Part shown: one piece after another, positions 1-38,516 of the stretch
Layout of the letters: every line of letters starts with the position of its first letter
How positions within the stretch are numbered: the stretch's first letter is position 1
Assembly (NCBI GenBank): GCA_964399615.1
Contig: CAYNTE010000002.1
Coordinates: 1-38,516 of the forward strand
Origin: an uncultured Thermomicrobiales bacterium
GTDB lineage: Bacteria > Chloroflexota > Chloroflexia > Thermomicrobiales > CFX8
Length of the DNA stretch: 38,516 nucleotides
Reading direction: 5' to 3'
Position numbers and translations under genes: made by a program
Notes under the pieces: generated by a model
What the model was told of the DNA's origin: nothing
The model's input: the letters and a program-made list of their open reading frames with translations, nothing else
Database searches by the model: none

Positions 1-2
1 AC

Positions 3-836
3 GCGCTCAAGTGCGCACTGGCACCGGAAGTTCCCAACAACGAGGGTTCATTCCGTCCAGTCCACGTCACTGCTCCGGAGGGATGCATCTTGAACGCACA
101 ACACCCCGCAGCGGTGGGATCGCGCAGCATCATCGGGCACTTCCTGCCGGGTGTCATCTTCGGTGCGCTCGCTCCAATCATCCCCGATCGGGTGATGGCT
201 GATGGCGCAGCCAATATTTGGATCAACCAGTTCACCGGGGAGGACGCAGCTGGCGATACCTGGACCTATGTCTGGTTTTCGGCTGGGGGCACTGGCGCGC
301 GACCAACCAAGGACGGCATCAGCGCCACGGCCTTCCCCAGCGGTATCTCCGGCGTGCCAGCCGAAGTCATCGAGTCGCTCTCGCCCATCGTTATGCACCG
401 TCGCGAGCTGCGGCCTGACTCTGGCGGTGCAGGCAAGTTCCGCGGAGGTTTCGGGCAGGTCATGGAGGTCTCGGTACGCTCCGGCAAGCCCTACACCCTC
501 TCGCCGCTCTTCGACCGTACGCACTACGCGGCCTCGGGCTATGCTGGCGGGCTTTCCGGCATGCTCGGCGCAATCCGCAAGCCAGGGGGAGAGCCGTTCG
601 AGGGCAAAGGCATGCGTGAGTTTGGCCCTGACGAGCGCGTCATCCTTGAGCTACCCGGTGGTGGCGGCTATGGCGATCCTCTCGACCGCGACCCCGAAGC
701 TGTGCGCACCGATGTGCTAGATGGCCTGGTCTCACGGGAGGTGGCCGAGCGTGACTATGGTGTCGTGATCGACGAAAGCACCCTCGAGATCGACGTTGAG
801 GCCACGCAATCGCGGCGGGCGGCAAGCACCGGATAA
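3..836 (+). CDS. Hydantoinase B/oxoprolinase family protein, C-terminal fragment (5' end lies upstream of window)
   Basis: Frame 3 is open from the window start. The translation ...APEGCILNAQHPAAVGSRSIIGH...GGGGYGDPLDRDPEAVRTDVLDGLVSREVAERDYGVV matches the conserved C-terminal part of hydantoinase B/5-oxoprolinase-type proteins. Stop TAA at 834-836. Confidence 0.8.
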   Translation, partial: ALKCALAPEVPNNEGSFRPVHVTAPEGCILNAQHPAAVGSRSIIGHFLPGVIFGALAPIIPDRVMADGAANIWINQFTGEDAAGDTWTYVWFSAGGTGARPTKDGISATAFPSGISGVPAEVIESLSPIVMHRRELRPDSGGAGKFRGGFGQVMEVSVRSGKPYTLSPLFDRTHYAASGYAGGLSGMLGAIRKPGGEPFEGKGMREFGPDERVILELPGGGGYGDPLDRDPEAVRTDVLDGLVSREVAERDYGVVIDESTLEIDVEATQSRRAASTG

Positions 837-1183
837 CCGTTGACATAAGGGTAATTTTCGGTAGCCTGTAGCGGTGTCGTTGCGCGACGCTTGCCCAGTG
901 GCCTCACGACGTGGTTATAATCCCCACCAGACTAATCATTCGTATCGTTCGACACCCAACATTCTGAGCTAACTTCTCAGAGTCTCGTGACGGGCGATTC
1001 GCTATTGCGAGAGGAGTGCCGACTAACCCTCTTGCACGCCTCTTTCGGGTGTGTAACGCGTGCCCGCGAGATTGCGTGAGAGGGCGTCGAACTGCCCATG
1101 TGCGAGCTGGACGAGGGGATCAGTCGTTGTGGGCTGCGACGCGACAGCAGAAATATCCGTGTACATTCCGGGAGGAAATCTTC

Positions 1184-3169
1184 ATGTCCATTGACCAACG
1201 TGGCGTCGATCGCTTGCGAGCGGAGGTATTAGAGAACAAGCTCAATCGACGGGATGTTTTGAAGCGCTCGCTGGCCCTGGGGTTGACGGCCCCAGCCATC
1301 GCCACGCTGCTCGCTGCTTGTGGTGGCGACGATGACGACGACAGCGACGCCACCGAAGCGGCCGAAGAGACTGAAGCTTCATCGGGCCAGGATGAAGCTG
1401 AGACTGAGGAAGCTGTGGAGACCGAGGCAGCGGCTGAAGGCACCGAGGCGGAAATGACGGAAGCCGAGTCCACAGAAGCTGAATCCACAGAATCAGAATC
1501 TACAGAAGCCGCGACCGAAGGCGCAGAGACCGAAGAGAGCAGCGATGCTGAGGAGCCAGCCGGAGAGCGTGGCGGCATGGGCGATCTGCTGCTGCTCTAC
1601 TGGCAAGCGCCGACGATCCTGAACATCCATCTCTCGCAAGGCACCAAGGACGACCACGCCTCGCGGGTGTGTCTGGAGCCTCTGGTCGACTTCGACTCCG
1701 ACGCCAACCCGATTCTCTATCTGGCCGAGGAATATCCCTCAGTCGAGAACGGCACGCTGGCCGAAGACGGCACCTGGGTGACCTGGAAGCTCCGCAAAGG
1801 TGTCAAGTGGCACGATGGCGAGGACTTCACCGCCGAAGATGTGAAATTCACCTGGGAGTATGCGTCGAATCCGGACACCACCGCGACGACGATCGACTCC
1901 TATTCGAACATCGAGAGCGTCGACATCATTGACGACCACACCGTCAGGCTGAACTTCTTTGGACCGACGCCGAACTGGTTTGACTCATTCGGTGGTCCGC
2001 TCGTGTTGCCCGAGCATGTCTTGCGCGACTATGTCGGCGCGAAGGCTGCCGACGCGCCATTTAACCTGATGCCGATCGGTACTGGGCCATACAAGGTGGT
2101 GCAGTTCAACCCGGGCGACGTTGTGGTCTATGAGTTGTTTGAAGACTACTGGGATCCGGGCAAGCCTCACTTCGATCGCGTGCAGATGAAAGGTGGCGGC
2201 GACGCAACCTCTGCAGCTCGTGCCGTGCTCGTCACGGGCGAGGCGGATTGGGCCTGGAACCTGCAAGTCGAGCCGAAGGTGCTCAATCAGCTGGCTGAAG
2301 AGGGTGGTGACACTGGAGAGCTGGTCGCCGTGCCAGGCGTCAGCGCTGAGCGGATCATGATCAACTTCGCCGATCCCCATACTGAGGTCGACGGTGCATT
2401 CAGCGAGCCTTCGACGGAGCACCCGATCTGGAAGTTCAAGGAGGCGCGCGAGGCGATCAATCTGGCCGCTCAGCGTCAGGTCATCACCGATCAGCTCTAC
2501 GGCACCGGTAGTGAGGCAACTGGCGATTCGTTGAACGTGCCGCCGCGCTTCAAGCAGGACTGGCCGTGGGAGTACAACCTGGACAAGGCCAAGGAGAAGC
2601 TGGCGGCCATCAACTTCCCCGATGATTTCGAGAGCAACGAGATCGTCTATCAGACATCGATCAATACTGTGCGGCAGAAGACGCAAGAGATCATCAAGTC
2701 TGACCTCGAAGAGCTTGGATTCGCCGTGTCACTCAAGACGGTCGACTCCAGCGTCTTCTTCTCATCGGACGCCGGCAACCCCGATACGACGGGTCACTTC
2801 TACGCGGATCTCGAGATGTACACCAACGGACCAGGAAGTCCGTACCCGATCGCTTGGGCGTCGCGCTTCCGGGCCGACCAGATCGCCTCGCAAGCGAATC
2901 AGTGGCGTGGTTCGAACATCTCACGCTGGAACAATCCGAAGTACGACGAGCTTCACGACAAGGCGCAGGTGACGATTGACCAGGACGAGCAAAACGAAAT
3001 CTGGGCCGAGATGCTGGGTCTCGCCTACGAAGATATCGTCGAGGTCCCGCTGGTTTGGCGTGGCGCGGCAGCTGCGGTGAACAGCCGTATTCAGAACTGG
3101 ACGCCGAGCACCTGGGCATCGACCCCGGTCTACGACCTCAAGAACTGGACGACTGAGGACGTGCGCTAG
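1184..3169 (+). CDS. ABC transporter substrate-binding lipoprotein, family 5 (peptide/nickel, DppA/OppA-like), paralog 1
   Basis: Tracked ORF is 1016-3169. Start moved to ATG 1184, preceded by GGGAGG at 1170-1175 with an 8-nt spacer. The N-terminus has a twin-arginine-like NRRDVLKR followed by lipobox LLAAC. Contains the family-5 SBP block WKLRKGVKWHDGEDFTAEDVKFTWE. A long acidic linker follows the lipobox. Confidence 0.9.
   Translation: MSIDQRGVDRLRAEVLENKLNRRDVLKRSLALGLTAPAIATLLAACGGDDDDDSDATEAAEETEASSGQDEAETEEAVETEAAAEGTEAEMTEAESTEAESTESESTEAATEGAETEESSDAEEPAGERGGMGDLLLLYWQAPTILNIHLSQGTKDDHASRVCLEPLVDFDSDANPILYLAEEYPSVENGTLAEDGTWVTWKLRKGVKWHDGEDFTAEDVKFTWEYASNPDTTATTIDSYSNIESVDIIDDHTVRLNFFGPTPNWFDSFGGPLVLPEHVLRDYVGAKAADAPFNLMPIGTGPYKVVQFNPGDVVVYELFEDYWDPGKPHFDRVQMKGGGDATSAARAVLVTGEADWAWNLQVEPKVLNQLAEEGGDTGELVAVPGVSAERIMINFADPHTEVDGAFSEPSTEHPIWKFKEAREAINLAAQRQVITDQLYGTGSEATGDSLNVPPRFKQDWPWEYNLDKAKEKLAAINFPDDFESNEIVYQTSINTVRQKTQEIIKSDLEELGFAVSLKTVDSSVFFSSDAGNPDTTGHFYADLEMYTNGPGSPYPIAWASRFRADQIASQANQWRGSNISRWNNPKYDELHDKAQVTIDQDEQNEIWAEMLGLAYEDIVEVPLVWRGAAAAVNSRIQNWTPSTWASTPVYDLKNWTTEDVR
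1457..1510 (+). repeat. Imperfect in-frame 15-nt tandem repeats encoding TEAES/TEAES/TESES/TEA inside an acidic D/E/T/A linker
   Basis: Read directly as acg gaa gcc gag tcc / aca gaa gct gaa tcc / aca gaa tca gaa tct / aca gaa gcc. The repeats lie inside the low-complexity stretch at about 1328-1575 of SBP paralog 1. Confidence 0.7.
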
Positions 3170-3195
3170 CACCCCAGCTTCTCCGAGAAATCGAT

Positions 3196-3221
3196 GGATC
3201 CTGAGCCAGAGCTCAGGATCC
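3196..3221 (+). terminator. Perfect 11-bp hairpin after SBP paralog 1 (possible terminator or processing/stability element)
   Basis: GGATCCTGAGC-caga-GCTCAGGATCC lies about 25 nt after the stop at 3169. No U-tract follows, so intrinsic termination is uncertain. Confidence 0.4.
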
Positions 3222-3407
3222 GTCTCGGCATGCCGATCTCGCTATCCGGCACGTTCGGTGACTGGCTGTCCACAGCATGAACTATTCCGTTTAAACTCAT
3301 GATCGGAACATCGTCGCACAAGCCTGATCGAGGCTGTCGGGGCAGCAGTCAAGATCGCAATACACGCAGGGCTGCGGCAAGCGCGTTAAGAACGCTGAGG
3401 GGGCATC

Positions 3408-5255
3408 GTGGAGAAGCGGCCGACCGATACTGATCGGCTCTGGAGAGAAGTTTCACGCGGAACACTTTCTCGTCGTCAGATACTCCGCCGGGCCATCGCT
3501 CTCGGGCTGAGCGCTCCGTCGATCTCTGCGCTTCTGGCCGCTTGTTCCTTCTTCGACGACGACAATGAGCCAGCGGCGACCGCAACGAACGACTTGAACC
3601 CGGCTGTTACAGCCACCGCACCTGCAACTCCGCCCCCGCCCACGGGAACGCCTGAATTAACGCGGGGCGCTGGTGGTGGTTTGCGTCTGATTGATCACAG
3701 CGTGCCGGTAACGCTCAACCCGCACCTGGCGACCAGCGATGTCGATCGATCCGCCGCGGCCATTGCTGGTGAAGCACTCTTCGAGTGGAATGAGAACATC
3801 GAACCGGTGCTCTTCCTTGCGCGCGAGTGGCCAACCGTGGAAGCCGGCACGCTCGATCCCAACGGCACCTATGTCATCTGGAAGCTCCGGCAGGGCGTCA
3901 AGTGGCACGACGGTGAAGATTTCACCGCCGGCGACGTGAAGTTCACCTGGGAATTCGCGACGGATCCCGAGACCCAATCGACTACCGCGGACCTGTTCGA
4001 GCGCATCGCCAGCATTGACGTGATTGACGACCACACCGTCAAGCTGAATTTTTCAGCGCCCAACCCAGCCTGGATCGATCACTTCTGCGGTGCGCGAGGT
4101 ATCGTCCTGCCCGAGCACCTATTGCGTGAGGAGATGGGGACGGGTGTGCGCGACGCGGCCTTCAATCTGATGCCGGTTTATACGGGCCCATTCCAGGTCA
4201 CCGAATTCAGGCCGGGAGAATCCATCAATTTCGACGTCTTCGATGACTATTGGGACGCGGATCTGCCCTATTTCAGCGAGGTCGAGCTGGGTGTGAACAG
4301 CGACTCCGCCTCGAGTGCTCGAGCAGTCCTCGAAGACGGCACGGCGGATTGTGCAGTCAATTTGCAGATTGATAAGAATTTGCAGCTTCAGTATGTGCAG
4401 GGCGCATCACAGGGGCAGTTGCTTCTCACGCCGTCGACCGGTGTCGAGTGCATTGTGCTCAATCTGCGCGATCCTGCCGGGCCAGATGGTGACGTCAGAG
4501 ATGAAGCTGAACCTGATCATCCAATCTGGCGATACAGACCCGCCCGCGAGGCGTTGAACCTCGCCATCCGGCGAGATGACATCGTCGATCGGGTCTTTGG
4601 CGCTGGCCACGAAGCGACCGGCGACATAATCAATGTGCCAACGCGCTTCAAGCTCAACTGGCCGTGGGAGTTCAGCCCGGAGGGCGCTCGCACCAAGCTG
4701 GCGCAGGTAAATTTCCCTGCCGCGTTCAAAGGGCACGTCGTCCTCTTTCAGACCAGCACTGACGAGCGGCGTGTCCAAATTCAGGAGATCGTGCAGGCGG
4801 ACCTCGAGAGTCTCGGCTTCAACATGGAGCTCAAAGCCATCGATGGTCAGGTCTACTTTGGGCCAGGTCTGGATAATCCAGACTCTTTCCGCCGGTTTCA
4901 AGCCGATCTTGAGATGTACACCATCTCGACGGCCAGCCCGTACCCCCTGCGGGTGGCCCAATCGTTTACGCCCGAGCAGATCCCGCTTGCCTCGAATGAC
5001 TGGACTGGCGGGAACGTCGGCCAGTACGTGAATGCCGATTACACGAATCTCGTGGAGCGGGCTGCTGTCGCCGTTGCCATCGACGAGCAGAACGAGCTCT
5101 GGAAACAACTGCTGACCGTGCTGTATCAGGATGTCGTGGTGATACCGATCGTTTGGCGCAGCGATGTGGCGGCAATCAGCCAGCGACTGGATGGTGTGCG
5201 GTCGAGCCCGTACGCCAGCCTCTGGTCATTCATCAAATACTGGAAAGTCCGATAG
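3408..5255 (+). CDS. ABC transporter substrate-binding lipoprotein, family 5, paralog 2
   Basis: GTG 3408 is preceded by GAGGGGG (3397-3403). N-terminus has twin-arginine SRRQILRR followed by lipobox LLAAC. The block WKLRQGVKWHDGEDFTAGDVKFTWE and many further blocks are collinear with paralog 1, for example IDDHTVKLNF and NLMPxxTGP. Confidence 0.9.
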   Translation: MEKRPTDTDRLWREVSRGTLSRRQILRRAIALGLSAPSISALLAACSFFDDDNEPAATATNDLNPAVTATAPATPPPPTGTPELTRGAGGGLRLIDHSVPVTLNPHLATSDVDRSAAAIAGEALFEWNENIEPVLFLAREWPTVEAGTLDPNGTYVIWKLRQGVKWHDGEDFTAGDVKFTWEFATDPETQSTTADLFERIASIDVIDDHTVKLNFSAPNPAWIDHFCGARGIVLPEHLLREEMGTGVRDAAFNLMPVYTGPFQVTEFRPGESINFDVFDDYWDADLPYFSEVELGVNSDSASSARAVLEDGTADCAVNLQIDKNLQLQYVQGASQGQLLLTPSTGVECIVLNLRDPAGPDGDVRDEAEPDHPIWRYRPAREALNLAIRRDDIVDRVFGAGHEATGDIINVPTRFKLNWPWEFSPEGARTKLAQVNFPAAFKGHVVLFQTSTDERRVQIQEIVQADLESLGFNMELKAIDGQVYFGPGLDNPDSFRRFQADLEMYTISTASPYPLRVAQSFTPEQIPLASNDWTGGNVGQYVNADYTNLVERAAVAVAIDEQNELWKQLLTVLYQDVVVIPIVWRSDVAAISQRLDGVRSSPYASLWSFIKYWKVR

Positions 5256-5644
5256 ACCTTACTCCAGCTATTGGGCAGAATGTGAAGAAAACCACTAAGC
5301 GGAGTTAGGCGTATATAGAAGGCAGTCCAAGGCAAATCGTGGGTATCTTCCTGCAGCTTCGCGTGAGGATACGTCGAAGTCGAGTTTCTGGCGAGAATCC
5401 GCGATTTTCAGGCTCCAGCGATGGTATGAGAAAGCGATACGCACGCGCGAAGTCGTGGCAGTTTGGTACGCACGATGAAGTGCCCTTCTAGGAGAATGTG
5501 AATTCGCGTGCTATAGTGCAGAACATCCGAAAGACAGCGGCAATGACACGCTGGCGATGTTCTTGCGTCGCAGAAAGATATTCCGAACGCATCATCTCGT
5601 GGTGACCGCGCGATGCCGGGTCGGAAGAGAAGAAAGCAGGAGAG

Positions 5645-6631
5645 ATGGGGCAATACATCATACGTCGGGTCCTTGCCGCGATTCCGACGTTGTTGGCGAT
5701 TTCTTTGGTGATCTTCGCGATTCTTGCGCTTGCACCGGGTGATCCCCTCGCGGATCTCGCACTGAACCCGCAGGTGCCACCAGAAGTTCGCCAACAGTTG
5801 CGAAAAGACCTTGGGCTCGAAGACCCAATGCCGGTTCGCTACGTCAAATGGCTGACCTCAAGCACCTTCGGACAGTTTGGTCTCTTTGGTTACGACCAAC
5901 TGACCTCGTTCCGCACCCGTGGCCCCGTGCTCGACCTGGTGATGGAGCGGCTGCCCCGCACCATCTGGATCAGTGGCACCGCCTTGTTAGTCGGCATATT
6001 GGTCGCTATCCCGATCGGCGTACTCTCGGCAGTCAAGCAGTATTCGATTTTCGACCAGGTTGCGACGACACTGACGTTCTTCGGCTTCTCAATCCCTACG
6101 TTCTTTAGTGGACTCTTGTTCATCCTCTTCTTCAGTATCCAATTAGAGTTATTACCATTCATCTTCAGATCCACGCTTGACGAGGCAACATGGTCGCCGG
6201 CCTGGATGTGGGTGATGCTCAAGCAGTCGATCATGCCGATTGCCGTGCTTGGGCTCTTCCAGGCTGCAACATTCACCCGCTACGTGCGTGCCTCGATGCT
6301 CGAGAATATCCACCTGGATTACGTGCGAACCGCACGAGCCAAGGGGCTTGCCAGCCGCGATGTCATCTACCGGCACGTGCTACGCAATGCCCTGATTCCA
6401 GTGGTGACGATTGTGGCTCTCTCGATGCCAGGCGTTATTGCCGGCGCAGTGATTACCGAGCAGATCTTCCGTGTGCCGGGTCTCGGGCTGCTGCTGATTG
6501 ATTCGATTCTGGCCAACGACACGCCAGTGGTGATGACGTTGACCTTCATGTTCTCGATTGCGGTGGTCTTCTTCAATCTTGTTGCTGATGTGATCTACGG
6601 CATTCTCGATCCACGGATCAAGTACTCGTAG
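5645..6631 (+). CDS. ABC transporter permease (DppB/OppB-like)
   Basis: ATG is preceded by AGGAGAG. Multiple hydrophobic helices. Typical N-terminus MGQYIIRRVLAAIPTLL and the conserved loop YVRTARAKGLASRDVIYRHVLRNALIPV of peptide/nickel-type permeases. Confidence 0.9.
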   Translation: MGQYIIRRVLAAIPTLLAISLVIFAILALAPGDPLADLALNPQVPPEVRQQLRKDLGLEDPMPVRYVKWLTSSTFGQFGLFGYDQLTSFRTRGPVLDLVMERLPRTIWISGTALLVGILVAIPIGVLSAVKQYSIFDQVATTLTFFGFSIPTFFSGLLFILFFSIQLELLPFIFRSTLDEATWSPAWMWVMLKQSIMPIAVLGLFQAATFTRYVRASMLENIHLDYVRTARAKGLASRDVIYRHVLRNALIPVVTIVALSMPGVIAGAVITEQIFRVPGLGLLLIDSILANDTPVVMTLTFMFSIAVVFFNLVADVIYGILDPRIKYS

Positions 6632-6661
6632 CGCTGGGCACAGTGTAGAAGGGTTAACACA

Positions 6662-7630
6662 ATGGCAGAAGTCACTGGGCAGAGCGCAGACACTCGAACT
6701 CCAGAAGTCGACGTTGCGGCGGCTTCCGACCAGCTCTCGCAGCTTTCGCGCCGCAAACCTCGAACACTTTGGCGCGACGCAGCGACGCGCTTCCGCAAGC
6801 ACAAGCTGGCAATGATCGGCGCCGGTATCCTGATCTTTATGATCATTGCCGTAGCTATAGGTCCGTTCCTGAGGCCCCAGACCGACATCGACTTCCAGCA
6901 CGAGTTGCTGGGACCATCGCTGGACCGCCCTATGGGCACGGACGATATGGGACGTGATGTCTTCGCCCGGCTCCTCTATGGCGGTCGAATCTCGATCGCT
7001 GTCGGCCTGGTGGCCATGATCATCTCGGTTACCGTCGGCACGATGGTTGGATCGCTCGCAGGCTTCTTCGGCGGATTTATTGATTCGGTGCTGATGCGCT
7101 TGACCGACATGATGCTCTCGCTGCCGAGTCTCCCGCTACTCCTCCTGATCAGCTACCTTTTCCGTGAATCGATGAAGGAGAAGTTCGGCCAGAACATCGG
7201 TATGTTCATGCTAATTGTCGGGGTCATCGGGCTCCTGGCGTGGATGCCGGTCGCACGGCTGGTGCGCGCCTCCTTCCTTTCGATCAAGCAGAAGGAATTC
7301 ATCGAGGCGGCGCATTGTATCGGCGCCTCACGGACCTCGCTGATCTTCAAGCACATCCTCCCGAATACGCTGAGCCCGGTTATCGTAGCCGCGACGCTTG
7401 GGGTTGGTTCAGCCATCATCACCGAGTCGTCGCTCTCGTTCCTCGGCCTGGGGTTCCCACCCGACATCCCAACCTGGGGCCAGCTGCTCTTCTCGTATAA
7501 GGACTGGTTGCCGATCGCCTGGTGGACCGTTATCTTCCCGGGTATGGCAATCTTTATCGCCGTGCTTTCGATCAACTATGTCGGTGACGGATTGCGCGAC
7601 GCGCTGGATCCACGCTTCCACGACGGATAG
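6662..7630 (+). CDS. ABC transporter permease (DppC/OppC-like)
   Basis: Contains the motif GTDDMGRDVFARLLYGGRISI and the loop EAAHCIGASRTSLIFKHILPN characteristic of DppC/OppC-type permeases. Multiple TM helices. Confidence 0.9.
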   Translation: MAEVTGQSADTRTPEVDVAAASDQLSQLSRRKPRTLWRDAATRFRKHKLAMIGAGILIFMIIAVAIGPFLRPQTDIDFQHELLGPSLDRPMGTDDMGRDVFARLLYGGRISIAVGLVAMIISVTVGTMVGSLAGFFGGFIDSVLMRLTDMMLSLPSLPLLLLISYLFRESMKEKFGQNIGMFMLIVGVIGLLAWMPVARLVRASFLSIKQKEFIEAAHCIGASRTSLIFKHILPNTLSPVIVAATLGVGSAIITESSLSFLGLGFPPDIPTWGQLLFSYKDWLPIAWWTVIFPGMAIFIAVLSINYVGDGLRDALDPRFHDG

Positions 7631-7655
7631 GGCTTCGGCGTTCAATATGTGTCTA

Positions 7656-7687
7656 ACGGGCGGTCCATCGGGCCGCCCGTACTTTTT
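7656..7687 (+). terminator. Intrinsic terminator after the permease genes
   Basis: Stem ACGGGCGGTCC-atc-GGGCCGCCCGT (11 bp with one wobble) is followed by acTTTTTg (7683-7687), 26 nt after the permease stop. Confidence 0.7.
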
Positions 7688-7753
7688 GCCTCCCATATCC
7701 ACGCCCGGGCTGGCACAATCAGCTGGGTAGCTTGGGACCAGGGGAGGTGCTAC

Positions 7754-9004
7754 GTGAAGCTCAGATCAGTCGCGACGGAGGAGACGTTCGATCCGAGAGA
7801 TCTACGGCTCAATGATAGCCAGGGCAACCTGCTTGAGGTGGAGCTGGAGATCCCGCCACTTGAGCGCTCGACCTTCGATGACCGTCTCGGGACGCTGGAT
7901 CATCCGCTGCGCTCTGGAGTCTGGCGCTATCGGGAGTTGATGCCGGATTTTCCAGACGATGTGATCGTGTCGCGGCAAGAGGGCAACACCAACCTCTATC
8001 GCGATGACCGCCTCGATGATCTGACCGGCGTCAAGCTGTGGCTGAAGCATGAAGGTGAGAACCCAACGGGCGCGTTCAAAGATCGCGGTATGACCGTTGG
8101 GATCAGCCACGCTCGTTGGGTTGGGGCGCGCGTCGTCGCCTGTGCATCGACGGGTAACACGAGTGCATCGGTTGCCAGCTACGCCGCCGCAGCGGGCCTA
8201 CCGTCGCTCGTCTTCATCCCCGACGGCAAGATCTCGGCGGGCAAGCTTGCGCAGACAGTGGCCTACGGCGCGCAGGTCGTGCAGGTGCAGGGTGATTTTG
8301 ACGCTGCGATGCGGATGGTGCGGCAGGCAACTGAGGAATACGGGATCTATCTGCTGAATTCACTGAATCCATTCCGGCTAGAGGGGCAGAAGTCGATCTT
8401 CTTTGAAGCGCTCCAGCAATTGCACTGGGAGCTTCCAGACTGGATCGTCTTGCCGGGCGGGAATCTGGGCAACACGAGTGCATTACATAAAGCGCTGCGT
8501 GAGGCACTCGCTGCCGGATTGATCGATTCAATGCCGCGCGTGGCGGTAGTGCAGGCAGCGGGTTCTGCGCCGTTCGCTGCTGCATACCAGCGCGGTTTTG
8601 ATGCGTTGGAGACTGTCGAGGCCAAGACACTGGCGAGTGCCATCCAGATCGGCAATCCGGTCAATTATCAAAAGGCCGTACGCGCGATTCGTGAGACCGA
8701 GGGCGTGGTGCTTGCGGTCGATGATGCCCAGATCATGGAAGCGAAAGCGGAGATCGACCGAGTCGGGATAGGCTGTGAGCCCGCTTCCGCTGCTGGTTTG
8801 GCTGGCATTCGCCAGCTCGTGGCGGACGGTACTATCGAGCGAGGCGAGCGGGTGCTGACCTATTTGACGGGGCATCTATTGAAGGATACTGAGGCGGTTG
8901 CGGCGTATCACCTGGGGGACCAGCCGGGCCCTGGCGCCAACCGTCCGCGCGCTATCGATGCCACCCCGGAGGCCTTAGCGCAGGTGATGGCCGATGTCCT
9001 TTAG
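7754..9004 (+). CDS. thrC: Threonine synthase
   Basis: PLP-lysine motif NPTGAFKDRG and overall collinearity with threonine synthases. Start placed at GTG 7754 (GGGGAGG at 7741-7747), because the tracked ATG 7649 would run through the upstream terminator. Confidence 0.93.
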   Translation: MKLRSVATEETFDPRDLRLNDSQGNLLEVELEIPPLERSTFDDRLGTLDHPLRSGVWRYRELMPDFPDDVIVSRQEGNTNLYRDDRLDDLTGVKLWLKHEGENPTGAFKDRGMTVGISHARWVGARVVACASTGNTSASVASYAAAAGLPSLVFIPDGKISAGKLAQTVAYGAQVVQVQGDFDAAMRMVRQATEEYGIYLLNSLNPFRLEGQKSIFFEALQQLHWELPDWIVLPGGNLGNTSALHKALREALAAGLIDSMPRVAVVQAAGSAPFAAAYQRGFDALETVEAKTLASAIQIGNPVNYQKAVRAIRETEGVVLAVDDAQIMEAKAEIDRVGIGCEPASAAGLAGIRQLVADGTIERGERVLTYLTGHLLKDTEAVAAYHLGDQPGPGANRPRAIDATPEALAQVMADVL

Positions 9005-9887
9005 CATCCGCGCGCCCGCATCGAGCGCAAATCTCGGCCCCGGTTTTGATGCCCTGGCTATCGGGATCAATCTCTGGATGAGGGTCGATGTCTGGCCGCA
9101 GGACGGCACAGAGATCGTGGATGGCGGCTCGCCCGACCTGTACGGCGGCGAGAACCTGGTGCTGACTACGGCGCGAGATATTGCAACCGCGCGAGGCTGG
9201 TCGATGCGTGGTGCCAGAGTCTCCGTTGCAAGCGATATCCCGGTCGCTCGGGGTCTGGGGTCGTCGGCTGCGGCGATTGTCTGTGGCATCCAGTTAGCAG
9301 CGCAGCTTGCGGGACAGTCCATCTCGACCGCCGAGCTCATCACGATTGGCGGGGATATCGAGGGGCATGCCGACAACGTCTCGGCCGCGGTGCTTGGTGG
9401 CGTCACGGTCTCGGTACGAGGCGATGAGGGCTATCTGGCGCGGCGCCTGACGACGCCGATGCCGTGGTCGGTCGTGCTCTTCATACCTTCCGCGTTAGGG
9501 TTGACGGTCGAGGCGCGCAGTGTCTTGCCGAGCGAGATCTCGATTGAGGACGCCGTCTACAACATCGGCCGGTCAGCGCTGCTGGTGCAGGCCGTGATGA
9601 CGGGCGATCCAGAGGCCCTGCGACTGGCGATGCACGACCGCATCCACCAACCGCACCGTGCCTCGCTCTTTCCGCATCTTGGGGTGCTGGCCAGTGCCGC
9701 TGTGCAAGCGGGCGCGGCTGGTGCGTGCCTCTCCGGCGCTGGTCCGGCTATTCTGGCGTTGACGGATGGTGGCTCGACTAGCGCTGTGGCCGAGGCGATG
9801 CGCGAGGCAGCCGGCAAGCTTGGGGTCGAGGGCAACGTTGTGGAGCCAGGAATGGCCAAGCGAGGCTGCTACATCGTCCCGATATGA
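8994..9887 (+). CDS. thrB: Homoserine kinase
   Basis: GHMP-kinase motifs ANLGPGFD and PVARGLGSSAAAIV. Overlaps the thrC stop by 11 nt, consistent with translational coupling. Confidence 0.95.
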   Translation: MSFSIRAPASSANLGPGFDALAIGINLWMRVDVWPQDGTEIVDGGSPDLYGGENLVLTTARDIATARGWSMRGARVSVASDIPVARGLGSSAAAIVCGIQLAAQLAGQSISTAELITIGGDIEGHADNVSAAVLGGVTVSVRGDEGYLARRLTTPMPWSVVLFIPSALGLTVEARSVLPSEISIEDAVYNIGRSALLVQAVMTGDPEALRLAMHDRIHQPHRASLFPHLGVLASAAVQAGAAGACLSGAGPAILALTDGGSTSAVAEAMREAAGKLGVEGNVVEPGMAKRGCYIVPI

Positions 9888-10049
9888 TGAGTCATTTTGA
9901 GGTCGCACCACAGTGCGCTGTCTGCTAGACTCTGCAGGTGGCGCGAGTTGCGCCGGGAAAGTCAAATTCCCTTTCAGTGCTGCCGGACTCTTGCCAGCGC
10001 AGGTAAGAGCGGCACGAGCAGCACAACTCCATTGGAAGGAGATGCGCGC

Positions 10050-10634
10050 GTGCCACGTGCCGAGCGTACCCCCCGTAAATACGAAATGATGATCGTTGTA
10101 GCCCCCACAGTGGCCGATGAGGGTCTGCCAGCGGTAGTTGAGCGAGTTCAAGGCTATGTCACTGCCGTTGGTGGCAGTGTGGTGCGAGTCAACCCCGAGA
10201 ATCCATGGGGTCGCCGTCGTCTGGCCTACAAGATCCAGAATTTTGATCATGCCTACTACGTGCTCTATCACTTCCTCGCGCAGCCCTCGACCATCGGCGA
10301 GATCGAGCGCGAATTGGCGCTCGATAGTGTCGTGATCCGGCACCTCATCGTGCGGTACGATCCATTAGCCGAACGTGCTGACCGCTCGCCCTTCGATGCC
10401 CCCGAACCGGGCAGTGAAGAGGATGAGGTCGTCGACCAGGACAATGCCACCGACGCGGTGGACGAAGCCGAAGTCGAGGCCGACGCTGGTGCTGAGCAAG
10501 CAGAATCTGATGACGCTGCTGGCGCAGGCGAAGCGGACGAGACCGAAGAAGCTGCCGGTGAGGATGACGCTGAGGACGAGCCCGAAGCTGAATCCGACGA
10601 GGCGGCGGACGACGAAGACGAGCAAGCGGAATAG
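10050..10634 (+). CDS. rpsF: 30S ribosomal protein S6 with a long acidic C-terminal tail
   Basis: GTG 10050 is preceded by GGAAGGAG (10035-10042). The N-terminus ...RKYEMMIVVAP...RRRLAYKI...YYVLYHF is S6-like. The C-terminal roughly 90 residues are D/E/A-rich. The tracked start at 9897 was rejected. Confidence 0.9.
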   Translation: MPRAERTPRKYEMMIVVAPTVADEGLPAVVERVQGYVTAVGGSVVRVNPENPWGRRRLAYKIQNFDHAYYVLYHFLAQPSTIGEIERELALDSVVIRHLIVRYDPLAERADRSPFDAPEPGSEEDEVVDQDNATDAVDEAEVEADAGAEQAESDDAAGAGEADETEEAAGEDDAEDEPEAESDEAADDEDEQAE

Positions 10635-10685
10635 CACGGAGGCAACCAGGATCCGCCCATTGAGGTCAGCGTAAGGGAGCGCTTC

Positions 10686-11165
10686 ATGTCGCGAGGCTAT
10701 TGCAAGATCATCATCGTAGGGAACCTCGGAGCCGACCCCGAGATGCGGTACACGCCACAGGGTAATGCGGTGACCAATTTCTCGGTTGCTGTCAACTTGC
10801 CGCGTCGCGATGCTGCTTCAAATCAGATGGTGGATGACACAACCTGGTATCGCGTTTCAGTTTGGGGACGCCAGGCAGAAGTCGCCGATCAATATCTTCG
10901 CCGGGGCATGAAGGTGCTGGTCGAGGGTGAATTGCATCCCCGGCCCTTCACCGGTAACGATGGCCAGGAGCGCATGAGCATGGACATCAACTTCGCTCGC
11001 TTCCAAATGCTTGGCACACGCGAAGAGAACGATGCGCTGCGATCTGGCCAGGGCATTCAGGAGGGCGGAGGCGGCCAGGGCTACAGCAATCAGCAGCCGT
11101 CTCGCCGCAGCAATGACGATGATTATCAATTCGATGATGACGATATGGATGACGTGCCGTTCTAG
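10686..11165 (+). CDS. ssb: Single-stranded DNA-binding protein
   Basis: OB-fold N-terminus KIIIVGNLGADPEMRYTPQGNAVTNFSVAVN, a Gly/Gln-rich linker and an acidic tip DDDMDDVPF. Classic rpsF-ssb-rpsR context. Confidence 0.95.
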   Translation: MSRGYCKIIIVGNLGADPEMRYTPQGNAVTNFSVAVNLPRRDAASNQMVDDTTWYRVSVWGRQAEVADQYLRRGMKVLVEGELHPRPFTGNDGQERMSMDINFARFQMLGTREENDALRSGQGIQEGGGGQGYSNQQPSRRSNDDDYQFDDDDMDDVPF

Positions 11166-11197
11166 GCACACATCACCATTGATGAGGGAGTAAGTAC

Positions 11198-11512
11198 ATG
11201 GTTAATCGACGACGTGGAGGTGGCGGTGGCCGCCGGTTTGTGAGGCGACGGGTGGATGTGCTGTCGCAGGAGGGCATCGAGCACGTTGATTACAAAGACG
11301 TGAACATGCTGCGACAGTTCACCAGTGATCTTGGCAAGATCGAACCTCGCCGGCGCAATCAGGTGAGCGCCAAGCACCAGCGCTCGTTGACACTGGCGAT
11401 CAAGCGCGCCCGGCACCTGGCGTTGATCCCATTTGTTGATGATGGCCGGGGTCGCCAGCGCGACGGTGGGCGACGTGGTGGCCGTGGTGGCGGTGGCCGG
11501 CGCCCACGATAG
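11198..11512 (+). CDS. rpsR: 30S ribosomal protein S18 with Arg/Gly-rich N- and C-terminal extensions
   Basis: S18 core [49 protein letters not shown]. Tail [34 protein letters not shown] lies upstream. Confidence 0.95.
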
Positions 11513-11594
11513 ATGGCAAGGATGGCCGCAAGCGCTTCGTGATGTTGCCCAGGTGGGGGTTGCATCCGCATGAGCAGGAGCAGGGTAACGTCGC

Positions 11595-13046
11595 ATGCTA
11601 GATCGATTGCGAAACTGGATAGGTCTGGATGGCGGGAATCGACGCCATCTGTCGCGCACGGAGCGAGAGTTCCGGCAGCGCCGGCTGCTCTACTTGCTCA
11701 CGATTGTCGCCGCTGTTGTGGTGGCATTGGTGCTTATCGGTGGCGCAGTCTACCAGTATATTCTCGTGCCGCGTCAGGTCTACGCAACGGTCAACGGGGA
11801 AGATATTCACCGTACCGACTACGAGAAGCGTCGCAAGTACGACATCATGCAGGAGATGGCGCGGCTCAGCCAGCAGATTCAGACATCGACTGACTCAACC
11901 CAGAATGCTTCGATGCAGCAGCAATTTGAGACGCTACAAACTGAGCTTCAGGAGCTCGATGACGGCGATAAGGTGATCGACGCCAACACGCTGAAGACGA
12001 TGGTCGAGGATCAGCTGGTGCTTCAGTCTCTCGATGATCTGGGTATCACCATTACCGACGACGACCTCTCCCTCTTCATCAATCAGATGCTTGTCTCGGT
12101 GCCCCTTACGGATCCATCGCCGACGGCAACGGTCCCTGCAACGGCGGCCGCCTGGGCCACGCAGACTACCGAGGAGTTCACCGAGCAATCCACCGCAACG
12201 ACGATTGCGCAATCAACAGCAGCGGAGGAAACTGCGGTCGCAGGCGGGACAGCCACGGCAGAAGCGCCGACCGCGACCCCTGGTGGCCCAACAGCAACGC
12301 CGGTTCCACCGACTTCGACCCCGGCGCCGACCGCGACACCTTCGCCGACGGCCACCGCGACGCTGGAGCCTGGCGCTCCGACGCCGACAGTGGACCCGAA
12401 CGCGCCAACGCCATTCCCCACACCCCAGCCAACGCCGACCGCCGACCGCGCGCTGGCGATTCAGACTGCCGAAGCAGGGTTCGATCTTCTGGATCGCAAC
12501 TTCCTGCAGCAGGCTGATATGAGCCGCAGCGATTTTGAAGAACTGGTTGCCTTGCCACTCCTGGCTCGTCAGAAAGTCAGCGAACAGCTGGCTTCGGAAG
12601 TTCAGACTACACAGGAGCAGGTCCGCGCATCTCACATTCTGGTGGCTACTGAGGAAGCGGCTCAGGAGCTGATCGATGGCCGGTTGCAGGACGAGGACTT
12701 TGCCACGGTCGCCGAAGAGGTAAGCACCGATACAGGTACGGCGCAGAACGGCGGTGATCTCGGCTGGTTCCCGCGCGGCGTCATGACCAAGCCGTTCGAG
12801 GACGTAGCCTTCTCGCTCGGCGTCGGCGAGATGACGCAGACACCGGTGCAAACAGAGTTCGGCTGGCACATCATCAAGGTGACGGATCACGCTGACGAGC
12901 GGCCACTTACACTGAGCATGATCAACTCGCTCAAGGCCAATGCCTTCTCGCGCTGGCTCGATGAGCAGTTCGAGGCGGCAGATATCTCGTCCGAGGTGAC
13001 ACTGCCGATCGATGAGCAACCCGTGATCAGAGGGACCAGCCAGTAG
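11595..13046 (+). CDS. Membrane-anchored peptidyl-prolyl cis-trans isomerase (parvulin/PpiC domain, SurA/PrsA-like)
   Basis: N-terminal TM helix LLYLLTIVAAVVVALVLIGGAVY. Pro/Thr/Ala-rich linker. Parvulin domain VRASHILV...GGDLGWF...FGWHIIKV. Confidence 0.85.
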   Translation: MLDRLRNWIGLDGGNRRHLSRTEREFRQRRLLYLLTIVAAVVVALVLIGGAVYQYILVPRQVYATVNGEDIHRTDYEKRRKYDIMQEMARLSQQIQTSTDSTQNASMQQQFETLQTELQELDDGDKVIDANTLKTMVEDQLVLQSLDDLGITITDDDLSLFINQMLVSVPLTDPSPTATVPATAAAWATQTTEEFTEQSTATTIAQSTAAEETAVAGGTATAEAPTATPGGPTATPVPPTSTPAPTATPSPTATATLEPGAPTPTVDPNAPTPFPTPQPTPTADRALAIQTAEAGFDLLDRNFLQQADMSRSDFEELVALPLLARQKVSEQLASEVQTTQEQVRASHILVATEEAAQELIDGRLQDEDFATVAEEVSTDTGTAQNGGDLGWFPRGVMTKPFEDVAFSLGVGEMTQTPVQTEFGWHIIKVTDHADERPLTLSMINSLKANAFSRWLDEQFEAADISSEVTLPIDEQPVIRGTSQ

Positions 13047-13104
13047 CGTCAGATCCGTCCGCAATCCAGGGCGTTCGCGGCCATGCCTTGAACTATCCGG
13101 CATA

Positions 13105-14226
13105 ATGGGCACCATGGATAGGCAACGACCTGAACCGAACCGGCCGGATCTGACCACAGAGCCTCCGCGAATCTACACGGATGGTGGGCAATCCTCGTCA
13201 CCAGGTGATCGATCGGCGTGGTCTGCTGAGCCTGGTCCCGGGGCACTCATCGGCCTCTTCATCATTGTTGCGGCAATGGTCACGCTGCTGCTTTCGATCT
13301 GGCGGATCAGCAACACAGATGGCGCTCAGCGTATCTTGTGGGTGATTGTGGTGCTGTTGACGGTTGCAATCGTTGGCGGGGTGGCCAGCGTGCTGGTCAC
13401 GGTCGCGAATCTACGCTATGAATTGCTTCCCGAGGCGTTGAAGATCCAGCTTGGACGGTCGAGCTGGCTGATCCCGTATACCCAGATCGTGGATCTGAGC
13501 TATCACCCGCACGAGCGTGTCTCAGTACGTGGGTATGAGCGCTTTTGGCCGGGCGCGCGGTTCGGCTTCGCTCAGACGAGCCACGGCCGCTGGCGCAATG
13601 CCGCGACGACTGCGCCAAACCGTCGCGTGCGGCTACAGCTGGATTCCGGCCTCGTGGCTGCGATCTCGCCAGAGCGTCCGATACAGTTCATGGATGCGTT
13701 GACGGAGCGATTGACGCTCGACCACGGAGCGCGCCAGCCTGCGGCTCCTCCTGAAGAACCGCGCGGTTTTCTGCGACCGCAGCAAGATCTGGGACCGGAC
13801 GATTCCGTCTTTCTTTCGGCTGGCTCGTGGGCATTGGACCGGCTGGAGGAACGGTTTGTACCGGTGGGTTTCTTCAGGAGACAGATACTGGCCGACCAGA
13901 TCATCTCGAATGCTATTGCACTTAGCCTGATCGTCTTTGCGATTGGCGGCGTCTTCGCGACGTATGCCGCAGATGGTGTCAAGGGGCCAACGGCCTACCA
14001 CTGGAATCCGGTCGGCGAACCTGACAGATTTTTGCGGTCCGAAGGTCCGTGGGTCTTCGAGGGTATCTGGCTCTATCCCGTGATGGGATTGCTTATCCTG
14101 GGGGTCAACCTTGCGCTGGCGACGTTGCTGGTCGAGACTGATAGGTTTCTCGCGCGGATGCTGGTTGGGGCGGCACCGGTGCTTTCGTTGCTTGCGCTGG
14201 TTGCAATGGTCCGGCTGGTGCAATGA
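13105..14226 (+). CDS. Hypothetical membrane protein (two N-terminal TM helices, bacterial PH-like domain, C-terminal DUF1648-like TM region)
   Basis: Hydrophobic helices ALIGLFIIVAAMVTLLLSIW and ILWVIVVLLTVAIVGGVASVLV are followed by LRYELLPEALKIQLGRSSWLIPYTQIVDL, a bPH-like pattern. The C-terminus has YHWNPVGEPDRF plus helices resembling DUF1648. Family assignments are from memory only. Confidence 0.55.
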   Translation: MGTMDRQRPEPNRPDLTTEPPRIYTDGGQSSSPGDRSAWSAEPGPGALIGLFIIVAAMVTLLLSIWRISNTDGAQRILWVIVVLLTVAIVGGVASVLVTVANLRYELLPEALKIQLGRSSWLIPYTQIVDLSYHPHERVSVRGYERFWPGARFGFAQTSHGRWRNAATTAPNRRVRLQLDSGLVAAISPERPIQFMDALTERLTLDHGARQPAAPPEEPRGFLRPQQDLGPDDSVFLSAGSWALDRLEERFVPVGFFRRQILADQIISNAIALSLIVFAIGGVFATYAADGVKGPTAYHWNPVGEPDRFLRSEGPWVFEGIWLYPVMGLLILGVNLALATLLVETDRFLARMLVGAAPVLSLLALVAMVRLVQ

Positions 14227-14330
14227 GGGCCGGCGCTTCTCGGCGCTGGCATAACGATCTGACATGCTATTATGAGAGTGACAGCAGAGATTGAATATCT
14301 CGCGGCTGCGGCGCGAATGCTGGGGGACGC

Positions 14331-15020
14331 ATGGCGAACTGGATAACGATCGGCCGCGTCGCACTGCTCTTTTTCGCGGTCGCACTGCTCTATACCGATA
14401 ATGCCGGGATCATTGTGCTGGCTGGTGTTCTGCTTGCCATTGTCTTTCTCGGCGATGCTGTCGACGGCTGGGTCGCTCGCTGGCAAGGATCGACCAGCAA
14501 GCTCGGTGCAGTGCTCGATATTGCTGGCGATCGCGTGGTCGAGAATGTCCTCTGGGTGGTCTTTGCTCATCTCAACGTCATCCCTGTCTGGGCGCCACTG
14601 ATCGTGCTGACACGGTCCTTTACGGTAGATTCCGTGCGGGCAGCCATGCTTGAGCGCGGACTCACGCCATTTGGCGATACGACGATGATGCGCTCGCCAG
14701 TGACGGCATTTCTGACGTCTAGTCGCGCTAGTCGTGCCTACTACGGGTGGTCGAAGGCGCTGGCGTTTGTGCTGCTTGCGGGCCTCTATGCCTGGCAAAT
14801 CGACAGCGACATGGTGCTGTCTTGGATCTACGATGTGGATCTCTTCCGTGGTTTGGTCTGGTTCCTGGTGTATTCTTCGCTTGCGATTTGTGTCATTCGT
14901 GGACTGCCAGTAATTTTTGACGCACTGGCGCATTTCCGGGAAGCAGAAGAACCGGAAGCTGAGGACCACAGCATGGAGCCCATGAAGGCGGAGCAGCCAG
15001 AGCGTGGACAGACGGTCTAA
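14331..15020 (+). CDS. CDP-alcohol phosphatidyltransferase (PgsA / phosphatidylinositol-phosphate synthase-like)
   Basis: Signature D-G-x2-A-R-x8-G-x3-D-x3-D is present as DAVDGWVARWQGSTSKLGAVLDIAGDRV. Multi-TM protein. RBS GGGGGA lies upstream. Confidence 0.85.
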   Translation: MANWITIGRVALLFFAVALLYTDNAGIIVLAGVLLAIVFLGDAVDGWVARWQGSTSKLGAVLDIAGDRVVENVLWVVFAHLNVIPVWAPLIVLTRSFTVDSVRAAMLERGLTPFGDTTMMRSPVTAFLTSSRASRAYYGWSKALAFVLLAGLYAWQIDSDMVLSWIYDVDLFRGLVWFLVYSSLAICVIRGLPVIFDALAHFREAEEPEAEDHSMEPMKAEQPERGQTV

Positions 15021-16071
15021 TCGCATCCGAACAAGTCAAGCCACCCCGCTGCGAAAGCTGGTGGTCCGGGCAACCATGCTGCTGGCGCGTGCGGCCAGCG
15101 CTGTGGCCTTCGTGACGCCTGTCTGGATCGGATATTTGGTGGCCGACGCGGTTGGGCACTGGATGTTCTGGCGGTTTGGCGGCTATCGCGAATCGGTCAT
15201 CAGCAACCTCAGCCACGTCTATCGAGACAGGCTCTCGGCTCGGGAGATTCGCCAGCGCGCTCGCTGGGTCTTCCGCGTTTCGGCACGAAATTTCTGGGAT
15301 CTCACGACGGTCCCCCACTTCAGCACGCGCCGCATGAGCCATTTACAGGAGGTGCTGGAGGGATCGTGGCAAACGCTCGAAGATCTGCTGGCCGAAGGGC
15401 GGGGGGTCATTGTCGTTACCGGCCATCTCGGCGCTTTCGACTTCGTCGGACAATATTTCATCGATCGATTCAAGCCGCTGGCCCTGACGGCACCGACGGT
15501 GAATGAGTCGCTCTTTACCGCGGTGACCAATCTGCGCTCAAGCCGCGGAGGACGGCTGGCGGTGGCTGGGCCGGATGCCTTGCGCAAGATCATCGCGGAG
15601 CTGAAGGATGGCGGCATGGTCGTGATGGTCGCTGATCGAGACTTCACGGACTCCGGGGCGCCAATCGATTTCTTTGGTACTCCGACACGGTTGCCATCTG
15701 GGCCGGTAAAGCTGGCCCGCCAGTTCGGCAGTCCGATCGTGCCAGTCTTTACCTACCGGCGAAACATCAAGACGCGCGAACGACGCTTTGGCTTCACGAT
15801 TGGTGAGCCGATCTGGGTGGAGAAGACGGCTAGCCGAGAGCATGATCTCGAAGCCGGCATGCGCCGCGTTGCCGCGGCATTGGAGCGCGCAATCCTCCGC
15901 TCTCCTGAGCAGTGGGTCATGTTCCAGTCGGTCTGGAAGCCGTCGCCCGCCGGTGCAGTTGGGACGGAGCCGCTGCCGGAGCCGGACGCCCAAACCGAAG
16001 TTGTGACATCCGGCGCGGCGCCGGCTGCGATCTCGTCGACGATACCGGTGGACGACCCGATCGAGGATTAA
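15004..16071 (+). CDS. Lysophospholipid/lipid A-type acyltransferase (HtrB/LpxL/PatA family)
   Basis: HX4D acyltransferase motif in VVTGHLGAFDFVG. The N-terminal hydrophobic segment and overall layout match the lauroyl/myristoyl acyltransferase family. Overlaps the upstream gene by 17 nt. An alternative start is ATG 15076. Confidence 0.78.
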   Translation: MDRRSNRIRTSQATPLRKLVVRATMLLARAASAVAFVTPVWIGYLVADAVGHWMFWRFGGYRESVISNLSHVYRDRLSAREIRQRARWVFRVSARNFWDLTTVPHFSTRRMSHLQEVLEGSWQTLEDLLAEGRGVIVVTGHLGAFDFVGQYFIDRFKPLALTAPTVNESLFTAVTNLRSSRGGRLAVAGPDALRKIIAELKDGGMVVMVADRDFTDSGAPIDFFGTPTRLPSGPVKLARQFGSPIVPVFTYRRNIKTRERRFGFTIGEPIWVEKTASREHDLEAGMRRVAAALERAILRSPEQWVMFQSVWKPSPAGAVGTEPLPEPDAQTEVVTSGAAPAAISSTIPVDDPIED

Positions 16072-16080
16072 TCCTCGCCC

Positions 16081-18855
16081 CTACTTGACGACCAGATTTA
16101 CCAGCCGCGTGGGAACATAGATCTCGCGAACGATCTCGCCATCCAGATAGCCCGCGACATTTTCCTGGGCCTTGCCCGCGGCAATGGCTTCCTCGGCACT
16201 GGCATTTGCCGGGATAGAGACATGTCCGCGCACCTTGCCGTTGACCTGCACGGGGATCTCGATTACATCATCAGCAGCCAGCGCAGCGTCCCACGCGGGC
16301 CACGCCTGGGTATGAATGCTGAATTCGTTGCCCATGCGCGACCACAGCTCCTCGGCGATGTGCGGTGCACTCGGGGCCAGCATCAGCGCCAGTGTGCGCG
16401 TCGCTTCAGCCCAGGCCGCGTCGTTGACGATGGGGGTCTCATGCAGCTTCATCAGCTCGTTCACAAATTCCATCAGCTTGGCGACCATAGTGTTCCAGCT
16501 GAACGCCTCGATATCGCGGGTCACATCGCGCAGCACCTGGTGGGTCGTGCGTTGTAGCTGGCGGATCTCATCAGCCGGCGCTTTCCCCTCGATGCGGGTG
16601 TCGGTGTCGACGACGACCGTCCAGACACGGTCCAGGAAGCGGCGCACACCATTGATGCCCATCGAATCCCATGGGCCAGTTGCCGACCAGGGCCGCATGA
16701 ACATCAGGAAGAGGCGGACGGTGTCTGCGCCATATTGACCGACCAGATCGTCGGGGTCGATGACATTGCCACGACTCTTCGACATCTTCTCGTTGTCTTC
16801 ACCCAGGATGAACCCCTGGTTGATCAGCCGCGCGAACGGCTCGTCGATGCCGATCATGCCGCAGTCACGCATTGCCTTGGTCCAGAAGCGCGTGTAGAGC
16901 AGATGCAGCACTGCATGTTCGCGGCCACCGGTGTACTGGTTGACGGGCATCCAGCGCTCGGTCAGGTCGGTATCGAACGGCACATCGTCAGCGTTCGGGC
17001 TCAGGTAGCGGTAGTAGTACCAGGATGAATCCACGAAGGTGTCCATGGTGTCGGTCTCACGCCGGGCCGCTCCGCCGCACTCCGGGCAGGTGACGTTCAG
17101 GAAGCCCTCGTGCGTCCTCAGTGGAGACTCGCCGGTCGGCTTGAACTCGGCATCTTCCGGCAGCACGACGGGCAGGTCTTCCTCCGGCACTGGCACAACG
17201 CCGCAGTTGTCGCAGTAGATGATCGGGATCGGCGTGCCCCAGTAGCGCTGTCGTGAGATCAGCCAGTCGCGCAGGCGGTATGTCACCGTGGATGCGGCCG
17301 CACCCTGCTTCTCCAGCCAGGCGATGGAGTCGGAGATGGCCGTTTCACCGGCAGTGCCGGTCAGCTCGCCGGAGTTGATCATTGCGCCCTCGTCATGGTG
17401 GAAGACACATTCGGCCAGCCACGGCTCACTCTGCAGGTAGTTTATTGCCGTTGGCGCGCCGACGTAGCTCGCGATCTCGCGGTCGGTCTCCATTGATTCC
17501 AGCTCGATGGACCGGCCGGGAATCACCACGCCTGTTCGCGCGCCAGCGTAGGCGACGGCTCCGCCTTCATAGACATGACCAATTGCCATCTCCAGGAACC
17601 GATCGACGTCGCCGGCGGGCAGGGTGATGGCAAAACCACCATCGTCCTGACGGTAATCGGTGAATCCGCCTTCATTCAGCGCGACTTCAAACGCTTCAGG
17701 TGCTTCCAGCATAGATTCGCGAGCGTAAACCCTGGTGAGGCCGTCAGCGCGCTCGATGACCGGAATGACGGGCAGGTCGTACTTCAAGGCGAACTCGAAG
17801 TCACGTTCGTCGTGGGCCGGGACAGCCATCACCGAGCCGGTGCCATACGACATAAGCACATAATCGGCAATCCAGATCGGGATGCGTTCGCCGCTGGCGG
17901 GGTTGATGGCGTAGCTGCCGATGAAGACGCCGCTCTTTTCGGTCTCGGTCGATTGGCGGACGATCTCACTCCGGCGCGCGGCCTCTTGGCGATATGCCTC
18001 GACCTCGGTGCGGTGTTCGTCGGCGGTGAGCTCCTCAACCAGGGGGTGTTCGGGAGCCAGCACCATAAACGTGGTGCCCCAGATGGTGTCTGGTCTGGTT
18101 GTGAAGACGGGGATCTCCTGCCCGCTTTCAGCCTTGAAGGTAACCGTCGCTCCCTCGGAGCGGCCGATCCAGTTGGTCTGCATCATGCGGACTGGTTCGG
18201 GCCAGTCGATGGTGGAGAAGTCCAGCAGCTCGTCGGCGTAGTCAGTAATGCGCAAGAACCATTGCTCCATGTTGCGCTGATAGACCTCGGTGCCGCAGCG
18301 TTCGCAGCGACCATCTACCACTTGCTCGTTAGCCAGCACCGTCTGACAATTTGGGCACCACCAGACTGGAGCTTCCTTGCGATAGGCCAGACCACGCTCA
18401 AAGAACTTCAGGAAGAACCACTGGTTCCACTTGTAATATTCGGGGTCGCAGGTGACGACTTCCTGGTCCCAGTCGAACATGGTGCCCATCGAACGCATCT
18501 GCCGGCGCATGTTCTCGATATTGTCCATCGTCCACTTGTATGGGTGGATGCCTCGCCTGATGGCGGCGTTTTCGGCTGGCAGGCCGAATGCGTCGAACCC
18601 CATCGGGAAGAAGACGTTGTAGCCTTGCATGCGCTTGTAGCGTGCCGCGGCATCGGAAGGCGTCATAGCGTACCAGTGCCCGATGTGGAGGTCGCCGGAC
18701 GGGTAGGGGTACATGGTGACGGCGTACCAGTGCGGCTCTTGGTCTGGCTGGAAGCGATAGAGTCCGGCATCTTGCCAGGCTTCTTGCCAGCGTGACTCGA
18801 TCGTGCCGGGGTCGTAGCTGTCGGTTTTTGGTTTGGCGGATTTCGAGGTCACCAT
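16081..18855 (-). CDS. leuS: Leucyl-tRNA synthetase
   Basis: HIGH (LHIGHWY) and KMSKS motifs, CP1 editing-domain signature TTRPDTIWG, and YRLRDWLISRQRYWGTPIP. True start is ATG 18855 (MVTSKSAKPK...), preceded by GAAGGAG (18869-18863). The tracked ORF to 19017 runs through a tRNA gene and a terminator. Confidence 0.97.
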   Translation of the reverse strand: MVTSKSAKPKTDSYDPGTIESRWQEAWQDAGLYRFQPDQEPHWYAVTMYPYPSGDLHIGHWYAMTPSDAAARYKRMQGYNVFFPMGFDAFGLPAENAAIRRGIHPYKWTMDNIENMRRQMRSMGTMFDWDQEVVTCDPEYYKWNQWFFLKFFERGLAYRKEAPVWWCPNCQTVLANEQVVDGRCERCGTEVYQRNMEQWFLRITDYADELLDFSTIDWPEPVRMMQTNWIGRSEGATVTFKAESGQEIPVFTTRPDTIWGTTFMVLAPEHPLVEELTADEHRTEVEAYRQEAARRSEIVRQSTETEKSGVFIGSYAINPASGERIPIWIADYVLMSYGTGSVMAVPAHDERDFEFALKYDLPVIPVIERADGLTRVYARESMLEAPEAFEVALNEGGFTDYRQDDGGFAITLPAGDVDRFLEMAIGHVYEGGAVAYAGARTGVVIPGRSIELESMETDREIASYVGAPTAINYLQSEPWLAECVFHHDEGAMINSGELTGTAGETAISDSIAWLEKQGAAASTVTYRLRDWLISRQRYWGTPIPIIYCDNCGVVPVPEEDLPVVLPEDAEFKPTGESPLRTHEGFLNVTCPECGGAARRETDTMDTFVDSSWYYYRYLSPNADDVPFDTDLTERWMPVNQYTGGREHAVLHLLYTRFWTKAMRDCGMIGIDEPFARLINQGFILGEDNEKMSKSRGNVIDPDDLVGQYGADTVRLFLMFMRPWSATGPWDSMGINGVRRFLDRVWTVVVDTDTRIEGKAPADEIRQLQRTTHQVLRDVTRDIEAFSWNTMVAKLMEFVNELMKLHETPIVNDAAWAEATRTLALMLAPSAPHIAEELWSRMGNEFSIHTQAWPAWDAALAADDVIEIPVQVNGKVRGHVSIPANASAEEAIAAGKAQENVAGYLDGEIVREIYVPTRLVNLVVK

Positions 18856-18885
18856 GCAGTCGCTCCTTCGCGCAGCGCGAGAATT

Positions 18886-18952
18886 AGAAAAGAACGAACC
18901 CCCCATCCCAAAAACAGGGACGGAGGGTATGCTCCGCGGTACCACCCTGGTT
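18886..18952 (-). promoter_or_regulatory. T-box riboswitch 3' half: T-box sequence, antiterminator and competing intrinsic terminator upstream of leuS
   Basis: The minus strand reads AACCAGGGTGGTACCGCGGAG (18952-18932), close to the T-box consensus AAnnnGGGUGGUACCGCG. The bulge UGGU (18944-18941) can pair with a tRNA 3' ACCA end. The antiterminator is AGGG/UGGUACC/GCGGAG-cauacc-CUCCGU/CCCU. The alternative 12-bp terminator is ACCCUCCGUCCC (18928-18917) paired with GGGAUGGGGGGU (18909-18898), followed by UCGUUCUUUUCU. Confidence 0.9.
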
Positions 18953-18978
18953 GGCGGGAACACCGCGGCGTCAGACTC

Positions 18979-19054
18979 TGGTGGAGCTGACGGGATTCGA
19001 ACCCGTGACCTCAACACTGCCAGTGTTGCGCTCTCCCAGCTGAGCTACAGCCCC
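18979..19054 (-). tRNA. tRNA-Ala (anticodon GGC), CCA encoded
   Basis: The minus strand reads GGGGCUGUAGCUCAGCUGGGAGAGCGCAACACUGGCAGUGUUGAGGUCACGGGUUCGAAUCCCGUCAGCUCCACCA. It folds as a perfect cloverleaf. The 7-bp acceptor stem includes the Ala identity pair G3:U70. D stem is GCUC/GAGC. Anticodon stem is CAACA/UGUUG with loop CU-GGC-AG. T stem is ACGGG/CCCGU with loop UUCGAAU. Discriminator is A73. Confidence 0.97.
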
Positions 19055-19140
19055 AGATCATTCGAGACCGGTGTTCAGCCCACTCAAGTAGCCTGCTATC
19101 GGAGGCCAATCCGGCGATTGCTTACCCTGAAGGTTCACAA

Positions 19141-19240
19141 TCACGGCTCCCGGGCGAGTTCGAACTCGATACCCATCTGCCACCTCGCACCGACCGGCGG
19201 CTCTCTGTTCGGAGCATCGATCTACTACTCCCGATCATCG
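19141..19240 (-). promoter_or_regulatory. T-box riboswitch Stem I with Leu specifier (CUC)
   Basis: The minus strand starts with the typical GCGAUGA-ucgg-GAGUAG (GA/K-turn plus AGUA-box). Helix UCGAUGCUC pairs with GGGUAUCGA. AG bulge is AGAGA (19206-19202). The distal helix GCCGCC/GGUGGC encloses loop GGUCGGUGCGAG (GGUGNRA-like). The specifier loop is GUUC-GAA-CUC-G, with CUC at 19158-19156 followed by a purine. Closing helix is CCCGG/UCGGG, then GCCGUGA. Confidence 0.8.
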
Positions 19241-19290
19241 CCAGCACACCAGCAGCCACCAGCCGGTGAGCGACTGTTGTGCGTGCAGCA

Positions 19291-19319
19291 AGCCTACCAG
19301 TGGCTTCGAGCGGCGTCAA
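19291..19319 (-). promoter_or_regulatory. Candidate sigma-70-type promoter for the T-box/tRNA-Ala/leuS transcript
   Basis: The minus strand reads TTGACG (19319-14), a 17-nt spacer, then TAGGCT (19296-91), about 50 nt upstream of Stem I. Confidence 0.4.
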
Positions 19320-19439
19320 TTATGGTGATGAGAATTGTGGAAGCATCCGCTGCATGCGTAATCCTGATGGTCCGTATTGACGTCTTGCGGATGAGATTGC
19401 CAGTCATGTTGTACAGGAAGTTGAGGGAGGGACGACGGG

Positions 19440-20078
19440 ATGGATACGAACCGGCTACAGGAGATCGGTGACGAGATCATCAATGACCTCGAAGGCGTGA
19501 ATGCAGCGCGTGAGGGTGCGTTGCCGGAGACGCGGCGGATCATCAGACTGAGTGCGAACTCGATTCGAGCGGCGCACCGGGGCGAGATCGATGTGGCCGA
19601 CGAGCTCACGAGCGAGGCTCGGGAGCGGATGGCTACACTCGTCGAGAGCCTCGCGTCGCAGCCGAGTATCTATTGGGCCGGTTATCTCCGCGACGCGCAG
19701 AAGGAGATGGCCGAAGCGCATCTGACGCTGGCCGTGCTCGCAGATCGGGAGTGGCCGACGCCGGATGAGCTCGGTGTCGAAGGTGCTGCCTACCTGAACG
19801 CGCTGGCCGAGACAGCTGGCGAGCTTCGACGCCACGCGCTCGACTCCATGCGGCGCGGTGAGCTGGAACGTGCCGAGCGGGTGCTCTCGATCATGAACGA
19901 GATTCACGATCTGCTGGTGACGGTTGACTTTCCAGACGCCGTTACGGGAGGCTTGCGGCGCTCGACCGATCTTGCTCGTGGGGTGACTGAACGCACGCGT
20001 GGGGATTTAACGATTGCATTGCGTCAACGAGAGTTGAGCGATTCGCTCGCGCGACTAGAAGCCAAACTTGGCAACTAA
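19440..20078 (+). CDS. Translin-family protein (COG2178-like predicted nucleic-acid-binding protein)
   Basis: RBS GAGGGAGGGA lies upstream. The protein is all-helical. The C-terminal pattern AAYLNALAETAGELRRHALDSMRRGE...FPDAVTGGLRRSTDLARGVTERTRGDL resembles the translin pattern (DY-L-G-..-EL-R ... LRKRYD...VE) as I recall it. No search was run. Confidence 0.6.
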   Translation: MDTNRLQEIGDEIINDLEGVNAAREGALPETRRIIRLSANSIRAAHRGEIDVADELTSEARERMATLVESLASQPSIYWAGYLRDAQKEMAEAHLTLAVLADREWPTPDELGVEGAAYLNALAETAGELRRHALDSMRRGELERAERVLSIMNEIHDLLVTVDFPDAVTGGLRRSTDLARGVTERTRGDLTIALRQRELSDSLARLEAKLGN

Positions 20079-20174
20079 CAGCCTGTTAGCAAGGTAGAAT
20101 GGCTTCGATTTTGAGCCTACTGCATCATTCCAGAGCATGAGGTGGGAATGCGAGAGGGAACATAGGGGGTACGG

Positions 20175-21725
20175 ATGCCGGTGGCGTTCCGGAGGTGCTG
20201 GCTGAGGCGGTCATTCACGATCTTGATGGTGAGCGTCCTCGTTAGCGGTGGTGTGCAGCTGCTGCTGAGTCGGCCCGCGTCAGCACAAGTAAGCGTCAGC
20301 TACTACTTCCCGTGGGTTCCCCATGGCGAGGTCGTGAATGGCCAGGGGCCCTGGTACGCCGATCTGGCATTCCAGAATCTCACGAGCGAACTCTGCTCGG
20401 TGGTGGTCTCAGTCGGGCAGCATGATGGTGAGGGCTGGCGCCGGACATCGCAGTTAACGGTCGGAGCGAATGGCTCGCGGACGCTGTCGTCGGCTTCACT
20501 AGCGATACCGGAGCCGGGCGCACCGGTGCGACTCGATGCCTACTGCACACTCTCTGCCAGCCTGAAGCTCTTCAGCCCGGAGCCCAGGACCTCGCCCTGG
20601 AGCAACGGCGCGCACGTCGTTGCGGGGTATTCGAGTTACACGAACAGCGATATTCAGGCCGCGATCTCGGGCGGCGCCAATACCTGGTATCTGCCGATTG
20701 TGCAGACCAACTCACAGTGGAACAGCATTATCCGTGTTGCGAACTACGAGTTGACACGGTCGATCCAGGCGACTATCGAGCTGACGAGGTCGGCACAGTC
20801 CCCGGCGTCCGGCCCAGAGACGCAGACCATCACCCGCAGCATTGAGCCCGGAACAACCGCCTCGGTCGACGTGCTGGCGGAGCTTGGAACCAGAGATTGG
20901 GTCGGATACGCAACAATCAAATCGAATGGACTGAGTGGGACGATGGTGTTGCGTTCCAAGCCCAGCGCGTCGATGGCGGTGATCAACATGGGCCAGGCAA
21001 GCTCAAGCAGCACCAGCCAGGAGCAATATCGCCTCGGTGCACCCCTGCTCTTCACGAACTACAACGACTGGAACACCGGCATCAACATCGCCAATGTCTC
21101 GGAACAGCCGGCCCACATTACGATTAGCTACAGCTCGGCCGCGGGCAACATCGTGCGAACTGATGAGTTGGATCTCGCGCCGCGCGCCATGACCTATCTC
21201 TACACACCGGCGAGCGTCGATCAGGACGACTTCGTCGGCAGTGCCAGCATCGTCAGCAATGCGCCGATTGTCGCGGCTATTGATGAGGTGAAGTACACAT
21301 CTGTCGACGCAATCTCATATCTGGCCAGCGCGGTCGGGCAACAACAAGCCTCTGTCCCGCTGGTCTTCAAATCGGATCCAGATGCCGGCCTGCACGACAA
21401 TTCGGGATTGAATCTCCACAGTATGAACCCGGACAGCTCGCAGACCGTCTCGATCGAGCTCTTCTCGATCAATGGCGTGGCGCTGACTGATCAGCCGATC
21501 AGCTTGACCTTGCCACCCGCTGGAAACAACTACATCTACATCCCCGAGACCGAGGAGGTGCCAAATGGCTCGCTCATCTCAGCACGGATCACGACGACCG
21601 ATGCGCTCGGCTTCATTGGGCTGGCGAATGATGTGAACTACGCCGTTGCGGGCGACGGATCGGCAACGTTCATGATCACGAGCGATCGCGGCACTTATCA
21701 CCTGTCCCCGTCATCGTTCCGCTAG
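20175..21725 (+). CDS. Hypothetical secreted protein with four internal beta-rich repeats (unknown family)
   Basis: RBS AGGGGG lies upstream. Signal peptide is ...ILMVSVLVSGGVQLLLSRPASAQ. Four repeats of about 110-125 aa each begin with a P-hydrophobic-x(5-8)-W-x-[ST]-x-[IL]-x-[IV/F]-x-N pattern: YYFPWVPH...WYADLAFQN, WYLPIVQTNSQWNSIIRVAN, APLLFTNYNDWNTGINIAN, VPLVFKSD...NSGLNLHSMN. The second and third repeats have a G-[YS]A-[TS]I-x-SN strand (GYATIKSN, GSASIVSN), and the fourth has a weaker counterpart (ISARITTTD). Confidence 0.7.
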   Translation: MPVAFRRCWLRRSFTILMVSVLVSGGVQLLLSRPASAQVSVSYYFPWVPHGEVVNGQGPWYADLAFQNLTSELCSVVVSVGQHDGEGWRRTSQLTVGANGSRTLSSASLAIPEPGAPVRLDAYCTLSASLKLFSPEPRTSPWSNGAHVVAGYSSYTNSDIQAAISGGANTWYLPIVQTNSQWNSIIRVANYELTRSIQATIELTRSAQSPASGPETQTITRSIEPGTTASVDVLAELGTRDWVGYATIKSNGLSGTMVLRSKPSASMAVINMGQASSSSTSQEQYRLGAPLLFTNYNDWNTGINIANVSEQPAHITISYSSAAGNIVRTDELDLAPRAMTYLYTPASVDQDDFVGSASIVSNAPIVAAIDEVKYTSVDAISYLASAVGQQQASVPLVFKSDPDAGLHDNSGLNLHSMNPDSSQTVSIELFSINGVALTDQPISLTLPPAGNNYIYIPETEEVPNGSLISARITTTDALGFIGLANDVNYAVAGDGSATFMITSDRGTYHLSPSSFR

Positions 21726-21800
21726 GTCCCGGACAATATGCGCGATTCAATGGCTCATGCGATACTGTGCCGGTACTGAAGTTGGGCAGTTGATAAGGAT

Positions 21801-23492
21801 GTGCTTGTGACGAGTGGAACCGAACGTCTGGACGTTTCAAAATTCTACAAATACGACGAACTGGTCGGAATTCTCAACGGCTGGGTCGATAGCTATCCTG
21901 AGCTTGCGAGCCTGGAGAGCATCGGCAAGTCCTACGAGGGCCGCGATATCTGGCTCTTGACGGTGACCAGCCAGAAAGGTGGCACACCGGACGAGAAGCC
22001 TGCGCTCTATATCGATGCCAATATTCACGCCGGCGAGGTGACGGGCTCCAGTGTCTTGCTCTGGACCGTCGACGAGTTACTGCGCGGCTATGGCAACGAC
22101 AGCACCATTACCACCCTGCTCGATACCCGCACCTTCTACTTCGCGCCGCGCGTTCAGCCCGATGGTGTCGAACTCTATCTGACGTCACCCACGATGCTGC
22201 GGTCATCGGTCCGGCCATGGCCGTTTGAGGAAAGCGGCGAGGGGCTACAGGCGGAAGACATCAACGGTGACGGCAAGATCCTTCAGATGCGCATTGAAGA
22301 CCCCAACGGTGAGTGGAAGGTCTCAGACAAAGACCCGCGCCTGATCATCAAACGCGAGCCGGACGAACTTGAGGGCACCTTCTACCGCATCTACGTCGAG
22401 GGCATGATCAAGGACCCAGACGGTGGCCCGCTGAAGATCGGGCGCACGAAGTATGGGCTCGATCAAAACCGCAACTGGCCCGAGAACTGGTCGATGCTGC
22501 AGCGTGGCGCGGGTCCACATCCCCTCTCCGAGCCGGAGACGCGTGCCGTGGCGACCTTCATTACGACGCACCCCAACATTACCGTCGTGCAGAATTACCA
22601 TACAGCTGGTGGGGTCGTGCTGCGCCCACCGTGCGCAGTCGATGATGCGGTGATTCCGCCACGAGATCTCGATATTTACAATGAGTTCGGCAAGATCGGC
22701 GAGGCCGTCACTGGCTATCCATGTGCGTCAGTCTATGATGCCTTCCCGCTGCGTGATGACGAGGGGCGACGCAGTCAGTCGGGCGGATTCATCGAGTGGA
22801 CCTACGGCCACTACGGCATCTGGTCATTCGCAACTGAACTCTGGGACTTGCAGTCGCGGGCAGGAATTGAGAAGCCGGCGAACGATGCCATGCGCGTGGC
22901 GCGCGAGATGACCGAAGAAGATGGACTCAAGATCCTGGCGTTCGTCGATAGCGAGCTGAATGGCGAAGGGATCATTCCCTGGGAGCCGTTCGACCACCCA
23001 CAGCTCGGCAAGGTCGAGATCGGTGGCTGGGATGGCAAGTATCTGCGGCAGAACGCACCCGCAAAGTTCCTGACCGACGAGGCCGAACGCAATGGCAAGT
23101 TCACCATCCGCCAGGCTGCGATGACGCCGCTGCTCGGTCTGGAGAACGTATCCGCTGAGCAAGTTGCCGATGGCCTCTCGATTGTTCGCGCGACAGTCGT
23201 CAATCAGGGCTATCTGCCGACGCACCTCTCGTGGATGGCGCGTAAGAACCGTGCTGTCAAGCCGATCGAGATCGAGGTCGAAGGCGGAGAGGTGCTGATG
23301 GGCAAGCGCAAGCAAGAGATCGGCCATCTGGCGGGCCGTATCTCCATGCGTGGCTTTGGCGCCATGAGCGGCATGATGAAAACCGACAACGAGCGCCAGG
23401 TCGAGTGGCTCGTGCGCGGCACCGGTTCAGTTACCATCCACGCCCGCTCCGAAAAGGGCGGCACGGTGCGCCAGGAAGTCCAGCTCGGCTAG
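21801..23492 (+). CDS. M14-family zinc carboxypeptidase (no obvious signal peptide)
   Basis: N-terminal YYKYDELVGILNGWVDSYPELASLESIGKSYEGRDIWLLTV and zinc-binding HxxE in DANIHAGEVTG. A second His region is NYHTAGGVVLRP. The start could be GTG 21801 or GTG 21807, with AAGGAT just upstream. Confidence 0.85.
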   Translation: MLVTSGTERLDVSKFYKYDELVGILNGWVDSYPELASLESIGKSYEGRDIWLLTVTSQKGGTPDEKPALYIDANIHAGEVTGSSVLLWTVDELLRGYGNDSTITTLLDTRTFYFAPRVQPDGVELYLTSPTMLRSSVRPWPFEESGEGLQAEDINGDGKILQMRIEDPNGEWKVSDKDPRLIIKREPDELEGTFYRIYVEGMIKDPDGGPLKIGRTKYGLDQNRNWPENWSMLQRGAGPHPLSEPETRAVATFITTHPNITVVQNYHTAGGVVLRPPCAVDDAVIPPRDLDIYNEFGKIGEAVTGYPCASVYDAFPLRDDEGRRSQSGGFIEWTYGHYGIWSFATELWDLQSRAGIEKPANDAMRVAREMTEEDGLKILAFVDSELNGEGIIPWEPFDHPQLGKVEIGGWDGKYLRQNAPAKFLTDEAERNGKFTIRQAAMTPLLGLENVSAEQVADGLSIVRATVVNQGYLPTHLSWMARKNRAVKPIEIEVEGGEVLMGKRKQEIGHLAGRISMRGFGAMSGMMKTDNERQVEWLVRGTGSVTIHARSEKGGTVRQEVQLG

Positions 23493-23509
23493 CTGCACAT
23501 CTGAAACCA

Positions 23510-23555
23510 AAACGCCTGCTCACCTTCCCAGCAGATGGAACGTGAGCAGGCGTTT
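23510..23555. terminator. Bidirectional intrinsic terminator between convergent genes
   Basis: Perfect 14-bp inverted repeat AAACGCCTGCTCAC (23510-23523) and GTGAGCAGGCGTTT (23542-23555) with an 18-nt loop. It is flanked by A-run/T-run sequence, so both strands present stem plus U-tract (TTTTGGTTT on the minus strand). Confidence 0.7.
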
Positions 23556-23587
23556 CACTATTCGGTTAATTTGGATGTGTCGATGCG

Positions 23588-24196
23588 TCAGTCACTGGCT
23601 TGCTGGGCGAGTGCCGCTTCTTCGAACGCTGCTGCTTGCGTCTGCTCGATGAAGGCGGCGAAGGCCGTCAAAAGCTCTCGAACCTCGTCCTGGACTTCGG
23701 ATGAGAATGTGCCATCGTCACCAATGTGATCGGCGCTGAAGGTCAATCCGATCTGCGGCTCAGTCATGATCTTGCACTTGCAGACCTCGAGCAACTCAGT
23801 CAGCTTCTCTCGGGCCATGGCGGTTGCCGATGGACCGATGGTCGCGCCCATGATCGCGACTGGCTTGTCGACCAGAGGTCGTGCGGCCGCGGGTCGAGAT
23901 ATCCAGTCGAACGCGTTCTTGAGCACACCGGGGTAGGAGCGGTTGTATTGGGGAGTGGCGACGAGCACGCCATCGGCGCGCTCCACCAGGTCGCAAAACG
24001 CTCGAACAGCGGCTGGGGGTTGGGGCTCCTCCAGATCCTGGTTGAAGAAGGGGATGTTATGGAGCGTCACGACCTGGACATCTATCCCCTCTGGCGCAAC
24101 CTCTTTCGCTGTCTTCACAAGCGATAAATTGAATGAGTGCTGCCGAAGACTTCCGGCGATCGCGACAATCTTGAGTGGTTCCTTTCGGGCAACGAT
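23588..24196 (-). CDS. NAD(P)H-dependent FMN reductase (flavodoxin-like fold); start codon unresolved
   Basis: Core motif ATPQYNRSYPGVLKNAFDWISRP. The tracked ORF starts at GTG 24118, but the conserved N-terminal strand and loop PLKIVAIAGSLRQHSFN are encoded in frame upstream (24178-24128) with no ATG/GTG/TTG. The proposed start is ATC 24196-24194, 8 nt after AGGAGG. An alternative is ATT 24169-24167. Confidence 0.75.
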   Translation of the reverse strand: MVARKEPLKIVAIAGSLRQHSFNLSLVKTAKEVAPEGIDVQVVTLHNIPFFNQDLEEPQPPAAVRAFCDLVERADGVLVATPQYNRSYPGVLKNAFDWISRPAAARPLVDKPVAIMGATIGPSATAMAREKLTELLEVCKCKIMTEPQIGLTFSADHIGDDGTFSSEVQDEVRELLTAFAAFIEQTQAAAFEEAALAQQASD

Positions 24197-24208
24197 AAGC
24201 CGATCCTC

Positions 24209-25225
24209 CTAATGACCATTCGATGCGGACATTTGACGCAGCCCGGGCAGCGATGCATCGATCTGCAGCCAGGACTCTCCACTATCGTCCGAGAACATCA
24301 GCCCCCCGTTCTGTATTCCCATCAACAGAGCGTTCGGCTGGTCACGGAATGTCAGCAGCGAATAGGGCATGTAGGGGAGGGGGAAGTCCAGATTGGCGTC
24401 GAGCAGCTCCCACGGGGCAGCGCCGCGCTTGCGGTAGAGATGCGCCTGGGCCTGGCCGTGAGATCGGTGAGCCGCGCTTGCGCCAGTTGATGCCGAGACG
24501 TACCAGAGATCGGGATCAGCAGGATCGACGGCGATGGCCCAGCTGTAGTGGCGATCCATGCCGTCATCGACCGGCCTCCAGCTCGCGCCACAGTCGTCAG
24601 AAAAAGCGACACCCTGGCCTGCCGCTTCGTAGACGCGATCCGTGGCTGTGGCATGCACCTTGATGGCGTGTGAGTCGGTATATGCGCCGTCCTTGCGATC
24701 TTCCCAGGTCTCACCACCATCGAGAGAGCGCATGACCCCACCAAGCTCGATGCCGACATAGATGATGGATGGATCGGTGGCGTGCGGTGTGATCCAGCGG
24801 GTGTGGTGAGTCCATGGGCGTGGCGGGAACGACCAGGTTGATGAGGACGGAAGCTCTGGCAGCTTCGGGAACTCACGCCAGGTCTCACCGTCATCTTCGG
24901 AGCGGTAGAGATTGCTCGGTTCCGTGCCGGCGTAAACGACTGACTTTCCGTTCTCAACGTGAGCGGGGGAAATGGCGATCGAAGGGGTCCGCTTGTGAGG
25001 TATGCCGTCGCCACCCGGCTCCCAGGTCTCGCCACCATCGAGACTCTTGAAGACGCCATCCTCGTCGGTGCCGACGTAGATGCGGTTTGGATCGCGCGGA
25101 TCGACGGAGACGCACTCGACTCGTACTCCTTCCAGCCCGAAGGTCGTCGAGGCAGTCCCATCAGCATCGACGTCAACACGCGCCACCGACTCCCCAGTCG
25201 CGACAAAGAGTCGAATAGGTTCCAT
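24209..25225 (-). CDS. BNR/Asp-box repeat beta-propeller protein (sialidase-like / Ycf48-like fold), cytoplasmic
   Basis: Repeated Asp-box motifs SxDxGxTW: SLDGGETWE, SEDDGETWR, SLDGGETWE, SDDCGASWR, SDDSGESWL. Start placed at ATG 25225 (MEPIRLFVATG), preceded by AAGGAG. Confidence 0.8.
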   Translation of the reverse strand: MEPIRLFVATGESVARVDVDADGTASTTFGLEGVRVECVSVDPRDPNRIYVGTDEDGVFKSLDGGETWEPGGDGIPHKRTPSIAISPAHVENGKSVVYAGTEPSNLYRSEDDGETWREFPKLPELPSSSTWSFPPRPWTHHTRWITPHATDPSIIYVGIELGGVMRSLDGGETWEDRKDGAYTDSHAIKVHATATDRVYEAAGQGVAFSDDCGASWRPVDDGMDRHYSWAIAVDPADPDLWYVSASTGASAAHRSHGQAQAHLYRKRGAAPWELLDANLDFPLPYMPYSLLTFRDQPNALLMGIQNGGLMFSDDSGESWLQIDASLPGLRQMSASNGH

Positions 25226-25317
25226 GGATATCTCCTTGCAGCAAGATCGAAATGATTGACTCCGATGGTGGATCAACAATGCAACGCTGGCAATCGGACA
25301 AAGGTCGTAATCCGATC

Positions 25318-25917
25318 TCAGTTACTCCCCAACGCCGCGCTCCTGACGAGTTGCGTCAATAGATCGATCGCCTCTTGGCGTGTCAGCTGGCGTTGCTGGA
25401 TCAGCGATCGCCAGGTGAAGAAGTCGATGGTGTGGCGCACGGTGGCGGTGACAATGCGCTGCTTGTGAGCGTCATCGGTCCAGCCCTCCTCGAGCAGGCT
25501 AGCGAGCGCGTCGAAGCGTTGCTCGACATTCGCCATGACGTTGTCGACGACCGGTGATGTGTCGCGGTCGCGGAAGTTGTTGGCGAACATCTGATGGCTG
25601 CGCTCGAAGTAGGCATACAGCTCGTCCAGCGCGAACCGCAACCGCTCCTCAGGATCATGGATCTCGAGCCAGCGGGATGCCTCAGGCGGAGGTACGGTCT
25701 GATTGAAGTGGCTGGTGCATGCGTCGAAGAGACGCTCTTCATCTGGGAAATGGCGGTAGACGGTCGCCCGCTGCACCCCAGCCCGCTCAGCGATAGCGCT
25801 GATGGTTGCCTGGGCAGGGCCGACCGTGCCATGGAGTTCGACCGTCGCCTCGACAATCCGACGGCGGGTCTCCTCCTGATTCTCAGCACGTTTCTGTTGG
25901 CGGTATGTGCGTGTCAT
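25318..25917 (-). CDS. TetR/AcrR family transcriptional regulator
   Basis: The N-terminal HTH RRRIVEATVELHGTVGPAQATISAIAERAGVQRATVYRHFPDEERLF is typical of TetR_N. First gene of the minus-strand TetR/BNR/FMN-reductase cluster, divergent from the cupin gene. Confidence 0.9.
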   Translation of the reverse strand: MTRTYRQQKRAENQEETRRRIVEATVELHGTVGPAQATISAIAERAGVQRATVYRHFPDEERLFDACTSHFNQTVPPPEASRWLEIHDPEERLRFALDELYAYFERSHQMFANNFRDRDTSPVVDNVMANVEQRFDALASLLEEGWTDDAHKQRIVTATVRHTIDFFTWRSLIQQRQLTRQEAIDLLTQLVRSAALGSN

Positions 25918-25951
25918 CGTTCCAATTTCGGAATACAGTGGTGTCTACCCA

Positions 25952-25980
25952 TTGACAGATTGAACCAGACCCGCTATCCT
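25952..25980 (+). promoter_or_regulatory. Candidate promoter for the cupin gene
   Basis: TTGACA (25952-57), a 17-nt spacer, then TATCCT (25975-80), in the TetR/cupin divergent intergenic region. Confidence 0.4.
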
Positions 25981-25995
25981 GTGTCCATATTCGTT

Positions 25996-26009
25996 GAACA
26001 ACGGTGTTC
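25996..26009. promoter_or_regulatory. Palindrome GAACA-acgg-TGTTC, candidate TetR operator
   Basis: Inverted repeat with 5-bp arms and a 4-nt spacer, 16 nt downstream of the candidate -10. The arms are short, so this is only suggestive. Confidence 0.25.
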
Positions 26010-26045
26010 TGCGAAAGATGTTGAGCGCCAACAAGGAGGTGCGCG

Positions 26046-26489
26046 ATGCGTTCAGTTGATTTGAAGACGACCGAGCTGATGGAGTTCTGGATTGCCAGCG
26101 ATCCTGACGCCAGCCGTCTGCGGGGAACATTCCCGATTGTGGGGGGCGAGGGCTCAGAGGATCTGATCATGGTCCACTTCGTCCTTGAGCCCGGCAACTA
26201 CCTGGCCAGCCATACCGACAGCCTGGATGAGATCCTGATCGTCCTGGCGGGCGAGGTCGAGGCGACGATAGGCGATGAGCGGGCTACGCTATCGGCTGGA
26301 GGTCTGGCGATCGTGCCGGGCATGGTGCCGCACAGTGTTAAGAGTACCGGCGACGAACCCGCCAAAGTCATTGGCGTCTTTGCCGGACGAAAGCTCGAGA
26401 GCACCTTCGAGGAGCCGCTGCTGCCGGTTGGTGTCGAGACGCTGGTGAACCCGATGCCAGTCAGCGAGCTGATCCTGGACGCGGTCTAG
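26046..26489 (+). CDS. Cupin domain protein
   Basis: RBS AAGGAGG lies upstream. Cupin motifs are H-x-D in SHTDSLDEILIVLAGEVE and the second motif GGLAIVPGMVPHSVKSTG. Confidence 0.8.
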   Translation: MRSVDLKTTELMEFWIASDPDASRLRGTFPIVGGEGSEDLIMVHFVLEPGNYLASHTDSLDEILIVLAGEVEATIGDERATLSAGGLAIVPGMVPHSVKSTGDEPAKVIGVFAGRKLESTFEEPLLPVGVETLVNPMPVSELILDAV

Positions 26490-26512
26490 CGCAGACCGTC
26501 ATCCAACATGAG

Positions 26513-26548
26513 ACGCCCCCTCGCTGGAGGATCTCCAGGAGGGGGCGT
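26513..26548. terminator. Long GC-rich hairpin between convergent cupin and gcvPB genes
   Basis: ACGCCCCCTCGCTGGAG-gat-CTCCAGGAGGGGGCGT forms about 16 bp with one bulged G. It is followed by TTATTGTGCTT on the plus strand. Confidence 0.6.
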
Positions 26549-26573
26549 TATTGTGCTTCAGCGTAGGTCGGGT

Positions 26574-28061
26574 TTAGTCGGCCGCCGCGGCTTCTTCGAG
26601 TTGTTCGGGCGTCCAGCGCAGGTTGAGATTGCGGTTCGCGCCGACTTCGTCGAGGCGCCGGTACTCCGTCTCATGCGGTGCGGTCGTGACCATCTCAAGA
26701 TCGCTATCGATCTCATCGTCAATCTGGCGCATGGCCGCGATGAAATAGTCGAGCGATTCGATGCTCTCGGTCTCGGTCGGTTCGATCATCATCGCCTCCG
26801 GCACGACCAGCGGGAAGTAGACGGTCGGCGGATGGATGCCGAAATCGAGCAACCGCTTGGCGACGTCGAGCGCCCGTGCTCCGCGGGCCTTCTGCTTGCT
26901 GGCGTTGACCACGAACTCGTGCATGCAGGTGCGGTCGTACTGGATGTCGTAACGATCCTTGAGCTGGGCCATCAGGTAGTTTGCGGCCAAAACAGCGTCT
27001 TCACTGATCTGACGCAGTCCCTCGGCACCGTGCATGCGGATATAGGTGTAGGCACGCGCGTGCATGCCGAAGTTGCCCATGAAGCCGTGGACTTTGCCGA
27101 CGGTATCGCCAGGATCTTCAAGGTCGTAGTAATCGTTGCCATCCTCATCCTGCGTCTTGACGACCACGGGATGCGGCAGGAATTTCGCAAGCTCCTCGCG
27201 CACGCCAACAGGTCCTGAGCCTGGGCCACCGCCACCATGTGGGGTTGAGAATGTCTTGTGGAGATTGAAATGCATGATGTCGAAGCCGATGTCACCGGGC
27301 CGGGCGATGCCCAAGATGGCGTTGAAATTCGCGCCGTCGTTATAGACGAGCCCGCCGGCTTCGTGCACGATGTCGACAATCTCCTGAATGTTCTCGTCCC
27401 AAAGCCCGAGCGTGTTCGGGTTGGTGATCATCAGGAGTGCGGTATCGGGCCCAACGATCTCGCGCAGGTGATCGATATCAGCGTTGCCGCGATCATCGGA
27501 GCGCACCTCGACGACGTTGAATCCCGCCATCGCTGCCGTGGCCGGGTTCGTGCCGTGAGCGGAGTCGGGGACGATCACCGTGGTACGCGCGGTATCTCCG
27601 CGAGATGCGTGGTAGGCGCGGGTCATCAGCACACCGGTCAGCTCGCCGTGCGCGCCAGCGGCTGGCTGGAGAGTCAGGCGGTCGAACCCCGCGATCTCGC
27701 ACAGCATCTCCTGTAGCTCATACATAATCTGGAGCGCGCCCTGAACCTCACTCGGGTCTTGCCACGGGTGGATGAAGGAGATGCCAGGCAATCGGGCAAT
27801 GACCTCGTTGATTTTGGGGTTGTACTTCATCGTGCAGGAACCGAGCGGATAGAAGTTGATATCAATAGCATGGTTCTTCTGCGAGAGGCGCGTGTAGTGG
27901 CGGATGACATCGATCTCGCTCACTTCAGGCAGATCCAGCGAATCACGGGTGAGGTCAGCGGGGATATCACTTAGCGGGACGTCAGGATCCGGGACGCTGG
28001 TGCCATGTCGCTGTGGCTTGGAAAGTTCAAAGATCAACGGCTCGACGGCCATGGACATCAC
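26574..28061 (-). CDS. gcvPB: Glycine dehydrogenase (decarboxylating) subunit 2 (P-protein C-terminal subunit)
   Basis: N-terminus [10 protein letters not shown]...[13 protein letters not shown] and PLP-lysine region [22 protein letters not shown]. The start is ambiguous among GTG 28061, ATG 28058 and ATG 28052. Confidence 0.95.
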
Positions 28062-28237
28062 TCTCTACTTCAGTTCATGCGAAGGCCGGGGCTTGCAGCG
28101 CACCCGACACTGCCATCATAGGCATTATACGCGGCCCGTCGTCAGATTCTTGCTGAGGCGCAGTGTTACAATCCGAGAGTTTAGTGAGGGTCGATCCAAC
28201 TCGACCGGCCCCGACCGGTCCATGGGAGTGCCATTAC

Positions 28238-29233
28238 ATGTCCAAACCATTCTTCTACGGTGGTCAGGCCGTCCTGGAGGGCGTCATGATGCGCGGCCGC
28301 AATTCGATGGCCGTGGCTTGTCGTGCCCCAGACGGCGAGGTCGTTGTCTGGGAGGACGAGCTCCGACCCGGACCGATCTTGCAAAAGGTCCGGCCACTGC
28401 CGTTCGTCCGGGGTGTCTTTATTCTTTGGGATACGCTCGTTCTCGGCACCCGCAGCCTGATGTTCTCTGCCAATGTCGGCATCCAGGAAGAGGGAGAAGA
28501 TGGCGAAGCAGCCGAAGAGCCCGAGATGCTGACCGGCATCTTGCTCTGGGGCACCGTCGCGGTCTCACTGCTCTTTGCTGTCGGCCTCTTCTTCATCATC
28601 CCGGTGGGGCTGAGCTGGGTGCTAGAGCGATATATTTCATCCCACTTCACCGTGAATCTGCTCGAAGGGGTGATCCGGTTGGCGATGCTGATCGGTTACC
28701 TGGCCTTGATCTCACAACTGAACGACATTCGTCGCGTCTTTGGTTACCACGGCGCGGAGCACAAGACGATCCATGCGCACGAGAAAGGGCTGCCGCTTGA
28801 CGTCGAACACGTGAGACCGCAGCCACTGGAGCACGTGCGGTGCGGGACTGGGTTTCTACTGCTGGTGGTGCTGATCTCGGTGTTGGTCTTTGCGTTGCTC
28901 GGCCGTCCAGCCATGTTCTGGCTCGTGACATCGCGCATCTTGCTGGTGCCGGTAATCGCGGCAATCGCCTTCGAGGTGATCCGGATTGCTGGCTCACATA
29001 CCAACCATCCCCTGGTTCGCGCGGCGCTCTGGCCGGGGCTCATGCTCCAGCGCCTGACGACCCGTGAGCCAGACGACAGCATGCTGGAGGTCGCCATTGC
29101 CTCGTTCAAGTGTGTTGCAGCGCGCGATGGCATCCTCGACGAGGAGACCGCTCGTATCAATGCGCTCCGCGTCGATGATATGGGTCAACCGATCGCAGTA
29201 CCGCAGACGATGGTTGCTGCTGGAGATTCGTAA
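28238..29233 (+). CDS. DUF1385 (YqhQ-like) membrane protein
   Basis: Start at ATG 28238, with GGGAG 9 nt upstream. Conserved YGGQAVLEGVMMRG and FGYHGAEHKTIH motifs plus several TM helices. Confidence 0.8.
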   Translation: MSKPFFYGGQAVLEGVMMRGRNSMAVACRAPDGEVVVWEDELRPGPILQKVRPLPFVRGVFILWDTLVLGTRSLMFSANVGIQEEGEDGEAAEEPEMLTGILLWGTVAVSLLFAVGLFFIIPVGLSWVLERYISSHFTVNLLEGVIRLAMLIGYLALISQLNDIRRVFGYHGAEHKTIHAHEKGLPLDVEHVRPQPLEHVRCGTGFLLLVVLISVLVFALLGRPAMFWLVTSRILLVPVIAAIAFEVIRIAGSHTNHPLVRAALWPGLMLQRLTTREPDDSMLEVAIASFKCVAARDGILDEETARINALRVDDMGQPIAVPQTMVAAGDS

Positions 29234-29318
29234 TCGAACCGATTAGTGAGTTGGAGCGACAGGTCGCCGCGTTCTCTGGCGTCACTAGCTCCTCTTGGGT
29301 AGGAAGAGTGGAGGGGTG

Positions 29319-30785
29319 ATGAGCGAGACGGCCACCAGCAAGCTATGGGGCGGTCGCTTCAGCGGGGAAACGAACGAACTGGTCGATCAACTGAATGCGT
29401 CGCTTCCGTTTGACCGGCGATTGGCGCGGGAAGATATTGCTGGTTCGATCGCACACGCTACGATGCTTGGCCGCCAGGGGATCATCAGCGAAGACGATGC
29501 CGCGACGATCATCGGCGGGTTGCGACAGGTCTACGGCGAGATCGAGGCGGAAACCTTCGACTACCGTCTGGCCGACGAAGACATCCATATGGCGGTCGAG
29601 CGCCGCCTGGGTGAGCTGATCGGCCCGGCGGCGGGGCGGCTGCATACCGCACGCAGTCGCAACGATCAGATTCAGCTCGATCACCGGCTCTGGATGCGCT
29701 CAGCTATTGGTGATGTTGTCGAGGCGCTCACCCAGGCTGCGGGCGCGCTGCTTGATCTTGCCGACCGCAACGCAGACGTCATCATGCCTGGCTACACACA
29801 CCTCCAGCGGGCTCAGCCAGTCCTGCTTGCGCACCACCTCCACGCACACGCCACGATGCTCCTGCGCGACGCGAGCCGCCTGGCCGACGCGCGCAAACGC
29901 GTGAACGTCTCGCCGCTCGGCGCTGGGGCGCTGGCCGGTGTGACTCATCCTATTGACCGGTCATTGACGGCCGAGCTGCTCGGCTTCAGCGAAATTGCCG
30001 TCAATTCGATGGATGCAGTCGGATCGAGAGATCATGTGCTGGAAATGCTCTTCGATCTCTCGACGGTCGCTATTCACCTCTCGCGACTGGCTGAGGAGAT
30101 CATTCTCTGGTCGTCGGCCGAGTTCAATTTCATCGAGCTGGACGATACATTCTCGACCGGATCGAGCATCATGCCGCAGAAGAAGAACCCGGACGTTGCC
30201 GAGCTGATGCGCGGCAAAGCTGGCCGGGTGCATGGCGCGCTGGTGGGCATGATGACAACTTCAAAGGGATTGCCGCTCACCTACAACAAGGATCTGCAGG
30301 AGGACAAAGAGGGGCTGTTCGACGCGACAGACACGGTGCTGGCACTGCTGCGCATTCTGCCACCGATGCTGGCGACGTTGACCGTCAATGGCGAGCGTAT
30401 GGCGGAAGCGGCGATTGGCGGATTTTCGCTCGCCACCGATGTCGCGGACGAGCTCGCCCGGCGAGGTGTGCCGTTCCGTGAAGCGCACGAGGTCGTTGGT
30501 TCGCTCGTTGCGCGTTGCATTGCAGAAGGGCGGACGCTGGAGTCGTTGCAGCCCGAGGAGTGGGCTGAGGTACATTCGGTATTGAGTGAGAGCCCTCCAC
30601 CTGTTACCCTCCAGGCATCTGTTGCTGCACGTGACATCCCCGGCGGCACCGCACCGAATCAGGTTGCGCGTGCCACGGAGACCGCTCGACAGCGCATAGC
30701 GGAGTGGGGAACGATCCTTGCAGACTGGCGTGAGCAAGATGCCTCGGTAACGCGGCTCCTCAGTTCCGTATCGAGTCCTTCGTAG
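29319..30785 (+). CDS. argH: Argininosuccinate lyase
   Basis: Start at ATG 29319 (GGAGGGG upstream). N-terminal KLWGGRFSG and fumarate-lyase signature GSSIMPQKKNPD. Confidence 0.95.
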   Translation: MSETATSKLWGGRFSGETNELVDQLNASLPFDRRLAREDIAGSIAHATMLGRQGIISEDDAATIIGGLRQVYGEIEAETFDYRLADEDIHMAVERRLGELIGPAAGRLHTARSRNDQIQLDHRLWMRSAIGDVVEALTQAAGALLDLADRNADVIMPGYTHLQRAQPVLLAHHLHAHATMLLRDASRLADARKRVNVSPLGAGALAGVTHPIDRSLTAELLGFSEIAVNSMDAVGSRDHVLEMLFDLSTVAIHLSRLAEEIILWSSAEFNFIELDDTFSTGSSIMPQKKNPDVAELMRGKAGRVHGALVGMMTTSKGLPLTYNKDLQEDKEGLFDATDTVLALLRILPPMLATLTVNGERMAEAAIGGFSLATDVADELARRGVPFREAHEVVGSLVARCIAEGRTLESLQPEEWAEVHSVLSESPPPVTLQASVAARDIPGGTAPNQVARATETARQRIAEWGTILADWREQDASVTRLLSSVSSPS

Positions 30786-30791
30786 AGCGAA

Positions 30792-31313
30792 ATGGTGATG
30801 CAGTCGAAACAGCGAGCCAAACCAAGCCAGACTGAGATCATCGAGGTGCCCTATGGTCCCGCGCTGGAGTCCGTCTTTGAAATCCGGAGCCGTGTATTCG
30901 TCGATGAGCAACATCTGACATCCAATGCGCGCAGCGATCCCGACGACCGTCGCAGCATCCACTACCTCGCCAGCGTCGACGGCGAGCCGGTCGGGACCGG
31001 CAGGTTGACGATTCTGGGCAGAGAGGCGCAGATCGCTTGGGTTGCGGTGCTCAAAGAGTGGCGCAAATTTGGGATCGGTCGTGCGCTGATGGAGGCGATG
31101 ATCGAGCGCTCGAAGTCTGAACAAGCCGATTACATCGTGCTGAATGCTCAGGTCCACGCGCTCGAGTTCTACCGGCGGCTAGGCTTTCACACGGTGGGAC
31201 AGCAATTTGTGATGGCGCGCATCCCACACCAGGTGATGGTGCGCGGTATCAGCCCGCAGGGTGAGGACGTGGCCGTGCAGTTCCACGGGTTGTTCGACCG
31301 AGGCTTGCCCTAG
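30792..31313 (+). CDS. GNAT family N-acetyltransferase
   Basis: Acetyl-CoA binding motif VAVLKEWRKFGIGRALMEAM and C-terminal FYRRLGF. The stop overlaps the convergent helicase stop (CTAG). Confidence 0.8.
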   Translation: MVMQSKQRAKPSQTEIIEVPYGPALESVFEIRSRVFVDEQHLTSNARSDPDDRRSIHYLASVDGEPVGTGRLTILGREAQIAWVAVLKEWRKFGIGRALMEAMIERSKSEQADYIVLNAQVHALEFYRRLGFHTVGQQFVMARIPHQVMVRGISPQGEDVAVQFHGLFDRGLP

Positions 31314-34192
31314 GGCGTGGCAAGGCCATCCGAATCCCCGGCCTGCTCAACAGCATCAGGCAGTTCCACTAGCTCAATCGGACGAATTCCCAGGGAGAGC
31401 GATTGCTCGACGATGTCGCGCCGCACCAGTTGCTCAGCGGCGATGATGGTTGCGCGGACTGGGTGATCGGGTCGTGCCTGCGCGAGCATCTCCGAGACCT
31501 GGCGCATGATGTCGAGCGTCTTGTTGAAGGTCATCACCAGATCGCCTTCGGAGAGGTCGATCTTCTCAAGGATGGTCGACATCGACGCCCCGTGCGCCCA
31601 AGCCCGCACCGCGCCATAAAAGCCAGCGTGATGCCCACTGGAGATGTAGAGTCCGTTCGCTCGCTCGCAACCGATGACCTCTTGCTCCAGCTCCTCGATG
31701 CGCCGTCGCAGCAGCACGAGATTGTTTGGCAGGGAGTACGAATTCTTCAGGCGGCTGTCGCGGTCGTATGAGAACCAGGAGAAGAATTCAGCCATATCTT
31801 CAGGCGGTAATCGCTCCAAATAGCCGCGGTCGATGATCTCGCAAATGATCAGGCCGTTGTTATCGAAGACGTCGGCCAGGAGATCGGTCTTCGCGGTTGG
31901 GTAGCCGCGGTGGAGATAGTCGAAGCGGTGCAGCACGTTGCGTATGCCGCGGATGATCCCACGGATGCGTTCGCGCTCGTTCTCCATCTCCTCGTGCAGG
32001 CCGGCCTCGGTGCGGTCACGCTCTTTCTGAAGCGCCACCACGTAGCGCTGATTCTTCTGATGTTCCTTGCGGCGCACACATTGGTGACAGACATGCTCGT
32101 TGCGTTCGTTGTGGACGGCGCGGAGCTGCTGCTCGACCTCATTAATCTCCGCTGTGAGCTTCGCGCGGGCATGCTCCACCTCTTCATTCTGGCGATCTCG
32201 GTGCTGCTGGAGCAGCTTCTGGAGATCGGGCAGCGGCAGCGCATCGAGCTGGTCGTTGACGTTGGCCACGTAGTCGAGCGGCAGGATCGTGGTGATGTCG
32301 TCGATGGGATAGTCGATCTCCGCCAGTTCTGGTGGCACCCCGACGATCAGCTCGGGTGACGGCGGGTAGTCAATCTCACGATATTCACTGATCTCGATGA
32401 CCTGCGAACCGAAGAGGAAGACGCCGATGCCCGATGCGGGTGGGCGGTTGAGGAAGATGCCCCATCCGTGGCGCCGCGAGTGAACGACGAGGCCCGGTGG
32501 CGCATTGCGAAAAACCCGGCGCAAGAGCTGTCGGCCGGGTGTCTGCCATGGGCGCGTCTCTGATTGTTGGTTGAGTGAGGTTTGTTCGTTCTTGATGGTG
32601 CGTAACCGGTTGGTCAGTGCTGTCGCGGTGCGAATCAGGCCTTTATAGGATTCGAGCAGCTCTTCGCCGTTGTCGTAGCCGATCAGGCAGCCGCTCGGGT
32701 GCTCGCGAATGCGTTTCTCCAGATGCATGATCTCGTCCTCGAGATCGCGCGCGCGCCTTGCTGACTGAAATTGGGCTAGCGACTGTTGCAGGAGGTTGCG
32801 GACCCGGTTTCCACGCGGTGGGTCCCAGAGATTGAGCACGGTGTTGTAGCGGACGGCAAATGAGCTCATCACGGGTTCGAGTTCGCCGGTCGCGATCTCC
32901 AAGGCCTGCTCGAAGCTGACCCATGGGGAGTACGGGACGACGATATTGCCGCGCTCATCCATGCCCCGTCGACCGGCGCGCCCTGCCATTTGCTGGAACT
33001 CGTTGGGGATCAGGAGCCGGCGTCGACGGCCGTCCCACTTGTTGAGCCTGCCAATCACGACCGAGCGTGCGGGCATATTCACGCCAAGCGCCAGCGTATC
33101 GGTGGCGAAGACGACTTGCATGAGTCCGCGGCTGAAGAGCTCTTCGACCAGTTGTTTGAGAATCGGTAACAGACCAGCATGGTGAAAGCCAATGCCTTGC
33201 TGCGCCAGGCTGACGATGCGTGTGACCTGTTCGAGCTGGCGGTCCTCTTCGCGCATTGCGCCGAGTTGATGATCGATGACCTCATTGATGCGTTCGAGTG
33301 TGCCGTCGTCGCGCACGAAATTAGCGCGCATCGCTCCCACTCGCTGCGCGTACTCCTCGCAGTCGCGCCGGGAGAAGAGGAAGTAGATCGCAGGTAGCAT
33401 CGATTGCGCCGACATCGCCTGCAGAATCTGCCACGGTTGCGGCTCTTCCCGCTCGGCCTGTTTGCGGAGGTCGGGAGTGAAACCACGACGCCGGATCTGT
33501 CGTTTCACTTCGCCGCCGTAGCGTGAGTAGTCGCCAACCATCTCGCCGTGATGGTCGATCACGGGCCGCAGTTTCTTGTCAAAGAAATAGTAAAGCGCCA
33601 GCGGGATGGCGCGTTTGTCGTGGACGATCAGACGTAGAGGCCGGTGGGTGCGACCGATCCAGCCAGCGATCTCGTCGGCATTGGAGACCGTGGCCGAAAG
33701 GCAAATGAGCTGGACGTGCTCTGGACAGAGGATGATCGCCTCTTCCCAGGTCGTGCCGCGCTCCGGGTCAGCGATATAGTGCACCTCGTCGAAGATGACG
33801 CAATCGACGGTCTCGATCTCCCAAGGCGTCTGCAGCAGCATGTTGCGCAGCACCTCGGTGGTCATGACCAAAATCGGCGCGCCGGAATTTTCAGTGACAT
33901 CGCCAGTCAGCAGTCCAACCTGATCGCCGTAGATCTCCCGCAAATCGCGGAACTTCTGGTTTGAGAGTGCTTTGATTGGTGTGGTGTAGATTACGCGTCC
34001 CTGGCGGCGGATTGATTCCCAGACACCGAACTCGGCCACGATGGTCTTGCCGGTGCCGGTTGGCGCGGCAACCATCACAGAGTCACCATTCAGCAGCGTC
34101 TCGATGGCCTCGATCTGGAAATCATCCAGTCGAAATGGATAGAGGTGCGTAAAGTGCTGAATAATATCTTGGTGTGCCAGGGTACAGTCCAT
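31310..34192 (-). CDS. Ski2-like DEAD/DEAH-box (DExH) helicase, HelY-type
   Basis: Motif I AAPTGTGKT, motif II DEVHYI, motif III SAT, motif VI QMAGRAGRRGMD. Long C-terminal region, with layout and length like actinobacterial HelY/Ski2-family helicases. Confidence 0.88.
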   Translation of the reverse strand: MDCTLAHQDIIQHFTHLYPFRLDDFQIEAIETLLNGDSVMVAAPTGTGKTIVAEFGVWESIRRQGRVIYTTPIKALSNQKFRDLREIYGDQVGLLTGDVTENSGAPILVMTTEVLRNMLLQTPWEIETVDCVIFDEVHYIADPERGTTWEEAIILCPEHVQLICLSATVSNADEIAGWIGRTHRPLRLIVHDKRAIPLALYYFFDKKLRPVIDHHGEMVGDYSRYGGEVKRQIRRRGFTPDLRKQAEREEPQPWQILQAMSAQSMLPAIYFLFSRRDCEEYAQRVGAMRANFVRDDGTLERINEVIDHQLGAMREEDRQLEQVTRIVSLAQQGIGFHHAGLLPILKQLVEELFSRGLMQVVFATDTLALGVNMPARSVVIGRLNKWDGRRRRLLIPNEFQQMAGRAGRRGMDERGNIVVPYSPWVSFEQALEIATGELEPVMSSFAVRYNTVLNLWDPPRGNRVRNLLQQSLAQFQSARRARDLEDEIMHLEKRIREHPSGCLIGYDNGEELLESYKGLIRTATALTNRLRTIKNEQTSLNQQSETRPWQTPGRQLLRRVFRNAPPGLVVHSRRHGWGIFLNRPPASGIGVFLFGSQVIEISEYREIDYPPSPELIVGVPPELAEIDYPIDDITTILPLDYVANVNDQLDALPLPDLQKLLQQHRDRQNEEVEHARAKLTAEINEVEQQLRAVHNERNEHVCHQCVRRKEHQKNQRYVVALQKERDRTEAGLHEEMENERERIRGIIRGIRNVLHRFDYLHRGYPTAKTDLLADVFDNNGLIICEIIDRGYLERLPPEDMAEFFSWFSYDRDSRLKNSYSLPNNLVLLRRRIEELEQEVIGCERANGLYISSGHHAGFYGAVRAWAHGASMSTILEKIDLSEGDLVMTFNKTLDIMRQVSEMLAQARPDHPVRATIIAAEQLVRRDIVEQSLSLGIRPIELVELPDAVEQAGDSDGLATP

Positions 34193-34323
34193 CGGCGATG
34201 ATTGGTGTCGTCGGTAGTAGCTTGGCGAGTGTCAGCGATGAAGGATCTCAGGAGTCGCCAGCGGATGCAGAGTGGCATCCGACCGCTGAGTATACCAATT
34301 CGCACTATAGACCTGGTCAGAAG

Positions 34324-35460
34324 GTGATAGATCTGCGTATAGGCATCAACGCACATCTGCTCTCGTTCGATTCTGGATACCGTCAGGCGGGGATCTCTCG
34401 CTACGTGGATGCGCTGCTACGCGAGCTTCCGGCGTTGCTGGGGCCGGCCGACGAGCTGGTGTGCTTTACGGACAAGCCGGTAGCTGAGCGCTACGATCCA
34501 GCGATCGAGTGGGTGCAGTCGGCAGCGTCAACGTCCAATCCCCTGGCACGCATCGCCTGGGAGCAGACGATGGGCGCGCTGGTGGGGCGTCGATGGGGTC
34601 TCGATGTCTTGCACGCCCCGGTGAATGTCATGCCGATTGTCAGTATGACACCTACCGTGGTGACGGTCCACGATCTAGCCTTCGAGCGCATTGCCGGACA
34701 CTATCCAGCGACAAAGCGTGCATATCAGCGGATTCTGACCCGCCTGAGCGTACGGCGAGCCGAGCAGGTGATCGCCGTGTCACAGTCGACGGCGGATGAT
34801 GTTGCCGAACTCTACGGAGCGTCGCGGCAGGCGATTGAGGTCGTTCCCAACGGCATCGACGCTACCTACCGGCCGCAAGGCCATGCAGCGGACCAGGCAT
34901 TTCGGGCCGAGCACGGACTTCCAGATGAATTTCTTCTCTTCGTCGGCACGCTGCAGCCGCGCAAGAATCTGAGTGGACTGATTCACGCACTGGAACTGAT
35001 CAAAGCTGAAATCGACTGGCCGTTGGTGGTGGTCGGTGGCCGGGGCTGGCTTGAGAGCGACCTGGCGCGGCAAGTGCGCCGCTATGATTTGGGAGAGCGC
35101 GTGCGATTTGCCGGCTATGTGCCCGCGGAGGAACTCCCGCAGTGGTACTCGGCTGCGACGGTCTTTGTTTTGCCATCCTATTACGAAGGGTTCGGGCTGC
35201 CTGCGTTGGAGGCGATGGCCTGTGGAACGCCTGTGGTCGTCTCCGGACGTTCGTCGTTCCCGGAAGTCGTCGGCGCCGCTGGATTGCTGGTCGATCCGGA
35301 GATGCCACGCTCGATTGCGGCTGGTATCCTGCGATTGGCTCGCGATCGAGACCTGCGCGAGCAGTTGGCGAGTCGTGGTCGCGAGCGTGCCAAGGAATAT
35401 AGCTGGACCAGAACGGCACGTGAGACACTGGATGTGTATCGGCGGATTGCCGCAGGGTAG
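34324..35460 (+). CDS. GT4-family (GT-B) glycosyltransferase, PimA/mannosyltransferase-like
   Basis: C-terminal nucleotide-sugar motif PSYYEGFGLPALEAMACGTPVVVS. The N-terminal IDLRIGINAHLL is typical of GT4. Start set to GTG 34324, because the tracked ATG 34174 would overlap the divergent helicase start. The start remains uncertain. Confidence 0.75.
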   Translation: MIDLRIGINAHLLSFDSGYRQAGISRYVDALLRELPALLGPADELVCFTDKPVAERYDPAIEWVQSAASTSNPLARIAWEQTMGALVGRRWGLDVLHAPVNVMPIVSMTPTVVTVHDLAFERIAGHYPATKRAYQRILTRLSVRRAEQVIAVSQSTADDVAELYGASRQAIEVVPNGIDATYRPQGHAADQAFRAEHGLPDEFLLFVGTLQPRKNLSGLIHALELIKAEIDWPLVVVGGRGWLESDLARQVRRYDLGERVRFAGYVPAEELPQWYSAATVFVLPSYYEGFGLPALEAMACGTPVVVSGRSSFPEVVGAAGLLVDPEMPRSIAAGILRLARDRDLREQLASRGRERAKEYSWTRTARETLDVYRRIAAG

Positions 35461-35469
35461 GGGGAATGC

Positions 35470-36507
35470 ATGCAGATTAGCGGCACAAAGACGCCGATCG
35501 CTGACGTTGGCGAGTTCGGCCTGATCAAGGGCATTGGCAATTTGGTGCGAGCGCTCAACAAGGGCCAGCGCGGCGTCGAGGTTGGCATCGGCGACGATGG
35601 TGCAATCTGGAAGCCGTTGCCAGGTCGCGAGCTGGTCATTACTTCAGACATGCTCGTCGAAGGCGTGCACTTTCGCCATGACTGGTCAAAAGCCGAATCG
35701 ATCGGGATCCGGGCGATGGCCGTCAATCTGAGCGATATCGCCGGCATGGGTGCTCGCCCGCGCGCGGCGGTCATCTCGCTGGGTCTGCGCGGCGATGAGT
35801 CCGATCGTTGGGTCTATGAGTTCTACCGGGGTGCGCTGCGGCTGGCTTCCAAGCTTCACTTTGCCGTCGTCGGTGGAGATCTGGTGCGCTCGCCGAAGGC
35901 AACGACAGTCAATGTCACGGTTATCGGCGACCTCAATCCTCGCAAGCCAGCGCTGCAACGTGATGCAGCGGATCTAGGCGATGTCATCGCGGTTACTGGT
36001 CCGCTGGGACTTGCTGCGGGCGGCGCGCGCATCCTGGAAGAGGGCAATCTTAGCCGGGACGGAGCGCCGCGGATGATGGAGGCGCATCGCCGGCCCACGC
36101 CGCGCGTCTTCCAGGGCCTGTTGCTTCGCTGGGCAGGTGTGCGCTGCGGGATGGATATCTCGGATGGCTTGCTGGGTGATCTCGATCATATCCTGCAGCA
36201 AAGTGGATACAGCGCCAAGCTAGATTTTGAGAAGCTTCCGATCCCGCATGCTGTGCGGCGTAATTTTGATGACTGGTTTGACCTGGCGTTGCGTGGCGGC
36301 GAGGATTTCGAATTGCTCTTCACCTGTCCGCGTGAGACGTTCGACCATGTCCAGCGGACTTTCGCTCGCTTTGGCTGTCCACCTGCGATTGAGATCGGGA
36401 CGATTGAGGCGTGGCGCGATTCTGGATCGCCAATCCAGATGATCCAGACCGACCGCAAGACCATCGACATCGAGCCTGGAGCGCACACGCACTTCAGCGC
36501 CCCATAG
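35470..36507 (+). CDS. thiL: Thiamine-monophosphate kinase
   Basis: GEFGLI, IGDDGA, DMLVEGVHF and NLSDIAGMGARP motifs of ThiL/AIR-synthase-related proteins. RBS GGGGGA lies upstream. Confidence 0.9.
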   Translation: MQISGTKTPIADVGEFGLIKGIGNLVRALNKGQRGVEVGIGDDGAIWKPLPGRELVITSDMLVEGVHFRHDWSKAESIGIRAMAVNLSDIAGMGARPRAAVISLGLRGDESDRWVYEFYRGALRLASKLHFAVVGGDLVRSPKATTVNVTVIGDLNPRKPALQRDAADLGDVIAVTGPLGLAAGGARILEEGNLSRDGAPRMMEAHRRPTPRVFQGLLLRWAGVRCGMDISDGLLGDLDHILQQSGYSAKLDFEKLPIPHAVRRNFDDWFDLALRGGEDFELLFTCPRETFDHVQRTFARFGCPPAIEIGTIEAWRDSGSPIQMIQTDRKTIDIEPGAHTHFSAP

Positions 36508-36604
36508 TCCCGCGTCACGTCTGCATAGCCGATCCGGAATCTTCCCGCACGCTGGGTTAAGATCAATACCGGCGAATTCGGCTAAATCTGCTGAAGGAGA
36601 ATAC

Positions 36605-37126
36605 GTGAGCGCCGCGCCGCGAGCCGCCCTCGACTTTATTTCGCACAGCCCCGACCAAACACGCAGATTCGGGCAATTGCTTGGTCGCCAGCTTGCGTGT
36701 GGAGATCTGGTGCTGGTCGGGGGACAGCTTGGGTCGGGGAAGACGACGCTGATTCAAGGCATCGGGCGCGGACTGGGAGTTCGGGCCGATATCGTAAGCC
36801 CAACGTTCACGATTGTCATGGAACACCAGGGGCAGCTGGGCACAGGCGATCCGGTACGCTTCTATCATATTGACCTCTACCGTCTGGCAGGAACGGACGA
36901 CGATCTGGAGAGCATTGGATTCGACGACTACTTGAGCGATCCCGGCGGTATCGTCGTGATTGAGTGGCCCGAGAGGGCGGCCGTTGCGATACCGGAGCGG
37001 TATCTGATGGTGGATCTTGAGCGAATCGCTGAGTCGAAGCGCCGGGTGCGCGTCGCGCCAAGTGGTGATGACTATCAGGATCTGGTCGCGAATCTGCGAG
37101 GTGAAGTTGGGGGCGCGCGTGGCTGA
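36605..37126 (+). CDS. tsaE: tRNA t6A37 biosynthesis ATPase TsaE
   Basis: GTG start after GAAGGAG. P-loop GQLGSGKTT, SPTFTIV and YHIDLYRL motifs. Confidence 0.9.
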   Translation: MSAAPRAALDFISHSPDQTRRFGQLLGRQLACGDLVLVGGQLGSGKTTLIQGIGRGLGVRADIVSPTFTIVMEHQGQLGTGDPVRFYHIDLYRLAGTDDDLESIGFDDYLSDPGGIVVIEWPERAAVAIPERYLMVDLERIAESKRRVRVAPSGDDYQDLVANLRGEVGGARG

Positions 37127-37145
37127 GAACTACCCTCAAGGCTGG

Positions 37146-37835
37146 ATGCTCGCAATTGATACCTCTGCGCTGACCGCCTCGATCGCCCTACTATCTGCCG
37201 ATGACCCGGCGGAAGCTTGCACCGAGCTGGTTTGGACAGCTGGCCGCAACCAAACCGCGACGTTGCTGGGGCAAGTTGATGCGCAACTGCGTCTGGCTGG
37301 AATCAGTACCGAGGATCTGGGTGCGGTGGCGGTTGCGATCGGCCCCGGCTCGTTCAACGCCTTGCGCGTGGGTCTCAGCGTTGCCAAGAGTCTCGCGTTT
37401 GCCCACGCTATCCCGATATTTGGCGTCGGCACGCTCGAAGCCGCGGCACGGTCGTTCGAGGGGCTCGGCTTCCCGGTCCGTGCCTTCGTCGACGCCGGGC
37501 GCGAGCGAGTGGTTGTTGGCGATTTCGAGCTGCGGGGTGACGTGCTGGTTGCGCGCGGCGAACTGGAGCACCGGTTGCGACCTGATCTGGCGGATGGCTT
37601 GATCGAGCCGACGATTCTGGCCGGCGACCTTCCCGAAGCGCTTGCGGACGAGCTGGCGACCAACGCGTGCGTCGTGGCTGTCAACCCGGCCCTGCGGCGA
37701 CGGCGGGCCAGCAGCCTGATCGATCTCGCGATACCACGCTGGCGTGCCAATGATGCCGACGATCTGGTCAGTCTGCAGCCGGTCTATATTCACTCGCGCC
37801 CTCAGCAACAGCGGTCTGGAAAGCGTTCGCGGTGA
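37146..37835 (+). CDS. tsaB: tRNA t6A37 biosynthesis protein TsaB
   Basis: The N-terminus MLAIDTSALTASIALL and the block GPGSFNALRVGLSVAKSLA are typical of TsaB/YeaZ. An alternative start is GTG 37119, overlapping the tsaE stop. Confidence 0.85.
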   Translation: MLAIDTSALTASIALLSADDPAEACTELVWTAGRNQTATLLGQVDAQLRLAGISTEDLGAVAVAIGPGSFNALRVGLSVAKSLAFAHAIPIFGVGTLEAAARSFEGLGFPVRAFVDAGRERVVVGDFELRGDVLVARGELEHRLRPDLADGLIEPTILAGDLPEALADELATNACVVAVNPALRRRRASSLIDLAIPRWRANDADDLVSLQPVYIHSRPQQQRSGKRSR

Positions 37836-38482
37836 GTTTTTACATAGAGCCGATGCGGCAGGAAGATGTACCGGAAGTCTCACGCGTCGAGCGTTTGTGC
37901 TTCACGAACCCCTGGCCGCAATCTGCCTACCGCCGCGAACTGCGCAAGCCATCGAGTAACTACTATGTCGTCTTGCGCGAGCGACGCGATAGCGCTCAAC
38001 CTTCTGAGCAAACGGAAGATGCGGACGACCGGCCATGGCACGCGCGGATCTTGCCGTTCCCGCGGCGCGAAGAGCGTGAGATGGATAGCGATCCGATCAT
38101 CGGGTTTGCAGGCATGTGGATTGTCTTCGATGAAGCCCATGTCACGACCATTGGTGTGCATCCCGGCTATCGGGGACATGGTCTCGGCGAGCTGATTCTG
38201 GCCCATCTCTTCGTGGCAGCGATCAAGCGCGGCGCGGAGATGGTGACGCTGGAAGTGCGGGTCTCGAACGAGTCGGCCCAATCGCTCTATCGCAAGTATG
38301 GTTTCACGAATCAGGGGCTGCGCCGGCACTACTACAGCGACAATGGCGAGGATGCGTACATCATGTGGTCGCCATCGGTACGTGAGCCTGAGTGGGTGAA
38401 AACGTTCCAGCGCTTGCGGCGTGAATTGGTCGAGCGGCTGGGAGAAACGCTGGAACCTGGCACCATTGAATCATTGCGTTGA
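37832..38482 (+). CDS. rimI: Ribosomal-protein-alanine N-acetyltransferase RimI-like GNAT
   Basis: GTGA overlap with the tsaB stop. Motifs VERLCFTNPWP, IGVHPGYRGHGLGELIL and SLYRKYGF. Canonical position between tsaB and tsaD. Confidence 0.85.
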   Translation: MSFYIEPMRQEDVPEVSRVERLCFTNPWPQSAYRRELRKPSSNYYVVLRERRDSAQPSEQTEDADDRPWHARILPFPRREEREMDSDPIIGFAGMWIVFDEAHVTTIGVHPGYRGHGLGELILAHLFVAAIKRGAEMVTLEVRVSNESAQSLYRKYGFTNQGLRRHYYSDNGEDAYIMWSPSVREPEWVKTFQRLRRELVERLGETLEPGTIESLR

Positions 38483-38493
38483 AGGAGCCTGCC

Positions 38494-38516
38494 GTGAACA
38501 TCCTGGCCATCGAAAC
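38494..38516 (+). CDS. tsaD: Start of tRNA N6-adenosine threonylcarbamoyltransferase TsaD (3' end beyond window)
   Basis: GTG 38494 lies 6 nt after GAAGGAG (38481-87). Translation is VNILAIET, matching the usual TsaD N-terminus (xILGIETSCDET) and the operon context. Only 7 full codons are visible. Confidence 0.6.

Follow-up and report, generated by a model that had tools for sequence, protein, structure and literature searches.

A tRNA-Ala(GGC) gene in the Stem III loop of a probable leucine-specific T-box leader of leuS, an arrangement recurring in several bacterial phyla

The window analysed here is a 38,516-nt stretch of DNA from an uncultured Thermomicrobiales bacterium (Chloroflexota; contig CAYNTE010000002.1 of assembly GCA_964399615.1). 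On its minus strand lies a leuS gene whose homologues are leucine–tRNA ligases, at most 73% identical to it and with LeuRS Pfam domains. A 585-nt divergent intergenic region separates leuS from an open reading frame that starts at 19440 on the plus strand, and this region contains a candidate leader promoter. Between that promoter and leuS are the elements of a T-box riboswitch and a tRNA-Ala(GGC) gene. The features are listed below in the order in which they would be transcribed.

19291..19319, minus strand: candidate leader promoter, TTGACG (19319-19314), 17 nt, TAGGCT (19296-19291), read from the sequence
18913..19247, minus strand: complete Leu T-box leader including the nested tRNA, Rfam RF00230 covariance-model match
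19146..19241, minus strand: Stem I, covariance-model alignment
19156..19158, minus strand: specifier codon CUC (Leu; reads tRNA-Leu anticodon GAG), covariance-model alignment
19143-19137 / 19121-19115, minus strand: Stem II, derived from the covariance-model alignment
19113-19111 / 19102-19100, minus strand: Stem IIA/B hairpin, derived from the covariance-model alignment
19081..19085, minus strand: purine motif GAGUG (RRRNG), 5' of Stem III, covariance-model alignment, kept across loci
19069..19080, minus strand: Stem III 5' strand, GGC (19080-19078), U bulge, GAACACCG (19076-19069), centroid fold and sequence
19055..19068, minus strand: tRNA 5' leader, 14 nt, with U at -1
18979..19054, minus strand: tRNA-Ala(GGC), 76 nt, G3:U70, A73, encoded CCA, ARAGORN and Rfam tRNA model
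18978-18966, minus strand: tRNA 3' trailer, 13 nt
18953..18965, minus strand: Stem III 3' strand, CGGUGUUC (18965-18958), CC, GCC (18955-18953), alignment and centroid fold
18952-18935, minus strand: T-box sequence AACCAGGGUGGUACCGCG (UGGU 18944-18941), covariance-model alignment
18952-18951, minus strand: AA, followed by antiterminator AGGG (18948-18945), UGGUACC bulge (18944-18938) and GCGGA (18937-18933), covariance-model alignment
18924-18916, minus strand: antiterminator 3' strand UCCGUCCCU, after the loop, covariance-model alignment
18888..18928, minus strand: intrinsic terminator, 12-bp stem 18928-18898 and U-rich tail, terminator scan
18869-18863, minus strand: ribosome binding site GAAGGAG
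16081..18855, minus strand: leuS, ATG at 18855 to stop at 16081, 924 aa, ORF list

Comparison of positions 18700-19500 with the Rfam T-box model RF00230 yielded a single full-length match (19247-18913, model positions 1-219 of 219, 87.4 bits, E = 1.6e-19). The match runs through the tRNA, and no second, independent T-box follows it, in agreement with an earlier sequence-only reading of this DNA that had found no place for a second Stem I after the tRNA. The alignment contains one 118-nt insertion, which is located at the Stem III loop and holds the tRNA-Ala(GGC). A search of the whole window at the Rfam gathering score for this model (93 bits) gave no match, as the window leader stays below that score because the insertion is penalised.

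The elements of Stem I named in the sequence-only reading were all recovered in the RF00230 alignment: the K-turn start GCGAUGA, the AGUA box (AGUAGUA), the AG bulge AGAGA (19206-19202), the distal loop GGUCGGUGCGAG (19195-19184), and the specifier loop GAA-CUC-G, composed of the S-turn GAA, the codon and a purine. The Leu specifier CUC agrees with the downstream gene leuS. The T-box sequence was likewise placed by the alignment where it had been read; in AGGGUGGUACCGCG, with its UGGU bulge, the final U matches discriminator A73, and A73 is the discriminator of tRNA-Leu, whose cognate gene lies outside the window. The terminator scan bore out the proposed 12-bp terminator with its U-tract. Its 5' strand overlaps the 3' strand of the antiterminator, and the two folds are mutually exclusive (antiterminator 18948-18916; terminator 18928-18898). 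The ribosome binding site and leuS follow as described. The window T-box carries all its domains, from Stem I through the competing antiterminator and terminator.

T-boxes possess a discriminator module in which an RRRNG motif, Stem III and an AA dinucleotide follow each other (PMC7778990, PMC11404447). This module is present in the window, where it consists of GAGUG, a Stem III that encloses the tRNA, and AA. Between the RRRNG and AA motifs, the strands GGC plus GAACACCG and CGGUGUUC plus GCC pair over the tRNA, and the centroid fold of the window contains a 7-bp helix that encloses it. The insertion comes to about 100–118 nt, according to where Stem III is taken to end. Two elements of the sequence-only reading have to be replaced accordingly. 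What was taken as an 86-nt linker 5' of the tRNA holds Stem II, Stem IIA/B, the RRRNG motif GAGUG and the Stem III 5' strand in the Rfam alignment, and the 26 nt said to contain a small hairpin 3' of the tRNA are the 13-nt trailer and the Stem III 3' strand, which pairs upstream of the tRNA. The proposal that the tRNA separates the two halves of one Leu T-box holds insofar as a single T-box is interrupted, but with the tRNA in the apical loop of Stem III the topology of the T-box is intact and not split in two. We conclude that the window leader is probably a leucine-specific T-box that controls leuS by transcription attenuation and carries tRNA-Ala(GGC) in the apical loop of Stem III.

The occurrence of this arrangement in other species was surveyed by scanning 185,579 species genomes for any tRNA T-loop followed 28–58 nt later by a T-box sequence. 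The scan, which needed an exact T-loop and an exact T-box sequence, returned at least 119 loci; with the window, 120 sequences were available. Among the matches listed, window included, 112 of the 120 contain tRNA-Ala(GGC). The carriers belong to at least three phyla, namely Chloroflexota, Bacillota (Syntrophomonadaceae and others) and Armatimonadota, and include the isolates Thermosyntropha lipolytica DSM 11003, Desulfitispora alkaliphila DSM 22410, Syntrophomonas palmitatica JCM 14374 and S. wolfei subsp. methylbutyratica JCM 14075. The Sphaerobacter carriers seen are MAGs only. The downstream gene is leuS in about 92 and ilvE in about 16 of the matches listed, and the leader modules of these two genes, with the tRNA, share 87% identity. 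A CUC specifier (pattern [ACG]AACUC[AG]) was found in 107 of 108 leaders among the matches listed, which supports the sequence-only reading that Stem I belongs to the leuS element. Of 18 related loci tested, 17 gave a single T-box match spanning the tRNA, and 7 of the 18 scored above 93 bits (maximum 122.5); the scores of other nested leaders below the gathering score range from 48 to 91 bits.

By our own rough estimate, about 10–20 pattern matches would be expected by chance in the whole collection. Compared with this expectation, the 112 of 120 matches listed show that the composite is not a product of chance. The Arg (L059) and Val (L103) pattern matches were considered as further nested tRNAs and rejected, as neither locus has a T-box; both are chance matches, and chance matches thus look different from the tRNA-Ala loci. 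That many nested loci lie on MAG contigs is the one observation that could speak for an assembly artefact, but the arrangement occurs in more than 100 independent assemblies, isolate genomes among them. An artefact or a chance juxtaposition is therefore extremely improbable, and is refuted by the recurrence together with the covariation described below. Judged from these genomes, the architecture with a tRNA in Stem III is conserved, occurring in more than 100 species and before two kinds of genes. Literature searches and a targeted reading of T-box papers, TBDB among them, turned up no T-box described as containing a tRNA, and as far as we found, no earlier case exists of a riboswitch with a functional-looking RNA gene between its sensing domain and its expression platform.

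The nested tRNA of the window, called as tRNA-Ala(GGC) with G3:U70 and encoded CCA in the sequence-only reading, was identified at the same position (19054-18979) by ARAGORN and by the Rfam tRNA model, where it scores 68.9 bits (gathering score 29); the window tRNA and the tested relatives score 61–70 bits. Anticodon GGC, G3:U70 (the recognition element of AlaRS) and A73 are present in 112 of 112 nested tRNAs among the matches listed, and these comprise 70 distinct tRNA bodies. In 66 homologues among the matches listed, pairing in the cloverleaf helices is 100%, and compensatory changes are numerous. The combination of invariant anticodon, G3:U70 and A73 with compensatory changes in the stems is a signature of selection for aminoacylation and decoding. 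CCA is encoded in 82 and absent in 30 of the 112 nested tRNAs among the matches listed, and a U at position -1 is enriched (67 of 106 loci among the matches listed). The encoded CCA and the U at -1 lend indirect support to maturation by RNase P and 3' processing.

One could suppose that the insert resembles a tRNA in structure only, does not mature to a decoding tRNA, and serves Stem III as a scaffold or expansion segment. A helix encloses it, its leader and trailer are partly base-paired, and such pairing can hinder RNase P; the missing CCA of the 30 tRNAs also fits. This explanation is very unlikely given the invariant identity elements and the compensatory changes in the stems, the tRNA model scores, the enriched U at -1, and a near-identical free-standing orthologue at a Thermomicrobium roseum-type locus (see below). 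The nested tRNA-Ala(GGC) is functional-looking, with all alanine identity elements kept.

The pairing of Stem III across the tRNA was examined in the same set of loci. RNAalifold applied to a MAFFT alignment found the tRNA but missed Stem III, whose 5' strand was split by gaps. Stem III was therefore scored explicitly from the RRRNG and AA motifs as anchors, an unanchored search for the longest helix having given spurious helices. Among the matches listed, 84% of the cells are paired in the anchored register compared with 24–42% in slid registers, and permutation of the Stem III partners leaves 66% paired, with none of 2000 permutations reaching the observed 84%. In a formal count, 87.8% of the cells are paired and three of four pairs show compensatory changes (among the matches listed). 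All loci listed have the insertion at the Stem III loop, where it adds a median of 94 nt. The spacers that separate Stem III from the tRNA differ greatly in length (0 to 37 nt), and Stem III is often 1–5 nt from the acceptor stem (both among the matches listed).

The candidate leader promoter reported in the sequence-only reading, TTGACG-17-TAGGCT, is present at 19319-19291. It was left uncalled by a consensus scan because its -10 element matches TATAAT at only three of six positions, and it must be considered weak. A TTGAGT-19 nt-AATGAT string can be read directly 5' of the window tRNA. These two observations would suit an arrangement of two independent units, with a tRNA transcribed from its own promoter, a leuS leader that starts downstream of it, and a Stem I-like region that is a relic or belongs to another element. 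Such an arrangement is highly improbable. The 26 nt from the tRNA to the T-box sequence provide no space for a Stem I, the two strands of Stem III covary although the tRNA lies between them, and a relic would not be retained as Stem I and its specifier are in the 107 of 108 loci listed. Of 99 loci among the matches listed, 62 have sigma70-like sites 5' of Stem I, at the place corresponding to the candidate promoter of the window, compared with 1 that has a promoter-like site within 70 nt before the tRNA. We infer that tRNA-Ala is probably co-transcribed with the T-box from the leader promoter. A U-tract follows the antiterminator in 100 of 111 leaders among the matches listed; the 11 without an obvious U-tract may act at the level of translation.

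Given a T-box with the tRNA in its Stem III loop, transcription could proceed as follows. RNA polymerase would start at the leader promoter and first produce Stem I and Stem II, which would capture tRNA-Leu(GAG). The tRNA-Ala would be transcribed next, fold on its own and close Stem III, and the T-box sequence would follow. With uncharged tRNA-Leu, the ACCA end would pair with UGGU, the antiterminator would hold, and leuS would be transcribed; in all other cases the terminator would form. Under both outcomes the tRNA-Ala precursor would already be in the transcript, to be released by RNase P and 3' processing, so that the tRNA would be made constitutively and leuS conditionally. The sensing decision would presumably be co-transcriptional and precede tRNA processing. 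Maturation of the 3' end of a CCA-encoding precursor from the read-through mRNA would need an endonucleolytic cut, a point against this course of events. Only the termini, or base, of Stem III matter for the contact with the discriminator (PMC11404447), and the tip would thus be a permissive insertion site. The extra nucleotides lie at the place of the first programmed pause of canonical T-boxes and would postpone the decision by about 2 s after Stem I has emerged; a pause at Stem III provides time for tRNA engagement (PMC13001445, PMC6197855). A permissive site alone does not explain why, among the matches listed, only tRNA-Ala(GGC) is nested, and only in Leu T-boxes.

At seven related loci (L129, L130, L141, L159, L195, L198 and L200), an orthologous tRNA-Ala(GGC) is followed by an uninterrupted Leu T-box and then leuS. 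These loci share with the window the orthologous tRNA, the CUC T-box, leuS, and the location of the tRNA before the attenuator terminator; unlike in the window, the tRNA is 5' of Stem I, Stem III is an ordinary short hairpin, and nothing is nested. The gap between tRNA and T-box is as small as 8 nt (L198), which implies one transcript. L200 is the T. roseum-type locus, where the free-standing tRNA is near-identical to the nested one. The uninterrupted leuS T-boxes of close relatives indicate that the switch can do without a tRNA in its interior. Taken together, the comparisons suggest that the position of the tRNA upstream of the attenuator matters, rather than a special role in sensing.

The relatives also bear on the notion that the nested tRNA takes an integral part in the working of the switch instead of being a passenger, for which three versions can be envisaged. 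In the first, the roughly 100 nt act as a delay line or pause module that lengthens the window for tRNA-Leu capture. The insertion, always at the Stem III loop in the loci listed, sits where canonical T-boxes pause (PMC13001445, PMC6197855). In the second version, cleavage by RNase P and at the 3' end deliberately severs Stem I/II from the expression platform, which would free tRNA-Leu and leave the leuS mRNA with a new 5' end, capped by a hairpin, that determines how stable the mRNA is. In the third, the elbow of the tRNA competes in cis for the Stem I platform and thereby sets the threshold. The persistence of nesting through deep divergence in three phyla, the copying of the whole module with its tRNA from leuS to ilvE, and the proximity of Stem III to the acceptor stem, which could modulate RNase P access, are all consistent with an integral role. 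We nonetheless consider it unlikely, as close relatives use an uninterrupted leuS T-box with the orthologous tRNA just upstream, the Stem III-tRNA spacers are so variable, and there is no conserved cis-pairing among the matches listed.

Two forms of cis-pairing were considered and rejected. Pairing of the tRNA-Ala anticodon with a GCC triplet beside the specifier (CUC-GCC in the window) is excluded as the next triplet varies among loci (GCC, GUC, ACC, GUU, AUC), and pairing of the internal ACCA of the nested tRNA with the UGGU bulge, as a built-in mimic, is not a conserved feature because of the 30 tRNAs listed that have no CCA. A combined form of the integral role, in which a tRNA at the Stem III pause sets a kinetic window and its excision irreversibly uncouples the sensor (Stem I/II with tRNA-Leu) from the leuS mRNA, seems to us rather doubtful. 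If true, excision would reset the ligand pool and define the 5' end and stability of the leuS mRNA, the output of the riboswitch would be shaped by a race between co-transcriptional sensing and tRNA maturation, and the supply of tRNA-Ala would possibly be coupled to leucine-charging control.

The preferred reading, a leucine T-box with a tRNA gene carried in its Stem III loop, can be compared with several known systems. The leuS leader of Bacillus subtilis is a canonical T-box with a CUC specifier. Canonical leuS T-boxes (RF00230) share with the window all domains, the Leu specifier CUC, the match of UGGU to A73, the competition of terminator and antiterminator, and the downstream leuS. The apical part of their Stem III is about 9 nt compared with 118 nt in the window, occupied by the tRNA gene and spacers, and unlike canonical leaders the nested type is about 335 nt long, with many members below the Rfam gathering score. 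In the E. coli thrU-tyrU-glyT-thrT-tufB operon, tRNAs and an mRNA are co-transcribed. These tRNAs similarly share a promoter with a translation-related protein gene and are released by processing, but they simply precede the mRNA, whereas in the window a riboswitch has the tRNA between its sensor and its expression platform. Staphylococcal glyS T-boxes contain a lineage-specific insertion, stem Sa (PMC9177973), which resembles the nested tRNA as a conserved, lineage-specific addition that leaves the core mechanism intact, but it is a simple stem in the terminator/antiterminator domain, outside Stem III, and holds no gene. The GOLLD RNA has an embedded tRNA (reviewed in PMC12990946). Like the window leader, it is a larger structured non-coding RNA that contains a tRNA gene and raises the question of whether and when the tRNA is released; unlike it, GOLLD is a large RNA of unknown function that is not a riboswitch and has no downstream regulated gene, and its tRNA is in a single-stranded junction rather than in a Stem III loop.

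These results indicate that the tip of Stem III tolerates a folded insertion of about 100 nt in nature, consistent with structural work that assigns function to the base of Stem III alone. Because the insertion penalty puts many nested T-boxes below the gathering score, the regulation of leuS and ilvE is under-annotated in Chloroflexota and Armatimonadota, where Stem III may well be assigned wrongly by tools that fold T-boxes automatically. The arrangement would set up a built-in race between co-transcriptional sensing of a tRNA and the processing of another, which can be studied in the cultivable carriers. It also offers a rule of expression, in which anything upstream of the attenuator would be made constitutively, and this rule may extend to other genes embedded in leaders.

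Under permissive filters, a search of 18700-19500 yields a single full-length match to the T-box model RF00230, at 19247-18913 on the minus strand (model positions 1-219 of 219; 87.4 bits, E=1.6e-19). The score is below the gathering score of 93, and at Rfam gathering thresholds no T-box is found in the window. The match spans Stem I through the antiterminator, and its alignment recovers every T-box feature listed in the sequence-only reading, which had placed a tRNA-Ala(GGC) gene between the two halves of a single leuS T-box. That gene, at 19054-18979 (-), is borne out by ARAGORN, which finds no other tRNA across the 38.5-kb window, and by the Rfam tRNA model (68.9 bits, gathering score 29). 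The promoter proposed in the same reading is present in the sequence, though weak. Upstream, the neighbouring gene runs divergently (plus strand, ATG at 19440), which leaves the leader a 585-nt intergenic region to itself.

Features of the leuS leader and neighbouring genes (RF, from the RF00230 alignment)
minus strand: weak promoter-like TTGACG-17-TAGGCT
minus strand, Stem I (RF): K-turn start GCGAUGA and AGUAGUA
minus strand, Stem I (RF): AG bulge AGAGA and distal loop GGUCGGUGCGAG
minus strand, Stem I (RF): specifier loop GAA-CUC-G
minus strand, 3' of Stem I (RF): Stem II plus Stem IIA/B hairpin
minus strand (RF): GAGUG, five Stem III positions, then a 118-nt insertion versus the model's 9-nt loop
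minus strand, between tRNA and Stem III strands: tRNA 5' leader, 14 nt, and 3' trailer, 13 nt
minus strand (RF): Stem III return strand, AA, AGGG-UGGUACC-GCGGA, antiterminator 3' strand
18928-18898, minus strand: 12-bp terminator with U-rich tail, overlapping the antiterminator
minus strand, 3' of the terminator: RBS, then the leucyl-tRNA synthetase gene, 924 aa
15004-16071, plus strand: Lip_A_acyltrans family protein
21801-23492, plus strand: Peptidase_M14

Pfam gives no match at E<=1e-5 for the two ORFs divergent from the leader, 19440-20078 (+; 212 aa) and 20175-21725 (+; 516 aa). The window LeuS (16081-18855, minus strand) is a long form of 924 aa; many Thermomicrobiales relatives have 825-830 aa, and their best local segment covers only ~45% of it, suggestive of a domain difference or a large insertion.

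The flanks of the tRNA are complementary, GGC plus GAACACCG (19080-19069) upstream pairing with CGGUGUUC plus GCC (18965-18953) downstream, and lie between GAGUG and AA, in keeping with the published discriminator signature 5'-RRRNG-Stem III-AA-3' (PMC7778990, PMC11404447). In the centroid fold of the segment the flank helix encloses the tRNA arms. The tRNA gene therefore sits at the tip of an extended Stem III, in its apical loop, and what had been described as an 86-nt linker is actually made up of Stem II, the Stem IIA/B hairpin and Stem III's 5' half.

We scanned 185,579 species, one genome each, for any tRNA T-loop (GGTTCRANTCY) with GGGTGGNACCGCG 28-58 nt after it, a spacing too short to fit an independent leader. 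At least 119 loci match, against 10-20 chance matches in the entire collection by our rough estimate; as the pattern demanded exact conserved motifs, the census is a lower bound biased towards intact tRNAs. The 119 listed loci plus the window make 120 sequences; in 115 of them ARAGORN calls a tRNA that ends at the T-loop, and in 112 the call is tRNA-Ala(GGC). Of the five lacking a call, three are truncated by the locus end. Matches that carry another tRNA (Arg-CCG, Val-GAC, Gly-UCC) or none include loci L059, L103, L110, L017 and L076. Of the three whose tRNA is not Ala, L059 (Arg) and L103 (Val) have no Rfam T-box and were rejected as chance matches. A full-length RF00230 match spans the tRNA in 17 of 18 tested loci (48-122 bits), seven of the 18 scoring above the gathering score despite the insertion. 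By record titles, ~48 listed carriers are Chloroflexota (Thermomicrobiales, Chloroflexia, Anaerolineae, Caldilineae, Limnocylindria, Ktedonobacter), ~45 Bacillota (Syntrophomonadaceae, Peptococcaceae, Thermacetogeniaceae, Desulfitispora) and seven Armatimonadota. Four are isolate genomes; many others are MAGs, some with implausible taxonomic labels. Loci L005, L006, L015, L040, L083 and L095 come from MAGs titled Acidiferrales, proteobacterium, Methylocystaceae, Proteobacteria, Desulfarculaceae and Bdellovibrionales; their LeuS/IlvE genes resemble those of Chloroflexota and Bacillota carriers, and the contigs are probably mis-binned. On the evidence of these sequences, the tRNA nested in a Leu T-box is a conserved class.

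The pairing of Stem III across the tRNA was examined in 92 non-redundant sequences anchored solely on the RRRNG and AA motifs. The first six positions are paired in 84.1% of cells, compared with 24-42% in slid registers and 66.4% (maximum 70.5%) when partners were swapped among sequences; none of 2000 permutations reached the observed value. Pair types alternate, pair 3 for example being U-A in 37 sequences and C-G in 40. Formal pair counting on 66 diverse segments aligned with MAFFT gave 87.8% pairing for Stem III, with compensatory double changes at three of four pairs (20, 24 and 14 sequences), and 100% for the four tRNA helices, where 15 of 21 pairs show double changes. Pairing over the structure as a whole is 98.3% versus 79.3% in shuffled (0/500) and 41-52% in slid alignments, and RNAalifold recovered the cloverleaf independently. 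G3:U70 and A73 are present in all 112 nested tRNA-Ala(GGC), which comprise 70 distinct tRNA bodies; CCA is encoded in 82 of the 112, and U stands at position -1 in 67 of 106 loci. The nested tRNA-Ala thus carries the sequence signature of a functional, aminoacylatable tRNA, not of a structural mimic.

Of 108 leaders, 107 have the motif [ACG]AACUC[AG] at the specifier position, which identifies them as predicted Leu(CUC) T-boxes. Downstream of the leader lies leuS in ~92 listed loci and ilvE (branched-chain aminotransferase; NCBIfam equivalog scores above cut-offs) in ~16, including L023, L041, L042, L046, L047, L050, L051, L056, L068, L081, L083, L100, L101, L102 and L113. The ilvE-linked leaders belong to Armatimonadota and Anaerolineae. 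Within one lineage of Armatimonadota, the leader module of leuS, with its tRNA, shares 87% identity with ilvE leader modules (L062 leuS versus L056 ilvE) and only 54-61% with the leuS leaders from other phyla, indicating that the T-box and tRNA were copied as a whole unit. In one listed locus (L052:1287-1574, 116.7 bits) the nested-tRNA Leu T-box precedes a gene of the fatty-acid-CoA-ligase family, an unusual T-box target.

Sigma70-like sites, called by the criteria of the scan tool in 99 loci, cluster 165-250 nt upstream of tRNA +1, directly 5' of Stem I, in 62 of the 99 (58 matches in three bins versus ~7 in shuffles); a single locus has one within 70 nt of the tRNA. Since a conserved Stem I and Stem III pairing across the tRNA would otherwise make no sense, we infer that Stem I, tRNA and antiterminator share one nascent transcript. 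A U-tract follows the antiterminator in 100 of 111 leaders. The 11 without an obvious one (L023, L056, L062, L081, L101, L113, L012, L071, L074, L114, L087) may be translational (RBS-sequestering) T-boxes; several have GGAGG near an alternative hairpin.

LeuS N-terminal homology (61-74% identity) was used to draw 80 metagenomic leuS loci as an unbiased sample, in which four states (A-D) occur; in 56 of the 80, T-box sequence and tRNA are both absent upstream.

Arrangements of tRNA-Ala, T-box and leuS among relatives
State A, nested (80-locus sample): L120, L121, L131
State B, tRNA-Ala(GGC) directly 5' of an uninterrupted Leu(CUC) T-box, gaps 8-140 nt: L129, L130, L141, L159, L195, L198
State C (80-locus sample): T-box, no tRNA
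State D, tRNA-Ala(GGC) with or without tRNA-Ala(CGC) upstream of leuS, no detectable T-box: L148, L149, L161, L163, L164

The sequence-only reading had raised the question of whether the tRNA interrupts an otherwise contiguous T-box. An uninterrupted T-box does exist without nesting, and the tRNA there lies just 5' of it. The Thermomicrobium roseum-type leuS locus (L200:1110-1451) is in state B: a tRNA-Ala(GGC) near-identical to the nested tRNA of the window is followed after 55 nt by a canonical Leu(CUC) T-box (103.8 bits) with an ordinary 7-bp Stem III. The arrangements suggest that the tRNA-Ala(GGC)-leuS linkage is older and broader than nesting, which appears as one of at least two tRNA positions, both upstream of the attenuator terminator. 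The state B tRNA is often preceded by tRNA-Ala(CGC), and the latter also lies just 5' of Stem I in the nested leaders L018, L121:913-986 and L131:967-1040; the extra gene would fit a passage from one arrangement to the other by duplication and deletion. For the restriction of the nested tRNA to Ala(GGC) and of the T-box to Leu, common descent is the only explanation we offer.

No tRNA gene inside a T-box is described in the full-text literature searched (much subscription literature lies outside it, and a prior mention is possible), including TBDB (PMC7778990), surveys of T-boxes (2008; PMC2494555) and of riboswitches (2025; PMC12452182), and a 2024 paper on T-box structure (PMC11404447). The closest parallels are stem Sa, an insertion in staphylococcal T-boxes (PMC9177973), and the tRNAs embedded in GOLLD RNA (PMC12990946). 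As far as we found, the nested arrangement has not been described before.

Discriminator function draws on the termini of Stem III alone (PMC11404447), which would make the Stem III loop a permissive site. The T-box decision is co-transcriptional, within ~1 s of antiterminator synthesis (PMC6197855), and would thus precede, or be unaffected by, RNase P and 3' processing of the nested tRNA. In B. subtilis glyQS, Stem III is the site of the first programmed pause (position 138), giving time for tRNA engagement (PMC13001445, PMC6197855), and the median 94-nt insert would add ~2 s at this stage at 40-50 nt/s; this delay, or a later cut parting Stem I from the mRNA, may have been co-opted for regulation. 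The state B switch is predicted to work without a tRNA inside, which favours the tRNA being a passenger. Transcription from the leader promoter would then always yield a precursor of tRNA-Ala, with termination or without it, and because the precursor is made before the attenuator, tRNA-Ala(GGC) would be expressed constitutively, while read-through into leuS or ilvE would depend on uncharged tRNA-Leu(GAG).
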